Shown here: piece after piece, positions 1 through 44,293 of the stretch | Numbering within the stretch: position 1 is the first letter of the stretch | How the letters are laid out: each line of letters begins with the position of its first letter | Source of the DNA: Escherichia phage vB_EcoP-UTI89UKE2 | Sequence record: MZ234049.1 | DNA: 44,293 nt | Direction: 5' to 3' (one strand) | Position numbers and translations under genes: made by a program | The notes under the pieces: model-generated | What the model saw: only the letters and a program-made list of their open reading frames with translations | Databases searched by the model: none | Told to the model about the DNA's origin: nothing

Positions 1-924
1 ATGACTACTGAAAACGTCCTCCTGTCTGTTCGTGAAGCTGCAACCGCTGAAATCAAGCAGCACTTAGACAATATCGGCACTTCTTACATCAAAGTTGGCG
101 CTTGTCTGAATGAATTACGCGGTGATTTCGAAGGTCAAAAAGACTTTTTAGCTTATGTAGAATCAGAGTTCGGCATCAAGAAAGCACAATGCTACAAGCT
201 GATGAGTGTAGCCCGTGTCTTTGAAGGGGATGAACGCTTTAAAGGTGTGGCTATGCGTGTAATGCTGGCGCTTGTTCCTTTCGCTGATGAAAATATAATC
301 ATGGAGAAGGCCGCAGAACTCGCCGCAGCTGGCAAGCTGGACACTAATGCCGTAAATGCCCTGATTGATCCTAAGAAAGAGACAAAGGCCGAGACGGTAC
401 AATCTAAGGCGGAGACAGTAAAACCGCAGGAGAACGCGACTGAGGCCGCAGAAACTATGCAAGGACATGCAACCTTTGAGGATTTCATCTTAGAGAAGGC
501 GAAAGAGGAGTTACAAAGTGTGCCGCCAGCAAGTGAGTCGGGTAACGACGAATCCGCACCGTGGGAAGATGAAAGCAAGCCGGAAGACACAAAGGCAGCG
601 CCGCTGGATAACACGGCTAATACTGAGAATGCCGCTATTGCTGGTCTGCTGGCACAAATTAAGGCACTGACTGAGCAATTACAGGCGGCTAATGACCGCA
701 TCGCCTCCTTAAGTAGCGCACGCGAAAGCAAGAAGGCAGCCGCACCTATGCTGCCGCAATTCAAATCTTCCTGCTTCTATGCTCGCTTAGGTTTAAGCGC
801 TGAGGAGGCAACGAAGAAAACAGCAGTTAACAAGGCACGCCGCGAACTGGTTAAGCTAGGCTACGGCGAAGGCCATGAAGCATGGCCCTTAATCTCTGAG
901 GCAGTAGAAGAATTAACTAAGTAA
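1..924 (+). CDS. hypothetical protein (307 aa) immediately upstream of the RNAP gene; structured N-terminal region followed by an Ala/Glu-rich low-complexity segment
   Basis: Long uninterrupted + strand ORF. ATG at position 1 is preceded across the window junction by AAGGTG (44282-44287), so the start is probably genuine in a circular record. No catalytic motifs recognised; same position as T7 gene 0.7 but no kinase motifs. Confidence 0.65.
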   Translation: MTTENVLLSVREAATAEIKQHLDNIGTSYIKVGACLNELRGDFEGQKDFLAYVESEFGIKKAQCYKLMSVARVFEGDERFKGVAMRVMLALVPFADENIIMEKAAELAAAGKLDTNAVNALIDPKKETKAETVQSKAETVKPQENATEAAETMQGHATFEDFILEKAKEELQSVPPASESGNDESAPWEDESKPEDTKAAPLDNTANTENAAIAGLLAQIKALTEQLQAANDRIASLSSARESKKAAAPMLPQFKSSCFYARLGLSAEEATKKTAVNKARRELVKLGYGEGHEAWPLISEAVEELTK

Positions 925-987
925 CCTTATCGGTGGCATCTTCTTAGGTGTCACCTATTAAGGTTTCTTTCACTAGGAGTAAACAAG

Positions 988-3615
988 ATGCAAGACCTAC
1001 ACGCTATTCAACTTCAACTTGAAGAAGAAATGTTTAACGGCGGTATCCGTCGCTTTGAAGCGGACCAACAACGCCAGATTGCATCCGGTAATGAATCAGA
1101 CACGGCATGGAATCGCCGCTTATTGTCCGAGTTAATCGCGCCAATGGCTGAAGGTATTCAGGCATACAAGGAAGAGTATGAAGGTAAAAGAGGCCGTGCA
1201 CCGCGTGCATTAGCTTTCATTAACTGCGTAGAAAACGAAGTGGCAGCATATATCACGATGAAAATCGTTATGGATATGCTGAACACGGATGTAACCTTGC
1301 AGGCTATAGCCATGAATGTAGCTGACCGCATTGAGGACCAAGTACGTTTTAGCAAGCTGGAAGGTCACGCCGCCAAATACTTTGAGAAAGTTAAGAAGTC
1401 ACTTAAGGCAAGTAAGACTAAATCATATCGCCATGCGCACAACGTAGCGGTCGTGGCTGAGAAGTCAGTAGCTGACCGTGACGCTGATTTCTCTCGCTGG
1501 GAGGCGTGGCCTAAAGATACCTTGCTACAAATTGGTATGACCTTGCTAGAAATACTGGAAAATAGTGTATTCTTCAATGGTCAGCCTGTCTTTCTTCGCA
1601 CCTTGCGCACTAATGGTGGCAAGCATGGCGTTTACTACTTACAGACTAGCGAACACGTGGGTGAATGGGTAACTGCATTTAAAGAGCACGTAGCTCAGCT
1701 GAGTCCAGCCTATGCGCCTTGCGTTATTCCTCCTCGTCCGTGGGTTTCTCCGTTTAATGGCGGCTTCCATACTGAGAAAGTAGCAAGCCGTATTCGTCTA
1801 GTAAAAGGCAATCGTGAGCACGTCCGCAAGCTGACCAAAAAGCAAATGCCAGCGGTTTACAAGGCTGTTAACGCTTTGCAGGCGACTAAGTGGCAGGTTA
1901 ATAAAGAGGTTTTGCAGGTAGTAGAGGACGTTATCCGTCTCGATCTTGGTTATGGTGTGCCTTCCTTTAAACCACTCATCGACCGTGAGAACAAGCCAGC
2001 TAATCCAGTGCCGTTAGAGTTCCAGCACCTGCGAGGCCGTGAATTGAAAGAGATGCTAACACCGGAGCAATGGCAGGCCTTCATCAACTGGAAGGGTGAA
2101 TGTACTAAGCTGTATACCGCTGAGACTAAGCGCGGCAGCAAGTCGGCGGCGACCGTCCGCATGGTAGGACAGGCCCGTAAATACAGCCAGTTTGACGCTA
2201 TTTATTTTGTATATGCACTGGATAGCCGTTCACGCGTTTATGCGCAATCTAGCACGCTCTCGCCGCAATCAAACGACTTAGGCAAGGCATTGCTCCGTTT
2301 TACCGAAGGGCAGCGTCTTGATAGCGCTGAGGCGCTTAAGTGGTTTTTGGTGAACGGGGCGAATAACTGGGGTTGGGATAAGAAAACTTTTGACGTGCGC
2401 ACCGCTAACGTGCTGGATAGTGAATTTCAAGACATGTGCCGCGACATTGCAGCGGATCCGCTGACCTTCACTCAATGGGTAAATGCCGACTCCCCTTACG
2501 GCTTCCTTGCATGGTGCTTTGAATATGCGCGTTATCTGGATGCACTGGATGAAGGCACGCAAGACCAATTCATGACGCACCTCCCAGTCCATCAAGATGG
2601 TAGTTGTTCTGGTATCCAGCACTACAGTGCTATGCTACGCGATGCAGTAGGTGCGAAAGCGGTAAACCTTAAGCCCTCTGACTCCCCTCAAGATATTTAT
2701 GGTGCCGTTGCGCAGGTAGTAATTCAGAAGAATTATGCATACATGAATGCAGAGGATGCGGAAACCTTCACTTCTGGCAGCGTGACTTTAACAGGTGCAG
2801 AACTTCGTAGCATGGCTAGTGCGTGGGATATGATAGGAATCACTCGCGGCCTGACCAAAAAGCCTGTAATGACACTACCTTATGGCAGCACACGTCTAAC
2901 CTGCCGTGAATCAGTGATTGATTATATCGTTGATTTGGAAGAAAAAGAGGCCCAACGGGCTATTGCGGAAGGGCGTACCGCCAATCCTGTACATCCTTTT
3001 GATAATGACCGCAAAGACAGCCTGACACCTAGCGCAGCTTATAACTATATGACAGCTTTAATCTGGCCTTCTATTTCGGAAGTGGTTAAAGCTCCTATAG
3101 TGGCAATGAAAATGATTCGTCAGCTTGCACGTTTCGCAGCTAAAAGAAACGAAGGCTTAGAATATCCCTTACCAACTGGCTTCATCTTGCAACAAAAGAT
3201 AATGGCTACCGATATGCTCCGCGTATCCACTTGCTTGATGGGTGAAATCAAGATGAGTCTCCAGATTGAAACAGATGTAGTTGATGAAACGGCAATGATG
3301 GGTGCGGCTGCTCCTAACTTCGTCCATGGTCACGATGCTAGCCACCTGATTCTGACTGTATGTGACCTAGTGGATAAAGGTATTACATCCATTGCAGTCA
3401 TCCATGATTCTTTCGGTACTCATGCAGGACGTACCGCAGACCTGCGGGATAGCTTAAGGGAAGAAATGGTTAAGATGTATCAAAACCATAATGCCCTGCA
3501 AAACCTGCTAGATGTGCACGAAGAGCGTTGGTTAGTAGACACCGGAATCCAAGTACCAGAGCAAGGAGAGTTTGACCTTAACGAAATCTTAGTTTCAGAC
3601 TATTGTTTCGCATAA
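988..3615 (+). CDS. single-subunit DNA-dependent RNA polymerase (T7/SP6 type; closest to SP6 RNAP by recollection)
   Basis: 875-aa ORF with RBS AGGAG at 972-976. Contains the family motifs [27 protein letters not shown] and [12 protein letters not shown], and a C-terminal DYCFA. Length and N-terminus [19 protein letters not shown] match SP6-type RNAP. Confidence 0.95.
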
Positions 3616-3622
3616 TATTAAT

Positions 3623-3652
3623 AGGCCATTCCTTAGGGAGTGGCCTTTTTCT
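3623..3652 (+). terminator. stem-loop plus T-run immediately after the RNAP gene
   Basis: GGCCATTCC-loop-GGAGTGGCC followed by TTTTTCTTT. Confidence 0.5.
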
Positions 3653-3676
3653 TTACCTACTACCTGTAACATTTCA

Positions 3677-3719
3677 TTAACATAAAAGTGTCTCACATGT
3701 GAGACTTATTTACCGGACA
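3677..3719 (+). promoter_or_regulatory. palindrome GTCTCACATGTGAGAC abutting a variant phage promoter (TATTTACCGGACACTATAGGATAG)
   Basis: 16-bp perfect palindrome at 3679-3694, directly followed by a sequence matching the phage promoter consensus except at 2-3 positions. Confidence 0.5.
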
Positions 3720-3769
3720 CTATAGGATAGCCGTCGGAGACGGGAAAGAAAGGGAAGATAAAGGATATA

Positions 3770-3830
3770 AAGGAAGTAATAGGTATTAAAGGTTATATAG
3801 GTTATCTAGGAATACCTATTACCTTCTTCC
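3770..3830. repeat. AT-rich block with four AGGT motifs at 9-bp spacing inside an inverted repeat (TAATAGGTATT / AATACCTATTA)
   Basis: AGG at about 3780, 3789, 3798 and 3807; flanking arms are reverse complements. Confidence 0.6.
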
Positions 3831-3868
3831 TTCCTCTTATTACCACTTAGAGGAAGGGCAGACCTAGG

Positions 3869-3914
3869 TTGTCTCACATGTGAGACTTCGTATTTACCGG
3901 ACAGTATAGATAAG
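3869..3914 (+). promoter_or_regulatory. second palindrome GTCTCACATGTGAGAC abutting a second variant promoter-like sequence (TATTTACCGGACAGTATAGATAAG)
   Basis: Palindrome at 3871-3886; the promoter-like sequence differs from consensus in the core (CAGTATAGA vs CACTATAGA), so activity is uncertain. Confidence 0.4.
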
Positions 3915-3940
3915 ATTAACTCACTTTTGGAGATTTAACC

Positions 3941-4069
3941 ATGCGTAACTTTGAGAAGATGGCCCGTAAAGCTAACCGTTTTGACATGGAAGAAGGGCAG
4001 AAGAAAGGCAAGAAGCTGAATAAACCTGTTCGTGACCGTGCATCTAAACGCGCTGCGTGGGAGTTCTAA
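3941..4069 (+). CDS. small basic protein (42 aa)
   Basis: ATG at 3941, in-frame TAA at 4067-4069; sits in the short gap before the primase gene. Absent from the ORF track because it is under 60 aa. Confidence 0.4.
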   Translation: MRNFEKMARKANRFDMEEGQKKGKKLNKPVRDRASKRAAWEF

Positions 4070-4072
4070 GTT

Positions 4073-6061
4073 ATGGCTATTATTCAGAATGTACCGTGTC
4101 CTGCCTGTCAAAAGAATGGACATGATATTACTGGCAACCATCTTATGATATTTGAGGATGGCGCTGGTTACTGTAACCGTGGTCACTTCCATGATAACGG
4201 CAAGCCTTATTACCATAAGCCAGAGGGTGGCATCGAGATAACCGAATTACCTATTACTGGCAATATCAAATATACACCTTCTCAGTTTAAAGAGATGGAG
4301 AAGGAAGGGAAGATTAGCGACCCTAAGCTACGCGCCATCGCACTTGGTGGTATGCGTATGAAAGACCGTTGGGAGGTCATGAATGAGCAAGAAAGGGCAG
4401 AACAAGAAGCAGAGTGGAAACTTGATGTTGAATGGTTCCTCACGCTTAAGCGTAAGAATCTTGTTTCCCGACACATTCGCGGCGACATTTGCGCATTGTA
4501 CGATGTACGTGTCGGACACGATGAAGATGGTAGAGTCTCACGGCATTACTATCCACGCTTCGAGAAAGGTGAGCTAGTAGGCGCTAAGTGTCGCACATTA
4601 CCTAAAGACTTTAAGTTTGGTCATTTAGGTAAACTCTTTGGTATGCAAGATCTTTTCGGTATGAATACTTTGTCTCACGTGTTAGACAAGGGAAGACGAA
4701 AGGATTGCTTGCTTATTGTGGGCGGCGAACTGGATGCACTAGCAGCACAGCAAATGCTCCTTGATTCTGCCAAGGGTACTAAGTGGGAAGGCCAGCCTTA
4801 CCATGTATGGTCTGTCAATAAAGGTGAGTCTTGCCTTGAAGAGATAGTACAGAACCGTGAACACATCGCCCAATTTAAGAAGATTATATGGGGTTTTGAT
4901 GGAGATGAGGTAGGGCAGAAGCAGAATCAGCAAGCGGCTCGCCTGTTTCCTGGCAAATCCTATATCCTTGAATACCCTTCTGGTTGCAAAGATGCTAACA
5001 AGGCATTGATGGCTGGCAAGGCTAAAGAGTTTGTTGATGCTTGGTTTAATGCCAAGTCATCTGATGAAGTCTTTGGTAGCCAGATTAAATCTATCGCATC
5101 TCAAAGGGATAAGCTCAAGGCTGCACGTCCAGAGCAAGGGCTATCATGGCCTTGGCCTAAGCTGAACAAGGTAACGCTAGGTATTCGTAAGAACCAGCTT
5201 ATCATTGTAGGTGCAGGTTCTGGTGTAGGTAAGACTGAGTTCCTCCGCGAAGTGGTTAAACATCTCATTGAAGAACACGGTGAATCTGTAGGCATCATTT
5301 CTACAGAAGACCCAATGGTCAAGGTGTCCCGTGCTTTTATCGGCAAGTGGATTGATAAGCGTATTGAGTTACCGCCAACCAACGACCCGAAAGAAGACGG
5401 ATACCGTGAGGTGTTCGACTACACCGAGGAAGAAGCTAACGCTGCCATTGATTATGTAGCTGATACAGGAAAGCTATTTGTGGCTGACCTAGAAGGCGAT
5501 TATTCTATGGAGAAGGTAGAGCAAACTTGCCTAGAGTTTGAGGCTATGGGCATTTCTAATATCATCATTGATAACTTAACGGGGATTAAATTAGATGAGC
5601 GTGCTTTTGGTGGGAAGGTTGGTGCACTTGATGAATGCGTCAAACGAATTGGTACTATCAAAGACCGACATGCGGTTACGATTTTCCTTGTCTCTCACCT
5701 TACACGTCCTCCGGCAAACCGTACCCAACACGAAGAAGGTGGCGAAGTTATCCTTTCTGACTTCCGAGGCTCAGGCGCTATCGGATTCTGGGCATCTTAC
5801 GCCTTGGGGATTGAGCGTAATACAAGAGCTGAAACGCTTGATGAAAGGACTACCACGTACATCTCGTGTGTCAAAGACCGCGATCAAGGTATCTACACTG
5901 GAACCAAGGTCATGCTTAAAGGTGACATTCAGACCGGACGTTTGATGGAACCACAAGCCCGTACTAAGTCATTTGATACAGGTGAAGCAAGGCAGCAAGA
6001 GGTGCCTGATTTACCGGACACTATAGAAGAGACAAACTTTGAAGATGAACAGGAGTTTTAA
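4073..6061 (+). CDS. DNA primase/helicase (T7 gp4-like)
   Basis: N-terminal Cys4 zinc ribbon (CPACQKNGHD...YCNRGH), Walker A GAGSGVGKTEF, and a C-terminal acidic tail ending FEDEQEF as in T7 gp4. Confidence 0.93.
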   Translation: MAIIQNVPCPACQKNGHDITGNHLMIFEDGAGYCNRGHFHDNGKPYYHKPEGGIEITELPITGNIKYTPSQFKEMEKEGKISDPKLRAIALGGMRMKDRWEVMNEQERAEQEAEWKLDVEWFLTLKRKNLVSRHIRGDICALYDVRVGHDEDGRVSRHYYPRFEKGELVGAKCRTLPKDFKFGHLGKLFGMQDLFGMNTLSHVLDKGRRKDCLLIVGGELDALAAQQMLLDSAKGTKWEGQPYHVWSVNKGESCLEEIVQNREHIAQFKKIIWGFDGDEVGQKQNQQAARLFPGKSYILEYPSGCKDANKALMAGKAKEFVDAWFNAKSSDEVFGSQIKSIASQRDKLKAARPEQGLSWPWPKLNKVTLGIRKNQLIIVGAGSGVGKTEFLREVVKHLIEEHGESVGIISTEDPMVKVSRAFIGKWIDKRIELPPTNDPKEDGYREVFDYTEEEANAAIDYVADTGKLFVADLEGDYSMEKVEQTCLEFEAMGISNIIIDNLTGIKLDERAFGGKVGALDECVKRIGTIKDRHAVTIFLVSHLTRPPANRTQHEEGGEVILSDFRGSGAIGFWASYALGIERNTRAETLDERTTTYISCVKDRDQGIYTGTKVMLKGDIQTGRLMEPQARTKSFDTGEARQQEVPDLPDTIEETNFEDEQEF

Positions 6062-6222
6062 TGGAAATTATTAAACCAGTATTGAATATCGGTATTGAGA
6101 TCCTATTCATGCTTGTGATCGCAGATTATGCTGCACGATATGGATTCAAGAAAGCGGTGAAACTTATCGTTGCATCTGGTTTTCTTATGTCAATGTTCTT
6201 TATTGTAACACGCCTTATCTAG
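6061..6222 (+). CDS. small hydrophobic protein (53 aa)
   Basis: ATG overlaps the primase stop (TAATG); one predicted transmembrane helix; TAG at 6220-6222. Confidence 0.4.
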   Translation: MEIIKPVLNIGIEILFMLVIADYAARYGFKKAVKLIVASGFLMSMFFIVTRLI

Positions 6223-6233
6223 TGTATTTATCA

Positions 6234-6267
6234 GGGCTTGTCTCACATGTGAGACAGGCTCTTATTA
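6234..6267 (+). terminator. palindrome hairpin (core TGTCTCACATGTGAGACA, 6239-6256) with GC clamp and U-rich tail
   Basis: 18-bp perfect palindrome extended by GGCT/AGGC and followed by TCTTATT. Confidence 0.45.
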
Positions 6268-6294
6268 AGTACATTAAATAACTGGAGATTGATT

Positions 6295-6978
6295 ATGTAT
6301 AAATTAGTATTGAATGCAGGTGATTATGTTCGTAACATCAATGCAACCTCACGTAGATATCGTTGCCGTGGTACTGTGACTAATGTAAGTGAAAACAGCT
6401 ACTATGTAGAGTACAGTAATGGTATTAGACAGGCTTATCAAAAGGAATCAGCACATAACTACCTTGAGAAGATTGGAGAGGTAAGCAATCAATGTAAGTG
6501 CGTACACGATGAGATTTGCGATAAGTGTGCCCGCCAGATGCATAAAATGCTATTATACCCTCTTCGCTATGGTGCTGGCATTCAAACCTTATCAGAGGCA
6601 TATGGCAAAGGTAAGACTACACTTAATAAAGATCGCCGCAATGTAATCACTGGTAAGACTCAAAGTGAAATGATTAAGCAATGTGGCACTGCACTAGGTG
6701 TTACGCAGTTTAACACTCGTGCTCTTGGTAAATCCACAGGACAAGCTATGGTGAAGATTGGTGAAGCCATGATGCACCCAAATGTACCTGTGCGAATCAT
6801 GGATGTTGACCATGCAATCACAGAACACGGTACACCACGACGTGTAGCTAATAAGCATTTTGCCGACACTATAGAAGGTATTATCCGTAAGCAAGGGTTG
6901 AAAGGTCTTCACCTCTTGAATGGTGAAGAATTACTGTATCTCCCTATTGTTACTGAAGAAACCTACGTGAATATTTAA
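6295..6978 (+). CDS. hypothetical protein (227 aa) with Cys cluster CKCVHDEICDKC
   Basis: ORF with RBS GGAG at 6284-6287 and ATG at 6295. The track start at 6289 is a TTG extension. Confidence 0.7.
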   Translation: MYKLVLNAGDYVRNINATSRRYRCRGTVTNVSENSYYVEYSNGIRQAYQKESAHNYLEKIGEVSNQCKCVHDEICDKCARQMHKMLLYPLRYGAGIQTLSEAYGKGKTTLNKDRRNVITGKTQSEMIKQCGTALGVTQFNTRALGKSTGQAMVKIGEAMMHPNVPVRIMDVDHAITEHGTPRRVANKHFADTIEGIIRKQGLKGLHLLNGEELLYLPIVTEETYVNI

Positions 6979-6988
6979 GGAGTTAATC

Positions 6989-7075
6989 ATGACTAAAGTT
7001 CTAATTTATAAACAACGAGGTCTTAAGGCTTATGCTATTGTAGCACCAAATGGTGTTAAAAAAAGTAAGTTGTAA
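6989..7075 (+). CDS. small ORF (28 aa)
   Basis: AGGAG RBS then ATG at 6989; TAA at 7073-7075. Confidence 0.25.
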   Translation: MTKVLIYKQRGLKAYAIVAPNGVKKSKL

Positions 7076-7100
7076 GCCTCTTGCAATAAAAGGTGCAGGT

Positions 7101-7205
7101 ATGTCTGCTAACTTACAATTGCAACTTTTTGGCAATTTCACAGAAGCGCAATTCCGCAATAAACATGAAGTTATTGGTTCTTTTATGGTGAAACATGCAG
7201 AATAA
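7101..7205 (+). CDS. small ORF (34 aa)
   Basis: AGGTG RBS at 7091-7095, ATG at 7101, TAA at 7203-7205. Confidence 0.25.
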   Translation: MSANLQLQLFGNFTEAQFRNKHEVIGSFMVKHAE

Positions 7206-7404
7206 ACACAGCCTTAAGATGTTTGATGGTCACGAAGACCTGCAAGCACACATCACTAACCAAGCCTTCCTGTTTGCACAGTTAACTATGGCTGAAGCAA
7301 AGAAGAATAGTCTGACACGTGAGCAGGTTATCAAGGAGGCAACTTGGGAGCCACACCAAGGCAAATACATGGGCCAGAGATTAACTGTAACACGCAGTCG
7401 ATAA
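7195..7404 (+). CDS. hypothetical protein (69 aa; alternative start 7219)
   Basis: ORF ending just before a palindrome hairpin; start ambiguous. Confidence 0.45.
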   Translation: MQNKHSLKMFDGHEDLQAHITNQAFLFAQLTMAEAKKNSLTREQVIKEATWEPHQGKYMGQRLTVTRSR

Positions 7405-7410
7405 GTAAAG

Positions 7411-7440
7411 GGTTGTCTCACACATGAGACAGCCTTTCAT
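7411..7440 (+). terminator. palindrome hairpin variant TGTCTCA-CACA-TGAGACA with GC clamp and U-rich tail
   Basis: Arms TGTCTCA/TGAGACA at 7414-7431, flanked by GG/CC and followed by TTTCAT. Confidence 0.4.
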
Positions 7441-7461
7441 CATATTGATTGGAGGTGCATT

Positions 7462-7569
7462 ATGTCACGTGATTATGATTCTGATTGGGACTACTATGAC
7501 TCAATGAATCCAAAACCTGAACATTCAGATGATTATTATTGGGTGGAGGAAATGTATGAAGACTGTTGA
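7462..7569 (+). CDS. small acidic, aromatic-rich protein (35 aa)
   Basis: RBS GGAGG at 7451-7455, ATG at 7462; ends 14 nt inside the DNA polymerase gene. Confidence 0.35.
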   Translation: MSRDYDSDWDYYDSMNPKPEHSDDYYWVEEMYEDC

Positions 7570-10102
7570 TTGGAAGAAGGAGGCAGAAGGCCGTATCCTC
7601 GTGATGGATGCGGAAGCTAAAGGACTCCTTGACGCTATCCGCTATGGTCATCGTGAAGATGTGCATATCATTTGCTGCATGGACTTGCTTACTACCGAGG
7701 AGTTTCTCTTCTTTGACCCGTATGAGATGCGTGACCCTGAAGCAAGAGAACACCTGAAGGAATGGGAAGGTCATCAAGATGGTGACTTGGTTGATGGTGT
7801 TAACTTCCTGAAGCACTGTGAAGCTATTGTGTCGCAGAACTTCCTAGGGTACGACGGCCTTCTATTTGAGAAAGCATTCCCTGATATCTGGAAAGGCTTT
7901 AACTATACCGAGAGACGCGGCAAGGGCAGACTCCGCGCTGACCTGTGTCCTGTACGCGTCATGGATACGCTGGTCATGAGTCGCCTGTTAAACCCCGATA
8001 GACGCCTCCCTCCGCAAGCATACGCCAAAGGCATGGGTAACGTCGCCCCTCACTCAATTGAGGCGCACGGCATCCGTATAGGCCGTTATAAGCCGGAGAA
8101 CGAGGATTGGTCTAAGCTAACTGACCACATGGTTCACCGTGTACGGGAGGACGTGGCGATAGGCCGTGACTTGTTCCTCTGGCTCTTTAACGGGGAATGG
8201 ATGGAGCACAAACGCCGTGGCGTGAATAAACGCACTGGCCTAGGTATTGAGACAGCCTTCCACATGGAGTCCATTGTGGCGCTGGAGATGAGCCGTCAGG
8301 CCGAGCGTGGATTCCGTCTGGATATAGATAAAGCATTAGCACGATGCGAGGAATTGGACGCTAAGATTGATGAGACAGTCGCAGCGTTCCGTCCGCACAT
8401 GCCTATGCGTATCAAGTCTAAACCTTTTAAACCGGAAGAAAAGAATGAAGTATGCCAACGCGCAAATGAGTATGGAGCTAGCAACAATATACCTACTGTC
8501 CTTGACCCCTCTCACTTTCTTCACGCAGAGAGACGAGGAGATCGCAAGACAGTATGGAGTGTCACTACTAAGTCTGGTGATTGGTCGGCTAGCGTCAAGA
8601 AAGACTTTCCTCACCTTAGAGGAAACCGTAATGACACGCCAAGCATCAAGTGGATTGGCGCTTACTCGCCTGTTACTTTCGAAGAGATTCCCTTGGGTAA
8701 CAGGGATACAGTTAAGCAAGTGCTCTATGATTATGGATGGAAAGGTGTTGAATTTAACGATACCGAGCAAGCGCATCTCGATGAGCATGGCGTATTACCC
8801 AAGCCTTGGAGTGGGAAGATAAATGAAAAGTCCCTTACTTTATGGCAAGAGAGAGCCGCACGTGAAGGTAAAACAGTCCCTGATTGGTGCTTGGGTATCG
8901 CTGCATGGTACATACTCGTATCCCGTCGTGGTCAGATCCTCAACCGTGGTGACGTTGAAGCCTTCGACCAGAAGGGGGTATGGCCTTCGCAAGCTGGTAT
9001 ACGAAAGTGTCGCGGCCTTGTACCTGTAGCATTTAACAAGGAGTTAGGAATCAATGCGCAGCAATACTACGAAAGGTACGGATGCTGGCCTACGTCAGAC
9101 AAGGATGACGGAGAATGGCGTGTGCCAGCTATTGCTATTAGTATTGGAACTTCTACGTTCCGTATGCGTCATCGTAACGTGGTTAATATTCCTGCCCGTG
9201 GTTTGTATCCTTTACGTGATTTATTCATAGCCGGTAAAGGTAAGCTAATCCTTGGTTGTGATGGTGCTGGTCTTGAACTACGTGTACTGTCTCACTTCAT
9301 GAATGACCCTGAATATCAAGATATTGTACTGCATGGTGACATTCACACCCATAATCAAATGAAGGCTGGTCTTCCTAAGCGTGACATGGCGAAGACATTT
9401 ATATATGCCTTCCTATATGGATCTGGTATAGCTAACCTTGCAGCAGTATGTGGTGTTACTGAGGAAGAAATGGAGGAAGTTGTGGCAAGATTTGAGGTTG
9501 AACTACCATCTCTTGCACGCCTTCGTGAGAATGTTATCGCACAAGGTAACAAGTTTGGCTACCTACAAGCACCTGATGGTCATTGGGGTCGCATCCGTAT
9601 GTCTGGTGGTGAACTTAAAGAGCACACTATGCTTAACGTACTACTCCAGATGACTGGTTCTCTGTGTATGAAATACGCATTGGTCAGAGCGTTTGCAGTG
9701 ATGCGCAAGGAAGGTGTGGCCTTAGATAGCATGGGAAACCCTTGCGGTATAGCTAACGTGCACGATGAAATCCAGATGGAAGTCCCTGAAGATGAGGTCT
9801 TGTATCTCAACTATGACTTGCCTTTCACCTTAGAAGGGTTCGAAACAGAGAAGGCTGCTGTGAAAGCAGTGTTCGATGCAGAGGAGAAACGTGTTCATGT
9901 GGATTCTGAAGGACGTATGTGGTCTGCTGCAAATCTCGTTAGCGTTGATGCTGATGCTGGTGTACTTCATTGCCAGCGTCGTTATCACCGTGCAGGGCAT
10001 ATCATTGCCGATGCAATGACTTGGGCTGGTCATTATTTGAAGATGCGTTGTCCGATGGCAGGTGAGTATAAGATTGGTGCAAGCTGGAAGGAAACACACT
10101 GA
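7556..10102 (+). CDS. DNA polymerase (family A, T7 gp5-like, with 3'-5' exonuclease domain)
   Basis: Motifs VMDAEAKGL (exo), GCDGAGLELRVLSHF (motif A), KTFIYAFLYGSG (motif B) and NVHDEIQMEV (motif C). RBS GGAGG at 7546-7550. The track start at 7529 is a non-ATG extension. Confidence 0.93.
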   Translation: MKTVDWKKEAEGRILVMDAEAKGLLDAIRYGHREDVHIICCMDLLTTEEFLFFDPYEMRDPEAREHLKEWEGHQDGDLVDGVNFLKHCEAIVSQNFLGYDGLLFEKAFPDIWKGFNYTERRGKGRLRADLCPVRVMDTLVMSRLLNPDRRLPPQAYAKGMGNVAPHSIEAHGIRIGRYKPENEDWSKLTDHMVHRVREDVAIGRDLFLWLFNGEWMEHKRRGVNKRTGLGIETAFHMESIVALEMSRQAERGFRLDIDKALARCEELDAKIDETVAAFRPHMPMRIKSKPFKPEEKNEVCQRANEYGASNNIPTVLDPSHFLHAERRGDRKTVWSVTTKSGDWSASVKKDFPHLRGNRNDTPSIKWIGAYSPVTFEEIPLGNRDTVKQVLYDYGWKGVEFNDTEQAHLDEHGVLPKPWSGKINEKSLTLWQERAAREGKTVPDWCLGIAAWYILVSRRGQILNRGDVEAFDQKGVWPSQAGIRKCRGLVPVAFNKELGINAQQYYERYGCWPTSDKDDGEWRVPAIAISIGTSTFRMRHRNVVNIPARGLYPLRDLFIAGKGKLILGCDGAGLELRVLSHFMNDPEYQDIVLHGDIHTHNQMKAGLPKRDMAKTFIYAFLYGSGIANLAAVCGVTEEEMEEVVARFEVELPSLARLRENVIAQGNKFGYLQAPDGHWGRIRMSGGELKEHTMLNVLLQMTGSLCMKYALVRAFAVMRKEGVALDSMGNPCGIANVHDEIQMEVPEDEVLYLNYDLPFTLEGFETEKAAVKAVFDAEEKRVHVDSEGRMWSAANLVSVDADAGVLHCQRRYHRAGHIIADAMTWAGHYLKMRCPMAGEYKIGASWKETH

Positions 10103-10218
10103 TGGACAGGTTTGATGTTGTTTGCCTATTCTCTATCTTCTTTCTTATATTCCTTATGCTTGCTTGCTATGGAAGTATGCGATTAGATATACCTGATGAA
10201 GAGGAGGGTTACGATTGA
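10102..10218 (+). CDS. small hydrophobic peptide (38 aa) ending EEEGYD
   Basis: ATG overlaps the DNAP stop (TGATG); one hydrophobic segment. Confidence 0.3.
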   Translation: MDRFDVVCLFSIFFLIFLMLACYGSMRLDIPDEEEGYD

Positions 10219-10316
10219 TGCAAACTGCTTTTATCATTCTTGGGATCATATTATTTATGGTAGTATTCTGGGCTTTCTCTGGCATTGACCCAGATTGTGA
10301 TGGTAACTACGATTGA
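10218..10316 (+). CDS. small hydrophobic peptide (32 aa) ending DCDGNYD
   Basis: ATG overlaps the preceding stop; same architecture as the previous peptide. Confidence 0.3.
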   Translation: MQTAFIILGIILFMVVFWAFSGIDPDCDGNYD

Positions 10317-10384
10317 GTTATACTCAAGGTCACTTACGAGTGGCCTTTATGAATAACTTATTCCTACTTATTTTGTCTAACATG

Positions 10385-10406
10385 ATTTACTGGACACTAT
10401 AGAAGG
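10385..10406 (+). promoter_or_regulatory. phage RNAP promoter (ATTTACTGGACACTATAGAAGG)
   Basis: Exact match to the consensus recurring in this genome; SP6-type core CACTATAGAAG. Confidence 0.8.
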
Positions 10407-10460
10407 AAAGCCTAGGTAATCTAGGTTTATAAGGTAGTATAGGTAATTAAGTAAATATAG
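10405..10460. repeat. phased (T)AGGT repeat array downstream of a promoter
   Basis: TAGGT/AAGGT/TAGGA motifs at about 9-bp spacing (CCTAGGTAATCTAGGTTTATAAGGTAGTATAGGTAA...). Confidence 0.6.
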
Positions 10461-10471
10461 GAGATATAAAT

Positions 10472-10849
10472 ATGTCTATGGTAACTACTCTGGTATTCGT
10501 GGCTCAATACTTTCGTGGTCTTGCTAATAAGTTCAAGTCCAAGGCTATCAAAGCTATTGAGGCTCGCATCGAAGCAGTACAGGCAGAGCAAGTTAAAGTT
10601 GAAGAACATCGTAGTTCTCAAATGATTGACTGTCATAACCGCTACTATGCATCTCGTGATGCACTAAATGCACGTCAAGTCAAAGAGGTAGAAGATATGC
10701 TGGCACGTCACCAGCAAGAGCGTGACAGCCTGAAAGCTGAATTTGAAGAGAACAAGGCATCAATTGCTCTTGTAAATCAAGCTGCATCTGACAGCCTGAA
10801 GAAAGAGATTGTTATGCTGGAAATAGAACTGGACAACTTGACTAAATAA
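10472..10849 (+). CDS. hypothetical protein (125 aa), predicted coiled coil
   Basis: RBS AGGAG then ATG at 10472; charged heptad-like sequence. Confidence 0.65.
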   Translation: MSMVTTLVFVAQYFRGLANKFKSKAIKAIEARIEAVQAEQVKVEEHRSSQMIDCHNRYYASRDALNARQVKEVEDMLARHQQERDSLKAEFEENKASIALVNQAASDSLKKEIVMLEIELDNLTK

Positions 10850-10855
10850 GGAGTT

Positions 10856-11155
10856 ATGATGGAAGAAGTGATTCAAGCTAAACATGTAGGTATCATCTTT
10901 CGTGATCTAGAGCAGCGTAAAGTTGCAGGTCACACTCGTCTGGCTAAAGAAGACGATACAGCAATCACTACTGTGGAACAAGCAGATGCCTATCGTGGGC
11001 CAGAGTTCACTCAAGGTGAAACTTGTCACCAATTGAGCCTTTCACTTTGTGATACTATGGCTAGTGTAAATGTACAAGAGGTTGAAGATGGTGAATGTGT
11101 TAGCTATGTCTACCCTCTCGACACTATTGCACGTATTAAGGTAGTTCATAAGTAA
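10856..11155 (+). CDS. hypothetical protein (99 aa; start may be ATG 10859)
   Basis: RBS AAGGAG at 10848-10853; tandem ATGs. Confidence 0.6.
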   Translation: MMEEVIQAKHVGIIFRDLEQRKVAGHTRLAKEDDTAITTVEQADAYRGPEFTQGETCHQLSLSLCDTMASVNVQEVEDGECVSYVYPLDTIARIKVVHK

Positions 11156-11176
11156 TTACTGGACACTATAGAACAA
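11153..11176 (+). promoter_or_regulatory. phage RNAP promoter (TAATTACTGGACACTATAGAACAA)
   Basis: Consensus core; overlaps the stop of the upstream ORF. Confidence 0.75.
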
Positions 11177-11226
11177 TAGGTCGGCTTAGTTCGGCCTATG
11201 ATTGTAAAGTGTTGAACCGCCTTTTG

Positions 11227-11257
11227 TGCATCTTGCACAACCCGATACTATATCGGG
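11227..11257 (+). promoter_or_regulatory. 5' leader stem-loops (GTGCATCTTGCAC and CCCGATACTATATCGGG)
   Basis: Two adjacent perfect hairpins between the promoter and the 268-aa gene; candidate RNase III site or mRNA stabiliser. Confidence 0.4.
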
Positions 11258-11319
11258 CTTTCTAGTGAGTACATGCTTGTGCTCAGTACAAAGCTAACTG
11301 ACAATAGGAGACTAAATAA

Positions 11320-12126
11320 ATGGCACGTGGTGATTTTGATTTTGGTGCTCAGGTTACTAAAGCTGAAGGTAAAGTATTTAAGAACCCTGAAGTTGGTGAT
11401 CATGAAGCAGTAATCTCTGGCATCATTCATGTTGGTTCCTTCCAAGATATCTTTAAGAAAGGTAATACCACTGAAGTTAAGAAGCCAGCAAACTTTGTTC
11501 TTGTTAAGATTGTCCTGATGGGCGACGATGATAAGAACGAAGATGACTCTCGCATGGAACAATGGATGGCTGTGCCTCTGAAGTCTGGTGATAAGGCAAC
11601 ACTAACTAAGTTCCTGAATGCAGTTGACCCTAAAGAGTTGCTGGGTGGCTTCGATGATTTTATCGGTGAATGTCTGACTGCAACTATGGTTGGCTCTGGC
11701 GACAAGAATGATGATGGTACTTTCAAGTATGTTAACTGGAAAGGCTTTGGTGGTATGCCGGATAAGCTGAAGAAACTTGTCATTGCTCAGGTTGAAGAAG
11801 AGGGTCTGTCTATGACAGGTCATATTACCTTCGACAAGCTGACCAAAGAAATCCTTGATGATATTCCTGCTAACTTGGTGCGTCAATACTTCCTGAACGA
11901 GACGCCTCGTGGCAAGAACCTGTCTGTTGCTGGCTCTCACGTAGAAGCAATCATCAAAGCTGCTCGTGAAGAAGACCCAGAGTGGAAGAAAGCTAAGAAG
12001 AAAGATGAAGAGGATGCCACTCCAGCTAATCGTAGATCTCTGGATACCGGCGAGTCTGTTCCACAGGAAGTACCTGAAGCGGAGGACAACCCTGCACCTG
12101 AAATGGATGAAGACGCGGAATACTAA
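11320..12126 (+). CDS. hypothetical protein (268 aa); candidate ssDNA-binding protein
   Basis: Strong ORF with RBS, own promoter and structured leader; acidic C-terminal tail ending EMDEDAEY, reminiscent of T7 gp2.5; N-terminal GDFDFGAQV. Function assignment is inference. Confidence 0.75.
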   Translation: MARGDFDFGAQVTKAEGKVFKNPEVGDHEAVISGIIHVGSFQDIFKKGNTTEVKKPANFVLVKIVLMGDDDKNEDDSRMEQWMAVPLKSGDKATLTKFLNAVDPKELLGGFDDFIGECLTATMVGSGDKNDDGTFKYVNWKGFGGMPDKLKKLVIAQVEEEGLSMTGHITFDKLTKEILDDIPANLVRQYFLNETPRGKNLSVAGSHVEAIIKAAREEDPEWKKAKKKDEEDATPANRRSLDTGESVPQEVPEAEDNPAPEMDEDAEY

Positions 12127-12135
12127 GGAGGGCGG

Positions 12136-12354
12136 ATGAAAGTACAAATTGTAACTCTGCATTGCAAGAAAGGCATCACCACGCTTGGCGGTGGCACTTT
12201 CCACTCCTTCTCCGAAGGAGACACATACTCTGACCTGCACTACATCTGGCGCGATGGGCAGCACGTGGTGAACTATAGTGACCCGGCTACGGGGAAGCGC
12301 CACGGCGTATCGCTTCCGGCGCATGACATTGCTCAGGTGAACACAGTTTTATAA
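12136..12354 (+). CDS. hypothetical protein (72 aa)
   Basis: RBS AGGAGGG then ATG at 12136. Confidence 0.5.
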   Translation: MKVQIVTLHCKKGITTLGGGTFHSFSEGDTYSDLHYIWRDGQHVVNYSDPATGKRHGVSLPAHDIAQVNTVL

Positions 12355-12355
12355 A

Positions 12356-12371
12356 GTCTCACGTGTGAGAC
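12356..12371. promoter_or_regulatory. palindrome variant GTCTCAC-GT-GTGAGAC
   Basis: Same arms as the other palindrome copies; sits between a gene end and a promoter. Confidence 0.5.
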
Positions 12372-12386
12372 AAATCGGTGTCCGGT

Positions 12387-12409
12387 ATTTACTGGACACT
12401 ATAGAAGAG
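12387..12409 (+). promoter_or_regulatory. phage RNAP promoter (ATTTACTGGACACTATAGAAGAG)
   Basis: Exact consensus. Confidence 0.8.
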
Positions 12410-12459
12410 AAGAATTTTAATCGGCGATAATGCCATAACCAACAAAAGGAGAATTTAAT

Positions 12460-12831
12460 ATGTTCAAGATTGAAACTATCGTAAACCGTGTTGTTAAAGG
12501 TGCTGCTCTGGTATCCGTTGAGTCTTTCATTATCGTCGATGAAGCTGATCAACTGGTAGCTGGTACTAAGGCTTACGATACCCGTGAAGAAGCTCAGGCT
12601 AAGATTGACAGCATGGGTAACTTCGCTGCTGGTCTGGAGTTCGCTCGTGCTTGCTTCCCTGAGCAGGCTGACAAAGCCCAGATCGGGAAGGCTAACATCG
12701 TAGCTGAATATCTGGATTGGATTGCTGCTGGTAAACCAGTGAAAGAAGTTAAAGCTGCTGAAGAAGCTGAAGCTCCTGCAGTAGAAGTGTCTGCACCGGA
12801 AGCTCCGGTTAGCGAAGAGGAAGAGTTTTGA
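12460..12831 (+). CDS. hypothetical protein (123 aa) with acidic C-terminal tail ending SEEEEF
   Basis: RBS AGGAG; promoter upstream and strong terminator downstream suggest a highly expressed monocistronic unit. Confidence 0.7.
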   Translation: MFKIETIVNRVVKGAALVSVESFIIVDEADQLVAGTKAYDTREEAQAKIDSMGNFAAGLEFARACFPEQADKAQIGKANIVAEYLDWIAAGKPVKEVKAAEEAEAPAVEVSAPEAPVSEEEEF

Positions 12832-12889
12832 TAATAGCAGGTGTAGCCTCTGTTAGTCCTAGTTGACTATCACGCTCACCTCATCTAAT

Positions 12890-12924
12890 GCCCTGTCTGC
12901 CTTAGTGTAGGCAGGGTCTTTTGC
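12890..12924 (+). terminator. intrinsic terminator-like hairpin (CCCTGTCTGCC-loop-GGCAGGGTC followed by TTTTG)
   Basis: GC-rich perfect stem plus U-run directly after the 123-aa gene. Confidence 0.7.
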
Positions 12925-12948
12925 GTAATAGTTATTGGAGAATGAATT

Positions 12949-13221
12949 ATGCCGACTATTGAATCTCGAATTGAACTGGACATTAGCTACAATGCAATCA
13001 CCAGACAGTATATTGGGGTTGCCTATGATTACAAAACTGGTGAGAAGCTAGTGGAGGTGAGACAATGGGATGACTATTGGTTAAGACAGAACCTCCATGA
13101 TGCGGTGTCCTCCTTCTTGAAGGAGTGGCCTACATGCGACCAAACTTCGACTTCGGAGCTACAGTATCGGAAGACAATAATCTCATCCTGTGGCCGACTG
13201 AAGGTAATCGAATCGCTTTAA
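12949..13221 (+). CDS. hypothetical protein (90 aa), overlaps the exonuclease start by about 88 nt in another frame
   Basis: RBS GGAGA then ATG at 12949. Confidence 0.4.
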   Translation: MPTIESRIELDISYNAITRQYIGVAYDYKTGEKLVEVRQWDDYWLRQNLHDAVSSFLKEWPTCDQTSTSELQYRKTIISSCGRLKVIESL

Positions 13222-14162
13222 TAGATGCTGATATGTTACCCTACATCGTAGGTTATACAATCAGTGACATGACTTATTTACGAGCCACAACTCGTGTTAA
13301 GTCAGGACAAGTCCCATCAATCAAAGATACGCCTGAGTGTAAGCAAGCGTGTGACCGTGTGAACTCCTTGCTTAACTCTTGGGTGTATGCAGCAGAATGT
13401 GATGCAGCTAAGTTATTCATGACGAAATCAGAAGCTAACTTCCGTGTCCGCCTAGCATTCACCAAGCCTTATAAAGGTCAACGTAAGACCGAGAAGCCTC
13501 CATTCTTCTATGAATTGCGAGAGCATCTCTTAGAGGTTCACGGTGCAATCTTGGCAGATGGAGAGGAAGCAGACGACCTCATGAGTATCGCACAATGGGA
13601 CAGCCACCGCCGCTTCCAGCAAGATACAGGTAACGAGTTCCCTATCGGTAGTCCAGAGCATAAAGCATTCTCTGATACTTGCATCGTTTCCTTGGATAAG
13701 GATTTGATGATTGTTCCCGGTTGGCATCTACAGCCGGGTCAAGAGAAGAAGTGGGTAGAGCCTATGGGCTGGCTTGAGTTACGCCGCAAAGCTAATGGTC
13801 AAGTCAAAGACCTAAAAGGTGCTGGCCTTATGTTCCATTATGCACAGATGATTATCGGTGATGATATTGATAACTATGCTGGCATACCTGGTCGTGGTGC
13901 TAAATATGCCTATGATCTTCTCAAAGGTTGTAAGACAGAGAAAGAATTGTACATGGCAGTGCTTGGTGCTTACAAAGCTAAGTTCGGTCATGGACAGGTT
14001 AAGATTAAGAATTACCGAGGTGGTTATCGGGTGGGCAAAGCCTTTGACCTTATGCTTGAATGCGGTCGCTTAGCTCACATGGCTAGGTTCAAAGGTGATA
14101 TATGGAGAGCCGATAAGAACCCAATCTTGTGGGGAGATGATGCGGAATGGTTAGCAAATTAA
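13134..14162 (+). CDS. 5'-3' exonuclease (T7 gp6 / FEN-like)
   Basis: Motifs IALIDADMLPY, GEEADDLMS, SLDKDLMIVPG and GDDIDNYAGIPGRG; RBS AGGAG at 13121-13125. Confidence 0.85.
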   Translation: MRPNFDFGATVSEDNNLILWPTEGNRIALIDADMLPYIVGYTISDMTYLRATTRVKSGQVPSIKDTPECKQACDRVNSLLNSWVYAAECDAAKLFMTKSEANFRVRLAFTKPYKGQRKTEKPPFFYELREHLLEVHGAILADGEEADDLMSIAQWDSHRRFQQDTGNEFPIGSPEHKAFSDTCIVSLDKDLMIVPGWHLQPGQEKKWVEPMGWLELRRKANGQVKDLKGAGLMFHYAQMIIGDDIDNYAGIPGRGAKYAYDLLKGCKTEKELYMAVLGAYKAKFGHGQVKIKNYRGGYRVGKAFDLMLECGRLAHMARFKGDIWRADKNPILWGDDAEWLAN

Positions 14163-14560
14163 AAGCATCGGAGGTGGCAGCTTATAAGAAGGAATTGCTA
14201 GATAAGCAAGGATGGAAATGCCCTCTGTGTGGTGGCAGTCTCAAAGCTGTCACACCTGTAAACCGTGTACTTGACCATGACCATGAGACAGGATTCTGCC
14301 GTGCTGTTGTATGCCGAGGTTGCAATGGTGCGGAAGGGAAGATTAAGGGTGTTATCTCTGGTTATGGCAAGGCGGGTAATAACCGTTACTTCCAGCTTCA
14401 ATGGTTAGAGAGATTGTATGAATACTGGAAGTTACATAGTACGCCTCAGACAGATAAGTTATATCACAAACATCAAACGGAGGCAGAGAAGCGCGAGGCT
14501 AAGAACCGTAAGGCACGCCTTGCTTATGCAAGAAAGAAGAAGGAGGTTAAAGTTGGGTAA
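14147..14560 (+). CDS. endonuclease VII-like Holliday junction resolvase
   Basis: CPLCGG ... DHDHETG ... CRGCNGAEGK, the zinc-binding and catalytic signature of the T4 endo VII family. Confidence 0.8.
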   Translation: MVSKLKASEVAAYKKELLDKQGWKCPLCGGSLKAVTPVNRVLDHDHETGFCRAVVCRGCNGAEGKIKGVISGYGKAGNNRYFQLQWLERLYEYWKLHSTPQTDKLYHKHQTEAEKREAKNRKARLAYARKKKEVKVG

Positions 14561-15560
14561 GCTTCGCAGCTTGTACAAAGACTCCGAGGTACTTGATGCA
14601 ATCGAGCAAGCTACCGACGAGAAAGGTAATGTTAACTACAACGAGATGGCACGGGTATTATCGTGTCACCCTGTGGGTAAGAAGATTACCCGCCAGTTGG
14701 CTCGATACTGGCATGGTCAATTCAAGAAGACCAAGAAGAATGGTGATTACTACCAGACTCTTCTGCAAGAGGATAAGCGTATCAAAGAAGAGCGTAAGCT
14801 CAGGACTCCTGACCGCTACGAGGATTTGGCTATTGTACCACTGCCTGACTCGCCTCATCGAAGTGTACTGGTAATCCCTGACACTCATGCACCTTACGAG
14901 CACCCAGATATCTTAGAGTTTCTGGCAGCGGTGGCAGCACGTTACCGTCCAGACACTGTAGTTCATCTGGGGGATGAGGCAGATAAACATGCCTTATCGT
15001 TCCACGATTCAGACCCCAATCTGGATAGTGCTGGCATGGAGTTAGAGAAGGCCCGTGTCTTTATGCATAAATTACACAAGATGTTTCCTGTGATGCGCCT
15101 GTGTCATTCTAATCACGGCTCTATGCACTTCCGTAAGGCAAGCGCTAAGGGTATCCCTGTGCAATACTTGCGTACCTATCGAGAAGTCTTCTTTCCGCAT
15201 GGGGGTGGCGACCAGTGGGATTGGCAGCATACACACGTTCTTGAGTTGCCGAATGGTGAACAGGTTGCATTTAAGCATCAACCAGCAGGCTCAGTCTTAG
15301 CAGATGCAGCGCATGAGCGTATGAACCTTGTGTGTGGTCACTTGCATGGTAAGATGTCTGTGGAGTACGCACGTAATACACATGAACAGTATTGGGCTGT
15401 GCAGGGCGGCTGTTTGATTGATGAGTCATCTCGTGCATTTGCCTATGGTCGTGAGTCCAAATACAAGCCAGCATTAGGTTGTGTGGTTATTCTGGAGGGT
15501 GTGCCGCACATTGTCCCGATGCAGACCAATAGTGACAATCGCTGGATTGGTAAGATTTAG
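14553..15560 (+). CDS. calcineurin-like metallophosphoesterase (start uncertain; TTG at 14553 after RBS AGGAGG)
   Basis: Motifs VIPDTHAPYEHPD, HLGDEADKH, CHSNHG and CGHLHG. The track start at 14418 lies inside the endonuclease gene and is unlikely. Confidence 0.75.
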   Translation: MGKLRSLYKDSEVLDAIEQATDEKGNVNYNEMARVLSCHPVGKKITRQLARYWHGQFKKTKKNGDYYQTLLQEDKRIKEERKLRTPDRYEDLAIVPLPDSPHRSVLVIPDTHAPYEHPDILEFLAAVAARYRPDTVVHLGDEADKHALSFHDSDPNLDSAGMELEKARVFMHKLHKMFPVMRLCHSNHGSMHFRKASAKGIPVQYLRTYREVFFPHGGGDQWDWQHTHVLELPNGEQVAFKHQPAGSVLADAAHERMNLVCGHLHGKMSVEYARNTHEQYWAVQGGCLIDESSRAFAYGRESKYKPALGCVVILEGVPHIVPMQTNSDNRWIGKI

Positions 15561-15600
15561 TTGACACTATAGAACAAAGGGTAGGTATTAGCTTACCCTT
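15555..15600 (+). promoter_or_regulatory. phage RNAP promoter (ATTTAGTTGACACTATAGAAC) followed by a leader hairpin (AAGGGTA-loop-TACCCTT)
   Basis: Promoter variant closest to the classical SP6 consensus ATTTAGGTGACACTATAGAAG; the hairpin begins at +1. Confidence 0.7.
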
Positions 15601-15628
15601 GATTGTATAGTGAATGGAGGAATTAATT

Positions 15629-16099
15629 ATGTCAAAGATTTATATTGGCGAATACGTCGTACGCCGTGCAGCTTACCGAGATGCCTTCTGGAATAAACTG
15701 TGTGAAAGCCTAGGCAAGAAACCAGATGGGGTATTCAAAGTATCCCGTGCAGAACCTAATTATAACTCTATTATGTTAGAAGGTGTTGAGAAGCGCGAAT
15801 GGTATGCACCTTACTTCAAGGTTGTTGACTCATTGCAAGATGAAGACCCTAGCACGTTGGACAACAATATGGTTACTAAGCCTAAGCACTATGAGTTCTT
15901 CGATGGGGTAGAGGCAATCACTATCATTGCTCGTAGTATGACCGAGAAGCAATTTGCTGGATATTGCATGGGTAATGCTTTGAAGTATCGTCTGCGTGCA
16001 GGGAAGAAATTCAACACGGAAGAAGATCTGAAGAAAGCAGACTACTACAAAGAGCTATTCCAGAAGCATCGTCACGAATGTATTGATGAGGATATTTAA
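15629..16099 (+). CDS. DUF3310-like phage protein (157 aa)
   Basis: KPKHYEF ... GVEAI ... FAGYCMGNALKYRLRAGKK signature; RBS GGAGG at 15616-15620. Confidence 0.65.
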   Translation: MSKIYIGEYVVRRAAYRDAFWNKLCESLGKKPDGVFKVSRAEPNYNSIMLEGVEKREWYAPYFKVVDSLQDEDPSTLDNNMVTKPKHYEFFDGVEAITIIARSMTEKQFAGYCMGNALKYRLRAGKKFNTEEDLKKADYYKELFQKHRHECIDEDI

Positions 16100-16100
16100 T

Positions 16101-16217
16101 ATGACTTGTCCTAATTGTGGAAGTAAAGAAACAGAACATGTAGTTATGTCAGATACTTATCATTTCTACTTCTGTCATAGCTGCGACACCACCATTGAAG
16201 AGGAAGAAGCTGTATGA
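16101..16217 (+). CDS. small zinc-ribbon protein (38 aa; CPNCG ... CHSCD)
   Basis: Two CxxC pairs; the ATG of the next gene overlaps its stop. Confidence 0.45.
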   Translation: MTCPNCGSKETEHVVMSDTYHFYFCHSCDTTIEEEEAV

Positions 16218-17161
16218 ATATATTCCAATTCCTAGGTCTTCCAGAAGACCACCGCAATCACCCATTCATGCTGGTGAAACATCGCGGTGAAGTACCTGAG
16301 AAGAAATTAACTTTTCCATGTTATGCACAGGTAAAACGAGATGGTATATTTAGTGCTGTGGTTGTTCGCAACGATGGTGTCGTTGGTATCTTTGGACGCA
16401 CTGGAAAGAAACTGGCTAACACGGAAACCTTGGAAGAATCTTATTCAGCTTTCCCTACTGGCATTTATCTCGGTGAGTTGCAATCTATGGCTATTGATGT
16501 CTACCTTGAAGCACTTTCTGGAGTAGTTAACCCTAACCGCACTGAGCCACTGGATTTCATAGGCCAGCAGATTAAAGACAACCTGTATATTGACTTCTTC
16601 GATATGTTAACTATTAAGGCATTCCATGATGGATTCACTGATGTTTCTTATCTCAAACGTTACGATGCTTTACATCGTCGCATCGGCGCTAATCTTAGCG
16701 GGTACAACGCTATCCTTCCTATTACTCCTTGCCATAATGAGCGAGAAGTTGAAGCGTTTGCGCAAGAGCAAATAGACGCAGGCCGAGAGGGTGCTGTGTT
16801 TAAACTGGACTGTGATTATGAAGCAGGCCACAAAGGTTATCGTCAGACTAAAGAAGTCCGTAAGGTAACTTATGACCTTACTTGTATTGGCTTTGAAGAA
16901 GGCAAAGGTAAGTACAAAGGTAAGGTAGCTAACCTCATTTTCAAATGGAAAGGAGGCAAGACAATCAAAGCTATGTTAGGTAAAGGGTGGACTCATGCAG
17001 ATGCAGAACAGATGTTCCACGATATTAAACATGGTGGACGATTGAATGTCATTGGTAAAATCTTTGAAGTAAAAGGTCTTCAGGATTCAAGCAAGGGCAA
17101 CATTCGTCTGCCCAAAGCGGGAGAATTAAGACATGACAAAGATGAACCAGATTTCTTTTGA
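16214..17161 (+). CDS. ATP-dependent DNA ligase
   Basis: Adenylation motif VKRDG near the N-terminus; size and position typical of T7-group ligases. Confidence 0.85.
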   Translation: MNIFQFLGLPEDHRNHPFMLVKHRGEVPEKKLTFPCYAQVKRDGIFSAVVVRNDGVVGIFGRTGKKLANTETLEESYSAFPTGIYLGELQSMAIDVYLEALSGVVNPNRTEPLDFIGQQIKDNLYIDFFDMLTIKAFHDGFTDVSYLKRYDALHRRIGANLSGYNAILPITPCHNEREVEAFAQEQIDAGREGAVFKLDCDYEAGHKGYRQTKEVRKVTYDLTCIGFEEGKGKYKGKVANLIFKWKGGKTIKAMLGKGWTHADAEQMFHDIKHGGRLNVIGKIFEVKGLQDSSKGNIRLPKAGELRHDKDEPDFF

Positions 17162-17348
17162 TAGCATGAAGGCAACTCGTGCAGTTGAGGTAGCAGAAGC
17201 TATCTTTGAAACTTTATCCTGTGGCATGGAATTGCCGTATACTTTACTGGCTGATGCAGAAGAGCTTGGTCTTTCTGTAGAAGCTATCCAAGAGAAGGTT
17301 GAAGAACTCTATGGTACAGACGAAGAAGAAACCGACGATTTCATTTGA
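17133..17348 (+). CDS. hypothetical acidic protein (71 aa) ending TDEEETDDFI
   Basis: ORF overlapping the ligase 3' end. Confidence 0.45.
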   Translation: MTKMNQISFDSMKATRAVEVAEAIFETLSCGMELPYTLLADAEELGLSVEAIQEKVEELYGTDEEETDDFI

Positions 17349-17352
17349 GGGT

Positions 17353-17481
17353 ATGGAGATGCTTGAGATGATTCTCAAGCCTTCTTCTCCGAAGGTGACT
17401 AAGACTCACGAAGAATTAATCGTAGATGAAGTGAAGCGTTACATCATGGATTGTGTCAGAGCACAACTGGTGGTCCAATGA
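17353..17481 (+). CDS. small ORF (42 aa)
   Basis: RBS GAGGG then ATG at 17353; its stop overlaps the next ATG. Confidence 0.35.
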   Translation: MEMLEMILKPSSPKVTKTHEELIVDEVKRYIMDCVRAQLVVQ

Positions 17482-17939
17482 TACGTCCAGCTTCCTTCCT
17501 AGATATTCCTGAGATTATAAACCTTGGGAATAAATATGTGGAAGAGGAAGTCAAGGTTGTAGCCCACCACTCAGCCTCATGGAATGCAGAACAAAGTGCA
17601 CATAACCTTTGTGCATCTCTTAGTAGAGAAGATTTATTCCTATGGGTGGCTGTAGATGAAGGGCAGATTGTAGGGTTCCTGTGGGCTGGCTATCACGAGT
17701 TGGCCCCTTGGACACCTGTAAGGGTTGCCTCTGACATTCTCTTTTACATTATACCAGAGAAGCGAGGGACACTACTCGGTATGCGTCTTATCAAGGCTCT
17801 TAAACAATGGGCTAATGAAAATGAATGCTCTGAGGTTCGCCTGTCTATCGCCTCTGGTATTAATGAAGAACGTGTCGGACGTATGTATAAGCGACTTGGC
17901 TTTGAACCGTTTGGCACTGTGTACAACCTGAAGTTCTAA
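17478..17939 (+). CDS. GNAT-family N-acetyltransferase
   Basis: N-terminus MIRPASFLDIPEI, acetyl-CoA binding motif IIPEKRGTLLGMRLI, C-terminal YKRLGFEPFG. Confidence 0.6.
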   Translation: MIRPASFLDIPEIINLGNKYVEEEVKVVAHHSASWNAEQSAHNLCASLSREDLFLWVAVDEGQIVGFLWAGYHELAPWTPVRVASDILFYIIPEKRGTLLGMRLIKALKQWANENECSEVRLSIASGINEERVGRMYKRLGFEPFGTVYNLKF

Positions 17940-17948
17940 GGAGATAAC

Positions 17949-18158
17949 ATGGGTGTTGTAAAGAAAGCATTTAAGGCTATCGGTCTTGCTCAAGATGCAC
18001 CACGTATTGAAGCCAAAGTCCCAGCACAGCAGCTTGAGCGTAAGCCTGAGACTGAAGCTGAAGATATTCAAATTGGTGCAGGTGGCGATGATGCGACTGC
18101 ATCTGCAAAAGGTAAGCGCGGCCTTGTCCGTCCGGTAGCTTCTAGCTTGAAGGTGTAA
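17949..18158 (+). CDS. hypothetical protein (69 aa)
   Basis: RBS AAGGAG then ATG at 17949. Confidence 0.5.
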   Translation: MGVVKKAFKAIGLAQDAPRIEAKVPAQQLERKPETEAEDIQIGAGGDDATASAKGKRGLVRPVASSLKV

Positions 18159-18159
18159 T

Positions 18160-19710
18160 ATGAAACAGAGCACAGATTTGGAGTATGGAGGTAAGCGGTC
18201 TAAGATACCTAAGCTATGGGAGAAGTTCTCCACTAAACGTAGCTCTTTCCTTGATAGGGCGAAGCATTACTCCAAATTAACCTTGCCCTATCTGATGAAT
18301 GACAAAGGTGATAACGAGACTTCGCAGAATGGATGGCAAGGTGTAGGTGCTCAGGCAACTAATCATCTAGCCAACAAGCTAGCGCAAGTACTATTCCCTG
18401 CACAGCGTTCCTTCTTCCGTGTAGACTTAACTGCACAAGGTGAGAAGGTTCTTAATCAGCGTGGCCTGAAGAAGACAGAGCTAGCTACCATCTTCGCTCA
18501 AGTGGAAACACGGGCAATGAAAGAGTTAGAGCAACGTCAATTCCGGCCTGCTGTAGTGGAAGCATTCAAGCATCTTATTGTTGCTGGTAGCTGTATGCTA
18601 TACAAGCCGAGCAAAGGTGCAATCAGTGCTATCCCAATGCATCACTATGTAGTTAACCGTGATACCAATGGCGACCTGTTAGACATTATCTTACTGCAAG
18701 AGAAAGCCTTACGCACCTTTGACCCAGCTACACGTGCTGTAGTAGAGGTTGGCCTGAAAGGTAAGAAGTGCAAGGAAGATGACAGCGTTAAGCTGTACAC
18801 ACATGCTAAGTATCTTGGTGATGGATTTTGGGAACTCAAGCAATCTGCTGATGATATCCCTGTGGGTAAGGTGAGTAAAATCAAATCAGAAAAGCTACCT
18901 TTCATCCCATTAACTTGGAAGCGAAGCTATGGTGAGGATTGGGGTCGCCCTCTTGCAGAGGATTACTCCGGTGATTTATTCGTTATCCAATTCTTATCTG
19001 AAGCGGTTGCCCGTGGTGCTGCGCTGATGGCAGATATCAAGTACCTGATTCGTCCGGGTGCTCAAACTGATGTTGACCACTTTGTTAACTCTGGCACTGG
19101 TGAGGTTGTCACTGGTGTAGAAGAAGACATCCATATTGTACAGTTAGGTAAGTACGCAGACCTCACACCTATTAGTGCGGTTCTAGAGGTATACACTCGC
19201 CGTATCGGTGTTGTCTTCATGATGGAGACAATGACACGCCGTGACGCCGAACGTGTTACTGCTGTAGAAATCCAGCGAGATGCGTTAGAGATTGAGCAGA
19301 ACATGGGTGGTGTATACTCTCTCTTTGCTACTACTATGCAATCGCCAGTAGCGATGTGGGGTCTGCTGGAGGCAGGGGAGTCCTTCACTAGTGACTTAGT
19401 GGACCCTGTGATTATCACAGGTATTGAAGCTTTAGGACGCATGGCTGAGTTGGATAAACTGGCTAACTTTGCTCAGTATATGTCACTGCCATTACAATGG
19501 CCTGAGCCTGTCCTAGCTGCTGTGAAATGGCCTGACTATATGGATTGGGTGCGTGGTCAAATCTCTGCTGAACTGCCGTTCCTTAAATCGGCTGAAGAGA
19601 TGGCACAAGAACAGGAAGCACAGATGCAAGCACAGCAAGCACAGATGCTTGAAGAAGGTGTGGCTAAGGCCGTGCCGGGTGTAATTCAACAAGAACTTAA
19701 GGAGGCGTAA
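18160..19710 (+). CDS. portal (head-tail connector) protein, T7 gp8-like
   Basis: 516 aa; NGWQGVGAQATNHLANKLAQVLFP resembles the T7 gp8 N-terminal region; gene order. Confidence 0.88.
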   Translation: MKQSTDLEYGGKRSKIPKLWEKFSTKRSSFLDRAKHYSKLTLPYLMNDKGDNETSQNGWQGVGAQATNHLANKLAQVLFPAQRSFFRVDLTAQGEKVLNQRGLKKTELATIFAQVETRAMKELEQRQFRPAVVEAFKHLIVAGSCMLYKPSKGAISAIPMHHYVVNRDTNGDLLDIILLQEKALRTFDPATRAVVEVGLKGKKCKEDDSVKLYTHAKYLGDGFWELKQSADDIPVGKVSKIKSEKLPFIPLTWKRSYGEDWGRPLAEDYSGDLFVIQFLSEAVARGAALMADIKYLIRPGAQTDVDHFVNSGTGEVVTGVEEDIHIVQLGKYADLTPISAVLEVYTRRIGVVFMMETMTRRDAERVTAVEIQRDALEIEQNMGGVYSLFATTMQSPVAMWGLLEAGESFTSDLVDPVIITGIEALGRMAELDKLANFAQYMSLPLQWPEPVLAAVKWPDYMDWVRGQISAELPFLKSAEEMAQEQEAQMQAQQAQMLEEGVAKAVPGVIQQELKEA

Positions 19711-20630
19711 TGTCTTTCTCATTTACTGAACCGTCAACCACTCACCCTACTGCTGAAGAGGGTCCGGTAGAAACCAAGGAGGTAACAACTGATGATGCTA
19801 CTACTGATGCTCCTGCTGACGCTGGCACTGCTGTACAAGATGACAATGCTGGTGCACAACCTACTGAAGACACCGGAGGAGAAGCTTCTGGACAGCCTTC
19901 AGAAAAAGGAGACAATGGCGGAGAGAATGGTGAACCTAAGCCAGATGATACCGCGACCGACACTGAGGAAGTGCAATACTTCTTCGGAGAACATGAAGTA
20001 ACAGTAGACATCCCACAGGATGTAACTGACAGCCTTAAAGAGAAAGGCATTGATGCCAAGCAGGTTGCCAAGGAACTCTATGCCAAAGATGGCAAGTTTG
20101 AGCTGTCTGATGCAACCAAGCAGAAATTGTATGATGCTTTTGGCAAGTTTGCGGTAGATGCTTACCTGTCAGGTCTTAAGGCTCAAAATGAAGCCTTCTT
20201 CCTGAAAGAAGCCAACGCAGCTAAAGAGTTGGAAGCAGCTAATACCCAGCGCTTCTCTGACATCTCTAAGGAAGTTGGTGGTGAAGAAGGGTGGTCACGT
20301 CTTGAGGCGTGGGCGCTTGAAACGCTATCCGATGACGAACTCACGGCATTCAATGCGGTGATGGAGTCTGGCAACCAGTACCTCCAGCAGTACGCTGTGC
20401 GTGAACTGGAGAGCCGCCGTAAGGCTGCACAGGGTGATGACAAACCAAACCTGATTGAACCCTCTGCACCTGCTGCTGCATCTGAAGATAATGGCCCACT
20501 CTCTCGTGAGCAGTACCTGCGTGAGATGATGACTCTTAGCTCTCGCTTCGGTACAGACAAGAAAGCTGCTGCTGAGTATCAGGCTAAACTGGATGCTCGC
20601 CGTCGTGCTGGTATGGCTCGCGGTCTGTAA
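19710..20630 (+). CDS. capsid assembly scaffolding protein
   Basis: Acidic, low-complexity 306-aa protein between portal and major capsid genes. Confidence 0.8.
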   Translation: MSFSFTEPSTTHPTAEEGPVETKEVTTDDATTDAPADAGTAVQDDNAGAQPTEDTGGEASGQPSEKGDNGGENGEPKPDDTATDTEEVQYFFGEHEVTVDIPQDVTDSLKEKGIDAKQVAKELYAKDGKFELSDATKQKLYDAFGKFAVDAYLSGLKAQNEAFFLKEANAAKELEAANTQRFSDISKEVGGEEGWSRLEAWALETLSDDELTAFNAVMESGNQYLQQYAVRELESRRKAAQGDDKPNLIEPSAPAAASEDNGPLSREQYLREMMTLSSRFGTDKKAAAEYQAKLDARRRAGMARGL

Positions 20631-20635
20631 TCAGT

Positions 20636-20658
20636 ATTTACTGGACACTATAGAAGGG
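20636..20658 (+). promoter_or_regulatory. phage RNAP promoter (ATTTACTGGACACTATAGAAGGG) for the major capsid gene
   Basis: Exact consensus 48 nt upstream of the capsid ATG. Confidence 0.85.
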
Positions 20659-20706
20659 AGAAATGTCTCCCTAAATTATCAATTTGATTTATAAGGAGGT
20701 TTATTA

Positions 20707-21909
20707 ATGAGCACCCCGAATAACCTGACCAACGTTGCAGTCTCCGCTTCCGGCGAGGTAGACAGCCTTCTCATTGAGAAATTCAATGGCAAGGTAAATG
20801 AGCAGTACCTGAAAGGTGAGAACATCATGTCCTACTTTGATGTTCAGACTGTTACTGGTACTAACACTGTAAGCAACAAATATTTGGGTGAAACCGAGTT
20901 GCAGGTTCTGGCACCGGGACAGTCTCCGGCTGCAACTTCTACTCAGGCCGATAAAAACCAACTGGTAATCGATGCCACTGTTATTGCTCGTAACACGGTT
21001 GCTCACCTGCATGATGTACAGGGTGACATTGATAGCCTGAAGCCGAAGCTGGCTACTAACCAAGCGAAGCAGCTGAAGAAGATGGAAGATGAAATGCTGA
21101 TTCAGCAGATGCTGCTGGGCGGTATTGCCAACACTCAGGCTAAGCGTACTAATCCGCGTGTTAAAGGCCATGGCTTCTCTGTCAACGTAGAAGTTGCAGA
21201 AAGTGAAGCACTGGTCAACCCGCAGTATGTAATGGCGGCTGTAGAGTTTGCTCTTGAGCAGCAGCTTGAGCAGGAAGTAGACATCTCTGATGTAGCTATC
21301 CTGATGCCGTGGCGCTACTTCAACGTACTGCGTGATGCAGACCGTATCGTTGACAAGAGCTACACCGTTAGCCAGTCTGGTGCAACCATTCAGGGTTTTG
21401 TTCTGTCTTCTTACAACTGCCCTGTTATCCCGTCTAACCGCTTCCCTAAATTCTCTGCTGGTCAGAAACATCACCTGCTGTCAAATGAAGACAACGGTTA
21501 TCGTTATGACCCGACTGCAGAAATGAATGGCGCTATCGCTGTACTGTTCACAGCTGACGCTCTTCTTGTTGGTCGTTCAATCGATGTAACCGGTGATATC
21601 TTCTATGAGAAGAAAGAGAAGACCTATTACATTGACACCTTTATGTCTGAAGGTGCAATCCCTGACCGTTGGGAGGCAGTGTCTGTAGTTACCACCAAGC
21701 GAGAGACAAATGGCACGCCTACCACTACTGCAACTCAGGCCGCACAGCATACTCAGGTTCTGAACCGTGCACAGCGTAAGGCTGTCTACGTCAAGAACGC
21801 TGCTCCGGCTGCCGCTGCTGCAAACCTGTCAGCTGAAGACTTGGTTGCTGCTGTTCGTGCTGTCATGGCTAATGACATTAAGCCGACTGCAATGAAGCCT
21901 GCTGAGTAA
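20707..21909 (+). CDS. major capsid protein
   Basis: 400-aa ORF with strong RBS AGGAGG, own promoter and downstream terminator; codon usage typical of a highly expressed gene. Confidence 0.9.
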   Translation: MSTPNNLTNVAVSASGEVDSLLIEKFNGKVNEQYLKGENIMSYFDVQTVTGTNTVSNKYLGETELQVLAPGQSPAATSTQADKNQLVIDATVIARNTVAHLHDVQGDIDSLKPKLATNQAKQLKKMEDEMLIQQMLLGGIANTQAKRTNPRVKGHGFSVNVEVAESEALVNPQYVMAAVEFALEQQLEQEVDISDVAILMPWRYFNVLRDADRIVDKSYTVSQSGATIQGFVLSSYNCPVIPSNRFPKFSAGQKHHLLSNEDNGYRYDPTAEMNGAIAVLFTADALLVGRSIDVTGDIFYEKKEKTYYIDTFMSEGAIPDRWEAVSVVTTKRETNGTPTTTATQAAQHTQVLNRAQRKAVYVKNAAPAAAAANLSAEDLVAAVRAVMANDIKPTAMKPAE

Positions 21910-21916
21910 TACCTAT

Positions 21917-21952
21917 GCCCTATCTACCTTGCGTAGGTAGGGTTCTTTTTTG
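21917..21952 (+). terminator. T-phi-like intrinsic terminator (CCCTATCTACC-loop-GGTAGGG followed by TTCTTTTTTG)
   Basis: Perfect GC-containing stem plus U-run directly after the capsid gene. Confidence 0.8.
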
Positions 21953-21964
21953 TTAGGAGGATTC

Positions 21965-22702
21965 ATGCCTGTTATTAAACAACAAAGTTACACTGGCTAT
22001 ACTGTCTCAGATGTAGCCTTTCAAGTGATTGATAGTAAGCTGGAGGCTGTTAACCTTTGTATGCGAGCCATTGGTCGTGAGGGTGTGGATTCTCTCGACT
22101 CAGGCGACCTTGATGCTGAAGATGCTAGCAAAATGATTGATATCGTCTCCCAACGTTTCCAATACAACAAAGGAGGTGGTTGGTGGTTTAACCGTGAGCC
22201 TAACTGGCAGCTTGCACCAGATACTAATGGTGAGGTTAATCTACCTAATAACTGCCTAGCTGTATTGCAGTGCTACGCATTGGGTGAGAAGAAAGTTCCT
22301 ATGACTATGCGTGCAGGTAAGCTTTACTCCACATGGAGTCACACCTTTGATATGCGCAAGCATGTTAATGCTAATGGCATGATTCGTCTTACCTTACTTA
22401 CCTTACTACCCTACGAGCATCTACCTACAAGTGTAATGCAGGCTATTGCCTATCAAGCTGCTGTAGAGTTTATTGTGTCTAAGGATGCAGATCAGACTAA
22501 GCTAGCCACTGCGCAGCAGATAGCCACTCAGCTTCTTATGGATGTACAATCTGAGCAAATGTCACAGAAGCGATTAAACATGCTGGTACATAACCCCACT
22601 CAGCGACAGTTTGGCATCATGGCTGGTGGCTCTCAGAATGTACCTGCTTACTCTCATTCACCTTATGGTAGTTGGGCGCTCCGTCCGTGGGAGGATCGTT
22701 AA
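21965..22702 (+). CDS. tail tubular protein A (gp11-like)
   Basis: RBS AGGAGG at 21955-21960, ATG at 21965; position between capsid and gp12-like gene. Confidence 0.75.
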   Translation: MPVIKQQSYTGYTVSDVAFQVIDSKLEAVNLCMRAIGREGVDSLDSGDLDAEDASKMIDIVSQRFQYNKGGGWWFNREPNWQLAPDTNGEVNLPNNCLAVLQCYALGEKKVPMTMRAGKLYSTWSHTFDMRKHVNANGMIRLTLLTLLPYEHLPTSVMQAIAYQAAVEFIVSKDADQTKLATAQQIATQLLMDVQSEQMSQKRLNMLVHNPTQRQFGIMAGGSQNVPAYSHSPYGSWALRPWEDR

Positions 22703-25104
22703 TGGAAGTACAAGGTTCATTAGGTAGACAAATCCAAGGCATTAGCCAGCAGCCGCCAGCGGTACGCTTGGATGGTCAGTGCACAGCCATGATTAATATG
22801 ATACCTGATGTAGTGAATGGTACTCAATCACGCATGGGTACAACTCATATTGCAAAGATACTTGATGCGGGGACTGATGACATGGCTACTCATCATTATC
22901 GCAGAGGTGATGGTGATGAAGAGTATTTCTTCACGTTGAAGAAAGGACAAGTTCCTGAGATATTTGATAAGTATGGGCGCAAATGTAATGTGACTTCACA
23001 AGATGCACCTATGGCTTACTTGGCTGAGGTGATAAACCCAAGAGAAGATGTACAATTCATGACGATAGCTGATGTTACTTTCATGCTTAATCGTAGGAAA
23101 GTAGTTAAAGCTAGTAACAGGAAGTCACCTAAAGTTGGAAACAAAGCCATTGTGTTTTGTGCGTATGGTCAATATGGTACATCTTATTCCATTGTAATTA
23201 ATGGGACCAACGCTGCTAGTTTTAAAACACCGGATGGTGGAAGTGCAGACCATGTTGAACAAATTCGAACTGAACGTATCACTTCTGAATTATACTCTAA
23301 GTTGCAGCAATGGAGCGGTGTGAGTGACTATGAAATACAAAGAGACGGTACTAGTATATTTATCGAGAGACGGGATGGTGCTAGCTTTACAATAACAACC
23401 ACCGATGGTGCAAAAGGTAAGGACTTAGTGGCTATCAAGAATAAAGTTAGCTCTACTGACCTACTCCCGTCTCGTGCGCCTGCGGGTTATAAAGTGCAAG
23501 TGTGGCCTACTGGCAGCAAACCTGAGTCTCGTTACTGGCTGCAAGCTGAGCCTAAAGAGGGAAACCTTGTATCTTGGAAAGAAACAATAGCTGCCGATGT
23601 ATTACTTGGGTTTGATAAAGGCACAATGCCTTATATCATTGAACGTACAGGTATCGTAGACGGCATAGCTCAATTCAAGATAAGACAAGGCGATTGGGAA
23701 GATCGTAAAGTAGGGGATGACTTGACTAACCCTATGCCCTCTTTTATTGATGAGGAAGTACCCCAGACAATAGGTGGAATGTTCATGGTGCAGAACCGCC
23801 TATGCTTTACAGCAGGTGAAGCGGTTATTGCTTCTCGTACATCATACTTCTTCGATTTCTTTCGTTATACGGTTATCTCTGCATTGGCAACTGACCCATT
23901 TGATATTTTCTCAGATGCTAGTGAAGTCTACCAGCTAAAACATGCAGTGACCTTAGATGGCGCTACCGTGTTGTTCTCTGATAAGTCACAATTCATACTG
24001 CCAGGCGATAAGCCTTTAGAGAAGTCAAATGCATTGCTTAAGCCTGTTACAACATTTGAAGTGAACAATAAAGTGAAGCCAGTAGTAACTGGTGAATCGG
24101 TAATGTTTGCCACTAATGATGGTTCTTACTCTGGTGTACGAGAGTTCTATACAGACTCTTATAGTGACACTAAGAAGGCACAAGCAATCACAAGTCATGT
24201 GAATAAACTCATCGAAGGTAACATTACCAACATGGCAGCAAGCACCAATGTCAACAGGTTACTTGTCACTACCGATAAGTATCGTAACATAATCTACTGC
24301 TACGATTGGTTATGGCAAGGAACAGACCGTGTACAATCAGCATGGCATGTGTGGAAGTGGCCTATAGGTACAAAGGTGCGAGGTATGTTTTATTCTGGCG
24401 AATTACTTTACCTGCTCCTTGAGAGAGGCAATGGTGTCTATCTGGAGAAGACGGATATGGGTGATGCATTAACCTATGGTTTAAATGATCGCATCCGAAT
24501 GGATAGACAGGCAGAGTTAATCTTCCAGCATTTCGAAGCAGAAGATGAATGGGTATCTGAACCGCTACCTTGGGTTCCTACTAACCCAGAACTTTTAGAT
24601 TGCATCTTAATCGAGGGTTGGGATTCATATATTGGTGGTTCTTTCCTATTCAAATACAACCCCGGTGATAACACCTTGTCTACAACCTTTGATATGCATG
24701 ATGATAGCCACGTAAAAGCGAAGGTTATTGTTGGTCAGATTTACCCTCAAGAGTTTGAACCAACACCTGTAGTTATCAGAGATAGGCAAGACCGTGTATC
24801 CTATATTGATGTACCTGTTGTGGGATTAGTTCACCTTAATCTTGATATGTATCCTGATTTCTCCGTGGAGGTTAAGAATGTGAAGAGTGGTAAAGTACGC
24901 AGGGTGCTAGCGTCAAACCGTATAGGTGGTGCTCTCAACAATACAGTAGGTTATGTTGAACCAAGAGAAGGTGTCTTCAGATTCCCACTGAGAGCTAAGA
25001 GTACGGATGCTGTTTATCGTATTATTGTAGAATCACCTCACACATTCCAGCTTCGTGATATTGAGTGGGAAGGGAGCTACAATCCAACCAAAAGGAGGGT
25101 CTAA
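22702..25104 (+). CDS. tail tubular protein B (gp12-like)
   Basis: N-terminal IQGISQQPP matches the T7 gp12 GISQQPD motif; ATG overlaps the upstream stop (TAATG). Confidence 0.88.
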   Translation: MEVQGSLGRQIQGISQQPPAVRLDGQCTAMINMIPDVVNGTQSRMGTTHIAKILDAGTDDMATHHYRRGDGDEEYFFTLKKGQVPEIFDKYGRKCNVTSQDAPMAYLAEVINPREDVQFMTIADVTFMLNRRKVVKASNRKSPKVGNKAIVFCAYGQYGTSYSIVINGTNAASFKTPDGGSADHVEQIRTERITSELYSKLQQWSGVSDYEIQRDGTSIFIERRDGASFTITTTDGAKGKDLVAIKNKVSSTDLLPSRAPAGYKVQVWPTGSKPESRYWLQAEPKEGNLVSWKETIAADVLLGFDKGTMPYIIERTGIVDGIAQFKIRQGDWEDRKVGDDLTNPMPSFIDEEVPQTIGGMFMVQNRLCFTAGEAVIASRTSYFFDFFRYTVISALATDPFDIFSDASEVYQLKHAVTLDGATVLFSDKSQFILPGDKPLEKSNALLKPVTTFEVNNKVKPVVTGESVMFATNDGSYSGVREFYTDSYSDTKKAQAITSHVNKLIEGNITNMAASTNVNRLLVTTDKYRNIIYCYDWLWQGTDRVQSAWHVWKWPIGTKVRGMFYSGELLYLLLERGNGVYLEKTDMGDALTYGLNDRIRMDRQAELIFQHFEAEDEWVSEPLPWVPTNPELLDCILIEGWDSYIGGSFLFKYNPGDNTLSTTFDMHDDSHVKAKVIVGQIYPQEFEPTPVVIRDRQDRVSYIDVPVVGLVHLNLDMYPDFSVEVKNVKSGKVRRVLASNRIGGALNNTVGYVEPREGVFRFPLRAKSTDAVYRIIVESPHTFQLRDIEWEGSYNPTKRRV

Positions 25105-25850
25105 TGGCTATAGGTTCAGCCGTTATGGCTGGTATGTCTTCTATTGGTAGTATGTTTGCAGGTAGCGGTGCAGCGGCCGCTGCTGGGGGTACTGCCGCAG
25201 CAGCAGGAGGGACAGCCGCCGCAGGTGGCGGAGGTTTGCTTGGCTCCCTTGGTAGTTTCTTAGGAGGTTCTTCTGCTGGCTTCTCTAATGCAGGACTGCT
25301 TAGTGCAGGTATGCAAGGTCTTGGGCTTCTAGGCAATCTTTTTGGTGGAAGTGATGAAGCCAAAGCTATGAAGAAAGCTCAGGAGGAGCAATGGCGGCAG
25401 CAGTTAATTGCTACACAAGAAGCATATAAGACAGTAGCAGATGCAGAACGCTCTGCTGCTAAACAGTATCATGCGGATGCAATAAGCAATCAGGCTTCAC
25501 TGCTACAGCAAAGAGCGCAGGTTGCACTACTTGCAGGTGCAACTGGCACTGGTGGTAACTCTGTATCTTCTATGCTGAATGACTTAGCAGCAGAGGGCGG
25601 GAGGAACCAGAGTACAATTATTGATAACTATGAGAATCAGAAGATTAACTTCACCAATCAGCTTAAGTCTATCCAGCGAGGTGGACAGATGCAGATGCGT
25701 GAGTTTAAGAAGCCTTCTGCCGTGAGCACCTTGGTGCAAGGTATACCGAGTCTGGCATCTGCCTATGTAACAGGTAGTAAGTCCGGCATGGCTTTAGGTA
25801 AAGCTTTAACTGATTCTCGTACATATTCATCTGGAACAAGAGGTATTTAA
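25104..25850 (+). CDS. internal virion protein (Gly/Ala-rich N-terminus)
   Basis: ATG overlaps the gp12 stop; low-complexity GGTAAAAGG repeats. Confidence 0.65.
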   Translation: MAIGSAVMAGMSSIGSMFAGSGAAAAAGGTAAAAGGTAAAGGGGLLGSLGSFLGGSSAGFSNAGLLSAGMQGLGLLGNLFGGSDEAKAMKKAQEEQWRQQLIATQEAYKTVADAERSAAKQYHADAISNQASLLQQRAQVALLAGATGTGGNSVSSMLNDLAAEGGRNQSTIIDNYENQKINFTNQLKSIQRGGQMQMREFKKPSAVSTLVQGIPSLASAYVTGSKSGMALGKALTDSRTYSSGTRGI

Positions 25851-28798
25851 TGGCAATTGAGCGACAAGCAGTACAAGGTCTGCCACAAGTGCAGGCCACT
25901 TCTCCTAATGTCATGACCTTTGCACCTCAACAAGTGGGAGGTGTGGAGGCTGGCGTGGCTTCTACCTCCGGTAGTAGATTTATCGAAGACCTTATTCGTG
26001 CAGCAAGCAGCGTGGCTGATGTTACCACTGGTATCCTTAATCAGAAGATTGAGGAAGATAAGGTTATTCAAATGGAGCGGGCATATAATGGATTAATGCC
26101 TTCTGAGGATGCAACTCGTGGTGGCGCTCGTGCTAACATGCTTGTCAAAGCTCAACTGCTAGCTAATGATGAAGCAGCACGAATGAAAGACATGGCTACT
26201 CGTTTCCAAGGAACGGATGATGAGTGGACACAACTTATGGTTGACTCTCGTAATGAGATGCAGAATAAGCTGTTCCAGCAATACCCTGAGTTGCAAGGTG
26301 ACAAAGATACTATGCGTATGGTCACTAATGTCTTCCAAGAACAGCAGCCTCAGATTTGGGCTACACGAACCCAGCATAAACTTGACCGTGAACAAGCAGA
26401 CCGTGAGGATACCTTTGACGGGCGAGTGGCTTCTACTTGGGATTCTAATATTGACCCTGAAGCCTCTGGCTATGCTTTACAGGAACGAATCCGCGAAGGT
26501 CTTACTCAAGGATTACTACCGGAACAGATGCACAAGAAGTTAGTCCAGCGAGCAATTTCACTTGCACAAGGCGGTGATGTTAGCATGGCTGAAGCCCTGA
26601 AGTATGTGAAGGACGATAAGGGTGTTTCTGTTTATGCTAAGAATCCACAGCTTATCACAGCCATCACTAGTGGTAATGCAGTTTGGGCTAGGAATAATGT
26701 AGCTGATGTAACTCGTATGTCTTTCGAAGTTAAAGAATCCTACCTTGCAGGTGATTTAACTGATGAAGAACTGTTGGAACGAGCACAGCACATTAATAAT
26801 CTGACAGGTAACTCTGTCTTCTCTAATCCAGAGCTAGAGGCACTGATGCGCCAACGGGCTAAGCAGAATGCAGAGCTAGGTGCAATGCAGGATATGCGAC
26901 GTGAGCTTTACTCCGACCGCCTGACTGGCTTCCAAGGTAAGACTGATAAAGAGAAGAAGGCTTACATTGATGTTATCAAACAGGATAGCCAACTTTATGC
27001 AGACCAGCAAATCAAACAACGTGGCTTGGACCCTTACAGTCAAGAGGCTGAAGCTATTCGTGGTGCAGTGGAAGTGCAGCGCCTGCAATTCATGAACTCC
27101 AAAGGCTTAGTGGATGATACCTTTGAGTCTCGTATCAAAGCCATGGAATCTATGCTATCGCCTGAGCACTTTGCCAAGGGCGAACCACAGGAGTTGATGA
27201 CTATTCGCCAGTTGTGGGAACAGTTGCCAGAAGAGAGCCGAGGTGTCTTTGGTGACACGGTGAATGGCTACATGGATAACTACAACACTGCACTACAAAT
27301 GGGAGAGACACCTTTGCAGGCTGCAAGGTTTGCGCGTGAAGCACAGCAGAAATTCTCTCGTACTGAGAAGGAAACCAAGAAGTTCAACTCAGCTATTGGA
27401 GATGCACTGGATGAGGTATCTGGTGCTGGCTGGTTTGATGGTAAAACCGAAGTGTCAGACTTAGGTAAAGCTATTGCGGAAGAAGAGTTACGAGCTAAGG
27501 CCAATATGTTGTGGTCTAGTGGTATGCGTAACATGGATTCTATCAAGAAGGCTTTAATTACTTGGGGCAATAAACGCTACACTCAAACAGAGGATGCAAA
27601 GACTTCCGGTGGCTATTTCATTAAAGGTGATTACACTTCTGCATCTGATATGCTTATGTCAGTTGGGAAAGGCGTAAACCCTACCGATGTACCTCTGGCG
27701 CTTGGTAGGTATGTAGAAACACAGATGCCAGAATTGAAGAAGGAGCTTCAAGAGTGGGAAACTAAAGATGATATATACATTGATTACAATGAACAGAAAG
27801 GAACTTTTGTGATTCGTGCTGGTGCAGCAGGTCGACCTCTTTCTGGAGTAATCCCTGTAACCTCTTTAGATACCACTTCACTACTAGATTCTGCCTATCA
27901 GAAGAAAGTAGAGGAACGAGATAAAGGCGAGTATGTTCACCCGTATCGTACAGATATTGGTGCACAAGAGCCTATGCCAGCTAAACCAACTGCCAAAGAT
28001 ATTGGTAAATTTGGACTAGCTAACTTCCTCATGTCTTCTGCTTTTGCTTCTGGTGAGAATCTGCCTTCTAACTTCGAGATTAACTATCGAGGTAATATGC
28101 AACAATTCTATGACAAGCTAGCTATGGATGAGAATAAAGATAAAGTTGGCTTTAATAAGGCAACTGGAACCTTTACTCCATATAAAGACGCTCGCGGTGA
28201 GTCTATCGGTTACGGTCATTTCTTAACGGAAGAAGAGAAGCGAAACGGGTATATTAAGATTGGTGATGAACTAGTTCCCTATCGAGGGTCTATGTCTCAG
28301 CTTACAGAGAGCAAGGCTCGCGCTCTTATGGAGCAAGATGCTAAGAAGCATGTGCCTCCTACTCGTGACTGGAAGATTCCGTTTGACCAGATGCATCCTG
28401 CACAGCAACGTGGCTTGATGGATTTAACCTACAATTTAGGTAAAGGTGGAATCCAGAACTCACCGCGTGCTCTTGCTGCATTCAAAGCTGGTAAGCTTAC
28501 GGAAGGCTTTATCGAAATGCTGGGCACTGCATCAAGTGAAGGTAAGCGTATTCCTGGCCTACTGAAGCGACGCGCTGAGGCATACAATATGGCATCTGCT
28601 GGTGGTGTGCCTAAGATTACCGAAGTGGAGACTCGTGAAGATGGCTCCATGTGGGTTAGGTTTGGTGGACCTATGCCAGCAGGTTCTGTCTCGGCATGGA
28701 CTCATAAACGTATTGGCGCGGATGGTTGGTATCAGGTTTATGAGGCTGCACCTACCAAGTTAGCTAAAGGTTCTAAGGTAGGTAAAGTTAAGTTGTAG
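25850..28798 (+). CDS. internal virion (ejection) protein with C-terminal T4-lysozyme-like muramidase domain
   Basis: 982 aa; residues encoded around 28150-28600 carry MDENKDK ... YKDARGESIGYGHFLTE ... MDLTYNLG ... LLKRRAEAYNM, resembling the T4 lysozyme fold with Glu/Asp catalytic positions retained. Confidence 0.8.
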   Translation: MAIERQAVQGLPQVQATSPNVMTFAPQQVGGVEAGVASTSGSRFIEDLIRAASSVADVTTGILNQKIEEDKVIQMERAYNGLMPSEDATRGGARANMLVKAQLLANDEAARMKDMATRFQGTDDEWTQLMVDSRNEMQNKLFQQYPELQGDKDTMRMVTNVFQEQQPQIWATRTQHKLDREQADREDTFDGRVASTWDSNIDPEASGYALQERIREGLTQGLLPEQMHKKLVQRAISLAQGGDVSMAEALKYVKDDKGVSVYAKNPQLITAITSGNAVWARNNVADVTRMSFEVKESYLAGDLTDEELLERAQHINNLTGNSVFSNPELEALMRQRAKQNAELGAMQDMRRELYSDRLTGFQGKTDKEKKAYIDVIKQDSQLYADQQIKQRGLDPYSQEAEAIRGAVEVQRLQFMNSKGLVDDTFESRIKAMESMLSPEHFAKGEPQELMTIRQLWEQLPEESRGVFGDTVNGYMDNYNTALQMGETPLQAARFAREAQQKFSRTEKETKKFNSAIGDALDEVSGAGWFDGKTEVSDLGKAIAEEELRAKANMLWSSGMRNMDSIKKALITWGNKRYTQTEDAKTSGGYFIKGDYTSASDMLMSVGKGVNPTDVPLALGRYVETQMPELKKELQEWETKDDIYIDYNEQKGTFVIRAGAAGRPLSGVIPVTSLDTTSLLDSAYQKKVEERDKGEYVHPYRTDIGAQEPMPAKPTAKDIGKFGLANFLMSSAFASGENLPSNFEINYRGNMQQFYDKLAMDENKDKVGFNKATGTFTPYKDARGESIGYGHFLTEEEKRNGYIKIGDELVPYRGSMSQLTESKARALMEQDAKKHVPPTRDWKIPFDQMHPAQQRGLMDLTYNLGKGGIQNSPRALAAFKAGKLTEGFIEMLGTASSEGKRIPGLLKRRAEAYNMASAGGVPKITEVETREDGSMWVRFGGPMPAGSVSAWTHKRIGADGWYQVYEAAPTKLAKGSKVGKVKL

Positions 28799-28810
28799 TA
28801 CCTAACTCAA

Positions 28811-28840
28811 GGCTTGTCTCACATGTGAGACAGGTCTTTA
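28811..28840 (+). terminator. palindrome hairpin (core TGTCTCACATGTGAGACA, 28815-28832) with GC clamp and U-rich tail
   Basis: Same 18-bp palindrome as at 6239, between two internal virion protein genes. Confidence 0.45.
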
Positions 28841-28862
28841 TGATAGGCACTATGGAGGAATT

Positions 28863-31800
28863 ATGGAACAAGACATTAAGACTAATTGGGCTGGATATGT
28901 CCAGTCTACTCCTGAGCCGTTTTCTATTGAGGCGGCTCCGGTATCGGCTCCTACGATACGCCAGCGTAATGAGTTACAAGAGCAAGTTCTTGAAGCTAAA
29001 GCTGACGCTGATATTTTAGGTGCTGTAGGTGCTGCCTTCCAGAATGAGTGGTTGGCATTCGGAGGCAAGCGGTGGTATGACCGTGCCACTGCTGATTTCA
29101 CACCTCAACCAGACTTTGAGATACAACCTGAGCAACGTGAAGCACTACGTTTCAAATATGGTACGGATATGATGCAGACAATCACTGAGGGTGTTCGTTC
29201 TGAGGATGAATTGAACTTCCGTATTCAGAATGCTGATGAAGACCTTGAGCGCAATAAGCGCATTGCTCAGGCTGGCTGGGTTGGCTCTGTGGCGACGATT
29301 GGCGCTGCTGTGCTTGACCCTGTGGGATGGGTTGCCTCTATTCCAACCGGTGGTGCCGCTAAAGTTGGACTCGTAGGACGTGCTGTGCGTGGCGCTATCG
29401 CCGCTGGCGTGAGTAATGCCGCTATTGAATCCGTATTGGTCCAAGGTGACATGACTCGTGATTTAGATGACATTATGGTAGCACTAGGTTCCGGTATGGC
29501 GATGGGTGGCGTTATTGGCGCTGTAGCGCGTGGTAGGGCCACTAAGCTCAGTGAGCAAGGGGATGACAGGGCTGCGAGCATTGTGCGCAGTGCAGACGCA
29601 GGGGACCGCTATGTGCGTGCTGTTGCTGATGATAGTATCGGTGCGATGCGTGTTAAGGGTGAAGAGGTACTCACGGAGGGTGCATTTGATGTCTCTAGCA
29701 AAGGTGAAGATTTGCTGAAAACCCTACAGCGGGAAGGTAATGCAATTGATATGACCCCTCGCCGCTGGGCCGGAACTCTGTCTGCCCTTGGTACTGTCGT
29801 ACATTCCTCTCAGGATGCAAGTGTACGCGGCCTTGGTGCTCGCCTGTTTGAGTCCCCCCAAGGCTTAGGTATGCAGAAGGCATCTGCTAGTCTCATGCAG
29901 AATACTAACTTGAACCGTCTGAAATCTGCTGATATGAATCGTTTCAACGATGGGTTCGATTTATGGCTCAAAGAGAATAATATCAACCCGGTTGCAGGTC
30001 ATACTAACTCTCACTATGTGCAGCAATATAATGAGAAGGTATGGGAAGCTGTACGCATCGGTATGGACGAGTCTACGCCTAAGTCTATCCGTATGGCAGC
30101 AGAGGGGCAGCAAGCTATGTATCGTGAAGCATTAGCATTACGTCAACGCTCTGGTGAAGCTGGGTTTGAAAAGGTTAAAGCAGATGATAAGTACATGCCT
30201 GATATTTTTGACAGTATGAAGGCTCGTCGTCAATTCAGTATGCACGATAAAGAGGACATCATTGAGTTATTCTCTCGTGCATACCAGAATGGTTCTCGTA
30301 AGGTTCCAAAGGAAGTGGCTGATGATATTGCACGAGCACAAGTAAACCGCGTTGCTGATGCCACCTTGACCGGACAGCTTAGCTTTGAAAAGGCTATGTC
30401 TGGTCAAACCAAAGCAGAATATGAAGCACTCATGCGCAAAGCAGGCTTTAGTGATGAAGAGATTGAAAAGATGGTAGAAGCTCTGGATAATAAAGAAACC
30501 AGAGATAATATCTCTAACCGAGCTAAGATGAGTTTAGGCTTAGATGTTACTCAAGAGTACAATGGTATTCGTATGCGTGACTTTATGAACACTAACGTGG
30601 AAGAGTTAACAGATAACTACATGAAGGAAGCGGCAGGTGGTGCTGCCTTGGCTCGTCAAGGTTTCTCTACCTATCAGGCTGCACTTAATGCAATTGATCT
30701 TGTAGAGCGAAATGCACGAAATGCAGCTAAAGATACAAAAGCACACGCACAATTTGAAGCGGAGTCGGCTAAGATCCGTCAATCAGAGCCTGATTACAAG
30801 AAGGCACAAGAGAAGATTGAAGAGTTAAAGAAGCGACTTAAATTGAAAGAGAAAGATGAAGCAGCAGGTCTGGCTATTGATGAAGAAATCCGTCAGATGC
30901 GAGAGGGGCTTCGCTTGATTATGGGTAAATCTATCGATTCAAACCCACAAGATTTGTCTACTAAAATGCTGCGTCGTGGGCGTGACATTACAGGCGTACT
31001 TCGCTTAGGTCAGATGGGCTTCGCACAGCTAGGTGAACTTGCTAACTTCATGGGTGAGTTTGGTATTGCTGCCACCACTATGGCTTTAGGTAAGCAATTC
31101 CGCTTCACCTCTAAGGCGTTGCGTAATGGCGATGGCTTCTTTCGAGATAAGAATTTAGCTGAGGTTGAGCGAATGGTAGGTTACATTGGTGAAGACAACT
31201 GGCTAACAACTAAGGGTGCGCGTCCAGATGAGTTTGGTGATGTAACCACAGTGCGAGGTATGATGGCCCATTTTGACCAGTCCATGAACTCTATACGACG
31301 TGCTCAGACAAACCTATCCCTCTTCCGCATGGCACAGGGTTCTCTGGAGCGAATGACCAATAGGCAAATAGCTTTGTCTTTCATTGACCACCTTGAAGGC
31401 AAGAAGATTATCCCTCAGAAGAAACTGGAGGAACTTGGTCTTACTCAGGGGTTCATGACTAACCTACAGAAGCACTATGATGCTAACTCTAAAGGTTCTG
31501 GCTTGCTTGGCTTTGATACAATGCCTTATGCCATGGGTGAAACTTTAGCTAATGCTATTCGTCGTAAGTCAGGTCTAATTATCCAACGTAACTTCATTGG
31601 TGATGAAGGTATCTGGATGAACAAAGCACTAGGTAAGACATTTGCACAGCTTAAGTCATTCTCTCTTGTATCTGGTGAGAAGCAATTTGGTCGAGGGATT
31701 CGACACGATAAAATTGGTCTTGCTAAGAAGACAGCTTACGGGTTTGCTTTGGGTTCAATAGTGTATGCGGCAAAAGCCTATGTGAACTCTATTGGGCGAG

Positions 31801-32171
31801 AAGACCAAGATGAATATTTGGAAGAGAAGTTATCGCCTAAAGGGTTGGCCTTTGGTGCAATGGGTATGATGAGTACAACTGCTGTATTTAGTCTAGGTGG
31901 AGATTTCTTAGGTGGCCTAGGTGTTCTACCTTCTGAGTTAGTACAATCCCGTTATGAGGCTGGCTTTCAGACTAAGGGTTTGATAGACCAAATACCACTA
32001 GTAGGTGTTGGTCAAGATGCATATCGTTTAGCAGATTCTATAACTAAATATGCAGAGGGTGATACAGAAGGTGTAGATGTGGCACGTAGGGCTTTACGCT
32101 TAGTGCCTCTAACTAATGTAATAGGAATCCAGAACGCATTGCGTTATGGCTTAGATGAACTGGAGGATTGA
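28863..32171 (+). CDS. large internal virion protein (1102 aa; gp16-like core/ejection protein)
   Basis: RBS GGAGG; size and position. Confidence 0.8.
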   Translation: MEQDIKTNWAGYVQSTPEPFSIEAAPVSAPTIRQRNELQEQVLEAKADADILGAVGAAFQNEWLAFGGKRWYDRATADFTPQPDFEIQPEQREALRFKYGTDMMQTITEGVRSEDELNFRIQNADEDLERNKRIAQAGWVGSVATIGAAVLDPVGWVASIPTGGAAKVGLVGRAVRGAIAAGVSNAAIESVLVQGDMTRDLDDIMVALGSGMAMGGVIGAVARGRATKLSEQGDDRAASIVRSADAGDRYVRAVADDSIGAMRVKGEEVLTEGAFDVSSKGEDLLKTLQREGNAIDMTPRRWAGTLSALGTVVHSSQDASVRGLGARLFESPQGLGMQKASASLMQNTNLNRLKSADMNRFNDGFDLWLKENNINPVAGHTNSHYVQQYNEKVWEAVRIGMDESTPKSIRMAAEGQQAMYREALALRQRSGEAGFEKVKADDKYMPDIFDSMKARRQFSMHDKEDIIELFSRAYQNGSRKVPKEVADDIARAQVNRVADATLTGQLSFEKAMSGQTKAEYEALMRKAGFSDEEIEKMVEALDNKETRDNISNRAKMSLGLDVTQEYNGIRMRDFMNTNVEELTDNYMKEAAGGAALARQGFSTYQAALNAIDLVERNARNAAKDTKAHAQFEAESAKIRQSEPDYKKAQEKIEELKKRLKLKEKDEAAGLAIDEEIRQMREGLRLIMGKSIDSNPQDLSTKMLRRGRDITGVLRLGQMGFAQLGELANFMGEFGIAATTMALGKQFRFTSKALRNGDGFFRDKNLAEVERMVGYIGEDNWLTTKGARPDEFGDVTTVRGMMAHFDQSMNSIRRAQTNLSLFRMAQGSLERMTNRQIALSFIDHLEGKKIIPQKKLEELGLTQGFMTNLQKHYDANSKGSGLLGFDTMPYAMGETLANAIRRKSGLIIQRNFIGDEGIWMNKALGKTFAQLKSFSLVSGEKQFGRGIRHDKIGLAKKTAYGFALGSIVYAAKAYVNSIGREDQDEYLEEKLSPKGLAFGAMGMMSTTAVFSLGGDFLGGLGVLPSELVQSRYEAGFQTKGLIDQIPLVGVGQDAYRLADSITKYAEGDTEGVDVARRALRLVPLTNVIGIQNALRYGLDELED

Positions 32172-33133
32172 TGAGTTATACTTTCACAGAACATATAGCC
32201 AACGGTACGCAAGTAACCTATCCCTTTAGATTTGCTGGCAGGGATAAAGGCTATCTTCGTGCCTCAGATGTGATAGTGGAATCTCTTCAAGGTAACACTT
32301 GGATTGAGGTTACATCTGGCTGGCAATTAACTGGTACGCATCAAATCACTTTTGATGTAGCACCTGTTGCAGGTTTGAAGTTCCGTATTCGAAGGGAAGT
32401 ACAAAAGGAGTATCCATACGCTGAGTTTGACCGTGGTGTTACCTTGGATATGAAGTCTTTAAATGGTTCTTTCATTCATATACTGGAGATTACACAGGAG
32501 TTACTTGATGGGTTTTATCCAGAAGGATACTTCATTAAGCAGAATGTAAGCTGGGGCGGCAATAAGATTACTGACCTAGCTGATGGTGAGAATCCAAAAG
32601 ATGCAGTAAATAAGTCACAGCTAGATGCTATCGACAAGAAGCATACTGATTGGAACTCTGCACAAGATATAGAGATTGCTGGTATTAAGAGAGGAATGGT
32701 GTCTGGTGTATCTCATCGCACTATTCCTTGGTATATGGTCGCCTCCGGTGGAGAGCAAATCATTCGACCACCTTACTCATTTGATGATGCTATGGTGTTT
32801 ATAAACGGTGTATTCCAGCATGAACTAGCAGGTGCAGTATCAGTGGGGTATAATGTTATAACCCTGTCCGAGCCATTACAGGCTGGGGATGAAGTTTATG
32901 TGCTTATCGGTAGTCGCTTAACCCCACCTACAAGTGCGGATACTATCCTCTTTACACAAGCAGTGAGTGAAGGTACACAATCTATCGACATTGTAACGGC
33001 TTTCCAACGTCTTGATGTATACTTGGATGGCCTGTATCAACCTAATAATGCTTATGAAATCGTAGGGTCTACTATCACTTTCAGTGAGCCATTACCTGAG
33101 TGTGTCGTAAGTATGAAGCTACAACTAGTGTAA
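32171..33133 (+). CDS. tail fiber/tailspike adaptor protein (T7 gp17 N-terminal domain-like)
   Basis: N-terminal MSYTFTEHIANGTQVTYPFRF resembles the gp17 tail-attachment domain; no long fibre shaft. Confidence 0.7.
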   Translation: MSYTFTEHIANGTQVTYPFRFAGRDKGYLRASDVIVESLQGNTWIEVTSGWQLTGTHQITFDVAPVAGLKFRIRREVQKEYPYAEFDRGVTLDMKSLNGSFIHILEITQELLDGFYPEGYFIKQNVSWGGNKITDLADGENPKDAVNKSQLDAIDKKHTDWNSAQDIEIAGIKRGMVSGVSHRTIPWYMVASGGEQIIRPPYSFDDAMVFINGVFQHELAGAVSVGYNVITLSEPLQAGDEVYVLIGSRLTPPTSADTILFTQAVSEGTQSIDIVTAFQRLDVYLDGLYQPNNAYEIVGSTITFSEPLPECVVSMKLQLV

Positions 33134-33142
33134 GGAGGTGAG

Positions 33143-33337
33143 ATGATTAACTCCGAACTGGTAGATAGTGGTGTGAAGCTTGCGCCACCTGCATTAGTCT
33201 CAGGTGGGTACTTCCTCGGTATCAGTTGGGATAATTGGGTGTTAATAGCAACATTCATTTATACCGTGTTGCAAATTGGAGACTGGTTTTATACCAAGAT
33301 TAAACTATGGAGGAAGAATCGTGAGCGTCCACAATAA
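33143..33337 (+). CDS. putative holin (64 aa)
   Basis: RBS AAGGAGG; hydrophobic segment plus charged C-terminus KLWRKNRERPQ; position equivalent to T7 gp17.5. Confidence 0.55.
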   Translation: MINSELVDSGVKLAPPALVSGGYFLGISWDNWVLIATFIYTVLQIGDWFYTKIKLWRKNRERPQ

Positions 33338-33620
33338 ACATGCAGCTACGGAAGATGAGGTTGGCATCCTGCATGGTGCTATTACCAAAATCTTTAATAA
33401 GAAAGCACAGGCAATACTGGACACTATAGAAGAAGACCCAGATGCAGCACTGCATTTAGTCTCTGGTAAAGACATTGGAGCTATGTGTAAGTGGGTTCTT
33501 GATAATGGTATTACCGCTACACCTGCTGCACAGCAGGAGGAGTCCAAGCTATCTAAGCGCCTCAAGGCTATCCGAGAGGCATCAAGTGGCAAGATTATTC
33601 AATTCACTAAGGAGGATTGA
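33321..33620 (+). CDS. terminase small subunit (gp18-like); GTG start after RBS GGAGG
   Basis: Immediately upstream of, and overlapping, the large terminase gene. Confidence 0.5.
   Translation: MSVHNKHAATEDEVGILHGAITKIFNKKAQAILDTIEEDPDAALHLVSGKDIGAMCKWVLDNGITATPAAQQEESKLSKRLKAIREASSGKIIQFTKED
33413..33435 (+). promoter_or_regulatory. phage promoter-like sequence (AATACTGGACACTATAGAAGAAG) inside the small terminase gene
   Basis: One mismatch to the consensus, embedded in coding sequence (encodes ILDTIEED). Confidence 0.55.
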
Positions 33621-35518
33621 TGGCTAAGGCAAGAGAATCACAAGCGGAGGCTCTTGCCAGATGGGAGATGCTACAGGAGTTACAGCAGACCTTTCCTTAC
33701 ACAGCGGAAGGTTTGCTTCTCTTTGCAGATACAGTTATTCATAACTTAATTGCAGGCAACCCTCATCTGATTCGTATGCAGGCGGATATCTTGAAGTTCC
33801 TATTTTACGGACACAAGTACCGCCTCATCGAAGCGCCTCGTGGTATCGCTAAGACAACACTATCAGCAATCTATACGGTATTCCGTATTATTCATGAACC
33901 ACATAAGCGTATCATGGTTGTGTCCCAAAACGCCAAGCGAGCAGAGGAAATCGCAGGTTGGGTAGTTAAAATCTTCCGTGGCTTAGACTTTCTTGAGTTT
34001 ATGCTGCCGGATATCTACGCTGGGGACCGTGCATCCGTTAAGGCGTTTGAGATTCATTACACCCTACGTGGTAGTGATAAGTCTCCTTCTGTATCCTGTT
34101 ACTCAATCGAAGCAGGTATGCAGGGTGCTCGTGCTGATATTATTCTAGCGGATGACGTAGAGTCGATGCAGAATGCTCGTACGGCAGCGGGCCGTGCCTT
34201 GCTTGAGGAACTGACTAAGGAGTTTGAATCTATCAACCAGTTTGGGGATATCATTTACCTTGGTACACCTCAGAACGTAAACTCTATCTACAACAACCTG
34301 CCTGCTCGTGGTTACTCTGTTCGTATCTGGACTGCGCGTTACCCTTCAGTAGAGCAAGAGCAATGTTATGGCGACTTCCTTGCACCTATGATTGTTCAAG
34401 ATATGAAGGACAACCCAGCACTTCGCTCAGGGTACGGGTTGGATGGTAATAGTGGTGCACCTTGTGCCCCTGAAATGTATGATGATGAAGTCCTGATTGA
34501 GAAGGAAATCTCTCAGGGTGCTGCTAAGTTCCAGCTTCAGTTCATGCTTAACACTCGCATGATGGATGCTGACAGATACCCATTACGCCTGAACAATCTA
34601 ATCTTCACCTCGTTTGGTACAGAGGAAGTCCCTGTGATGCCTACGTGGAGTAATGATTCCATAAACATCATTGGTGATGCACCTAAGTATGGTAACAAGC
34701 CTACGGATTTCATGTACAGACCTGTAGCTCGCCCATACGAATGGGGTGCTGTCTCCCGCAAGATTATGTATATTGACCCTGCGGGTGGTGGTAAGAACGG
34801 AGATGAGACGGGTGTAGCCATCGTATTCCTGCACGGCACATTCATTTATGTGTATCAGTGCTTTGGTGTACCTGGCGGATACCGAGAGTCGTCCCTGAAT
34901 CGCATTGTGCAGGCCGCAAAGCAGGCGGGTGTTAAAGAGGTATTCATTGAGAAGAACTTTGGTCATGGCGCGTTTGAGGCGGTAATTAAGCCGTACTTTG
35001 AACGAGAGTGGCCTGTAACTCTGGAAGAGGATTACGCCACCGGACAGAAAGAGTTGCGTATCATTGAGACGCTGGAGCCGCTCATGGCAGCCCATAGGCT
35101 TATCTTCAATGCAGAGATGGTGAAGTCAGACTTTGAGTCGGTACAGCACTATCCGCTTGAACTACGCATGTCCTACAGTCTTTTCAATCAAATGTCGAAC
35201 ATAACGATTGAGAAGAACAGCCTCCGGCACGATGACCGCCTAGACGCCCTGTATGGCGCTATACGGCAATTAACTTCTCAGATAGACTATGACGAGGTTA
35301 CACGGATTAATCGCCTCAGAGCGCAGGAGATGCGCGATTACATCCATGCTATGAATACACCTCATCTACGCAGGGCAATGCTATATGGAGATTACGGTAC
35401 TGAGCGAAGAGTGACCAACACTTCCGTAGCGATGCAGCAGCGAGTTTACGGGCAGAACTACCGAAATAAATCGGCAAGCAGAAATACACTTTCTGCAAGG
35501 ATTTCAAGGACTTATTAA
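33620..35518 (+). CDS. terminase large subunit (gp19-like)
   Basis: Walker A-like RGIAKTT ... ILADDVE (Walker B) and C-terminal nuclease region. The track start at 33617 is a TTG. Confidence 0.9.
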   Translation: MAKARESQAEALARWEMLQELQQTFPYTAEGLLLFADTVIHNLIAGNPHLIRMQADILKFLFYGHKYRLIEAPRGIAKTTLSAIYTVFRIIHEPHKRIMVVSQNAKRAEEIAGWVVKIFRGLDFLEFMLPDIYAGDRASVKAFEIHYTLRGSDKSPSVSCYSIEAGMQGARADIILADDVESMQNARTAAGRALLEELTKEFESINQFGDIIYLGTPQNVNSIYNNLPARGYSVRIWTARYPSVEQEQCYGDFLAPMIVQDMKDNPALRSGYGLDGNSGAPCAPEMYDDEVLIEKEISQGAAKFQLQFMLNTRMMDADRYPLRLNNLIFTSFGTEEVPVMPTWSNDSINIIGDAPKYGNKPTDFMYRPVARPYEWGAVSRKIMYIDPAGGGKNGDETGVAIVFLHGTFIYVYQCFGVPGGYRESSLNRIVQAAKQAGVKEVFIEKNFGHGAFEAVIKPYFEREWPVTLEEDYATGQKELRIIETLEPLMAAHRLIFNAEMVKSDFESVQHYPLELRMSYSLFNQMSNITIEKNSLRHDDRLDALYGAIRQLTSQIDYDEVTRINRLRAQEMRDYIHAMNTPHLRRAMLYGDYGTERRVTNTSVAMQQRVYGQNYRNKSASRNTLSARISRTY

Positions 35519-35538
35519 TTACTGGACACTATAGAAGG
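35517..35538 (+). promoter_or_regulatory. phage RNAP promoter (AATTACTGGACACTATAGAAGG)
   Basis: Consensus; starts immediately after the terminase stop. Confidence 0.8.
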
Positions 35539-35544
35539 AAGGCC

Positions 35545-35630
35545 CGGATAATAAGATAAATAATAGGTAATATATAGGTTAACCTAGGTTATATAGGTAT
35601 GCATTAGTATGGGTGTACTCCTGTACACCC
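35545..35630. repeat. phased TAGGT repeat array (4 copies, 9-11 bp spacing) followed by leader hairpin GGGTGTAC-TCCT-GTACACCC
   Basis: AATAGGTAATATATAGGTTAACCTAGGTTATATAGGTATG, then a perfect 8-bp stem at 35611-35630. Confidence 0.6.
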
Positions 35631-35677
35631 CCCTATTCCTTACTTCCTTACTATATTTACATAATAGGAGAGAGACA

Positions 35678-35953
35678 ATGGCTAATGATTATAGTAGTCA
35701 ACCATTAACAGGTAAGTCTAAGAGAAAGCAGGTACAACCTGTAAGTGAAGCACTAATGCTTCCGGTAATCTCGAAAGAGGAAGCTAGTAAGAAAAGCAAT
35801 GTTATTAATGATGCCACCAAATCAGGTAAACAGAAAGGGGCCATGGTATGCCTTGAAGTGGATGGTGCATTGAAGATTGCTATCGCTGTTGATGGCAAAG
35901 AAGATTCAGAGTGGAAGTTAGTGACAGGGGAACCCACTATTACCCCAGTTTAA
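35678..35953 (+). CDS. hypothetical protein (91 aa), paralog 1 of a tandem family
   Basis: RBS AGGAGAG then ATG at 35678. Shares SGKQxGAMV ... IAVA ... W with the next two ORFs. The track start at 35609 lies in the leader hairpin. Confidence 0.6.
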   Translation: MANDYSSQPLTGKSKRKQVQPVSEALMLPVISKEEASKKSNVINDATKSGKQKGAMVCLEVDGALKIAIAVDGKEDSEWKLVTGEPTITPV

Positions 35954-35971
35954 GAGAAGGAGGAAGATTAC

Positions 35972-36259
35972 ATGGCTAAATATGGTACTACAGGTTCTGT
36001 TACGGGTCAGGCTTTTCGAGTGAAAGCAGTACAAACTATTGCAACGGCAATTCCTATGCCTGTTGTTGCTGAAGAAGACCTTAAGAAGAAAGATCATCCT
36101 ATCAACATCAAATATTTATCAGGTAAACAGAGAGGTGCAATGGTTGTTATTTCGAGAGCGGACACAACCGTGCATATTGCTGTTGCACGTGGTAGTGAGC
36201 CCACCGACGTTTGGGATGTAACTGCTATGGACTCCCTTGCTGTTACACCAGGGGAGTGA
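35972..36259 (+). CDS. hypothetical protein (95 aa), paralog 2
   Basis: RBS AAGGAGG; motif KYLSGKQRGAMVVISRA ... HIAVARGSEPTDVWDV. Confidence 0.6.
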   Translation: MAKYGTTGSVTGQAFRVKAVQTIATAIPMPVVAEEDLKKKDHPINIKYLSGKQRGAMVVISRADTTVHIAVARGSEPTDVWDVTAMDSLAVTPGE

Positions 36260-36266
36260 TATTATC

Positions 36267-36944
36267 GTGTTAGGTATTACAGGACAACGAAGTGTAAGTC
36301 ATCAAGCTAAGGTTGCCACGGAAGTGGCTCCTATCGTTGATATCTCAGATGTGTCTGACGTTAACTCTTATCTAAACCAAAAGTACCTATCAGGTAAACA
36401 GGAAGGATATACTGTTCTGACTAAGAAAGGTTCACGTTATTCATTGTATGCTGCAACAGGTTCTAAGCCAGAAGATAAGTGGTTGCCTTTAGAGCAAGCA
36501 ACCCTACCTGATTCGAGTGCATTAGAGCTAATTGACACCATCGATGTTGAAGTTGCAAGTGCAAGCGACACAGTAGAGGTTAATGTAACCAAAGAGAGGA
36601 CTGTGTGCATCCAGACGCCTATGAAGGACTTAGCAGGTGATACAGTTTACCGGCAAGAATTGACTGCCAACATTAACCTTACCATTAATGAAAACGGAAG
36701 CCCAAGCGATACGGTTAAATTAAACATATCAATTCCTAATTTGCCAGGAACATCTAGTGGGTCTTACTATACAGTTGACAATGTGCTGTGTACTTCTTTT
36801 GGAGACGACAGTCCTGTTATTGCCAATATAGATGTCGATAAGGCTACCACTAACTTGATTGCTGTTACACTTCGTAAAGAGACGGCAACAGATATTAGGC
36901 TGTCTCTTGTAATTAGGTGGTCAATGCCAGTGGAGATTGTATAA
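36267..36944 (+). CDS. hypothetical protein (about 225 aa), paralog 3 with C-terminal extension; GTG start inferred
   Basis: Motif KYLSGKQEGYTVL ... YAATGSKPEDKWLPL; start codon uncertain (TTG 36237 or GTG 36267). Confidence 0.55.
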   Translation: MLGITGQRSVSHQAKVATEVAPIVDISDVSDVNSYLNQKYLSGKQEGYTVLTKKGSRYSLYAATGSKPEDKWLPLEQATLPDSSALELIDTIDVEVASASDTVEVNVTKERTVCIQTPMKDLAGDTVYRQELTANINLTINENGSPSDTVKLNISIPNLPGTSSGSYYTVDNVLCTSFGDDSPVIANIDVDKATTNLIAVTLRKETATDIRLSLVIRWSMPVEIV

Positions 36945-37288
36945 TGCTTAACAAATACTTCAAGCGTAAAGAGTTCGCTTGCCGTTGTGGGTGCGGTACA
37001 TCCACTGTTGATGCTGAATTACTGCAGGTAGTCACAGATGTGCGTGAGCACTTTGGTACTCCTGTTGTTATCACTTCTGGTCATCGCTGTGCTAAGCACA
37101 ATGCTAATGTAGGTGGAGCTAAGAACTCTATGCATCTTACTGGTAAGGCTGCTGACATTAAGGTACGAGGCATCTTACCTTCTGATGTACATAAGTACCT
37201 TACTGATAAGTACCAAGGCAAGTATGGTATTGGTAAATATACCTCCTTTACTCATATTGATGTACGTGACGGGTGTGCACGATGGTAG
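36944..37288 (+). CDS. endolysin, peptidase M15 family (zinc peptidase)
   Basis: FACRCGCG ... SGHRCAKHNANVGGAKNSMHLTGKAADI ... HIDVRDG; ATG overlaps the upstream stop. Confidence 0.8.
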   Translation: MLNKYFKRKEFACRCGCGTSTVDAELLQVVTDVREHFGTPVVITSGHRCAKHNANVGGAKNSMHLTGKAADIKVRGILPSDVHKYLTDKYQGKYGIGKYTSFTHIDVRDGCARW

Positions 37289-37396
37289 GTTGTGTTGCAT
37301 GGTGTGAACGCATGGTTGCTAAGGCTTCAGAGGAAGGCAACTATGAAGATTGGCAGAACTACTCAACTTTATTAGCTCAATGGAAAGGGAGATGCA

Positions 37397-37546
37397 ATGA
37401 AAAAGCTGTTCAAATCTAAGAAGGTTGTAGGTGCACTAGTTGCATTGGCAATTGCTCTTGTTTCTGTAGGTCTTGGTGTAGACCTTGGCTCTGGCACGGA
37501 ATCCTCTGTGACAGATGTGGTATGCCAAGTAATCACCTGTGAATAA
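37397..37546 (+). CDS. small membrane protein (49 aa), possible lysis-associated protein
   Basis: N-terminal MKKLFKSKK followed by a hydrophobic helix; lies between endolysin and spanins. Confidence 0.35.
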   Translation: MKKLFKSKKVVGALVALAIALVSVGLGVDLGSGTESSVTDVVCQVITCE

Positions 37547-37760
37547 GGTGCTTGAGGTGGTGGCAGGTCTTATTGGCCTGCTGCTTGCCGCTAAGAAGAA
37601 GAAGGAAGAGAAGGAGGTACAAAGTGAGGCGAATCATGCTAGCGACAATCCTGCTGATTGGTTCGCTGATCACTTCAGGGTGTCAGACGGCGTTACCAGA
37701 GAATCCAAAGGTGAAACCTCTGAAGCCGACGCTTACGGCAGTCTACGAGGTGGACGATAG
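37539..37760 (+). CDS. putative i-spanin (Rz-like; start codon ambiguous, GTG candidates at 37539-37560)
   Basis: N-terminal TM segment VLEVVAGLIGLLLAA followed by a charged periplasmic region; overlaps the o-spanin gene. Confidence 0.45.
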   Translation: MNKVLEVVAGLIGLLLAAKKKKEEKEVQSEANHASDNPADWFADHFRVSDGVTRESKGETSEADAYGSLRGGR

Positions 37761-37833
37761 AGTCTGCTTCAGTAAACCTGACGCTACAAAATTGGGTCTG
37801 TACATTCTCTCGCTAGAACGCGGATATAATTAA
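37636..37833 (+). CDS. putative o-spanin lipoprotein (Rz1-like)
   Basis: Signal plus lipobox-like LITSGC, then a Pro-rich mature part with a second Cys; gene starts inside the i-spanin gene in another frame and extends past it. Confidence 0.55.
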   Translation: MLATILLIGSLITSGCQTALPENPKVKPLKPTLTAVYEVDDRVCFSKPDATKLGLYILSLERGYN

Positions 37834-37862
37834 TACATAGTTTTATGTATCAGTGTCTTACG

Positions 37863-37885
37863 ATTTACTGGACACTATAGAAGAG
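37863..37885 (+). promoter_or_regulatory. phage RNAP promoter (ATTTACTGGACACTATAGAAGAG) for the tailspike module
   Basis: Exact consensus. Confidence 0.8.
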
Positions 37886-37964
37886 ATGAGATAGTGCCGT
37901 TCTTTTGAGCGGCCTATTACTAGCCAATCTTCATAGGGAGGATTGGGAAGTAATAGGAGAGTAT

Positions 37965-38300
37965 ATGGCTAAGTTAACTAAACCCAAGACAACGGGCTTA
38001 CTACATAGAGATACTGTACTAGCTAACTTATTAGATAATTTACTATCTAAAAGGCGTGTTACATTTGAAGGTGTAGCTCCAAGTGAAGATACTAAAATTG
38101 AGATAGAAGTACCTGTGACAGGAGACTTAGATTCTTCGTGGGCATCAATTGTATCATTAAGTACACCTGCACTTTGTACAGCTTGGATCACTAAACTGTC
38201 AGATACTACTTTAGAGATTCATGTATTTCATACAGCACAAGTAGAAATAGACATAGAGGTAGATGTTTACGTTCTAGGTAAGCACACTGTCAGTGCGTAA
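37965..38300 (+). CDS. hypothetical protein (111 aa) preceding the tailspike gene
   Basis: RBS GGAG then ATG at 37965. A 111-aa ORF at this position is recalled for K1E-type phages, where K1-5 carries a second tailspike instead. Confidence 0.6.
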   Translation: MAKLTKPKTTGLLHRDTVLANLLDNLLSKRRVTFEGVAPSEDTKIEIEVPVTGDLDSSWASIVSLSTPALCTAWITKLSDTTLEIHVFHTAQVEIDIEVDVYVLGKHTVSA

Positions 38301-38366
38301 GCACTGCTTTTCGCGCAACTTTTCTTAAAGGTTATCATGATGGTAGCCTTTCAGAAAGGAGGTTAC

Positions 38367-40802
38367 ATGATTCAAAGACTAGGTTCTTCATTAGTTAAAT
38401 TCAAGAGTAAAATAGCAGGTGCAATCTGGCGTAACTTGGATGACAAGCTCACCGAGGTTGTATCGCTTAAAGATTTTGGAGCCAAAGGTGATGGTAAGAC
38501 AAACGACCAAGATGCAGTAAATGCAGCGATGGCTTCAGGTAAGAGAATTGACGGTGCTGGTGCTACTTACAAAGTATCATCTTTACCTGATATGGAGCGA
38601 TTCTATAACACCCGCTTCGTATGGGAACGTTTAGCAGGTCAACCTCTTTACTATGTGAGTAAAGGTTTTATCAATGGTGAACTCTATAAAATCACGGACA
38701 ACCCTTATTACAATGCTTGGCCTCAAGACAAGGCGTTTGTATATGAGAATGTGATATATGCACCCTACATGGGTAGCGACCGTCATGGTGTTAGTCGTCT
38801 GCATGTATCATGGGTTAAGTCTGGTGACGATGGTCAAACATGGTCTACTCCAGAGTGGCTAACTGATCTGCATCCAGATTACCCTACAGTGAACTATCAT
38901 TGTATGAGTATGGGTGTATGTCGCAACCGTCTGTTTGCCATGATTGAAACACGTACTTTAGCCAAGAACGCACTAACCAATTGTGCATTGTGGGATCGCC
39001 CTATGTCTCGTAGTCTGCATCTTACTGGTGGTATCACTAAGGCTGCAAATCAGCGTTATGCAACAATCCATGTACCTGATCACGGATTATTCGTGGGCGA
39101 TTTTGTTAGCTTCTCTAATTCTGCGGTAACAGGTGTAACTGGTGATATGAAAGTTGCAACAGTTATAGATAAGGACAACTTCACGGTTCTTACAGCCAAT
39201 CAGCAGACCTCTGATTTGAACAATGCTGGAAAGAATTGGCACATGGGTACTTCCTTCCATAAGTCTCCATGGCGTAAGACAGATCTTGGCCTGATACCTC
39301 GTGTTACTGAAGTTCATAGCTTTGCTACTATTGATAACAATGGCTTTGTTATGGGTTATCACCAAGGCGACGTAGCTCCACGCGAAGTTGGTCTTTTCTA
39401 CTTCCCTGATGCTTTTAACAATCCATCTAATTATGTTCGTCGTCAGATACCATCTGAGTACGAACCGGGTGCTGCAGAGCCATGCATCAAGTACTATGAC
39501 GGTGTATTATACCTTATCACTCGTGGTACTCGTGGCGACCGACTAGGAAGCTCTTTGCATCGTAGTAGAGATATAGGTCAGACTTGGGAGTCACTGAGAT
39601 TTCCACATAATGTTCATCATACTACCTTACCTTTTGCTAAAGTAGGAGATGACCTTATTATGTTTGGTTCAGAACGTGCAGAAAATGAATGGGAAGCAGG
39701 TGCACCAGATGATCGTTACAAGGCATCTTATCCTCGTACCTTCTATGCACGATTGAATGTAAACAATTGGAATGCAGATGATATTGAATGGGTTAACATC
39801 ACAGACCAAATCTATCAAGGTGACATTGTGAACTCTAGTGTAGGTGTAGGTTCTGTTGTAGTTAAAGACAGCTACATTTACTATATCTTTGGTGGTGAAA
39901 ACCATTTCAACCCAATGACTTATGGTGACAACAAAGATAAAGACCCATTTAAAGGTAATGGACACCCTACTGATATATACTGCTATAAGATGCAGATTGC
40001 AAATGACAGTCGTGTATCTCGTAAGTTTACATATGGTGCAACTCCTGGTCAGGCTATACCTACTTTCATGGGTACTGATGGTATTCGCACTATTCCTGCT
40101 CCACTTCACTTATCAGGAGAGGTAGTTGCCGCAGATATGACTGTCGAACACCTTACCTTGAAGGCAAGTACAAGTGCTAATATTCGCTCAGAGATGCTGA
40201 TGGAGGGTGAATATGGGTTCATTGGTAAGACTATACCAACGGATAACCCAACCGCCCAACGTGTTATCATCTCTGGTGGAGAGGGTACAGCAGCAGATAC
40301 CGGTGCGCAAATTACCTTACACGGAGCAGGTTCTAGCACTTCTAGACGCGCAGTATATAATGCCAATGAGCACTTGTTCCAAAGTGGAGCTATCATGCCA
40401 TACAATGATAACGTGTATCCTGCTGGTGGCCCTCGTAATAGATTCACTACTATCCATCTTACAAGTGACCCTATTATTACGTCGGATGCCACTCATAAGT
40501 ATGGATCACAAGGTATTGATGAGAGTGTACTAAAGGCATGGGGTAAGGTTAGCTTCAAGCAGTACAAGTTGATTGGTGAGATGTCTCGTGGTGTGCACCA
40601 CACTCACTTTGGTGTATTGGCACAAGACATTGTAGCTGCTTTTGCATCCGAAGGGTTAGATGCAATCGACTTCGGCATTGTCTCCTTCGAAGAAGGTCAG
40701 TTTGGTGTTAGATATAGTGAAATCTTAATCTTGGAGGCTGCTTATACTCGCTATCGTTTAGACAAGTTAGAGGAGATGTATGCCACTAATAAAATCAGTT
40801 AA
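38367..40802 (+). CDS. tailspike endo-N-acetylneuraminidase (endosialidase) with C-terminal intramolecular chaperone domain
   Basis: 811 aa from ATG 38367 (RBS AAGGAGG). Sequence recognised from memory as K1-phage endosialidase, including the C-terminal block ending YATNKIS. Confidence 0.88.
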   Translation: MIQRLGSSLVKFKSKIAGAIWRNLDDKLTEVVSLKDFGAKGDGKTNDQDAVNAAMASGKRIDGAGATYKVSSLPDMERFYNTRFVWERLAGQPLYYVSKGFINGELYKITDNPYYNAWPQDKAFVYENVIYAPYMGSDRHGVSRLHVSWVKSGDDGQTWSTPEWLTDLHPDYPTVNYHCMSMGVCRNRLFAMIETRTLAKNALTNCALWDRPMSRSLHLTGGITKAANQRYATIHVPDHGLFVGDFVSFSNSAVTGVTGDMKVATVIDKDNFTVLTANQQTSDLNNAGKNWHMGTSFHKSPWRKTDLGLIPRVTEVHSFATIDNNGFVMGYHQGDVAPREVGLFYFPDAFNNPSNYVRRQIPSEYEPGAAEPCIKYYDGVLYLITRGTRGDRLGSSLHRSRDIGQTWESLRFPHNVHHTTLPFAKVGDDLIMFGSERAENEWEAGAPDDRYKASYPRTFYARLNVNNWNADDIEWVNITDQIYQGDIVNSSVGVGSVVVKDSYIYYIFGGENHFNPMTYGDNKDKDPFKGNGHPTDIYCYKMQIANDSRVSRKFTYGATPGQAIPTFMGTDGIRTIPAPLHLSGEVVAADMTVEHLTLKASTSANIRSEMLMEGEYGFIGKTIPTDNPTAQRVIISGGEGTAADTGAQITLHGAGSSTSRRAVYNANEHLFQSGAIMPYNDNVYPAGGPRNRFTTIHLTSDPIITSDATHKYGSQGIDESVLKAWGKVSFKQYKLIGEMSRGVHHTHFGVLAQDIVAAFASEGLDAIDFGIVSFEEGQFGVRYSEILILEAAYTRYRLDKLEEMYATNKIS

Positions 40803-40929
40803 GCAATCTGCTGTACGCCAGAACACAGAAGAACTTATTCAATCAGGACGTGACCCTAAGCAGGCATATGCCATTGCCAAGGATGTACAACGTCGTGACT
40901 TGAAGAAACCTTCTGCATCTTCTGCTTAA
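40780..40929 (+). CDS. small basic ORF (49 aa) overlapping the 3' end of the tailspike gene
   Basis: ATG at 40780 in the +1 frame after GGAG; TAA at 40927-40929. Confidence 0.25.
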   Translation: MPLIKSVKQSAVRQNTEELIQSGRDPKQAYAIAKDVQRRDLKKPSASSA

Positions 40930-40939
40930 GCAGGTTAAT

Positions 40940-41100
40940 ATCTTAGTGTACACAAGGGCAGACCTAGGTTTGCTCTTAGTGCCATCAAAGGAGGGTGTAG
41001 GTATGTTATCTTTGTTGTGTATACTCAGTGATGTCCTAGGTCGTAAGAGGTACATTCTTAGTGAAGACCAAATAAGGGACGAGAAGATACGGAGGTCGCT
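40940..41100. repeat. CTTAGT(G) repeat copies to the left of the GC-rich terminal segment
   Basis: CTTAGTG at about 40942, 40975 and 41057; the 17-mer AAGGGCAGACCTAGGTT (40954-40970) also occurs at 3854-3870. Confidence 0.5.
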
Positions 41101-41139
41101 CACAAAGTAACCAAAGTCAAAATTTTGATATAGGCGTGT

Positions 41140-41460
41140 GTGAGGTGTCTCGCCCTCGCCCTCGCCGGATTTCCCCCATATGGGGCCGCGCTGCGGTTGG
41201 CTTGGGAATTGGGCTGGGCTGGTCCGTCTTCGACGGGTGGCCTAGGGCTTGCCGAGGTCTGCTCTTAGTGGCTGCACAAGGAGAACGCCTAGGAAGCGCT
41301 AGGGCACGCCTTAGTATTGGACAAGGTGATTGCCTTAGTGCAATCGCTTAGGGCTTACACAGGGCGTTTTAGGGCCATTCCTGAGCGTTTGACAGGGTGT
41401 GAGGGCGTGGGCTATCTGTTCGTTTCGTTCACTACGCTTGCGCTCCGTTCACTCGCTCAC
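41140..41460. other. GC-rich non-coding segment, probable genome terminus / direct terminal repeat region
   Basis: No credible ORF; CGCCCT x3 and the palindrome CCCCATATGGGG (41174-41185), which resembles the CCCCCATAGGGGG element near the T7 left end; flanked by heptamer repeat arrays as the T7 terminal repeat is flanked by CCTAAAG arrays. Confidence 0.5.
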
Positions 41461-41465
41461 GTGTA

Positions 41466-41595
41466 CCTTAGGTTATTACTTGATGGATAGCTTAGGTTAA
41501 CCTTAGTGGAATGCCTTAGTTAAAGACTTAGTGCTTATCTTAGTAACAGCTTAGTAGTGTACCTTAGTTGGTCTTAGTGAATAGCCTTAGTGATT
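41466..41595. repeat. dense array of about 11 C/T-TTAG-G/T-T/G heptamer repeats at 10-13 bp spacing
   Basis: CCTTAGGTT, GCTTAGGTT, CCTTAGTGG, GCCTTAGTT, ACTTAGTGC, TCTTAGTAA, GCTTAGTAG, CCTTAGTTG, TCTTAGTGA, CCTTAGTGA, with more copies out to 41915. Confidence 0.75.
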
Positions 41596-41788
41596 GCACA
41601 TGCAAGCATGTAAGATGCCAATAGGTCGCGGTCGGTAGACCGCTAAAGAAAGAGAATAGTAATAAGATGCAGTAGGAGGAACACCAGAAACCTAGCCAAC
41701 CTAGCCTATCCTAGCTCTGTATCTATTGCTTTTCCTTAGTCTAACATGTGAGACAACCTAGATTTATCTTAGTGATGATAGCTTAGTG

Positions 41789-41817
41789 TTGACAAGGCCG
41801 TCTCAATGTAATACTAT
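41789..41817 (+). promoter_or_regulatory. candidate host sigma70 early promoter (-35 TTGACA, 17-bp spacer, -10 TACTAT)
   Basis: Hexamer match and spacing; upstream of the first early gene. Confidence 0.4.
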
Positions 41818-41884
41818 TCATCGCGTAGGCAGCACTGAGGTGCTTAGTAGCCAGCTAGTAAGGCATACGAAGAGACTAGCGCTT

Positions 41885-41915
41885 ACATTGCTCTTTAACA
41901 ATTTGCTTAGTGTAA
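41885..41915 (+). promoter_or_regulatory. early leader module 1 containing CTCTTTAACAATTTG
   Basis: First of five copies of a CTCTTTAACAAT-containing element before early genes; the same core is recalled from the T7 gene 0.3 leader (RNase III site R0.3). Confidence 0.45.
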
Positions 41916-41960
41916 CCTATGTATGCCGTGGTTAATTACTTATTGAATGAGGGATTAACT

Positions 41961-42188
41961 ATGAAAGTACAAGTAAAAGCGTACAACATGCCAGTTGATG
42001 AGATTCAGCACTTCCTCGATAAAGGTTATGACTTATGTAAGATGCGCACACCAGATAACTATGATTATTCGCCTAAGTATCTGCACTATATTGATCTTAA
42101 GATGGGTAATAAATTAGTTATAACTGGTACAGCATATAACCGCATTATCAAAACTCTTAAAGAGGGTGCTAATCATGACATTAAATAA
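41961..42188 (+). CDS. early protein (75 aa)
   Basis: RBS GAGGGA then ATG at 41961. Confidence 0.55.
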   Translation: MKVQVKAYNMPVDEIQHFLDKGYDLCKMRTPDNYDYSPKYLHYIDLKMGNKLVITGTAYNRIIKTLKEGANHDIK

Positions 42189-42354
42189 CCGTGAACTGTC
42201 CGTTCTCTTCACCCTGTTATGTTACATGATTCGTAACAACGAATTACTTACAGATGATGAGTTAGCCTTGTATCACCGCTTTCTTAACGAAGGTTGGACC
42301 GATACGGTTAATCAATACCGTAACATGATAGATGAGTTGAGGGAGGGTAAATAA
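42175..42354 (+). CDS. early protein (59 aa)
   Basis: RBS AGAGGG then ATG at 42175; overlaps the upstream gene by 14 nt. Confidence 0.5.
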   Translation: MTLNNRELSVLFTLLCYMIRNNELLTDDELALYHRFLNEGWTDTVNQYRNMIDELREGK

Positions 42355-42578
42355 TGTATCAACATGAGGTATTCTTTGAATCAGCTAGCGAAGCTATTCG
42401 CTTCCACGATGATATGCTACAAACTGGCGTAGGTGTTGATGTACATCACTTCCTACTAGATTACGACACTGAATATCACCGAGTTACCTTAGTATCTGAG
42501 TATGACAACCAAGTCATTACTGAGTATCTAGGTAGTGAAGATTATGATTACGATGAAGTAATCACGACAAATCTCTAA
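42354..42578 (+). CDS. early acidic protein (74 aa)
   Basis: TAATG overlap start; RBS GAGGGAGGG; strongly acidic C-terminal half. Confidence 0.55.
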   Translation: MYQHEVFFESASEAIRFHDDMLQTGVGVDVHHFLLDYDTEYHRVTLVSEYDNQVITEYLGSEDYDYDEVITTNL

Positions 42579-42586
42579 ATTAACTA

Positions 42587-42615
42587 TTGACAACCACGGC
42601 ATACAAGGTTACATT
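42587..42615 (+). promoter_or_regulatory. candidate sigma70 promoter (-35 TTGACA, 17-bp spacer, -10 TACATT)
   Basis: TTGACAAC start resembles the T7 A2/A3 -35 regions. Confidence 0.35.
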
Positions 42616-42644
42616 AAGCATCAAGACGGCGACGTCTTTAAACA

Positions 42645-42665
42645 TCACGCTCTTTAACAATAGAG
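42645..42665 (+). promoter_or_regulatory. early leader module 2 (CGCTCTTTAACAATAGAG)
   Basis: Repeat copy inside a roughly 280-bp non-coding stretch. Confidence 0.4.
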
Positions 42666-42802
42666 ATTAGGCCGGCAGTATCGGTGTGAGGGACAAGGAG
42701 GCTTTCCCACAATTAAACTGGTGGCAAAAGGATTGCCCAGCTTTATAGCCCAGTTATGGATAGCAATAGCGTAAGGATGGCAGCACACCCGCGAGTCTAA
42801 TC

Positions 42803-42850
42803 TCTAGCTCTTTAACAATCTGGCTAGTGCCTTGGTAGGCTAACTACTTA
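42803..42850 (+). promoter_or_regulatory. early leader module 3 (AGCTCTTTAACAATCTGG)
   Basis: About 40 nt upstream of the 70-aa gene. Confidence 0.45.
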
Positions 42851-42862
42851 CTAAGGTGAACT

Positions 42863-43075
42863 ATGAACTACTGCGACATCGCTCACGAATTACGCATGGA
42901 ACGTGAGAAACAAGAAAGGCGGATTATCAAGAAGATGGCTGTACTGCTTGCACACTATAAGGCAGACAAACAGCCAACACATGATGAGTTCGTGGACTTC
43001 TGTAACATGTATCTTAATGTGAGTAAGGCCACTGGTTACAGATGGCTTAAAGCACTGAATGATGGAGAATTGTAG
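42863..43075 (+). CDS. early protein (70 aa), possible helix-turn-helix
   Basis: RBS AAGGTG; C-terminal VSKATGYRWLKAL resembles an HTH recognition helix. Confidence 0.55.
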   Translation: MNYCDIAHELRMEREKQERRIIKKMAVLLAHYKADKQPTHDEFVDFCNMYLNVSKATGYRWLKALNDGEL

Positions 43076-43078
43076 CAA

Positions 43079-43165
43079 TAAGCCAGCTTAATAGCTGGCC
43101 TATCAAGGCACTAACCTAGCCCTTTAACAATCTGGTTTGTGTCTTGATAGGCTTACTAACAGAAA
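43079..43165 (+). promoter_or_regulatory. early leader module 4: hairpin GCCAGCTTAATAGCTGGC, then CCTATCAAGGCAC ... CCCTTTAACAATCTGG ... GTGTCTTGATAGG
   Basis: Long imperfect stem enclosing the conserved core; structure typical of RNase III processing sites. Confidence 0.5.
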
Positions 43166-43176
43166 GGTAAATTATC

Positions 43177-43344
43177 ATGGAAACTTTAATCGTTACCACT
43201 ACAATCAACGGCGTAAGTATCAGCATAACTAAGTATTCTTCCGAAGAGTATGAAGTGAATCACGGAATAGCTGCTATGGTGTATGACAACTTGGCAGATG
43301 CCGTGGAGCATTGGATACAGTCATGTAAGGCTGCAATTAAGTAG
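43177..43344 (+). CDS. early protein (55 aa)
   Basis: RBS AGAAAGG then ATG at 43177; TAG at 43342-43344. Under 60 aa, so absent from the ORF track. Confidence 0.45.
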   Translation: METLIVTTTINGVSISITKYSSEEYEVNHGIAAMVYDNLADAVEHWIQSCKAAIK

Positions 43345-43460
43345 GAAAGATAAGGCTGGCACTAGCCAGCCTATCAAGGCACAAGCCACGCTCTTTAACA
43401 ATATGGGTAGTCGCTTCTTAGTCTGGATAGGTTAAACCTAGGAGATTCTCTTGAGTCTCC
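43345..43460 (+). promoter_or_regulatory. early leader module 5: hairpin GGCTGGCACTAGCCAGCC, CGCTCTTTAACAATATGG, and hairpin GGAGATTCTCTTGAGTCTCC before ocr
   Basis: Same arrangement as module 4; a perfect TATAAT sits at 43461-43466. Confidence 0.5.
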
Positions 43461-43498
43461 TATAATGTAACCTAACTAACTAAATGAGGATTAATAAC

Positions 43499-43852
43499 AT
43501 GGCTATGTCTAATATGACTTACTCTCAGGTTTACAACACCGCTCATGCTGCATTAGTTGAACGTGTCTGGGATGATGCTATTGATTGTATCGATAACGCA
43601 CATGATGCAATCCATGAGGTGGCGGATAGTGCTGTACCAATCTATTATGCTGACATCTTCTCGGTGATGGCCAGTGAAGGAATCGACCACTTCTTCGAGG
43701 ATTCTGGCTTAATGCCAGACACTAAGGATGTGACTGTCGTACTACAAGCCCGTATTTATGAACAACTCACCATTGATTTATGGGAACGTGTTCAAGATAT
43801 GATTGATGAGTACATCGATTCCGCTGAGGATTCAGAAGAAGAGGAAGAATAA
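43499..43852 (+). CDS. ocr: Ocr-like DNA-mimic anti-restriction protein (T7 gene 0.3 homologue)
   Basis: MAMSNMTY ... [13 protein letters not shown] ... [11 protein letters not shown] ... [14 protein letters not shown] and an acidic C-terminus closely follow T7 Ocr as recalled. RBS GAGGA; the track start at 43484 is an extension. Confidence 0.85.
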
Positions 43853-43854
43853 GG

Positions 43855-43968
43855 ATGGAAAAGCAATATAACTTTATCTTTTCAGACGGTGTAACCCTGA
43901 AGTGTTCCCTACGATTCGCTCAGATTCGTGAGGAAGTGCTAGGTACTACATACAAACTATTTAGCTGA
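43855..43968 (+). CDS. small early ORF (37 aa)
   Basis: ATG 3 nt after the ocr stop; TGA at 43966-43968. Confidence 0.35.
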   Translation: MEKQYNFIFSDGVTLKCSLRFAQIREEVLGTTYKLFS

Positions 43969-43983
43969 CACTATAAGAGAAGG
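43962..43983 (+). promoter_or_regulatory. degenerate phage promoter-like sequence (TAGCTGACACTATAAGAGAAGG)
   Basis: Core CACTATA retained but downstream AGAGAAG instead of GAAG; may be the weak first phage promoter. Confidence 0.3.
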
Positions 43984-44044
43984 CTTAACAAGGCGTTGCT
44001 ACGGTAGCGCCTGATTAAACTTTCACTTACTAGGAGTTGAGATT

Positions 44045-44230
44045 ATGAAAACCTTGATTGGATGCTTCTTGTTGGCTTCTCTTGCTCTGGCATTTACCGC
44101 TAAAGCTGGTTATGACGCTTATAAAGTAGAACAAGCCCAGCAAGACTGGGCCAAAAAGTTCAACTTGTGTAGCAAGAGCAACACCTACGAGTATTGCAAC
44201 AAAACACTAAGACACTTATGGAAAGAGTAA
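44045..44230 (+). CDS. small secreted protein (61 aa) with N-terminal signal peptide
   Basis: RBS AGGAG; MKTLIGCFLLASLALAFTAKA is a signal-peptide-like N-terminus with AKA cleavage motif; mature part has two Cys. Confidence 0.55.
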   Translation: MKTLIGCFLLASLALAFTAKAGYDAYKVEQAQQDWAKKFNLCSKSNTYEYCNKTLRHLWKE

Positions 44231-44264
44231 CTAGCCTATAGCCTACCTGAGTGGGCTATGTGAT

Positions 44265-44287
44265 ATTTACTTACACTATATAAGGTG
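44265..44287 (+). promoter_or_regulatory. degenerate promoter-like sequence (ATTTACTTACACTATATAAGGTG) at the window end, upstream of the ORF starting at position 1
   Basis: Partial match to the phage promoter consensus; its 3' end provides the AAGGTG RBS for the position-1 ATG if the record is circular. Confidence 0.3.
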
Positions 44288-44293
44288 ATTACT

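What the first reader, a model, noticed from the sequence alone, without database searches (positions are those of the whole stretch)
11320..13200. Shared N-terminal motif FDFGAxV on the 268-aa protein and the 5'-3' exonuclease
The 268-aa protein starts MARGDFDFGAQVTKAEG and the exonuclease starts MRPNFDFGATVSEDNN. Identity across FDFGA-V at the extreme N-terminus of two otherwise unrelated proteins suggests a short linear interaction motif, such as a shared docking site on a replisome partner, or a recent recombination exchange of 5' gene ends.
Basis: seen in the sequence. Interest (0 to 1): 0.42.

Follow-up and report, generated by a model that had tools for sequence, protein, structure and literature searches.

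The report
Shared N-terminal docking arm, SSB-like/exonuclease
Two unrelated DNA-replication proteins of this K1E/SP6-like phage, a probable single-stranded-DNA-binding protein and a flap exonuclease, carry the same short peptide on a floppy N-terminal arm; it is conserved across a large group of related phages, so it most likely works as a shared docking handle, whose binding partner is not yet known.

Summary
In detail: FDFGAQV (aa 6-12 of the 268-aa protein) and FDFGATV (aa 5-11 of the exonuclease). Within this one genome it is only marginally beyond chance (shuffle p≈0.06). Comparative data make it real. F-x-x-G sits in the first 20 residues of 44/44 full-length homologues of the 268-aa protein and of 115/118 exonuclease homologues, down to about 35-40% identity. 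F and G are invariant in both families. Profile-profile comparison aligns only the N-termini (E≈7e-5).

AlphaFold2 puts both motifs on low-confidence N-terminal arms, ahead of an OB-fold SSB-like core with an acidic C-tail ending in Tyr, and ahead of a FEN-fold nuclease core. No third protein family with the arm turned up among 1.84 billion representatives. Exonucleases of T7, LUZ24-like and other distant podophages lack it, and the distant relatives of the 268-aa protein lack the motif too.

The two arms are more alike within a genome than between genomes, with no excess of shared synonymous codons. This points to protein-level co-constraint, not recent recombination.

Best reading: a shared docking motif. 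The most likely acceptor is the SSB-like core itself, with the exonuclease mimicking a self-association arm (precedents: ICP8 FNF, PrgE N-tail, gp32/RNase H). The acceptor is inferred, not shown.

The parts
11160..11174 (+). SP6/K1E-type phage promoter-like site upstream of the 268-aa gene
   Evidence: One of 10 matches to TGGACACTATAGAAG with up to 2 mismatches, all on the + strand; 0.14 expected by chance.
11320..12126 (+). Gene for the 268-aa SSB-like protein (K1E/K1-5 gp16; GenBank 'hypothetical protein', phrog_862)
11320..11373 (+). Predicted flexible N-terminal arm of the SSB-like protein (aa 1-18)
   Evidence: pLDDT below 50 for residues 1-18.
11335..11355 (+). Motif FDFGAQV (aa 6-12) of the SSB-like protein
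   Evidence: F6, G9 and A10 are invariant in 32 homologues. F-x-x-G is present in 44/44 full-length homologues.
12010..12123 (+). Disordered acidic C-terminal tail ending in Tyr (aa 231-268, ...PEMDEDAEY)
   Evidence: pLDDT below 50 over most of 231-253 and low to the end. The last residue is Y or F in 43/44 homologues. Same architecture as the T7 gp2.5 tail (PMC12339929).
12393..12407 (+). Phage promoter-like site heading the transcription unit that contains the exonuclease gene
   Evidence: Exact match to TGGACACTATAGAAG.
13134..14162 (+). Gene for the 342-aa 5'-3' (FEN-type) exonuclease (K1E/K1-5 gp20)
   Evidence: ORF and RBS (AGGAG 13121-13125). phrog_107 exonuclease, E 6e-73. AF2 mean pLDDT 94. 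Foldseek matches ExoIX, T4 RNase H, T5 FEN and mycobacterial FenA, E 1e-4 to 4e-8.
13134..13208 (+). N-terminal arm of the exonuclease (aa 1-25), ahead of the first beta-strand of the nuclease core
   Evidence: Mean pLDDT 57 for aa 1-10 and 77 for aa 11-20; no secondary structure before strand 27-31. Distant exonucleases start directly at this strand (M[RK]xLIDxD).
13146..13166 (+). Motif FDFGATV (aa 5-11) of the exonuclease
   Evidence: F5 and G8 are invariant in 49 homologues whose mean column identity is 42%. F-x-x-G is present in 115/118 homologues.

Best explanation
The peptide F-[DN]-[FY]-G-[AG]-[ED]-[VIL] is a docking motif carried on a flexible N-terminal arm. SHOWN: it is conserved at the extreme N-terminus of two otherwise unrelated families, lies in low-confidence (probably disordered) segments, is confined to these two families, and the two copies in one genome resemble each other more than copies from different genomes without sharing codons. 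INFERRED: both arms bind the same acceptor site. The acceptor I think most likely is the OB-fold core of the 268-aa protein itself. This protein looks like the phage's gp2.5-type SSB: an OB core plus an acidic C-tail ending in Tyr, which by analogy would contact the DNA polymerase. Its N-arm would hook onto the neighbouring monomer and give cooperative, head-to-tail coating of ssDNA. The exonuclease would have acquired a copy (mimic) of that arm and would use it to plug into the free acceptor pocket at one end of an SSB-ssDNA filament. That would place the nuclease at the ss/ds junction for primer or flap removal or for end resection, in competition with further SSB addition. I put the general claim (a functional shared docking motif) at about 0.75 and this specific acceptor at about 0.4.
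For: Conservation: 44/44 SSB-like and 115/118 exonuclease homologues; F and G invariant in both. The only profile-profile similarity is N-terminal, and the profile hits are reciprocal. Flexibility: pLDDT below 50 for aa 1-18 of the SSB-like protein, and mean 57 for aa 1-10 of the exonuclease. Exclusivity: a 33-position arm profile against 1.84 billion representative proteins gave 26 hits at E<=1e-3, and every N-terminal hit was SSB-like length (244-273 aa), exonuclease length (346-419 aa) or a fragment of one of them. No third carrier was found in the window or in three complete related genomes. Co-occurrence: in all 59 loci holding both genes with an arm, both genes have it. Distant podophage exonucleases (L069, L072-L083, T7, PAA2) start at beta-1 without an arm, and their weak SSB-like relatives lack FDFG. 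L056/57 lost it from both genes. Co-variation: same-genome arm identity is 5.29/10 against 4.38/10 between genomes (permutation p<5e-5, 41 distinct pairs). With one representative per exonuclease cluster and 7 adverse test cases added it is 5.07 against 4.34, p=0.006 (14 clusters), or p=3.5e-4 (21 clusters). Examples are the G/G state in Colwellvirinae and E/E in L060. There is no excess of shared synonymous codons (42.4% vs 39.7%), so the constraint acts on the protein. SSB identity: OB-fold matches, and an acidic tail with a terminal aromatic residue that is also found on the primase-helicase, as in T7 gp2.5 and gp4 (PMC12339929). If the C-tail already covers polymerase contact, the N-arm is free for another job. 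Precedents: the best structural match, PrgE, oligomerises on DNA through its N-terminal tail binding the next monomer (PMC11137577). HSV ICP8 uses an F-[N/D]-F motif in a disordered tail to dock into a hydrophobic pocket of the next monomer, and this is essential for cooperative binding (PMC12409425). T4 gp32 lacking its N-terminal cooperativity peptide gains high affinity for the FEN-type RNase H (PMC3012046).
Confidence: 0.4

Rival explanations
1. Both arms dock on a third protein that acts as a hub: the phage DNA polymerase, the primase-helicase or a host factor. The SSB-like protein and the exonuclease would then compete for, or be handed over at, one site. This resembles PIP-box or clamp-binding-motif 'tool-belt' exchange in a replisome that has no clamp.
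For: All the conservation, flexibility and co-variation evidence fits a co-evolving third partner equally well. In T4 the FEN-type RNase H carries its clamp-binding PIP-like peptide at the N-terminus (PMC3012046).
Against: Only two families carry the arm, although a hub would be expected to recruit more clients. The SSB-like protein and the primase-helicase already carry the gp2.5/gp4-type acidic tail with a terminal aromatic residue, which in T7 makes the polymerase contact. The motif does not resemble the bacterial clamp-binding consensus QL[SD]LF (consensus from my own knowledge; compared by eye). Relatives of the SSB-like family in outgroups also have a short N-terminal peptide while their exonucleases have none. 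That suggests the arm belongs primarily to the SSB.
Confidence: 0.3
2. The arm acts in cis in each protein, for example as a lid, an autoinhibitory peptide or a DNA-contacting wedge that folds back on its own core when DNA binds. The similarity would then reflect a shared local structural solution or common descent of a small N-terminal element.
For: The motif is followed in both proteins by a loosely similar stretch (hydrophobic-hydrophobic-x-x-P-x-x-G-x-x-x-A-hydrophobic-hydrophobic) that leads into the first beta-strand. Exonuclease residues 11-20 are predicted with moderate confidence (pLDDT 77). The ICP8 FNF tail can also dock intramolecularly (PMC12409425).
Against: AF2 gives no packed conformation for the motif in either protein. 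The two cores have different folds (OB versus FEN), so the same peptide would need two different cis sites. Within-genome co-variation is not expected for independent cis roles. The post-motif similarity is not significant on its own.
Confidence: 0.12
3. The match is chance, or the product of a recent recombination or gene conversion between the 5' ends of the two genes, with no shared function.
For: Within the window alone a 6/7 N-terminal match is only marginally unusual (5.6% of shuffles). In one metagenomic lineage (L056) the two replaced N-termini share a 10-nt identical stretch.
Against: The motif is conserved in both families down to about 35-40% identity, with invariant F and G. In the window only 1 of 6 codons and 17/30 nt are shared, and there is no excess of shared codons across 41 genomes.
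Confidence: 0.03

Closest known systems
HSV-1 ICP8 'FNF' self-association motif
   Same: An F-[N/D]-F peptide in a disordered terminal tail of a viral ssDNA-binding protein. In ICP8 it docks into a hydrophobic pocket of the neighbouring monomer and is required for cooperative ssDNA binding and filament formation (PMC12409425). The phage motif is F-[D/N]-[F/Y], literally FNF in several homologues, and also sits in a low-confidence tail.
   Different: ICP8's motif is C-terminal and ICP8 is a large, unrelated protein. No second protein is known to copy the ICP8 motif. Here the motif is N-terminal, extends to G-A-E-V, and no binding has been shown.
PrgE (pCF10) N-terminal tail and T4 gp32 N-terminal B-domain (cooperativity arms of monomeric SSBs)
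   Same: PrgE is the best structural match of the 268-aa protein. Its N-terminal tail binds the neighbouring monomer on ssDNA, and deleting 12 residues abolishes oligomerisation (PMC11137577). The gp32 N-terminal peptide gives cooperativity, and removing it unmasks high affinity for the FEN-type T4 RNase H (PMC3012046). So an SSB arm and a FEN nuclease appear to compete for the SSB core.
   Different: There is no sequence similarity to either arm. T4 RNase H contacts gp32 through its C-terminal domain, not through a peptide that mimics the gp32 arm.
T7 gp2.5 and gp4 acidic C-terminal tails with terminal Phe
   Same: One short terminal peptide type is shared by two different replisome proteins that use it for the same partner, the DNA polymerase. 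The window has this feature too: primase-helicase ...EDEQEF and 268-aa protein ...DEDAEY (PMC12339929).
   Different: That is a C-terminal, acidic, low-complexity tail. The finding concerns a hydrophobic N-terminal motif shared by the SSB-like protein and the exonuclease. T7 gp2.5 and gp6 lack it.
Oligomerisation-motif mimicry: RAD51 FxxA motif copied by BRCA2 BRC repeats (own knowledge)
   Same: A partner protein carries a copy of the self-association peptide of a DNA-coating protein and uses it to occupy the same pocket.
   Different: Eukaryotic, unrelated proteins and a different motif.
PIP-box and beta-clamp-binding motifs (including the N-terminal PIP-like peptide of T4 RNase H)
   Same: A short linear motif on a flexible terminus, shared by several replication or repair proteins. 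It is N-terminal in a phage FEN nuclease (PMC3012046).
   Different: SP6-like phages encode no clamp that I could see in the window annotation. The sequence does not fit QL[SD]LF or the PIP consensus. Only two client families exist.

Membership tests
Short linear motif (SLiM) on a disordered terminus | Short (3-10 residues), with a few fixed positions | tested here: met
   F1 and G4 are fixed. Position 2 is D/N(/E), position 3 is F/Y (A or M in a minority), position 5 is mostly A, position 6 is E/D and position 7 is V/I/L.
Short linear motif (SLiM) on a disordered terminus | Lies in an intrinsically disordered or flexible segment | tested here: met
   AF2 pLDDT is below 50 for aa 1-18 of the 268-aa protein and averages 57 for aa 1-10 of the exonuclease, with no secondary structure. 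This is a prediction only.
Short linear motif (SLiM) on a disordered terminus | Conserved in orthologues although the flanks vary | tested here: met
   44/44 and 115/118 homologues carry it, while the linker after the motif varies (GGG-rich versus acidic).
Short linear motif (SLiM) on a disordered terminus | Binds a defined pocket on a partner | not testable with these tools
   Complex prediction and binding assays were not available.
FEN / 5'-3' exonuclease family (for the 342-aa protein) | PIN-like FEN fold | tested here: met
   Foldseek matches ExoIX, T4 RNase H, T5 FEN and FenA at probability 1.00, E 4e-8 to 1e-4. phrog_107, E 6e-73.
FEN / 5'-3' exonuclease family (for the 342-aa protein) | Conserved carboxylate clusters for metal binding | tested here: met
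   D31, D33, E145, D147, D148, D188, D190, D243 and D246 are invariant in 49 homologues. They were not mapped onto the active site residue by residue.
FEN / 5'-3' exonuclease family (for the 342-aa protein) | Pfam 5_3_exonuc (H3TH/SAM) domain at the curated threshold | tested here: inconclusive
   PF01367 scores 23 bits against a cutoff of 40. A family profile found no PDB sequence hit.
T7 gp2.5-type phage SSB (for the 268-aa protein) | OB-fold core | tested here: met
T7 gp2.5-type phage SSB (for the 268-aa protein) | Disordered acidic C-terminal tail ending in an aromatic residue | tested here: met
   ...PEMDEDAEY. The last residue is Y or F in 43/44 homologues, and the tail has low pLDDT. 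Compare T7 gp2.5 ...DEDGDF.
T7 gp2.5-type phage SSB (for the 268-aa protein) | Detectable homology to gp2.5 | tested here: not met
   The family HMM finds nothing in the T7 replication region (best E 0.94). There is no PDB sequence hit at E<=10. gp2.5 is not among the top 50-60 structural matches. I therefore call the protein 'SSB-like' by architecture, not a gp2.5 family member.
T7 gp2.5-type phage SSB (for the 268-aa protein) | Binds ssDNA | not testable with these tools
   Needs EMSA or fluorescence anisotropy.
ICP8-type F-[N/D]-F filament motif | F-[N/D]-F in a disordered tail of an SSB | tested here: met
   F-[D/N]-[F/Y/A] in the arm, with low pLDDT. The ICP8 motif definition is from PMC12409425.
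ICP8-type F-[N/D]-F filament motif | Docks into a hydrophobic pocket of the adjacent monomer and is needed for cooperativity | not testable with these tools
   No complex modelling or biochemistry was possible.
Bacterial beta-clamp-binding motif | Consensus QL[SD]LF / QxxLxF | tested here: not met
   The motif logo has no Q and no L-x-F pattern. The consensus is from my own knowledge.

The most novel reading that the evidence does not exclude
A so far undescribed recruitment principle in a large group of T7-like podophages (Molineuxvirinae, Colwellvirinae, Gajwadongvirus and uncultured relatives). The phage SSB would polymerise on ssDNA through an N-terminal F-D-F-G-A-E-V arm, convergent with the herpesvirus ICP8 FNF motif. 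The FEN exonuclease would carry a molecular mimic of that arm and use it to cap or dock onto the SSB filament at a defined end. The two arms and the acceptor pocket would co-evolve. The same exonuclease family may swap terminal SSB-mimicking peptides more generally, since one lineage carries a bacterial SSB-like ...EEDDIPF C-terminus.
Probability: 0.35. Interest if true: 0.65.

Novelty: new variant of a known kind. Interest (0 to 1): 0.5.

Why it matters
The replisome of SP6/K1E-like phages has hardly been studied biochemically. The 268-aa protein is annotated 'hypothetical' in GenBank and has no Pfam family. The finding gives it a testable identity: the phage SSB, with two separate interaction tails. 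It also predicts a specific physical link to the primer-removal and recombination exonuclease, which can be tested with short peptides and point mutants (F6, F8, G9; F5, F7, G8). If the mimicry model holds, it would be a compact bacterial-virus counterpart of ICP8 FNF-mediated filament formation and of RAD51/BRC-type motif mimicry. It would also explain how a clamp-less replisome positions its flap nuclease. In practice the motif marks this exonuclease/SSB pair in metagenomic podophage contigs. It also matters for engineering these K1-capsule and Klebsiella therapeutic phages, where N-terminal tagging of either protein would probably be harmful.

Tried and rejected
1. Recent DNA exchange. Codon comparison shows no excess of shared synonymous codons, so I rejected it for this phage.

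2. A longer homologous module of about 31 aa. hhalign and the HMMs extend the alignment to the first beta-strand, but the hit disappears once the 7-aa motif is removed. I do not claim it.

3. Strict residue-by-residue co-variation. The first 41 pairs suggested it at motif position 5 (A/A, G/G, E/E, never A/G). A targeted prediction test on 7 further contigs gave 0/7 exact matches. I downgraded this to a modest but still significant same-genome excess.

4. A third carrier family. I searched the window six-frame ORFs, three complete related genomes and 1.84 billion representative proteins and found none. The internal hits in long repeat proteins matched only the WPxxG half of the profile.

5. 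Membership of the 268-aa protein in the gp2.5 family. Sequence or structure searches did not support it.

6. Pfam gave nothing useful for the 268-aa protein.

7. Literature. 'FDFGA' occurs in no held paper, and two keyword searches for SP6/K1-5 SSB or exonuclease motifs found nothing relevant.

8. The similar Lys-rich replacement N-termini in L056.
Full report
IDENTITY OF THE REGION

The window is Escherichia phage vB_EcoP-UTI89UKE3, a K1E/K1-5/SP6-like podophage (Autographiviridae, Molineuxvirinae, Vectrevirus). It is 100% identical to the GenBank record over 11200-14200. The finding spans two genes.

- The 268-aa ORF 11320-12126 (+) is K1E/K1-5 gene 16. GenBank calls it 'hypothetical protein'. 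It has no Pfam family and belongs to phrog_862, function unknown.
- The 342-aa 5'-3' exonuclease ORF 13134-14162 (+) is gene 20 and belongs to phrog_107.

Both have good ribosome-binding sites. Each lies downstream of an SP6/K1E-type phage promoter-like site, at 11160-11174 and 12393-12407.

CHECK OF THE OBSERVATION

The quoted N-termini are correct. A six-frame scan finds FDFGA.V only at 11335-11355 (aa 6-12) and 13146-13166 (aa 5-11). The two proteins are otherwise unrelated: profile-profile comparison of the two family alignments aligns 31 N-terminal columns and nothing else (E 7.8e-5 and 6.1e-5).

Taken alone the match is weak evidence. In 2000 shuffles of 60 annotated proteins of this phage, a match of at least 6/7 between windows starting at residues 2-13 appeared in 5.6% of cases. 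Comparative data are what make it real.

CONSERVATION

I collected 46 homologues of the 268-aa protein and 120 listed homologues of the exonuclease from about 5.8 billion proteins.

- All 44 full-length homologues of the 268-aa protein have F-x-x-G within the first 20 residues, with F at residue 3-6.
- 115 of 118 full-length exonucleases have it, with F at residue 2-12. Two of the three exceptions look like mis-called starts.
- F and G are invariant columns in both alignments. In the exonuclease alignment the mean column identity is only 42%, and the other invariant residues include the acidic residues typical of FEN nucleases.
- The consensus is F-[DN]-[FY]-G-[AG]-[ED]-[VIL].
- Each family's N-terminal profile picks the other protein as its best non-self hit among 682 six-frame ORF segments of the window (E 0.0035 and 0.014; next best 0.46 and 6.1).

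The alignment extends loosely to the first beta-strand of each core. When the 7-aa motif is cut off, no significant similarity remains. I therefore claim only the short motif.

STRUCTURAL CONTEXT

AlphaFold2 with family alignments gave these models.

- The 268-aa protein (mean pLDDT 80) has a beta-rich core. Residues 1-18 are below pLDDT 50, and the C-terminal roughly 38 residues are low-confidence.
- The exonuclease (mean pLDDT 94) has mean pLDDT 57 for residues 1-10 and 77 for residues 11-20. There is no secondary structure before the first strand at residue 27.

So both motifs sit on flexible N-terminal arms.

Its C-terminus (...PEMDEDAEY) is acidic and ends in Y or F in 43 of 44 homologues. 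This is the architecture of T7 gp2.5, whose acidic tail with a terminal Phe contacts the T7 DNA polymerase (PMC12339929). The primase-helicase of the window ends ...FEDEQEF, as T7 gp4 ends ...SNDTDF. I therefore treat the 268-aa protein as the phage's probable SSB by architecture, not as a demonstrated gp2.5 homologue.

The exonuclease has a FEN fold, matching ExoIX, T4 RNase H and T5 FEN.

DISTRIBUTION

I examined 80 IMG/VR loci found with the exonuclease alignment, three complete genomes (PP99, AS51, BUCT553) and 8 contigs fetched by exact protein look-up.

- Wherever the exonuclease has the arm and upstream sequence is available, an SSB-like gene with the arm lies 1-2.5 kb upstream on the same strand. 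This holds in 59 loci with both genes.
- More distant podophage exonucleases start directly at the first beta-strand (M[RK]xLIDxD). These are L069, L072-L083, T7 gp6 and LUZ24-like PAA2. The weak SSB-like relatives found beside some of them start MALNANKV... or MSLNAAKV..., without FDFG.
- In L056/57 both proteins have lost the motif.
- A 33-position arm profile run against 1.84 billion representative proteins gave 26 hits at E<=1e-3. Every N-terminal hit had SSB-like or exonuclease length, or was a fragment of one of the two. The remaining hits were internal repeats matching only the WPxxG half of the profile.

The arm is therefore specific to these two families. It occurs in a group covering Molineuxvirinae, Colwellvirinae, Gajwadongvirus and uncultured relatives.

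CO-VARIATION AND DNA-LEVEL TEST

Across 41 distinct arm pairs, the two arms of one genome share 5.29 of 10 positions, against 4.38 for arms from different genomes (permutation p<5e-5). Examples:

- FDFGA/FDFGA in the SP6/K1E clade;
- FDYGG/F[DN]YGG in Colwellvirinae;
- FDFGE/FDMGE in L060;
- F[DN]YGT[KE]EE / FDYGC[KN]EE in another clade.

I then tried to break this. I fetched 8 contigs whose exonuclease or SSB-like protein had an unusual residue at motif position 5; 7 of them carried both genes. None of the 7 matched exactly at that position (G/A, E/D, T/E, T/V, T/A, C/A, A/D). With these cases included and one representative per exonuclease cluster, the same-genome excess persists but is modest: 5.07 against 4.34, p=0.006 for 14 clusters, and p=3.5e-4 for 21 clusters. 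These p-values are not fully corrected for phylogeny.

At identical residues the two genes of one genome use the same codon in 42.4% of cases, against 39.7% for cross-genome pairs. In the window it is 1 of 6 codons and 17 of 30 nucleotides. The resemblance is therefore maintained at the protein level, not by recent recombination or gene conversion.

HOW IT MOST LIKELY WORKS

Shown: a conserved short motif on flexible N-terminal arms of two unrelated, syntenic replication proteins. It is exclusive to them, gained or lost together, and partially co-varying.

Inferred: it is a docking motif and both arms address the same acceptor (about 0.75).

More speculative: the acceptor is the OB core of the SSB-like protein itself (about 0.4). 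Three precedents point this way.

1. [quoted passage not shown] Deleting 12 residues abolishes oligomerisation (PMC11137577).
2. HSV-1 ICP8 uses an F-[N/D]-F motif in a disordered tail to dock into a hydrophobic pocket of the next monomer. Alanine substitution abolishes cooperative binding and filament formation (PMC12409425). The phage motif is F-[D/N]-[F/Y].
3. In T4, removing the N-terminal cooperativity peptide of gp32 yields a protein with high affinity for the FEN-type RNase H (PMC3012046). This suggests that the SSB's own arm and the nuclease compete for the SSB core.

In this model the C-tail of the SSB-like protein serves polymerase contact, as in T7. The N-arm gives head-to-tail cooperativity. 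The exonuclease carries a mimic of the arm that plugs into the free pocket at one end of the SSB-ssDNA filament, placing it at the junction where primers, flaps or 5' ends must be processed. Outgroup SSB-like proteins have a short N-terminal peptide while their exonucleases have none. This suggests that the exonuclease arm is the derived copy.

RIVALS

- A third-party hub (DNAP, primase-helicase or a host factor) explains the same data and cannot be excluded (0.3). Against it: there are only two client families, and acidic C-tails already exist for polymerase contact.
- A cis-acting structural role (0.12) fits poorly with two different folds, the low-confidence arms and the within-genome co-variation.
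- Chance or recent recombination (0.03) is contradicted by the conservation and by the codon data.

NOVELTY AND VERDICT

The string FDFGA occurs in none of the roughly 8 million held papers, and keyword searches found no description of this motif or of the SP6/K1-5 SSB. The kind of thing is familiar: a short terminal peptide shared by replisome proteins. The motif itself, its N-terminal position, the SSB-like/FEN pairing and the possible arm mimicry are new as far as I can tell. I rate it 'new variant of a known kind' with interest 0.5.

The main gap is that no complex could be modelled or assayed. AF-Multimer on SSB-SSB, SSB-exonuclease and arm-peptide/replisome pairs, plus delta-N and F-to-A mutants, would settle it.

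Noticed in passing
window 4073-6061, 11320-12126, 12460-12831: Three replication-module proteins end in an acidic tail with a terminal aromatic residue: primase-helicase ...NFEDEQEF, the 268-aa SSB-like protein ...MDEDAEY, and a 123-aa protein of unknown function (phrog_4429) ...VSEEEEF. T7 gp4 (...SNDTDF) and gp2.5 (...DEDGDF) show the same pattern and use it to bind the DNA polymerase. The 123-aa protein may be a third client of that site.
   Followed up: partly
window 12949-13221 versus 13134-13221: A 90-aa ORF (phrog_10319, annotated 'DNA repair protein' in K1E/K1-5) overlaps the first 88 nt of the exonuclease gene in another frame. That stretch encodes the whole exonuclease arm. GenBank MZ234050 does not annotate this ORF; it lists a short ORF at record coordinates 12936-13052 instead. 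In Vibrio phage AS51 the exonuclease does not overlap its upstream gene, so the arm is conserved regardless of the overlap.
   Followed up: partly
L056 4740-5627 and 5938-7035 (IMGVR_UViG_3300036466_000208; same in L057): In this metagenomic podophage both the SSB-like protein and the exonuclease lack FDFG. Both instead start with a Lys-rich peptide (MAKKDKKAAPAEE... and MGKKKQKLKAAPEWD...) and share a 10-nt identical stretch, GCAGCTCCAG. The exonuclease ends ...PVEEDDIPF, which resembles the C-terminal tip of bacterial SSB (...DDDIPF, from my own knowledge).
   Followed up: partly
L061-L067, L070, L071 (exonuclease C-termini): Exonucleases of one uncultured clade end in a conserved [ST]-[FY]-P-x C-terminus (e.g. 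...SQSFPA, ...KGTFPA, ...KGSYPL). This feature is absent from the K1E/SP6 clade, whose exonucleases end ...WGDDAEWLAN.
   Followed up: no
window 6015-37883, + strand (10 sites): There are ten SP6/K1E-type promoter-like sites matching TGGACACTATAGAAG with up to 2 mismatches; 0.14 are expected by chance. They include 10391, 11160, 12393, 15561, 20642, 33418, 35523 and 37869. A perfect 16-nt palindrome, GTCTCACGTGTGAGAC, lies at 12356-12371 between gene 17 and the 12393 promoter.
   Followed up: partly
window about 7058-7065: The window differs from GenBank MZ234050.1 by a homopolymer length (A7 versus A8) in an intergenic or small-ORF region. At least one further difference lies downstream.
   Followed up: no
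L077 1426-2139, L082 4358-5065, L083 985-1689: Weak relatives of the 268-aa family (E 4e-8 to 6e-5) in more distant podophages start with a different short conserved N-terminal peptide (MSLNAAKV... or MALNANKV...) and also end in an acidic tail with a near-terminal aromatic residue (...ENNPY, ...AVNPYG). The exonucleases next to them have no N-terminal arm.
   Followed up: partly

Follow-up and report, generated by a model that had tools for sequence, protein, structure and literature searches.

What does a phage metallophosphoesterase encoded directly behind a junction resolvase act on, and to which of the known metallophosphoesterases is it related? We addressed this question for Escherichia phage vB_EcoP-UTI89UKE2 (MZ234049.1), whose complete 44,293-nucleotide stretch of DNA is called the window here. 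The phage is a Vectrevirus (Autographiviridae, Molineuxvirinae) of the SP6/K1E group. Across bases 13000-17200, phage UTI89UKE3 (MZ234050.1, 44,294 bp) is 100% identical to the window, and many K1E-like and SP6-like phages share 93-99% identity with it. Coordinates in MZ234050.1 equal the window coordinates plus 1.

The gene in question occupies positions 14553-15560 on the plus strand, the strand also of the other genes, domains, motifs and promoters described below, and encodes a protein of 335 residues. Its frame is open from 14418 and closes with a TAG codon at 15558-15560. The assignment draws on the open reading frame itself, on matches to phrog_221 and Pfam Metallophos, and on the same 1008-nt coding sequence in RefSeq relatives. 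The product is a homolog of SP6 gp23, an orthology recorded in RefSeq, and a member of PHROG 221. We found 2774 homologs of the protein, falling into 1680 clusters at 50% identity, so the gene stands far beyond chance. A tblastn search located it in no fewer than 643 deposited phage genomes, almost all from Autographiviridae and including many phages of Klebsiella, E. coli K1 and Pseudomonas.

Direct orthologs, with 44-99% identity, comprise SP6 gp23 itself and its counterparts in K1E, K1-5, ACG-C91 and the KP34-like and PhiM1-like Autographiviridae. The closer orthologs (down to ~44% identity) are ~335 residues long with a matching start, and those of SP6-like phages occupy the same place in the genome. 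In KP34-like phages the gene lies elsewhere in the replication block, with no other difference in substance. The gene is already deposited as a phosphoesterase or metallophosphoesterase in UTI89UKE3 itself and in hundreds of relatives, and our search of the literature on SP6 gp23 and the Autographiviridae phosphoesterases returned genome descriptions only, with no experimental work. To this annotation our analysis adds a settled start codon, the rejection of two textbook families, a link to the nuclease group of the mycobacteriophage proteins gp47 and gp48, and a pattern of fused DNA-binding domains.

Gene structure, start codon and neighboring genes

The frame offers several start candidates: ATG 14418, TTG 14520, ATG 14526, TTG 14553 and later codons. 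A strong ribosome-binding site, AAGGAGGT at 14540-14547, precedes TTG 14553 alone among these, and a 5-nt spacer separates this site from the start codon at 14553-14555 (entire element, 14540-14555). Comparison with 47 related loci points to the same codon, with the start always found at the aligned position or within a few codons of it. K1E-like and SP6-like phages have TTG at this position and other loci have GTG, while more distant relatives have ATG there or within a few codons. In loci L010-L013, TTG is the sole start codon in frame, and in several of the loci with GTG (L021 and L025-L027) a stop codon lies directly upstream of it. Moreover, nearly every close or mid-distance homolog has a length of 329-340 residues (standard ~335) and the N-terminus M-[GAS]-K-[LI]-R. 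Judged by its ribosome-binding site and by these alignments, TTG 14553 is the true start, as a first, sequence-only reading of this DNA had favored, and the annotated starts of RefSeq relatives agree with it.

We rejected a longer reading frame beginning at ATG 14418, which would run across the conserved C-terminal part of endonuclease VII and which in relatives contains stops or lacks a start codon. GenBank record MZ234050.1 begins its phosphoesterase coding sequence at 14419 and has no endonuclease VII coding sequence; this annotation is wrong, in that it mis-starts the phosphoesterase and leaves endonuclease VII out.

The proposal that the metallophosphoesterase adjoins a resolvase gene is borne out. 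Positions 14147-14560 encode a 137-residue endonuclease VII (Pfam Endonuclease_7, E 1.6e-12; phrog_423, E 3.6e-48 over residues 2-136), and the phosphoesterase TTG lies within the last 8 nt of this gene. A T7 gp6-like 5'-3' exonuclease gene at 13125-14162 (phrog_107, E 6e-73) in turn runs into the endonuclease VII gene, with an overlap of 16 nt. Because both starts are nested in the preceding genes in this way, the exonuclease, endonuclease VII and phosphoesterase genes are probably translationally coupled.

A search for SP6-type promoters gave eight matches in the whole window, against zero expected by chance. One of them, ATTTAGTTGACACTATAGAA at 15555-15574, differs from the SP6 consensus at one position; it extends over the stop codon of the phosphoesterase gene, and the following transcription unit, that of the kinase and ligase genes, begins from it. 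The nearest upstream promoter lies at 12387-12406 and probably drives the four genes found between the two, which encode a gp20-like protein, the exonuclease, endonuclease VII and the phosphoesterase. A terminator-like hairpin at 12890-12917 also falls within this interval, ahead of the exonuclease gene. The phosphoesterase gene is flanked by the exonuclease and endonuclease VII genes on one side and by the kinase and ligase genes on the other, with the phage ATP-dependent DNA ligase encoded two genes downstream; it thus belongs to the gene block for DNA replication and recombination.

Much of this arrangement recurs among relatives. Endonuclease VII is encoded directly upstream of the phosphoesterase in 55 of 80 related viral contigs, and the exonuclease, endonuclease VII and phosphoesterase genes likewise occur together at 55 of the 80 loci. 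At 15 loci the endonuclease VII gene lies 2-3 kb downstream, within the same replication block, and at 10, mostly ones with truncated flanks, it was not found. The phosphoesterase gene of KP34-like phages is 2-3 kb away from endonuclease VII, and the variable position of the gene between KP34-like and PhiM1-like phages has been noted earlier (PMC6115819). Several K1-specific relatives carry an HNH homing endonuclease between the endonuclease VII and phosphoesterase genes; tight coupling is therefore not obligatory.

Catalytic core and N-terminal domain

The sequence-only reading had described a complete calcineurin-like motif set, and we read all five motifs in the catalytic metallophosphoesterase core (residues 102-335; 14856-15560), from the sequence and from alignments. 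These are motif I, D110-T-H112 (14880-14888); motif II, G140-D141-E-A-D144-K-H146 (14970-14990); motif III, S186-N187-H188-G189, which resembles GNH[D/E] (15108-15119); motif IV, H242 (15276-15278); and motif V, G262-H263-L-H265 (15336-15347). We assessed their conservation in two alignments, A1 with 25 relatives at 49-87% identity and A2 with 54 diverse homologs down to 28% identity, the latter also being the source of our family profile. All listed motif residues are invariant in A1. Across the 54 homologs of A2, G140, D141, N187, H188, H263 and H265 are invariant, and D110, H112, H242 and G262 are retained in at least 90%. The metal-ligand residues are thus present, and invariant or nearly so, in both alignments. 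By analogy, D110, H112, a bridging D141, N187, H242, H263 and H265 would hold a dimetal centre, with H188 as the catalytic histidine.

The protein has the beta-sandwich metallophosphoesterase fold. Pfam Metallophos (PF00149) matches it marginally, scoring 23.4 bits where the gathering threshold is 21.5 (E 9e-5), and also matches 29 of the 54 family members. A fold search of the structural model returned MJ0936, YfcE, Vps29 and LpxH as top matches, and Foldseek against the PDB gave only generic matches at a TM of ~0.5 (Vps29, LpxH and Pol delta B), assigning no subfamily. Sequence searches of the PDB with the window protein, the 54-sequence profile and Bxb1 gp47 found no usable relatives. Nucleases are not singled out by the fold searches, whose top matches are generic phosphodiesterases (MJ0936 and YfcE), Vps29 and LpxH. 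The compact phosphodiesterases MJ0936 and YfcE resemble the window protein in fold alone, at 10-11% identity, and lack both its N-terminal domain and the loop formed by its residues 143-161.

This loop, ADKHALSFHDSDPNLDSAG (14979-15035), is family-specific and near-invariant, as defined by the invariant residues of A1; its residues 143-159 have a pLDDT below 50 in the model. Intein-like insertions interrupt motifs I and II in homologs, with those at motif II found in P0121, P0132 and P0163. Overall, we consider it very probable that this PHROG 221 protein is an active phosphodiesterase with a binuclear metal center.

The N-terminal domain (residues 1-98; 14553-14846) is helical and adopts a three-helix, HTH/Myb-like arrangement in the modelled fold, with M32, L36, L49, Y52, W53, Q56 and R81 as invariant residues. 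Family members vary in this region: many homologs in other phages are stand-alone cores of ~235 residues, and others carry N-terminal extensions of 50-250 residues. We scanned the extensions of nine family members, and all nine showed a Pfam HTH-type or HNH_repeat match at E <0.1. Matches above the curated Pfam thresholds were to HTH_23, HTH_3, HTH_psq, HTH_38, HTH_IclR and HNH_repeat (E 4.7e-14), the last of these a homing-endonuclease module. The N-terminal domain of the window protein itself has no Pfam match, and a profile comparison between it and one classic HTH extension gave a probability of 0.1%. Given its modelled fold and the modules that other family members carry in this position, it is plausible that this domain binds DNA.

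Relationship to Bxb1 gp47

The phrog_221 profile, annotated as 'metallo-phosphoesterase', matches the window protein with an E-value of 7e-105 over profile positions 16-358 of 367, and matches Bxb1 gp47 with an E-value of 4.5e-116. A direct hhalign comparison of the A2 profile with Bxb1 gp47 gave 96.9% probability (E 1.5e-10) over 202 columns, covering motifs I-V and the C-terminal strands, at ~21% profile identity. By these sequence comparisons, the window protein belongs to PHROG 221, a family whose members, related by remote homology, include Bxb1 gp47, L5 gp54 and A10ZJ24 gp48, the 'RDF' metallophosphoesterases of cluster A. In pairwise BLASTP against Bxb1 gp47 the alignment is confined to 40 residues with 30% identity, and because the link is so remote, transferring function from gp47 is risky.

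The two groups resemble each other beyond the profile match. The replication block of Bxb1 gp47, like that of the window, contains endonuclease VII and exonuclease genes, and inteins hit the same conserved motifs in the gp47 group and in the window family. They also differ in several respects. Bxb1 gp47 is a 255-residue stand-alone core without the N-terminal domain found in the window protein, its motif I reads D-T-Q where the window protein has D-T-H, and it has a different sequence in place of the invariant loop of residues 143-161. Moreover, gp47 doubles as directionality factor for the serine integrase of Bxb1, to which it is a protein-binding cofactor (PMC1470463), whereas the window phage is lytic and has no annotated integrase of this kind.

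A second role for gp47, in replication, was proposed early, with reference to homologs that accompany other integrases and to the position of the gene among replication genes (PMC1470463); Savinov 2012, as cited in PMC11795197, also concerns gp47 and replication. Activities have also been published for A10ZJ24 gp48: this phosphodiesterase digests linear, plasmid and genomic DNA in vitro and breaks up the host's DNA in vivo, its motif mutants are inactive, and replication of phage DNA in M. tuberculosis depends on it (PMC12287305). The nuclease activity published for Bxb1 gp47 is weak, and contamination was not excluded by its authors.

Candidate substrates and role in infection

We favor a reading in which the window protein is a metal-dependent DNA phosphodiesterase or nuclease, distantly related to Bxb1 gp47, that by analogy with this group would help to process replication intermediates or host DNA. 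We put the chances of this reading at about even, and we are just as evenly poised on whether DNA is what the enzyme acts on physiologically. The sequence-only reading had offered a choice between a protein phosphatase and an Mre11/SbcD-like nuclease. Of the two, the nuclease function is the better supported, on account of the activities reported for gp47 and its homologs, but membership holds for neither of the families named.

As a mechanism, we propose that the enzyme would be transcribed together with the exonuclease and endonuclease VII genes, probably with coupled translation. It would hydrolyze DNA phosphodiester bonds as a Mn2+/Mg2+-dependent endo- or exonuclease, and its N-terminal domain would tether it to DNA or to a partner. 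In phage replication and recombination it would cut back or degrade the ends and branches of DNA, complementing the endonuclease VII resolvase and the T7 gp6-like exonuclease, and it possibly helps in host DNA breakdown. DNA as the substrate, DNA binding by the N-terminal domain and any cooperation with endonuclease VII are inferences in this scheme.

Alternatively, the enzyme could be a small-molecule nucleotide phosphodiesterase acting on cyclic or linear (oligo)nucleotides, 2',3'-cNMP or Ap4A, and could serve nucleotide salvage together with the neighboring dNMP kinase or destroy a nucleotide signal of host immunity. We regard this as unlikely. The NCBIfam model for YfcE (TIGR00040) scores 10.6 bits, below its cutoff of 56.25, and a PADLOC defence scan of the window protein gave no match, nor were there other defence-related matches. 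Many family members carry fused DNA-binding modules, which would be hard to explain with such substrates, and the kinase is absent or non-adjacent in many related loci.

A role in DNA end-healing, as a 3'-phosphatase or 2',3'-cyclic phosphodiesterase that feeds the ligase in the manner of the bacterial Pnkp phosphoesterase module, seems to us quite improbable. The neighboring kinase is a nucleotide kinase of the T7 gp1.7 family and not a polynucleotide kinase, and the linkage to ligase is lost in the KP34-like group. The NCBIfam model for the ligase-associated endonuclease PdeM (TIGR04123) stays below threshold, with 16.1 bits over 33 residues against a cutoff of 150.

It is very unlikely that the protein is a Ser/Thr/Tyr protein phosphatase like lambda NinI, even though some GenBank homologs are named 'phosphatase 2a-like protein' and NinI is also a phage metallophosphoesterase encoded near a junction endonuclease gene (NinG/Rap). 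In hhalign, the A2 profile aligns with NinI over motifs I-III only, at 42% probability, well below its match to Bxb1 gp47. Moreover, the PPP signature motifs of NinI and PP1/PP2A (GDxHG, GDxVDRG and GNHE) are absent from the window protein, which reads PDTHAPY, GDEADKH and SNHG.

We give a similarly slim chance to a true Mre11/SbcD-type nuclease acting on double-strand breaks or hairpins. Mre11 and SbcD, together with T4 gp47, have the same binuclear fold and motif set as the window protein, and either could plausibly act as a nuclease in phage recombination. There is, however, no specific sequence relationship: the A2 profile reaches 31% probability over 25 residues with T4 gp47 and 12% over 44 residues with E. 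coli SbcD, and an NCBIfam scan found no match to SbcD or Mre11 models at E <=1. The protein ends ~70 residues past motif V, and this tail aligns to the Bxb1 gp47 core and not to the Mre11/SbcD capping domain, which is absent. Nor does the annotation of a close relative's 45-kb genome include a Rad50/SbcC-like partner gene. Taken together, the profile scores, the missing motifs, the lack of a capping domain and the lack of Rad50 speak against membership of this protein in either the lambda-phosphatase or the Mre11/SbcD family.

Finally, a non-catalytic accessory subunit that only keeps the fold is highly improbable. The B subunits of Pol delta, Pol alpha and Pol epsilon as well as Vps29 are among the top fold matches, and Bxb1 gp47 binds integrase as a cofactor. 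Inactive polymerase B subunits, however, have lost the metal-ligand and catalytic residues, which hundreds of divergent homologs in this family keep with little or no variation, and mutating the catalytic site abolishes function in the mycobacteriophage relative.

The reading as a gp47-related DNA nuclease can be taken one step further, although only tentatively. In this extension, gp23-type proteins would be Rad50-independent, DNA-tethered nucleases that form a conserved three-enzyme set with the exonuclease and endonuclease VII, and the loop of residues 143-161 would be a flap for a substrate or partner that defines a new nuclease subclass. A comparable set occurs in cluster A mycobacteriophages. 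If this reading is true, the gp23-type protein would aid breakdown of the host chromosome, processing of replication intermediates, or both, and would help to blunt host defence. The gene is widespread in the Autographiviridae, and its link to gp47 and gp48 provides a concrete, testable hypothesis, namely that its product is a DNA nuclease on which replication or the takeover of the host depends and which possibly affects host range.

Insertions and local similarities in the phosphoesterase and its homologs

Four metagenome-derived homologs of the phosphoesterase (335 aa; window 14553-15560) have their catalytic motifs split by intein-like insertions. In P0121, P0132 and P0163, the insertion follows the GDE of motif II, and in P0167 it follows the DLH of motif I. 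Each insertion is ~300 aa long, begins with a cysteine, and ends in ..N|C. A Pfam scan identified a LAGLIDADG_3 match in the P0167 insertion and returned no match for those of P0121, P0132 and P0163. Inteins positioned at a conserved metallophosphoesterase motif have previously been described in the RDFs of cluster A1 mycobacteriophages (PMC5050341).

Directly after motif II of the phosphoesterase itself lies a nearly invariant loop, ADKHALSFHDSDPNLDSAG (aa 143-161; window 14979-15035), which is the only part of the predicted model with pLDDT <50. Mycobacteriophage Bxb1 gp47, in contrast, lacks this loop. Comparison with the Mre11/SbcD-type protein T4 gp47 using hhalign yielded a single match, at 31% probability: a short, local resemblance between GSMHFRKASAKGIPVQYLRTYREVF (aa 189-216; window 15117-15200) and GFYFYKGMKSHGLEPDFLKTYKEVW (T4 gp47 residues 158-182). 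This similarity may be due to chance, or may reflect a helix common to both proteins between motifs III and IV.

Organization and annotation of the locus

The endonuclease VII coding sequence (window 14147-14560) is missing from the deposited record MZ234050.1, which has in its place a “hypothetical protein” of 43 aa read in a different frame (window 14277-14408) and begins the phosphoesterase at ATG 14418 (window 14418-15560). RefSeq relatives annotate both endonuclease VII and a phosphoesterase gene of 1008 nt. The exonuclease ORF further upstream also has two possible starts, GTG 13125 in our ORF list versus ATG 13134 in the record annotation.

In some K1-specific relatives, an inserted HNH homing endonuclease gene separates endonuclease VII from the phosphoesterase. 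This gene occupies 29932-30363 in related phage locus L084 (NC_047807.1), and phages B, D, K, and R, relatives matched at the nucleotide level, carry such an insertion as well. The two genes that it separates overlap in the window, and in these relatives the HNH insertion abolishes that overlap.

Promoters and hairpins

We searched the window for the SP6 promoter consensus, allowing up to three mismatches, and identified eight matches versus zero expected from shuffled sequences. These matches, all on the + strand (window 6009, 6857, 10385, 12387, 15555, 20636, 37863, and 43959), jointly mark out the phage transcription units. A terminator-like hairpin of 11 pairs followed by CTTTTG (window 12890-12917) separates the gp20-like ORF from the exonuclease gene and falls within the unit expected to express the exonuclease, endonuclease VII, and the phosphoesterase.

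The promoter at 15555, ATTTAGTTGACACTATAGAA, overlaps the phosphoesterase stop codon, and its predicted transcript would open with a 10-bp hairpin (window 15577-15600; dG -13.8 kcal/mol, z -2.55). This hairpin could act as a processing or stability element 5' of the kinase gene.

Follow-up and report, generated by a model that had tools for sequence, protein, structure and literature searches.

The nearest experimentally studied counterpart of the gene considered here is Rac, the RNA polymerase alpha cleavage protein of the phiKMV-like phages, which corresponds to gp28 of the Pseudomonas phage LUZ19 and is predicted to be a GNAT (PMC7552054). When Rac was expressed alone, RNA polymerase alpha was cleaved at Q244/E245, transcription fell by 76% and lysine acetylation increased, while mutation of the acetyl-CoA pocket abolished the cleavage of alpha (PMC7552054). 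The LKA1 homologue of Rac, encoded in the same slot, left alpha intact, and Rac itself was inert in P. putida (PMC7552054), the phenotype being that of one genus and one host.

A second group of described proteins is related to the so-called IVP-A slot, in which Hardies et al. (2016) reported a non-structural gene of the acetyltransferase family (PMC4819975). T7 gp13, which was reported to match acetyltransferases by HHpred, is needed for morphogenesis and does not remain part of the virion (PMC4819975). T7 gp13 and P22 gp14 are small non-structural proteins, and their genes adjoin those of small ejected or internal virion proteins, as does the gene described below.

The DNA analysed here (the window) is the 44,293-nucleotide sequence of Escherichia phage vB_EcoP-UTI89UKE2 (MZ234049.1). 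An original prediction, made from its letters only, had placed a GNAT acetyltransferase between the ligase and portal genes, with possible roles in the takeover of the host, in the evasion of its defences or in the modification of a phage protein. The deposited genome of the Vectrevirus vB_EcoP-UTI89UKE3 (SP6/K1-5 group, Molineuxvirinae) is 100% identical and labels the gene "hypothetical protein".

The GNAT gene and its product

The gene (Table 1) is an open reading frame of 153 codons plus a stop, whose ATG overlaps the TGA of the preceding small ORF (ATGA) and is preceded, 7-11 nt on its 5' side, by the sequence GGTGG; the product starts with MIRPA, an N-terminus common to the window GNAT and its relatives. 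Membership of the GNAT superfamily (PF00583 and relatives) was defined as a score over the curated gathering threshold, and the protein scored over it with three Pfam models, namely Acetyltransf_1 (39.8 bits, cut-off 20.7), Acetyltransf_7 (37.9 bits, cut-off 27) and Acetyltransf_10 (26.7 bits, cut-off 23.6). It also matched phrog_1249, annotated as "acetyltransferase", with an E value of 3.4e-54.

The original prediction had named structure prediction as a way to check its call, and the AlphaFold2 model, based on 32 homologues, indeed has a GNAT fold: it reaches a pLDDT of 88.5 and displays the full topology b1-a1-a2-b2-b3-b4-a3-b5-a4-b6-b7, helix a4 included. This confident model and the three Pfam matches bear out the identification as a GNAT acetyltransferase. 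The two motifs that had been quoted for it, PEKRGTLLG (residues 93-101) and YKRLGF (residues 137-142), are genuine, and the order of the genes from ligase to portal does place it at the boundary between the replication and structural regions.

Table 1. Features in and around the transcription unit of the GNAT gene (positions of the window).
Feature	Position	Strand	Basis
Phage-RNA-polymerase promoter ATTTAGTTGACACTATAGAACAA; starts the unit containing the GNAT gene	15555..15577	+	Consensus site
Small conserved ORF, 71 aa, phrog_5860, between ligase and GNAT	17133..17348	+	PHROG match
Small conserved ORF, 42 aa, phrog_6507; stop overlaps the GNAT start (ATGA)	17353..17481	+	PHROG match
GNAT-family N-acetyltransferase gene, 153 aa, phrog_1249; counterpart of SP6 gene 28 and of the K1-5 "acetyltransferase"	17478..17939	+	Pfam, PHROG, model, homologues
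Motif A, acetyl-CoA pyrophosphate loop PEKRGTLLG, b4-a3 loop	17754..17780	+	Family alignment
End of motif B, YKRLGF, a4 into b6	17886..17903	+	G141 97% conserved
Gene for gp7.3-like small virion ("host range and adsorption") protein, 69 aa	17949..18158	+	phrog_1320 (1.9e-11), phrog_9033 (1.1e-12)
Portal (head-tail connector) gene, in the GNAT transcription unit	18160..19710	+	Gene order
Next phage promoter ATTTACTGGACACTATAGAAGGG, before the major capsid gene; end of the unit	20636..20658	+	Consensus site

Cofactor site and conservation

Conservation was assessed on 143 aligned sequences, that is, the window protein and 142 family representatives showing 22-54% identity to it. The most conserved residues are R3, D9, E23 (90%), G66, P93, R96 (98%), G97 (88%), W111, G141 (97%) and G146, and the conserved positions cover the b1/a1 element "IR.A...D", the b4-a3 pyrophosphate loop and the end of motif B. 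In the window protein, motif A reads R96-G97-T-L-L-G101, and the loop of the phrog_1249 family, in which position 101 is either G or A, can be written R-G-x-x-x-G/A, compared with the textbook Q/R-x-x-G-x-G/A. The canonical central Gly is replaced by Leu (L99) in the window protein, at a position that is variable across the family, so motif A is best regarded as a variant form and not as a loss. Residues needed to bind acetyl-CoA might have been missing on careful alignment, as the original prediction had itself envisaged; in the alignment, R96, G97 and G/A101 are strongly kept, and the central Gly is the variant position. Three tryptophans, W69, W78 and W111, are invariant in close relatives, and in the wider family only W111 is found at a frequency of at least 80%.

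The GNAT gene is under strong purifying selection, with dN/dS values of 0.05-0.16 in comparisons with SP6, CrRp3 and a Klebsiella relative, which are similar to those of the neighbouring ligase gene. The conservation of its cofactor site suggests that the window protein is a working acetyl-CoA-dependent transferase.

Distribution of the family

In K1-5, SP6 (gene 28), Era103 and dozens of other phages, this gene already bears the annotation of an acetyltransferase and, because of these sister genomes, the gene call itself is known and adds nothing new. SP6 gene 28 (76.5% identity) and the K1-5 "acetyltransferase" (YP_654128; 85% identity, or about 97% outside an insertion in the K1-5 protein) share the position and the neighbours of the window GNAT. 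In the K1-5 protein, 22 aa of the a1-a2 loop are duplicated in tandem; otherwise, the three are the same gene, with no difference of substance.

By tblastn, the gene was found in 248 phage records, 232 of the matches spanning 80% or more of the protein. When 1.84 billion representative proteins were searched with a profile, 1243 relatives reached E <= 1e-10, and almost all of the best 150 of these 1243 are about 150 aa long. Ten relatives were sampled, and all of them lay on contigs of 41 kb or less that derived from metagenomes or sequencing-run assemblies; none of the ten came from a bacterial genome. Hence phrog_1249 is a large family whose members have so far come exclusively from phages or from contigs of phage size. 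The longer members of phrog_1249 might have carried an informative fusion partner, an idea that was discarded because they contain GNAT domains only. Several of these longer members match the family profile in two stretches, and may represent tandem GNATs. No experiment on any member of phrog_1249 was found in the literature.

Transcription unit and gene order

The sequence CACTATAG occurs 11 times on the plus strand and 13 times on both strands, against 2.0 occurrences expected, and the 11 plus-strand sites share the 23-nt consensus ATTTACTGGACACTATAGAAGAG, which is an SP6-type phage promoter. No promoter-like site was detected between positions 15600 and 20600, where the best PWM score was 3.7, compared with 27-40 for real sites. 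Since no promoter lies between the sites at 15555 and 20636, the phage polymerase transcribes the GNAT gene as part of a single unit, which comprises the genes for the nucleotide kinase, the ligase, the two small ORFs, the GNAT, the gp7.3-like protein, the portal and the scaffold. A scan for sigma-70 promoters and terminators around the GNAT gene gave nothing above chance.

The order ligase, small ORFs, GNAT, gp7.3-like protein, portal and scaffold is kept in K1-5, SP6, CrRp3 and a Klebsiella phage, and the same ligase-to-scaffold order is found in Era103 (Molineuxvirinae), in Vibrio phage AS51 and Pseudomonas phage Njord (Colwellvirinae), in ECBP5, MR4 and RCIP0089 (Gajwadongvirus) and in Aeromonas phage Tola. 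The gp7.3-like gene lies immediately 3' of the GNAT gene in K1-5, SP6, ECBP5, Era103, Njord, MR4, RCIP0089 and Tola. Among the types of evidence gathered here, gene order is the most informative.

Comparison with Rac

Both Rac and the window GNAT are small GNAT-fold proteins of Autographiviridae encoded directly 5' of the genes for a small virion protein and the portal, and the three consecutive genes of the window (GNAT, gp7.3-like and portal; Table 1) are the equivalent of LUZ19 gp28-gp29-gp30. A Rac-type GNAT occupies the same slot in Krylovirinae, Waewaevirus and Ghunavirus, and it is present there in the Pantoea phage LIMEzero as well. The T7-like gh-1 group has its Rac-type gene between the gp6.7-like and gp7.3 genes. 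The gene on the 5' side of the slot differs, being that of the phage RNA polymerase in the phiKMV phages and that of the ligase in the window.

The Rac-type family was built from tblastn matches, a word-indexed protein search with Rac having returned one near-identical protein. At the profile level, the SP6-type family aligned with the Rac-type family with an hhalign probability of 86.7% (E 4.4e-6), which rose to 95.9% (E 5e-9), over 86 columns from a2 to b5, when a broader SP6-type alignment was used; in addition, six of eight Rac-type proteins match phrog_1249. Moreover, Rac depends on the b4-a3 acetyl-CoA segment, and the same segment is conserved in the family of the window protein.

However, membership of the Rac family by sequence had to be rejected. 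BLASTP produced no alignment between the window GNAT and Rac, and the window protein belongs with phrog_1249 and not with the Rac family phrog_3986, which it matches with an E value of 0.022, as against 3.4e-54. Furthermore, the Rac signature D-x-H-V-G (between b3 and b4, invariant in eight Rac-type proteins) is absent from the SP6-type alignment, which has ...APW..xVA.D at this position. Conversely, the Rac-type proteins lack the motif B region SIASGINEE...LGF that is conserved in the SP6-type proteins. BLASTP also gave no match between the small proteins encoded 3' of the window GNAT and of Rac. As the hhalign match spans the generic GNAT core, it indicates homology at the level of the superfamily which, together with the shared position, falls short of membership of one family.

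T7 gene 7

The slot between genes 6.7 and 7.3 of T7 is occupied by gene 7 ("host range", 133 aa, phrog_2746), directly 5' of gene 7.3, which is followed by an inserted HNH gene (7.7) and then by the portal gene 8. Seven of the eight Rac-type proteins match phrog_2746 (T7 gp7), with a best E value of 3e-8, and BLASTP between T7 gp7 and the Rac-type protein of gh-1 gave an E value of 2e-4. In hhalign comparisons the gp7 family scored 47.9% with the Rac type, and a non-significant 4% with the family of the window protein. The model of the gp7 family (pLDDT 90.6) was compared with solved structures, and the top 50 matches were all GNAT-fold proteins (acetyltransferases and two GNAT-type toxin entries), with E values from 8e-6 to 1e-4 and TM-scores of 0.5-0.7. 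In contrast to the window GNAT, the T7 gp7 model lacks helix a4 and the R/Q-x-x-G-x-G/A motif. It is therefore predicted that T7 gene 7 encodes a protein with a GNAT-like fold, and no description of gp7 as GNAT-like was found in the literature.

This has a bearing on the statement, made in the original prediction, that a GNAT gene is lacking in T7. For Pfam models, which were run on gp7 only, the statement stands, as gp7 has no Pfam GNAT match; it would not hold at the level of the fold, given that a protein predicted to be GNAT-like is encoded in the same slot. The absence of a GNAT from T7 is thus true for sequence models only.

A second genomic setting: the IVP-A slot

The Yersinia phage YeP6 and the Alcaligenes phage Piluca also encode members of phrog_1249 (E 1.5e-44 and 5.4e-41, respectively). 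The YeP6 member shows 31% identity to the window GNAT (E 4e-23), and that of Piluca scores 97.2% against the family profile. In both phages the gene is placed between those of a tubular-tail-B-type protein (phrog_376) and of a small internal virion protein (phrog_418), with epsilon15 gp15- and gp16-like proteins encoded downstream in Piluca and a large unannotated ORF in YeP6. This position corresponds to the IVP-A slot that Hardies et al. described and, whereas the YeP6 and Piluca members lie inside it, the window GNAT lies outside. There is no ORF in the corresponding gp13/IVP-A slot of the window, between the gp12-like gene (which ends at 25104) and the gp14-like gene, and every match listed in a tblastn search with T7 gp13 was a T7-type phage with a genome of about 37-41 kb, and no SP6-like phage was among these matches.

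No significant similarity was seen between the proteins themselves. T7 gp13 scored 1.2% in hhalign comparisons with phrog_1249-type alignments, the gp13 family 7.3%, over the first 26 columns only, and P22 gp14 0.7%. Likewise, when T7 gp13 (phrog_308) and P22 gp14 (phrog_651) were compared by means of small alignments with the SP6-type, Rac-type and gp7 families, none of the profile matches was significant. Consequently, the link between these genes and the IVP-A slot is one of position, together with one published statement. Phage FRS carries a Rac-type GNAT and gp13 at the same time, and the two are therefore not simple substitutes for each other.

Comparison with cellular acetyltransferases

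The best sequence matches in the PDB were the Brucella GNAT 4j3g (2.5e-6), PA4866, phosphinothricin/MSO acetyltransferases and the diamine acetyltransferases SSAT1/2, and the Foldseek matches included polyamine and PAT/Bar/ArsN enzymes. Protein N-terminal and histone acetyltransferases (Naa60, Ard1, Hpa2) were interleaved, with similar scores, with the phosphinothricin, polyamine and aminoglycoside enzymes. Given that protein and small-molecule enzymes alternate in this way at 15-25% identity, comparisons of the fold indicate no substrate. The same applies to the cellular GNATs as a whole (PA4866, Bar, ArsN, SSAT/SpeG, RimI, Naa60 and Hpa2): they share the fold and the cofactor motifs of the window protein, but their identity to it stays within that range and no subfamily stands out, so none of their substrates can be transferred to it.

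Several specific identities were also considered and rejected. The named bacterial families RimI, ArsN1, AAC(6') and YpeA-type were discarded because all fall below their NCBIfam cut-offs, the best scores being 24.5-28.6 bits against cut-offs of 86-210 (RimI TIGR01575, ArsN1 NF040503/4, AAC(6'), PRK03624). A GNAT toxin or an AcrVA5-type protein was discarded because neither TacT/AtaT nor AcrVA5 appears among the PDB sequence matches at E <= 1 and because the neighbours of the gene are conserved phage ORFs and virion genes. PADLOC gave no meaningful match for the window GNAT, only one of 12 bits. A Mom-like role in DNA modification, which the nearby nucleotide-metabolism genes had brought to mind, was dropped, as nothing was found to support it.

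Possible functions of the window GNAT

The reading of the target that we tentatively place first is the acetylation of host proteins, with the enzyme as the SP6/K1-5-group counterpart of LUZ19 Rac. According to this model, the gene would encode a non-structural and probably catalytically competent, acetyl-CoA-dependent N-acetyltransferase of the phrog_1249 family. Since the gene lies in the unit that starts at 15555, whose promoter would be used by the phage RNA polymerase, the protein would be made from mid-infection onward. Strand b4 and the loop between b4 and a3 (Y90, I91, R96-G97...G101) would accommodate acetyl-CoA, whose acetyl group would then be passed to an amino group, presumably that of a protein, with E23 in helix a1 as a candidate catalytic or substrate-binding residue. 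Rac would provide the model for the mechanism: it needs its acetyl-CoA pocket, it raises the acetylation of cell proteins and it so disables host transcription. In favor of this proposal, Rac is the only experimentally studied gene of the slot, and phrog_1249 keeps the cofactor site. The common gene order and the remote homology to Rac point in the same direction. Against it, the two proteins belong to different families, and a match over the generic core could arise between any two GNATs. The effect of Rac is also narrow, as the LKA1 homologue and the P. putida result illustrate, whereas phrog_1249 is present in phages of many host genera; the YeP6/Piluca member sits inside a tail/internal-protein operon, which points to a role linked to the virion; and the best structure and NCBIfam matches, all weak, are with small-molecule acetyltransferases.

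About equally likely, although it too remains rather doubtful when taken by itself, is the proposal of an IVP-A-like role linked to the virion, in which the enzyme acts on, or chaperones, small ejected or internal virion proteins of the phage itself. Candidates would be proteins such as the adjacent lysine-rich gp7.3-like protein or a gp14-type internal protein, and the enzyme would be needed for fully infective particles, in the manner of the non-structural assembly proteins T7 gp13 and P22 gp14. This proposal draws on the fact that phrog_1249 is found in two settings (before the gp7.3-like and portal genes in Autographiviridae, and in the gap between phrog_376 and phrog_418 in YeP6 and Piluca), both within the virion gene block and directly 5' of a small ejected or internal virion protein. 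It is also in keeping with the acetyltransferase-family gene of the IVP-A slot and the acetyltransferase matches of T7 gp13 (PMC4819975), with the empty gp13 slot of the window and the lack of SP6-like phages among the listed gp13 matches, with the position and predicted GNAT-like fold of T7 gene 7, and with the co-transcription of the GNAT gene with those of the portal and the scaffold. It has to contend with the lack of any detectable sequence link from phrog_1249 to T7 gp13 or P22 gp14 and with the coexistence of a Rac-type GNAT and gp13 in FRS. In addition, the cofactor motifs are degenerate in gp7 and gp13, its putative relatives in assembly, but phrog_1249 keeps its motif. To our knowledge, acetylation of virion proteins has not been reported for SP6-like phages, which also counts against a role of this kind.

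The remaining proposals are less probable. It is improbable that the enzyme acetylates a polyamine, an amino-acid analogue, an aminoglycoside-type inhibitor or some other metabolite or toxic compound of the infected cell, in spite of the fact that the best sequence matches are small-molecule enzymes (4j3g, PA4866, SSAT1/2, ArsN1, AAC(6')) and of the invariance of the aromatic W69, W78 and W111 in close relatives: the matches are all weak, at 15-25% identity and with NCBIfam scores of 25-29 bits where the cut-offs are 124-210, they are interleaved with Naa60, Ard1 and Hpa2, and a metabolic enzyme would have no obvious reason to keep a fixed place beside virion genes in two genome architectures. 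Counter-defence, in which an immune protein of the host would be acetylated and disabled, was among the roles suggested in the original prediction and has a precedent, from the literature only, in the action of AcrVA5 on Cas12a (cited in PMC7552054). Of the roles suggested there, the evasion of defence is nevertheless the least supported, because this is a core gene in a fixed position and PADLOC gave no meaningful match; the strong purifying selection, the presence in phages of many host genera and the lack of AcrVA5- or toxin-type GNATs among the structure-sequence matches also make it very unlikely. Anti-defence genes are typically variable and accessory. Least probable of all is that the protein has the GNAT fold but transfers no acetyl group and serves a structural or regulatory purpose. 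Such a non-catalytic protein could be suspected from the replacement of the central Gly of R-x-x-G-x-G (L99), from the two-residue deletion in the b4-a3 loop of the Gajwadongvirus relatives and from the apparent loss of the motif in T7 gp7, the relative in the same slot, but R96, G97, G/A101 and motif B are strongly conserved, all secondary-structure elements are present and the Pfam scores are well over threshold. It is also quite unlikely that none of these five readings is right.

Significance

The finding holds and is an ordinary one, to which the comparison adds a small evolutionary twist. GNAT-fold proteins occupy one slot, before the gp7.3 and portal genes, in SP6-, phiKMV-, gh-1- and T7-type phages, and phrog_1249 is also found in the IVP-A slot of other podoviruses. 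A fold is thereby suggested for T7 gene 7, a "host range" gene that has long been unexplained. Moreover, this comparative picture turns the vague label of "acetyltransferase" into two testable hypotheses, namely acetylation of host proteins in the manner of Rac, to which we give tentative preference, or participation in the assembly of ejected virion proteins. The K1-specific Vectrevirus phages are candidates for therapy, and the GNAT is a conserved core enzyme in them.

A wider reading, which we regard as unlikely, is that an old podovirus lineage of GNAT-fold proteins is tied to small packaged or ejected proteins. This lineage would include the SP6-type gene, the YeP6 and Piluca members in the IVP-A slot, Rac and a degenerate T7 gene 7, and the window GNAT would be a catalytically intact member that acetylates lysine-rich virion proteins, or their handlers, as a step towards infective particles. 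If this were true, the acetylation of virion proteins would represent a so far unrecognised maturation step in podoviruses.

A predicted GNAT-like fold in the T7 gene 7 family

T7 gene 7, annotated as "host range", occupies the same slot as the window GNAT gene, with gene 7.3 and the portal gene downstream of it. A Pfam search of its product returned no match. The structural model of the gene 7 family was confident (pLDDT 90.6), and the top 50 solved structures matched by it were exclusively GNAT-fold proteins. Helix α4 and the acetyl-CoA motif are absent from it. No description of a GNAT-like fold for T7 gene 7 was found in the literature searched.

GNAT genes at the internal virion protein position

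True members of phrog_1249, the family of the window GNAT, were also found in Yersinia phage YeP6 and Alcaligenes phage Piluca, between the genes for the tubular-tail-B-type protein and a small internal virion protein. This slot, known as IVP-A, is held in their own genomes by T7 gp13 and P22 gp14. In the window (25065-25105), the gp12-like tail tube gene ends at 25104 and no gene separates it from the one for the gp14-like internal virion protein; the phage therefore has no gene in the gp13 (IVP-A) slot. When T7 gp13 was used as a tblastn query, all the matches listed came from T7-type phages and none from SP6-like ones.

Coordinates of the features discussed
Feature	Source	Position	Strand
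Strong promoters	window	3708, 6009, 6857, 10385, 11154, 12387, 15555, 20636, 33412, 35517, 37863	+
Weaker promoter variants	window	3892, 43959	
Endonuclease VII homologue	window	14147-14557	
Terminator-like hairpin	window	17361-17380	
GNAT gene	MZ234050	17479-17940	
Extended "phosphoesterase"	MZ234050	14419-15561	
phrog_1249 member	YeP6	L013:2501-2947	
phrog_1249 member	Piluca	L023:3983-4447	
Acetyltransferase gene	K1-5	L001:4479-5006	
Gajwadongvirus GNAT	ECBP5	L005:3483-3944	
Gajwadongvirus GNAT	MR4	L011:2483-2944	
Gajwadongvirus GNAT	RCIP0089	L012:2483-2944	
Gene 7	T7	L004:2131-2532 (NC_001604 19130-19531)	

Transcription signals and annotation

The eleven strong phage-polymerase promoters of the window share the consensus ATTTACTGGACACTATAGAAGAG, and the one at 15555, serving the GNAT unit, is among the more divergent (AGTTGACACTATAGAACAA). 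Just upstream of the GNAT gene, inside a 42-aa ORF, an 8-bp hairpin precedes a T-rich run, an arrangement that fits a terminator pattern, although the count of such sites in the region is within chance.

In the matching GenBank record, MZ234050, the GNAT gene is labelled "hypothetical protein", whereas many sister genomes label it acetyltransferase. The same record leaves unannotated an intact endonuclease VII homologue, recovered as a single tblastn segment 98.5% identical to the K1-5 protein, and has this interval covered instead by a short hypothetical ORF together with a "phosphoesterase" that is extended at its N-terminus.

Variation of the GNAT protein among relatives

In the K1-5 acetyltransferase (175 aa), residue 41 is followed by an insertion of 22 aa, within the flexible α1-α2 loop. 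This insertion repeats HHSASWNAEQSA as a tandem duplication, part of which is briefly out of frame, and could reflect either genuine variation or an artefact of older sequencing. A few metagenomic relatives (P0077, P0081, P0086 and P0101) are longer, at 318-385 aa; the family profile matched each in two stretches, and Pfam assigned them GNAT domains only, with no informative fusion partner, a pattern consistent with tandem GNAT domains. In the Gajwadongvirus proteins, the acetyl-CoA loop is shortened by a two-residue deletion (FRG--YG), and the cofactor site of this branch may therefore differ.

Follow-up and report, generated by a model that had tools for sequence, protein, structure and literature searches.

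A T4 lysozyme-type muramidase domain at the C-terminus of the probable ejection protein of an SP6/K1E-type podophage

Here, we describe a T4 lysozyme-type muramidase domain (GH24) that forms the C-terminal part of a 982-residue protein of Escherichia phage vB_EcoP-UTI89UKE2 (MZ234049.1), a member of the Vectrevirus group (K1E/K1-5/SP6 type). The protein is very probably a large internal virion (ejection) protein of an SP6/K1E-type podophage, carrying its GH24 muramidase at the C-terminus for use during entry. Its gene lies at 25850..28798 on the + strand (ATG start) of the window, the whole stretch of 44,293 nucleotides that was analyzed, in the position held by gene 15 in T7. A lysozyme domain on the ejection protein of SP6-like and phiKMV-like phages is already known, annotated and experimentally supported in the literature, and our analysis adds little to it. 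It re-derives the textbook picture of cell wall-cutting domains distributed as a mosaic over podophage ejection proteins: T7 has its domain at the gp16 N-terminus, and SP6-like and phiKMV-like phages have theirs at the C-terminal end of the protein in the gp15 position.

The same coding sequence is annotated at 100% nucleotide identity in GenBank MZ234050, and K1-5 is 99.2% identical to 25850..28798 in nucleotides. K1-5 gp35 (YP_654136.1) matches the 982-aa protein at 974 of 982 residues (~99%) and so differs by eight substitutions only, one of which places R782 where K1-5 has a histidine, inside the D780-S785 hairpin. K1E gp35 is equal in length to the protein described here (PMC8954989). K1-5, K1E and SP6 share with this phage the gene order gp14-like gene, lysozyme-domain gene, gp16-like gene, and share PHROG 4290 ('lysozyme domain-containing protein') as well, to which the 982-aa protein aligns end to end (E = 0, 1513.8 bits; aa 1-982 on profile positions 1-969 of 969). 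The protein is an orthologue of K1-5/K1E gp35 and SP6 gp36. A word-indexed search with the C-terminal 282 aa yielded 3 matches and was replaced by full-length and exhaustive phmmer searches; the full-length search returned 29 end-to-end homologues with identities of 38-98%. The RefSeq name of the K1-5 orthologue YP_654136.1 is 'lysozyme domain-containing protein', and the copy of the gene in MZ234050 is labelled 'hypothetical protein'.

The GH24 domain spans aa ~746-915 (28085..28594, + strand). Pfam model PF00959 (Phage_lysozyme), 125 positions long, matches aa 776-910 with its positions 9-124 (41.6 bits, cut-off 22.3; E = 1.9e-10), and a precomputed PF00959 match is present in 23 of the 29 homologues. 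When phmmer was run against the PDB, aa 777-890 aligned with residues 17-133 of T4 lysozyme (T4L; E = 5.5e-4). With a profile built from the homologues T4L scores 68.8 bits, and searching the PDB with this profile returned T4L matches only, with aa 1-700 free of any PDB match. The AF2 model shows the two-lobed T4L fold, with its N-terminal helix, small beta lobe and helical C-lobe, and the best fold matches were all GH24 muramidases. The similarity of the domain to lysozyme is far beyond chance. The original prediction of a T4 lysozyme-like muramidase fold at the C-terminus is borne out by Pfam, the PDB sequence search, structure prediction and the two fold searches, and the structure prediction it proposed as a check did recover a lysozyme fold; its estimate that the last ~250 residues align is too generous, the fold itself covering only ~170 residues.

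Identity to T4 lysozyme, the T4 gp5 domain, P22 gp19, DLP12 RrrD and phage 21 R21 is ~19-24%, and several features set the domain apart from T4L and the GH24 endolysins. A 10-residue insertion, which the model folds into an additional hairpin (aa 768-775), separates the putative catalytic Glu from the YKD strand; the motif at the Glu reads 'EN' here and 'EG' there; the gap from the Asp to the Ser/Thr is one residue shorter; and the polypeptide extends beyond the domain on both sides, by 745 residues towards the N-terminus and by a C-terminal module of 67 residues. The spacing of the three putative catalytic residues is E-18-D-4-S, compared with the canonical E-8-D-5-T, and this non-canonical spacing together with the 'EN' motif provides a signature for the subfamily.

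Two members of the catalytic set can be placed by direct alignment. D780 (codon at 28187..28189, + strand) is paired with T4L Asp20 by both phmmer and the homologue profile, and S785 (28202..28204, + strand) is paired with T4L Thr26 in the HMMER alignment, where 'ykdarge.sigygh' stands against 'ykdtegyytigigh'; on these alignments, the two residues are assigned as the Asp20 and Thr26 equivalents. Aspartate occupies the D780 column in 29 of 31 family members, and the S785 column holds S in 25, T in 3 and N in 3. Among more distant representatives the S785 column has T in 70 and S in 60, and the Asp20-equivalent column has Ser in 50 of 148, so the second acid is not universally required in the subfamily. 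E761 (28130..28132, + strand), within the 'EN' motif, is the putative general acid equivalent to T4L Glu11. Because the 10-residue insertion follows it, all local alignments to T4L or Pfam (from Pfam, phmmer and hhalign) begin downstream of it; in local hhalign V766 stands opposite T4L E11, and a forced global hhalign is the sole alignment to pair E761 with E11. E761 is invariant in 31/31 family members and sits in the last turn of the predicted helix 746-762, just as T4L Glu11 ends its N-terminal helix. In the distant set, E is found in 86 of the 97 representatives that cover this column and N in 88 of 99 at the N762 column. A stand-alone relative of 167 aa (P0060) starts five residues before the 'EN' Glu. 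Both strings quoted in the original prediction are present, 'MDE' ending at E761 and YKDARGESIGYGH corresponding to aa 778-790; of the catalytic positions it proposed, the Asp falls within the HMMER alignments, while the Glu is paired only in the forced global profile alignment and is assigned by inference.

The lysozyme domain is preceded by a conserved segment, aa 714-745 (TAK..G..F..S..G..LP.NFE; 27989..28084, + strand), modelled as short helices that lead into it (aa 715-721, 723-727 and 730-733; pLDDT about 80). Its invariant columns are T714, A715, G722, F726, S729, G735, L738, P739, N741 and E743. E743 was considered as the catalytic Glu and rejected: it is also invariant, but it precedes the 17-residue helix, and stand-alone relatives such as P0060 have no equivalent of it.

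The genes on either side are those of an internal virion protein operon. Upstream, at 25065..25850 (+ strand), is a T7 gp14-like internal virion protein (Pfam T7_gp14, E = 1.1e-32; PHROG 805 'internal virion protein'), for which GenBank gives a start at 25104. Downstream, at 28863..32171 (+ strand), is a 1102-aa homologue of T7 gp16 (PHROG 342, E = 1.2e-244). Residues 8-1101 of this homologue align with positions 162-1227 of 1235 in the PHROG 342 profile, and the BLASTP alignment with T7 gp16 begins at T7 residue 275; being unmatched before these points, the homologue therefore lacks the ~160-residue transglycosylase domain. No SLT Pfam match was found anywhere, including the gp16 homologue and the 982-aa protein. 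These results uphold the earlier claim that the domain is distinct from the lytic transglycosylase of T7 gp16. Comparison of T7 gp15 with the 31-sequence profile by hhalign gave no detectable similarity (probability 0.1%, E = 0.45); members of the T7 gp15-like family are described as having diverged beyond recognition by sequence (PMC4819975), and gp35 of K1E and K1-5 is treated as a gp15-like ejection protein (PMC8954989). The role of a gp15-like tunnel protein therefore rests on synteny and literature; the 982-aa protein occupies the gp15 position, and homology to gp15 is not claimed. The proposal that an internal virion (ejection) protein carries the domain agrees with the T7_gp14-family and gp16-homologue flanks and with the literature (PMC8954989), with similarity to T7 gp15 itself below detection.

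For virion location, ejection, enzymatic activity, hydrolase chemistry and the role of E761, we draw on the literature or infer from the comparisons above, and propose the following route. The 982-aa protein would be packaged in the capsid core and, upon infection, would follow the gp14-like protein out through the tail. Once in the periplasm, the lysozyme domain, with E761 as general acid alongside D780 and S785, would locally cut the MurNAc-beta-1,4-GlcNAc bond of peptidoglycan, and the resulting hole would allow a gp15-like/gp16-like channel to reach the inner membrane. The domain would thereby stand in for the lytic transglycosylase at the N-terminus of T7 gp16. A T7 gp16 E37 mutant is defective at low temperature or on stationary-phase cells. 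The T7 enzyme has the same presumed job, as an ejected protein that opens peptidoglycan for the DNA channel (PMC8954989), but has an SLT-type fold at the N-terminus of gp16 and presumed transglycosylase chemistry, whereas here the protein in the gp15 position carries a C-terminal GH24 fold with presumed hydrolase chemistry.

The chemistry could differ from this proposal if the lysozyme fold acted as a lytic transglycosylase yielding a 1,6-anhydro-MurNAc product, in which case it would differ functionally from T7 gp16 in fold but not in chemistry. Phage lambda R is a precedent for a lysozyme-fold lytic transglycosylase, and both the non-canonical Glu-Asp spacing (E-18-D-4-S) and the Ser found at the Asp20 column in about a third of distant relatives would suit such an enzyme. 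We regard it as unlikely here, since D780 and S785 align with the residues that position the attacking water in T4L and are conserved in the SP6-like family, the best fold matches are all GH24 muramidases, and the K1-5 and SP6 proteins are classed as 'lysozyme' in reviews (PMC5380687). Still less likely is a catalytically dead lysozyme fold, retained in the ejectosome to bind peptidoglycan or for a purely structural role. The absence of the catalytic Glu from local alignments is in keeping with it, as is the dispensability of the T7 transglycosylase under most laboratory conditions (Moak & Molineux 2000, summarised in PMC8954989). Against it, E761, N762, D780, G787, G789 and H790 show complete or almost complete conservation, even in homologues with as little as 38% identity. 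In addition, the K1-5 protein, 99% identical to the one described here, and SP6 gp36 are both reported to be muralytic (PMC5380687; PMC8954989), and phiKMV gp36C, which belongs to a protein built in the same way, has enzymatic activity (PMC5380687).

It is also highly improbable that the domain is the endolysin for late host lysis and has no part in entry, even though GH24 enzymes are typically endolysins and PHROG places the family in its 'lysis' category. A 700-residue protein encoded within the internal-virion-protein operon carries the domain as a fusion, and published work assigns this protein to the virion (PMC5380687). Moreover, the phage has a dedicated lysis endolysin apart from the gp35 lysozyme, a Peptidase_M15_3 protein at 36917..37288 on the + strand (Pfam PF08291, E = 1.4e-32); at the corresponding place, the RefSeq record of K1-5 has an 'endolysin' with holin and spanin annotated.

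The preferred reading, a muramidase that acts during entry, has parallels in published work. In a review table that refers to Moak & Molineux 2004 (PMC5380687), K1-5 YP_654136.1 (109 kDa) and SP6 gp36 appear among the virion-associated lysozymes, and a further paper credits Lavigne 2006 with the finding that gp35 of SP6-like viruses, like phiKMV gp36, has a lysozyme domain at its C-terminus (PMC3082699). phiKMV gp36 and Ar-KM gp42 are likewise ~900-aa proteins at the gp15 position with a T4 lysozyme-like C-terminal domain, for which enzymatic activity has been demonstrated and which cryo-EM has located in the core stack (PMC5380687; bioRxiv 10.64898/2026.05.18.726046), the C-terminal-lysozyme architecture having been visualised by cryo-EM in a phiKMV-like phage (bioRxiv 10.64898/2026.05.18.726046). 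These phages belong to the Krylovirinae, compared with the Molineuxvirinae here, and the sequences are distant. A lysozyme domain is present at the C-terminus of the tunnel protein in 31 of 127 Autographivirales (bioRxiv 10.64898/2026.05.18.726046), and the representative hits in our searches include ~900-aa proteins with a C-terminal lysozyme domain. In Ar-KM gp42 the domain comprises residues 740-881 (bioRxiv 10.64898/2026.05.18.726046) and phiKMV gp36 is 898 aa long (PMC8954989); the domain therefore ends near the C-terminus in those proteins.

Unlike phiKMV gp36 and Ar-KM gp42, the protein described here continues past the lysozyme domain for 67 residues. This beta-rich module (aa 916-982; 28595..28795, + strand) lies outside the T4L fold, is confidently predicted as folded and is conserved; no solved structure is related to it, and Pfam has no model for it. 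Of 150 distant representatives of the 'EN-motif' GH24 subfamily, 24 have the module behind the enzyme domain, some of them ~900-aa virion proteins and others 330-440 aa long. Tentatively, it may be an undescribed accessory domain that binds peptidoglycan or positions the substrate, or one that, up to the moment of ejection, docks the lysozyme to the core stack or to the gp16 homologue. The practical value of the analysis is limited to an annotation fix, the catalytic signature and this C-terminal module. In MZ234050 the neighboring gene, which has no lytic domain, carries the name 'peptidoglycan lytic exotransglycosylase'.

The 982-aa internal virion protein is encoded on the forward strand at 25850..28798, from an ATG start and as the same CDS as in the GenBank annotation. 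This 2949-nt region is 100% identical to that of Escherichia phage vB_EcoP-UTI89UKE3 (MZ234050) and 99.2% identical to that of phage K1-5, whose orthologue (YP_654136.1) shares 974 of 982 residues. Nearly all of the 65 matching phage records are Vectrevirus or Escherichia phages, and taxonomy (Autographiviridae, Molineuxvirinae, Vectrevirus) places the phage among the K1E/K1-5 relatives of SP6. An endosialidase tailspike is encoded at 38337..40802 (Pfam, E 1.5e-221), and the phage is assigned to the K1E type because the second tailspike of K1-5 is reduced to a remnant, a 131-aa ORF at 37905..38300 in which no more than the N-terminal peptide (MAKLTKP...) of the K1-5 K5-lyase tailspike survives. 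This agrees with K1E, for which a truncated second tailspike has been described (PMC5380687). GC skew is positive in all 2-kb bins of the whole window, and cumulative skew climbs monotonically.

The sole Pfam domain in the protein is PF00959 (Phage_lysozyme), at residues 776-910 (E 1.9e-10; 41.6 bits vs. a gathering score of 22.3). A phmmer search against all PDB sequences returned only T4 lysozyme (T4L) and its variants, the best match (E 5.5e-4) pairing residues 777-890 with T4L 17-133, and T4L scores 68.8 bits against a profile made from 182 homologous domain segments. Given these three matches, the likeness of the C-terminal region to T4L is, on sequence comparison, genuine and not due to chance. 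Structure prediction from an alignment of the C-terminal 282 residues (18 family members) gave a model with mean pLDDT 86.6 and pTM 0.80, for which Foldseek against the PDB returned only T4L, T4L fusion constructs and GH24 endolysins (phage 21 R21, PHAb11 and EC340), with probability 1.0 and TM ~0.6 normalised to target. Lytic transglycosylases scored lower against the model (MltC 6.5, MltE 6.1, Slt 5.6, phiKZ gp144 4.7). The original prediction of a lysozyme-like C-terminal domain is thus confirmed by Pfam, phmmer, profile and fold evidence; the predicted structure matches T4L/GH24, so the contrary outcome, absence of the fold, did not arise. In the model the fold spans residues ~746-915, with a helix (746-762), a beta lobe (768-810) and a helical lobe to 915, and is followed by a beta-rich, uncharacterised 67-residue module (916-982) that merits recording.

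The motifs quoted in that prediction were located as the codons of E761 (28130..28132), D780 (28187..28189) and S785 (28202..28204), all on the forward strand; HMMER alignment makes the latter two equivalent to T4L Asp20 and Thr26. Among 31 full-length family members (38-98% identity), E761, G787, G789 and H790 are invariant, D780 is kept in 29 (the remaining two have an insertion with alternative Asp residues), and the S785 column holds S, T or N. Among distant representatives, the E761 column is E in 86 of the 97 covering it, always within an 'EN' motif; the Asp column is Ser in about one third of distant relatives. Assignment of the Glu is less straightforward, since every local alignment starts past E761 (Pfam from profile position 9; phmmer and local hhalign from residues 763-777), and a global profile alignment sets it opposite T4L Glu11 by admitting a 10-residue insertion. 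In the predicted structure E761 belongs to the final turn of the first helix, the position that Glu11 has in T4L. The also invariant E743 was ruled out because stand-alone relatives of 167-196 aa have their start immediately ahead of the 'EN' Glu. Very probably E761 acts as the general acid, in which case the subfamily signature would be E-18-D-4-S, in contrast to the canonical GH24 spacing E-8-D-5-T, and this non-canonical spacing is worth recording. The 10-residue insertion, which separates the putative catalytic Glu from the YKD strand, is modelled as an extra hairpin (768-775). Residue 782 (28193..28195), on the hairpin that links D780 to S785, is Arg where K1-5 and the majority of homologues carry His ('KDAHG'); the protein differs from K1-5 gp35 at just eight residues, this one included.

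The lysozyme domain is an already known feature. RefSeq names the K1-5 orthologue 'lysozyme domain-containing protein', and PHROG 4290, of the same name, matches the 982-aa protein end to end. In a review of virion-associated lysins, K1-5 YP_654136.1 (109 kDa) and SP6 gp36 (107 kDa) are listed as lysozymes, with reference to Moak & Molineux 2004 (PMC5380687). For SP6-like viruses, a C-terminal lysozyme domain on gp35, parallel to phiKMV gp36, is noted in the KP34 paper with reference to Lavigne et al. 2006 (PMC3082699), and PMC4837284 refers to Dobbins 2004 and Scholl 2004 on SP6 gp36. A preprint of 2026 shows the corresponding domain within a phiKMV-like virion and reports it at the tunnel protein C-terminus in 31 of 127 Autographivirales (bioRxiv 10.64898/2026.05.18.726046).

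Upstream, at 25065..25850, lies a T7 gp14-family internal virion protein gene (Pfam E 1.1e-32), which overlaps the end of the nozzle gene (22672..25104), has several candidate starts including GTG at 25065 (261 aa) and the GenBank start at 25104 (248 aa), and encodes a Gly/Ala-rich low-complexity stretch in its N-terminal part. Residues 1-700 of the 982-aa protein gave no sequence-level homology to T7 gp15 and no match in a PDB search, and its gp15-like assignment rests on synteny and published work. Downstream, at 28863..32171, is an 1102-aa T7 gp16 homologue (PHROG 342, E 1.2e-244). Its match to the PHROG profile is confined to positions 162-1227 of 1235, its alignment with T7 gp16 begins at residue 275 of the latter, and Pfam found no SLT domain in it; unlike T7 gp16, it therefore lacks the ~160-residue lytic transglycosylase domain.

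The original interpretation, a putative muramidase domain on an ejection protein and distinct from the T7 gp16 transglycosylase domain, is supported. Transglycosylase chemistry on a lysozyme fold is unlikely, the best fold matches all being GH24 muramidases. A dead structural domain is also unlikely, with the putative general acid invariant across the family, as is an endolysin role: a separate Peptidase_M15_3 endolysin is encoded at 36917..37288 (E 1.4e-32), near which the K1-5 record annotates holin and spanin genes. Fold, family, residues and gene context of the GH24 domain are observed here; virion location, activity and ejection are taken from the literature. In the most likely mechanism, the 982-aa protein would be packaged in the core and leave the virion following the gp14-like protein; once in the periplasm, its GH24 domain would hydrolyse glycan strands locally, letting the trans-envelope channel reach the inner membrane, and would so substitute for the missing gp16 transglycosylase.

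The annotations of MZ234050 are also worth recording as mislabelled: the gp16 homologue is called 'peptidoglycan lytic exotransglycosylase' despite having no SLT domain, a name seemingly transferred from T7 gp16, and the adjoining real lytic gene is labelled 'hypothetical'.

Follow-up and report, generated by a model that had tools for sequence, protein, structure and literature searches.

Does the small-terminase gene of a K1E/K1-5-like coliphage carry, within its own reading frame, a working promoter for the phage RNA polymerase, and if so, which gene does this promoter serve? The question is raised by a short sequence in the window, i.e. the entire stretch of 44,293 nucleotides of Escherichia phage vB_EcoP-UTI89UKE2 (sequence record MZ234049.1) that was analysed here. 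A 2-kb query around the site assigned the window to Vectrevirus (Autographiviridae, Molineuxvirinae), as it was 100% identical to vB_EcoP-UTI89UKE3 (MZ234050.1) and matched many K1E/K1-5-like phages with 93-99% identity. Set against the two K1-5 ends, the window proved to be circularly permuted relative to the physical genome, with a single copy of the terminal direct repeat (Table 1). The annotation of MZ234050.1 is offset by +1 relative to the window coordinates. The cognate T7-like RNA polymerase is encoded in the same genome as the promoter site.

Sequence of the site

A preliminary description of this DNA had placed the 23-mer AATACTGGACACTATAGAAGAAG inside the small-terminase gene (terS), about 200 nt upstream of the large-terminase gene (terL). 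Both statements hold: the 23-mer is an exact match on the + strand spanning terS codons 31-39 (Ala31 to Asp39), and the predicted +1 at 33429 lies 191 nt before the ATG of terL. The same description had counted a single departure from the consensus, and here it has to be corrected. When the site, which reads CAATACTGGACACTATAGAAG from -17 to +4, is compared with the 21-nt consensus of the window (ATTTACTGGACACTATAGAAG, in which +1 is the G following TATA), there are three mismatches, namely C at -17, A at -16 and A at -15. The remaining 18 of 18 positions, from -14 to +4 (TACTGGACACTATAGAAG), are identical to the consensus. The predicted initial transcript from 33429 is GAAGAAGACCC.

A match of this quality is expected by chance about 1e-6 times over the two strands of 44 kb; shuffled sequences gave an expectation of 0 matches. 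A position weight matrix (PWM) derived from the 12 remaining sites of the window gave the terS site 24.6 bits. This is the lowest score of the 13 sites, to be compared with 7.7 bits for the best non-promoter match in the window and a maximum of 15.8 bits over 20 shuffles. Judged by its sequence, the site is a real, non-random promoter sequence, far beyond what chance would produce. It also carries GAA at +1 to +3, the sequence with which SP6 RNA polymerase initiates most actively (PMC7429497).

The three upstream mismatches require a more careful look. The A at -17 and the T at -15 are invariant across the other 12 window sites, and the terS site has C-A-A at -17 to -15 where the others have A-T/A-T, so that two of the three positions are still A or T. 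The remaining sites of the window (12) and of K1-5 (10) and the 9 sites of SP6 show neither C at -17 nor A at -15, and because both bases are unprecedented among the sites compared, the activity of the promoter could be low. The reading frame offers an explanation for two of the three. An Ala codon (GCN) has its second base at -17, and an Ile codon begins at -15; both positions are locked off consensus, as the consensus base would alter the protein. The third base of the Ala codon, at -16, is free to vary: most relatives have A there, and several (L008, L015, NTNC80A and 101118B1) have the consensus T.

Table 1. Features of the window (window coordinates unless a relative is named) bearing on the terS site.
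Feature	Position	Strand	Basis or remark
Single-subunit T7-type RNA polymerase gene	988-3615		PF00940 (3.9e-89) and PF14700
Phage-promoter sites (13)	3709, 3893, 6010, 6858, 10386, 11155, 12388, 15556, 20637, 33413, 35518, 37864, 43960	+	
Promoter leader hairpins	10402-10430, 11171-11200, 15572-15600, 20653-20675, 37880-37920, 43976-44025		
Preceding promoter, consensus, upstream of capsid gene	20636-20658	+	
Tphi-like intrinsic terminator directly after major capsid gene	21917-21953	+	
Holin gene	33143-33337		Record annotation; profile searches agree
Small-terminase gene (terS), 99 aa, GTG start	33321-33620	+	PF11123 (3e-16), PHROG 891 (phrog_891)
SP6/K1-5-type RNA polymerase promoter-like site, -17 to +4	33412-33432	+	Consensus match and PWM
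23-mer of the preliminary description	33413-33435	+	Exact match
Predicted transcription start, +1 G	33429	+	Inferred by aligning the 12 other sites; K1-5 position 35505
Large-terminase gene (terL), only gene between the terS promoter and the next	33620-35518	+	Profile searches
Next promoter, starting at the terL stop codon	35517-35539	+	Conserved in all genera examined
Terminal repeat, single copy of direct repeat / physical end	~41148-41413		Starts TCGCCCTCGCC...; alignment to K1-5 ends
Small ORF between terS and terL	L043-L045 302-745		VEc3, Mt1B1_P10 (hypothetical protein), 101101UKE1
Small ORF between holin and terS	L027 3034-3420		ACG-C91
Small ORF inside terL, splitting it into 40A and 40B	L001 5208-5741		K1E

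Codon choice and conservation within Vectrevirus

In terS, the promoter core is read as Ile-Leu-Asp-Thr-Ile-Glu (ATA CTG GAC ACT ATA GAA). Given the peptide ILDTIE and the codon usage of the phage, the probability of choosing the codons that form the promoter is 3.4e-4. The minor Ile codon ATA, which accounts for 15% of Ile codons, is used twice.

We aligned terS genes from GenBank phages, IMG/VR and metagenomes. The core is kept in all 21 Vectrevirus-type terS genes, three of which have single-base variants: GGATAC (C-7T, synonymous) in L009, GGGCAC (A-8G, Asp to Gly) in L015 and a G at +3 in ACG-C91. The core changes in L009 and L015 mean that the site is dispensable in at least some lineages. 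Judging by the title of a 1993 study by Lee and Kang, positions -9 and -8 are said to discriminate T7 from SP6 promoters. As to position -7, the K1-5 counterpart (8320-8340, ATTTACCGGATACTATAGAAG) of the window promoter at 6009 has a T there, as does the terS site of L009; a T at -7 may be tolerated by this polymerase.

The mean pairwise third-codon diversity of the 21 sequences is 0.032 in the core versus 0.232 elsewhere in terS. The core has the second lowest third-codon diversity of 94 six-codon windows in these 21 closely related sequences, and the 18-nt core is among the lowest 12 of 280 windows. Because the Vectrevirus sequences are closely related, these statistics are descriptive and carry no phylogenetic correction. 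The conservation ends at the borders of the promoter. Positions -17/-16 vary (CA, CT, TG), and so does the codon at +5 to +7 (GAA, GGG, GGA, GCA, GGT), with changes in the amino acid. Since the sequence varies freely on both sides, the promoter core and the conserved footprint cover the same stretch.

Conservation of nucleotides beyond the needs of coding was thus found for the core, and one other stretch of terS is equally conserved. This stretch, at window positions 33552-33580 (approximately 232-260 of terS, AAGCGCCTCAAGGCTATCCGAGAGGCATC), has the lowest synonymous diversity of the gene in the 21 Vectrevirus sequences and contains no promoter. In the metagenomic L034, the 5' half of terS is outgroup-like and the sequence is identical to Vectrevirus from about 33552-33580 onward. 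This hints at either a junction left by recombination or a cis element that is kept conserved; it could, for instance, be the target of a homing endonuclease close to where terS meets terL.

Transcriptional context

The 13 phage-promoter sites of the window all point along the + strand, as do the genes and all long ORFs. Scanning the window with the consensus and the PWM revealed no phage promoter between 20637 and 33412. Within this interval, the major capsid gene is followed by a strong Tphi-like terminator with an 11-bp stem, GCCCTATCTACC-TTGCG-TAGGTAGGGT, and then TCTTTTTTGT; it is absent from the annotation in the region of the source record that was examined. The terS site is the first promoter past this terminator, 11.5 kb downstream of it. 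As there is no promoter between 20637 and 33412, the tail, internal-virion, adaptor, holin and terS genes rely on terminator read-through.

On the downstream side, the ATG of terL overlaps the stop codon of terS (TGATG) and is preceded, at a distance of 4 nt, by the Shine-Dalgarno sequence AGGAGG (33610-33615). These two elements are found 181-191 nt downstream of +1. Owing to the overlap and the AGGAGG, a transcript from 33429 could be translated without the upstream gene. Furthermore, since the next promoter begins at the terL stop codon, terL is the only gene served specifically by the terS site. In VEc3, Mt1B1_P10 and 101101UKE1, a homing-endonuclease gene at the terS/terL junction is also within reach of the promoter.

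A promoter embedded in coding sequence is not unusual even in this genome, where the promoter at 6010 lies inside the 3' end of the helicase gene and that at 6858 inside the 3' end of the ORF 6289-6978.

Distribution outside Vectrevirus and origin of the site

No promoter was found at the terS position in SP6, SE29 (Zindervirus), the Proteus phage Pm5460, the Pectobacterium phage PP1, the Klebsiella phages Koku and PYH-2, or L016-L021, L034 and L035, uncultured relatives with 79-84% protein identity to the small terminase of the window. These outgroups encode I-L-D-A-I-E or a similar peptide with other codons (e.g. ATC CTA GAT GCA ATC GAG) and differ by about 7 of 19 nt at the promoter positions. 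L016-L021 carry GACACTATAG after terL and yet lack the site in terS; with this sequence present, another specificity of the polymerase does not explain why the site is absent from them. In SP6, no sequence between the capsid promoter (22413) and the post-terL promoter (37773) comes within three mismatches of the SP6 consensus. The same promoter gap is found in Pm5460: the promoters in its record, predicted with PHIRE, leave terS without one. A search for partial-promoter intermediates among the IMG/VR and metagenome relatives returned none, only close relatives and known outgroups.

The simplest history looks like a promoter gain in the ancestor of Vectrevirus, where about seven substitutions each brought the sequence nearer to the consensus; five are synonymous and two turn Ala into Thr. 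A more far-reaching proposal is that a promoter was born de novo, and at a datable point, in an essential gene by about seven directed substitutions, uncoupling the transcription of terL (and of the homing-endonuclease gene, where present) from that of terS and shifting the terS:terL stoichiometry relative to SP6-like phages. We regard this as rather unlikely.

Proposed function and alternative explanations

The terS site is probably a functional, sub-consensus internal late promoter that tops up terL mRNA. The preliminary description had proposed in a similar vein that a phage promoter boosts late transcription of terL, and the intact core, the strand, the RNA polymerase gene, the conserved footprint and the position past the terminator are all consistent with this proposal. 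According to the model, the SP6/K1-5-type RNA polymerase of the phage would recognise the intact -14 to +4 core and start at G 33429. The resulting transcript would have a 191-nt leader and lack the start of terS, and it would contain the strong Shine-Dalgarno sequence and the ATG of terL. As the genes from 21.95 to 33.4 kb need read-through of the terminator, the promoter would add terL mRNA independently of terS mRNA, and in relatives with a homing-endonuclease insert at the terS/terL junction it would supply that gene as well. The promoter would have arisen in the Vectrevirus ancestor from an I-L-D-A-I-E stretch and would since have been kept by selection on nucleotides. The upstream mismatches, which the Ala and Ile codons in part impose (at -17 and -15), probably make the site weaker than the intergenic promoters, and the best reading of its strength is weak to moderate. 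The sequence match, the strand, the gene context, the lineage distribution and the conservation footprint are observed; that the polymerase starts here in vivo, how strong the promoter is and what terminase expression gains from it are what we infer from these features. A literature search returned no 5'-end, transcript-map or in vitro transcription data for any Vectrevirus. A full-text search for the core sequence retrieved no paper; the primary genome papers of K1-5, K1E and SP6 may already list the site. The supplementary promoter table of KBNP1315 was set aside as a comparator since it describes a different promoter type.

A limited but appreciable probability belongs to the idea that the site is a silent or negligible look-alike, whose core appeared in the Vectrevirus ancestor by drift or hitch-hiking and has persisted owing to the youth of the clade and to protein constraint, with -17 to -15 blocking useful binding of the polymerase. 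The three mismatches at otherwise (nearly) invariant positions and the lowest score of the 13 sites are what one would expect in this case, and the records of K1E, K1-5, UTI89UKE3, SP6, ACG-C91 and LL11 (6 of 6) have no promoter feature at the site, which is unannotated in every record examined. The site is also missing from every other genus examined, so that SP6 does without it, as do the Proteus, Pectobacterium and Klebsiella relatives; its core is mutated in two relatives (L009 and L015); and the promoter-free stretch at 232-260 of terS is equally conserved at synonymous sites. However, a look-alike does not readily account for an 18/18 match with an expectation of about 1e-6 and none in shuffled sequences, for a codon choice with a probability of 3.4e-4, or for the fact that all of the approximately seven differences from the outgroup codons go toward the consensus. 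It is also difficult to reconcile with a footprint that ends exactly at the promoter borders, where the flanking codons change even in the amino acid.

Two further explanations assign the site another task. One is that its main product is a message for an N-terminally truncated terS isoform or, in some relatives, for the homing endonuclease, rather than terL mRNA. There is indeed an in-frame ATG (Met55) at 33483 with GGAGCT upstream, but the GGAG-to-ATG spacing of 2 nt is poor for initiation, and every genus, with or without the promoter, keeps MCKW at the protein level. Similarly, HNH genes lie directly downstream of terS in VEc3, Mt1B1_P10 and 101101UKE1, but most promoter-bearing phages, the window included, have no HNH insert, and retention of the promoter is independent of its presence. 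We consider this explanation highly improbable. The other is a cis element that depends on transcription and acts in replication or packaging, i.e. a secondary origin, or a polymerase loading or pausing site coupled to terminase, like phiOL, phiOR and the promoter-associated origins of T7, as the preliminary description had suggested by reference to the promoters near T7 genome ends. In T7, promoters together with AT-rich tracts act as origins, and the RNA polymerase has been implicated in concatemer processing. It is from this analogy that the idea derives, the location in a packaging gene being suggestive and not evidence in itself. The physical right end, placed at the terminal repeat by comparison with the K1-5 ends, is however about 7.7 kb away, and the promoters at 35518 and 37864 are nearer to it. 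The first 80 nt downstream of the site are coding and contain 56% A+T versus 55% in the genome. Thus, neither the location at an end nor the AT-rich tract of the end-proximal or origin-associated T7 promoters (phiOL, phiOR and phi1.1A-B-like) is found here. Furthermore, the site is absent from the relatives among SP6-, Proteus- and Klebsiella-type phages that have homologous holin, terS and terL genes in the same order. Such a role is scarcely probable, and this part of the preliminary description is left without support.

If the promoter is active, it explains how terL mRNA is supplied in K1E/K1-5-type phages 11.5 kb past the main late terminator. The site deserves annotation, as synonymous recoding of terS in engineered therapeutic phages directed at the K1 capsule would destroy the promoter. 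It also illustrates how a protein code and a regulatory code can overlap, and how a single lineage can gain a promoter.

Comparison with known promoters

The terS site belongs to a well-known kind of promoter in an arrangement that is ordinary for T7/SP6-type phages, and it does not challenge current views of transcription in the T7 supergroup. The class III promoters phi13 and phi17 of T7 are late promoters of the phage polymerase located after Tphi, at or inside the 3' part of the preceding gene, where they resupply distal transcripts for morphogenesis and packaging; T7 class III promoters match the consensus. Like these, the terS site would be a late promoter for the phage's own polymerase downstream of a post-capsid terminator. 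Unlike these, it has SP6/K1-5-type recognition, departs from the consensus at -17 to -15, and is found within the first third of terS, so that it would serve only terL. The intragenic class II promoters of T7 (phi4c, phi4.3 and phi4.7), which are found within coding sequence in the DNA-metabolism region, are off consensus and presumed to be weaker. They share with the terS site its embedding in a coding sequence and its departure from the consensus, but they are not in packaging genes and respond to a polymerase of another specificity.

Among promoters of its own type, the terS site has GACACTATAGAAG in common with the SP6 promoter ATTTAGGTGACACTATAGAAG; positions -12 to -10 differ between the two. 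It differs from the other 12 promoters of the window by the C, A and A at -17 to -15, by the lack of a significant leader hairpin and by its position deep in a gene. Another parallel is found in SP6 gene 36 (AY288927.2, 29393-29413, CGCTAGGTGACACTATAGGTG), where a core match is perfect from -14 to +1 and non-consensus at -17 to -15, as in terS. It too is intragenic and located in a late gene, within a long promoter-free stretch after the capsid terminator. The gene is not homologous, however, and +2/+3 are GT rather than AA. The match in gene 36 may be an independently arisen analogue of the terS site.

Further observations on the region

Small ORFs, which are annotated as HNH or homing endonuclease in 4 of 5 records, occur at three places around the Vectrevirus packaging genes (Table 1).

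Most intergenic promoters of the window are followed, 2-15 nt after +1, by a hairpin with a folding energy of -9 to -23 kcal/mol and a z-score down to -5.3. They presumably stabilise the 5' end or serve in its processing. The leader starting at 33429 has no significant 5' hairpin (-10.5 kcal/mol, z = -0.75), and a hairpin is not discriminating as a hallmark of a promoter.

Several leaders (35534-35610, 3770-3805 and 10415-10450) are AT-rich and contain repeated (T)ATAGGT(A/T) motifs, e.g. AATAGGTAATATATAGGTTAACCTAGGTTATATAGGTATGCA downstream of the promoter at 35518; there are 3 occurrences of TATAGGTWA versus 0.75 expected. The 35518 promoter, which is followed by such an AT-rich leader and occupies a phiOR-like position, could together with this tract form an origin-type element.

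Follow-up and report, generated by a model that had tools for sequence, protein, structure and literature searches.

Three consecutive genes of Escherichia phage vB_EcoP-UTI89UKE2, a K1E/SP6-like coliphage (Vectrevirus), here called c1, c2 and c3, probably encode late accessory proteins of the virion that are trimeric and most likely stand on the outer face of the T=7 capsid, with the longest of them, c3, serving as a short head fibre or adhesin. The window analysed was a stretch of 44,293 nucleotides (sequence record MZ234049.1). A sequence-only reading of this DNA had picked out three open reading frames of 91, 95 and about 225 aa in positions 35678-36944, between terminase and lysis genes, and both the coordinates and the placement were confirmed, with all three frames co-directional (Table 1).

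Table 1. Features of the c1-c3 locus and its surroundings (positions are those of the window)
Feature	Position	Strand	Description
adaptor	32168-33133		carries tail attachment domain PF03906
large terminase (TerL)	33617-35518		T7-type; 5' flank of the triplet
phage RNA polymerase late promoter	35520-35539	+	SP6/K1-5-type; exact match to TACTGGACACTATAGAAGGA
leader hairpin	35611-35630	+	RNA element; 8-bp stem, GGGUGUAC-UCCU-GUACACCC
c1	35678-35953	+	ATG, 91 aa; K1-5 gp41 / SP6 gp42 / Kp7 gp45 type; anchor module only
c2	35972-36259	+	ATG, 95 aa; K1-5 gp42 / SP6 gp43 / Kp7 gp46 type; anchor module only
c3	36267-36944	+	GTG, 225 aa; long paralogue
c3 anchor module	36267-36494	+	aa 1-76
c3 linker		+	aa 77-86
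c3 beta-sandwich knob	36525-36941	+	aa 87-225
M15 endolysin	36944-37288	+	Pfam Peptidase_M15_3 1.1e-32; PHROG 894 endolysin; outside the c1-c3 family

A shared module of about 85 residues

The three proteins are paralogues, as the sequence-only reading had claimed. In BLASTP comparisons c1 and c2 are 35% identical (E=9e-14), while c3 matches c2 at E=8e-9 and c1 at E=6e-4. Each of the proteins also has a match to PHROG 2725 (c1 3.4e-38, c2 1.9e-41, c3 3.2e-16), so that the similarity is statistically significant in pairwise and profile alignment. Moreover, c3 matches PHROG 32357 (1.8e-119), and the best-scoring lineage profile for c1 is the c1-type HMM, at 141 bits. The core motif noticed earlier coincides with the conserved core of the family, in which N45, S50, K52 and W81 (c2 numbering) are invariant among 64 diverse members. 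The family motifs TG(Q/K)xxR, N..(L)SGKQ.GA, W and TP are all present in the c1-c3 alignments, and the likeness reaches the N-terminus as well (phi-TGQxxR), a part absent from the earlier motif. For c2, whose homologs at 50-96% identity fall into over 100 clusters, an AF2 model (pLDDT 68) shows an N-terminal arm (residues 1-30) that is disordered but highly conserved, followed by a small alpha/beta domain (31-85).

Scans of c1-c3 and 64 family members gave no Pfam or NCBIfam match to the shared module, searching the PDB by sequence, with the single proteins and with two profiles, gave chance-level matches only, and a Foldseek search of BFVD turned up mainly members of the family that are themselves uncharacterised. 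A haloarchaeal virus VP4 (E 0.44), an S-layer protein (0.34) and MCM21 (0.11) were considered as PDB relatives and rejected as noise. The module is one without a Pfam family and without a solved structure.

Homologs in the Kp7 virion and exchangeable C-terminal modules

Klebsiella phage Kp7 carries the same short-short-long triplet in the slot from TerL to endolysin (gp45-47, ON148527.1). Identity is 43% between c1 and gp45, 46% between c2 and gp46, and 31% between c3 and gp47, the last for the anchor alone. The Kp7 annotations name gp45 and gp46 'minor capsid protein' and gp47 'minor capsid protein with Ig-domain', a label used by depositors who have cryo-EM data on Kp7, and all three proteins were identified by mass spectrometry of gel bands from purified virions (preprint, bioRxiv 10.1101/2024.05.19.594906). 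The earlier suggestion of a virion-associated family is thereby borne out in a homologous phage. PDB entry 7y3t (seven 363-aa MCP chains), taken as the Kp7 capsid solely from its near-identity to the MCP of the window and its equal chain length, has no chain for gp45-47, which are therefore either unmodelled or not ordered on the shell. Beyond the Kp7 preprint, literature searches on gp41/42 of K1E, K1-5 and SP6, on Molineuxvirinae cryo-EM, on SP6-like virion proteomics and on the Kp7 capsid found no structural or functional study, and no virion proteomics was found in the literature searched for the window phage, K1E or K1-5.

The C-terminal extension of the third copy had been read as a diversifying part of the host-interaction type, and across relatives it does prove to be variable and exchangeable. 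In c3 the knob fold resembles distal fibre knobs, with low scores and 5-8% identity, and a Pfam/NCBIfam scan of this domain gave no Ig match. Ig domains were found in Kp7 gp47, where the domain matches the PDB decoration proteins 8zvi (6e-17) and 5lxk (2.8e-16), and in 2 of the 32 extension-bearing family members scanned. Other relatives join the anchor to Pfam Collagen (P0210, 1e-13, whose gene stands third behind TerL on an SP6-like contig), to the Sf6 needle knob PF16532 (1.7e-30 and 5e-43), to a coiled coil (P0263), or, in P0253 only, to a segment that matches the C-terminal part of the phi29 head-fibre profile PF11133 at 26.5 bits against a gathering cut-off of 24.6; c1-c3 themselves gave no match to that profile. 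The collagen stalk in a relative is also followed by a knob. Ig, needle-knob and collagen modules are found on tail proteins too. A protein of 970 aa with nine matches to the columns of the C-domain profile (P0203) was set aside as irrelevant, being a repeat protein without the anchor.

Three of these modules, namely collagen, the needle knob and the stalk of the head fibre, exist obligately as trimers. Of the 143 cluster representatives listed at 50% identity, from which those already found by earlier searches were excluded, 31 have exactly three tandem anchor modules per chain and none has more. The fused three-module proteins occupy the same slot after TerL, and in P0188, P0211 and P0214 the third module is followed by a single C-terminal beta domain. 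The fusions of the anchor to collagen, the Sf6 knob, the head-fibre segment and coiled coil, together with the three tandem repeats, are indirect signs that the shared module is probably a trimeric anchor.

Placement of such trimers on the capsid, as opposed to the neck or tail, is suggested by the depositors' label for Kp7, its single source. It is possible, if unlikely in our judgement, that these trimeric anchor-plus-fibre proteins sit instead at the periphery of the portal, adaptor or nozzle, in the manner of whiskers or side fibres. Such a position would agree with the match of the Kp7 gp47 Ig domain to 'neck whiskers protein gp24' (9occ, 1.8e-11) and to Ig-bearing tail proteins, with the presence of a tail-needle knob among the anchor-fused modules, with the resemblance of the c3 knob to tail-fibre tips, and with the lack of such chains in 7y3t. 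On the other hand, the depositors, who have cryo-EM data, call these minor capsid proteins, there is a relative with a phi29 head-fibre segment, and the tail attachment domain of the window, PF03906, belongs to a different protein, the adaptor; the anchor of c1-c3 has no similarity to this domain.

Three lineages in a fixed order

The slot holding TerL, c1-c2-(c3) and endolysin is the same in the window, K1-5, mutPK1A2, P3a, Koku, CrRp3, Kenya-K30, M186, SP6 and Kp7, and the three genes form distinct orthologous lineages that keep the same order in Vectrevirus, Zindervirus, Ulipvirus and unclassified Molineuxvirinae. This constancy across genera contradicts the local gene duplication proposed earlier; on these comparisons the duplication is ancient, not local or recent. 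Relatives both close and distant have the frames, and their absence from close ones, which would have spoken against real genes, was not observed. Copy number across relatives is only partly constant: c1 is followed by c2 in 34/34 SP6-like loci, but c3 is present in only 8 of 22 unbiased loci, with c1 and c2 alone in the other 14, and K1-5 lacks it. By this count c1 and c2 are core genes and c3 is an optional third lineage.

Judged by dN/dS (0.19-0.41 for c1, 0.18-0.5 for c2), c1 and c2 are under purifying selection. Between the window and mutPK1A2, c1 and c2 fall to 49% and 61% identity while c3 and the MCP (20707-21909 in the window) stand at 94% and 96%. As far as these alignments go, diversification has two components: c3 exchanges modules, and the c1/c2 pair is replaced by other alleles. 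The divergence of c1/c2 beside a near-constant MCP and c3 would fit proteins that dock independently of one another on a partner that is itself conserved. In a Raoultella phage whose tailspike differs, c3 is 97.8% identical, and c3 is therefore not the primary specificity determinant. The nearness of the tailspike, once taken as a hint to function, is incidental; a separate promoter, at 37866, serves the tailspike module.

The same counts bear on the composition of the trimer. An obligate c1:c2:c3 heterotrimer, to which each protein contributes one chain and c3 the only knob, would mirror the fused proteins, which have exactly three modules and in three cases a single beta domain, and would suit the fixed short-short-long gene order. 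We nevertheless think it quite improbable: most of the unbiased loci (14/22) have c1 and c2 only, the collagen, needle-knob and head-fibre modules on c3-type proteins require three identical chains, c3 holds at 94% where c1 and c2 diverge, and an attempt to map the fused repeats onto c1, c2 and c3 in order yielded no consistent assignment.

A late transcription unit shared with the endolysin gene

The ATG of c1 is preceded by AGGAG, 8 nt upstream, and c2 has a strong ribosome-binding site (AAGGAGG). The stop codon of c3 overlaps the endolysin start at 36944, and the endolysin is translationally coupled to c3. An annotated 31-aa ORF (35613-35708) was dropped in favour of the c1 ATG at 35678, as was a 114-aa reading of c1 from 35609, because the ATG at 35678 has a ribosome-binding site and is the start kept in relatives. 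A frameshift fusion of c2 and c3 was also considered; no slippery site is evident.

The promoter that the sequence-only reading had placed at 35517 is real and begins at 35520. The window holds 8 copies of the phage-RNAP promoter, where chance would give 0.01. The copy at 35520 is identical to the one at 10388, and every relative that was aligned keeps a promoter ahead of the triplet. The next match lies at 37866, with none between, and a simple scan of the + strand found no terminator-like site between the two positions. The 35520 promoter would drive c1-c2-c3 and the lysis genes as a late operon. The 'structured leader' claimed earlier comes down to one conserved 8-bp hairpin, present in both the MFE and centroid folds, while the leader as a whole folds no better than shuffled sequences (z=+0.55). 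The position of the hairpin is constant across genera and its stem sequences differ (Koku, SP6/Kenya-K30, Kp7). It is a candidate processing, stability or pause site. The KAW1A4500 annotation calls it a 'putative terminator'; no U-run follows the hairpin.

Sharing a transcription unit with the endolysin gene, and overlapping its start, could also be read as a sign that c1-c3 are non-structural late proteins of the adjacent lysis cassette, such as regulators or accessory factors of endolysin, holin or spanin. This is very improbable given that the Kp7 homologs occur in purified virions, that what relatives carry as C-terminal modules are domains for extracellular display or of fibres, and that c1-c3 have no membrane segments and no lysis-family matches. 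Finally, there is next to no chance that the proteins are acetyl-CoA acetyltransferases (thiolases), as PHROG 2725 and RefSeq name them, since only the inherited name speaks for it and the label is unsupported and indeed refuted by both sequence and fold: thiolases are proteins of about 390 aa with N- and C-terminal domains and catalytic cysteines, c1 and c2 (91-95 aa) are far below that size, no Pfam/NCBIfam thiolase match was found for c1-c3 even at E<=1 or for any of 64 members, and there is no structural match to any thiolase.

Proposed role and significance

We propose that the anchor combines an N-terminal arm that is intrinsically extended (phi-TGQxxR...P-V-V) with a small alpha/beta domain (N..(L)SGKQ.GA...W...TP), and that anchor trimers would dock on the virion via the conserved arm and the SGKQ loop. 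In this arrangement c1 and c2 would be bare anchors, and the c3 anchor would bear a projecting beta-sandwich knob of ~140 residues, producing a short head-fibre-like appendage. In place of this knob, relatives have Ig domains, a knob on a collagen stalk, a needle knob of the Sf6 type, a segment of the phi29 head fibre or coiled-coil fibres. The proteins may reinforce the capsid and/or adhere weakly, in a secondary role, to glycans on the cell surface or in the environment, with c3 as the putative adhesin; primary receptor recognition would not be among their roles. A more ambitious version, which we regard as doubtful, would make the module an undescribed trimeric capsid-anchor fold whose three lineages occupy the three non-equivalent three-fold environments of the T=7 shell (20 icosahedral, 60 hexamer-only and 60 pentamer-adjacent), with c3 as a plug-and-play head fibre bearing a secondary adhesin knob. 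If this were true, the adsorption of therapeutic K1 phages, or their retention at mucosal surfaces, would be influenced by the c3 adhesin, and c3 would be a natural display scaffold.

SP6/K1E/K1-5-like phages are therapeutic and model capsule-targeting phages in which conserved late genes have been misnamed as an enzyme in RefSeq and PHROGs. Reading the products as virion anchors would correct the annotation in hundreds of phage genomes and predicts unmodelled components of the particle. The C-terminus of c3 would be a naturally swappable display position that could affect adsorption, stability or immunogenicity and could serve phage display or engineering.

Comparison with known systems

The knobs compared with c3 were those of the R1/R2 pyocin fibre foot (6cxb/6cu2), AP22 gp53 (4mtm), reovirus sigma1 and the adenovirus fibre heads; unlike tail-fibre knobs, c3 has neither a fibre shaft nor a tail-attachment domain. 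T4 Hoc and T5 pb10 display Ig domains as Kp7 gp47-type members do, but they are monomers at hexamer centres and are unrelated to c1-c3 in sequence. Lambda gpD, phage L Dec and P74-26 gp87 are accessory proteins of ~90-110 aa with an extended N-terminal arm on T=7 HK97-fold capsids. The window proteins are like them in size, N-arm and accessory role, although for the window proteins the trimer is an expectation from sequence; no fold shared with a solved decoration protein of the gpD, Dec or beta-tulip type was found. In PhiM1, alpha-claw and alpha-paw are tandem paralogues with a common capsid-binding motif, one of which adds a projecting arm with a proposed role in adhesion (PMC11440229). The logic of that pair is like that of the window, but its members are helical dimers at two-fold axes without sequence relation, and the alpha-claw proteins of PhiM1 and HRP29, which also differ in gene position, were rejected as relatives.

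The phi29 head fibre gp8.5, a dispensable protein, has a like architecture, in which a small base at the N-terminus binds the virion and a trimeric stalk leads to a distal part; the anchor module of c1-c3 is unrelated to it in sequence, and c3 of the window has almost no stalk. Nearer to the window, gp41/gp42 of K1-5, gp41/gp42 of K1E and gp42/gp43 of SP6 are orthologs of c1/c2 (92% DNA identity between the window and K1-5), and SP6 gp44 has a c3-type anchor without the C-terminal knob. Kp7 gp47 has an Ig-like domain where c3 of the window has its 140-aa beta-sandwich knob, and in slot, order and motifs Kp7 gp45-47 are like c1-c3 and are their true homologs.

Three paralogous late genes

The three consecutive ORFs picked out by the sequence-only reading (c1, c2 and c3) were found exactly as described, and their paralogy was borne out both by pairwise BLASTP, in which every pair far exceeded what a single comparison would give by chance (c1-c2, E=9e-14 with 35% identity; c2-c3, 8e-9; c1-c3, 6e-4), and by a single PHROG profile that matched all three proteins. 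The homology spans the whole of c1 and c2 and stops at about residue 80 of c3. From N- to C-terminus, this shared module of about 85 residues reads as a phi-TG(Q/K)xxR arm, N..(L)SGKQ.GA, W and a terminal TP motif, with N45, S50, K52 and W81 (c2 numbering) invariant among 64 diverse family members. Both c1 and c2 are under purifying selection (dN/dS 0.18-0.5). In another frame, the GenBank record annotates a CDS (UTI89UKE3_043) across the leader hairpin and the beginning of c1; it has no homologue support and probably reflects a gene-calling error.

The region is identical (100%) to that of Escherichia phage vB_EcoP-UTI89UKE3 (MZ234050.1) and 96-98% identical to a handful of further phages. 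It belongs to Vectrevirus, in the SP6/K1-5/K1E group of the Molineuxvirinae, and the neighbouring genes are consistent with this assignment. Behind the second late promoter lies a 111-aa ORF of PHROG 15083 (unknown function) for which no Pfam match was found; it occupies the slot of the second tailspike in K1-5, immediately 5' of the endosialidase gene, and could represent a remnant or a small protein that fills an adaptor site.

Coordinates of the features discussed (window unless a contig is named)
Feature	Coordinates	Details
GNAT-family N-acetyltransferase	17451-17939	162 aa; Pfam Acetyltransf_1, 7e-10
Major capsid protein (MCP)	20707-21909	400 aa
Large terminase (TerL)	33617-35518	
Late promoter	35520-35539	TACTGGACACTATAGAAGGA
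Leader hairpin stem	35611-35630 (whole hairpin)	GGGUGUAC/GUACACCC
CDS UTI89UKE3_043	35613-35708	31 aa
c1	35678-35953	91 aa; Shine-Dalgarno 5'
c2	35972-36259	95 aa; Shine-Dalgarno 5'
c3	36267-36944	225 aa, GTG start; Shine-Dalgarno 5'
M15 endolysin	36944-37288	Pfam 1.1e-32
Small membrane/spanin region		among genes around the triplet
Second late promoter	37866-37885	
PHROG 15083 ORF	37965-38300	111 aa
K1-type endosialidase tailspike	38367-40802	
SP6 gp44	L010 3045-3290	81 aa
Two fused triples	L016 8746-9591 and 9992-11167	one bare, one with C-terminal beta domain
Two long fibre-type members	L017 491-1942 and 1942-2403	consecutive
Leader hairpin stem, Koku		GAGGGUAC/GUACCCUC
Leader hairpin stem, SP6		GGGAGGUA/UACCUCCC
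Leader hairpin stem, Kp7		GGGUACUC/GAGUACCC

The triplet does have its own promoter, an exact copy of a consensus with 8 occurrences in the window, where 0.01 would be expected. The structured leader was only partly recovered: taken whole, the leader is no more structured than usual (z=+0.55), and what stands is one perfect 8-bp hairpin about 75 nt 3' of the promoter. Its position is kept across Molineuxvirinae genera (nine loci, among them the window and SP6) with different stem sequences, the differences being apparently compensatory. A pyrimidine-rich tract rather than a U-run follows the hairpin, a candidate processing, stability or pausing element. One record annotates it as a terminator, a poor fit for a hairpin just 3' of a promoter and without a U-run.

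Separate lineages and mosaic replacement

Local duplication, by which the triplet had been explained, did not hold up: HMMs built separately for the c1, c2 and c3 types sorted every gene in every relative cleanly into one type. In 34 of the 34 SP6-like loci examined, c1 is followed by c2; none of these loci carried more than three copies, and c3 was present in 8 of the 22 loci recovered through c2 alone. K1-5 has only c1 and c2 (gp41, gp42). SP6 has three members (gp42, gp43 and gp44), and because gp44 is a c3-type anchor without the extension (78 bits with the c3 HMM), SP6 too has the triplet. At an identity of only ~31%, the long form of c3 turns up again in Vectrevirus, Ulipvirus, Zindervirus and unclassified Klebsiella phages.

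Comparison with phage mutPK1A2 (L003 and L020) revealed a sharp mosaic boundary between 35678-36259 and 36267-36944. Identity to mutPK1A2 is high for MCP (95.7%), c3 (94.2%) and the endolysin (86%) but low for c1 (48.9%) and c2 (61.1%), so the c1/c2 pair is swapped as a unit, independently of c3, and behaves as an exchangeable allele cassette. Divergence in c1 falls in its C-terminal half; the N-arm and SGKQ loop stay conserved.

Fused and extended forms of the module

An exhaustive profile search returned 312 clusters (50% identity) at E<=1e-3. Among the 143 listed representatives, which exclude those found by earlier searches, 71 were short single modules, 30 were single modules with a C-terminal extension, 31 had exactly three modules arrayed in tandem on one polypeptide (in 3 of these another C-terminal domain follows), about 11 had two detectable modules at three-module length, and none had more than three. 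Where genomic context exists, fused proteins occupy the same slot, right 3' of a T7-type large terminase (L015). The gene pairs of L016 and L017, two metagenomic T7-like contigs, parallel the bare-plus-extended arrangement of the window.

The extensions on single modules are very diverse: the beta-sandwich of c3, Ig domains (Kp7 gp47, P0268, P0140), a Pfam Collagen stalk plus knob (P0210, whose gene is the third behind TerL on an SP6-like contig), an Sf6-type tail-needle knob (PF16532, 1.7e-30 and 5e-43), a segment of the phi29 head-fibre family (P0253; PF11133, above gathering score) and long coiled coils (P0263). Collagen helices, needle knobs and head-fibre stalks all form trimers. Taken with the recurring count of exactly three fused modules, these extension types speak for a trimer whose base would be formed by the shared module.

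Neither a Pfam or NCBIfam family nor, by sequence or profile search, a PDB relative was found for the module. In AlphaFold2 models from family alignments, c2 consists of an N-arm (1-30), disordered though strongly conserved, and a small beta-alpha-alpha-beta-beta-beta domain (pLDDT 68). The c3 model has the same small domain at 20-76, a flexible linker and an all-beta C-domain at 87-225 (pLDDT ~80; 76 overall), whose best matches, with weak scores, are distal knobs of fibres, a suggestive resemblance.

Virion evidence from Klebsiella phage Kp7

Kp7 (Molineuxvirinae; ON148527.1) carries the same triplet between TerL and endolysin. Its gp45, gp46 and gp47 align with c1, c2 and c3 and are named 'minor capsid protein' (gp45, gp46) and 'minor capsid protein with Ig-domain' (gp47) in GenBank. 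SDS-gel bands of purified Kp7 virions were assigned by mass spectrometry to 'minor capsid proteins (gp32, gp45, gp46, and gp47)', which the T7-like phages Kp9 and Kp11 lack (bioRxiv 10.1101/2024.05.19.594906). Likewise named, gp32 is a 68-aa ORF between gp31 and the portal gene; the GNAT protein of the window, just 5' of its portal gene, is the counterpart of gp31.

PDB 7y3t, with seven chains of a 363-aa MCP, is read here as the Kp7 capsid, since its sequence nearly equals that of the window MCP and its chains are as long as the Kp7 MCP. No chain of gp45, gp46 or gp47 is present in it, and the case for capsid placement therefore comes from the depositors' label rather than from a public model. 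Relative to this closest solved homologue, the MCPs of the window and mutPK1A2 are longer at the C-terminus by an Ala-rich tail of ~37 aa.

Discussion

On the best-supported reading, c1, c2 and c3 are structural accessory proteins, expressed late, with a trimer-forming virion anchor in common. The products of the core genes c1 and c2 would be bare anchors, and the optional c3 lineage would project a knob as a short head-fibre-like appendage. PDB 'decoration proteins' (8zvi, 6e-17; 5lxk, 2.8e-16) are among the homologues of the Kp7 gp47 Ig domain, as are a neck-whisker protein and Ig-bearing tail proteins; attachment at the neck or tail rather than the shell is unlikely, at perhaps one chance in five. 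An obligate c1:c2:c3 heterotrimer is somewhat less probable still, as c3 is often absent, evolves independently of c1/c2 and, in c3-type proteins, bears homotrimeric modules. A lysis-related, non-structural role for these neighbours of the endolysin gene is very improbable. The name 'acetyl-CoA acetyltransferase', which RefSeq (K1-5, SP6, mutPK1A2 and others) and PHROG 2725 have spread onto c1/c2 orthologues without a supporting domain, fails every test and is almost certainly wrong.

The window genes are orthologues of known yet uncharacterised SP6-group genes, and for their nearest characterised relatives the 'minor capsid' label is confined to a single GenBank record and a single preprint. 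New here are the division of the family into three lineages, the modular and fused architectures, which favour a trimeric anchor, the mosaic exchange of the c1/c2 pair, and the demonstration that a widespread enzymatic annotation is wrong. They would add to the known phage decoration or head-fibre proteins a set that is built on a structurally uncharacterised anchor domain. The c3 knob is not what primarily sets the host: a Raoultella phage whose tailspike is different has a c3 of 97.8% identity. By analogy with lambda gpD, phage L Dec, phi29 gp8.5, T4 Hoc and T5 pb10, and with the paralogous alpha-claw/alpha-paw pair of PhiM1, the three proteins may serve in capsid reinforcement, weak secondary adhesion or both.
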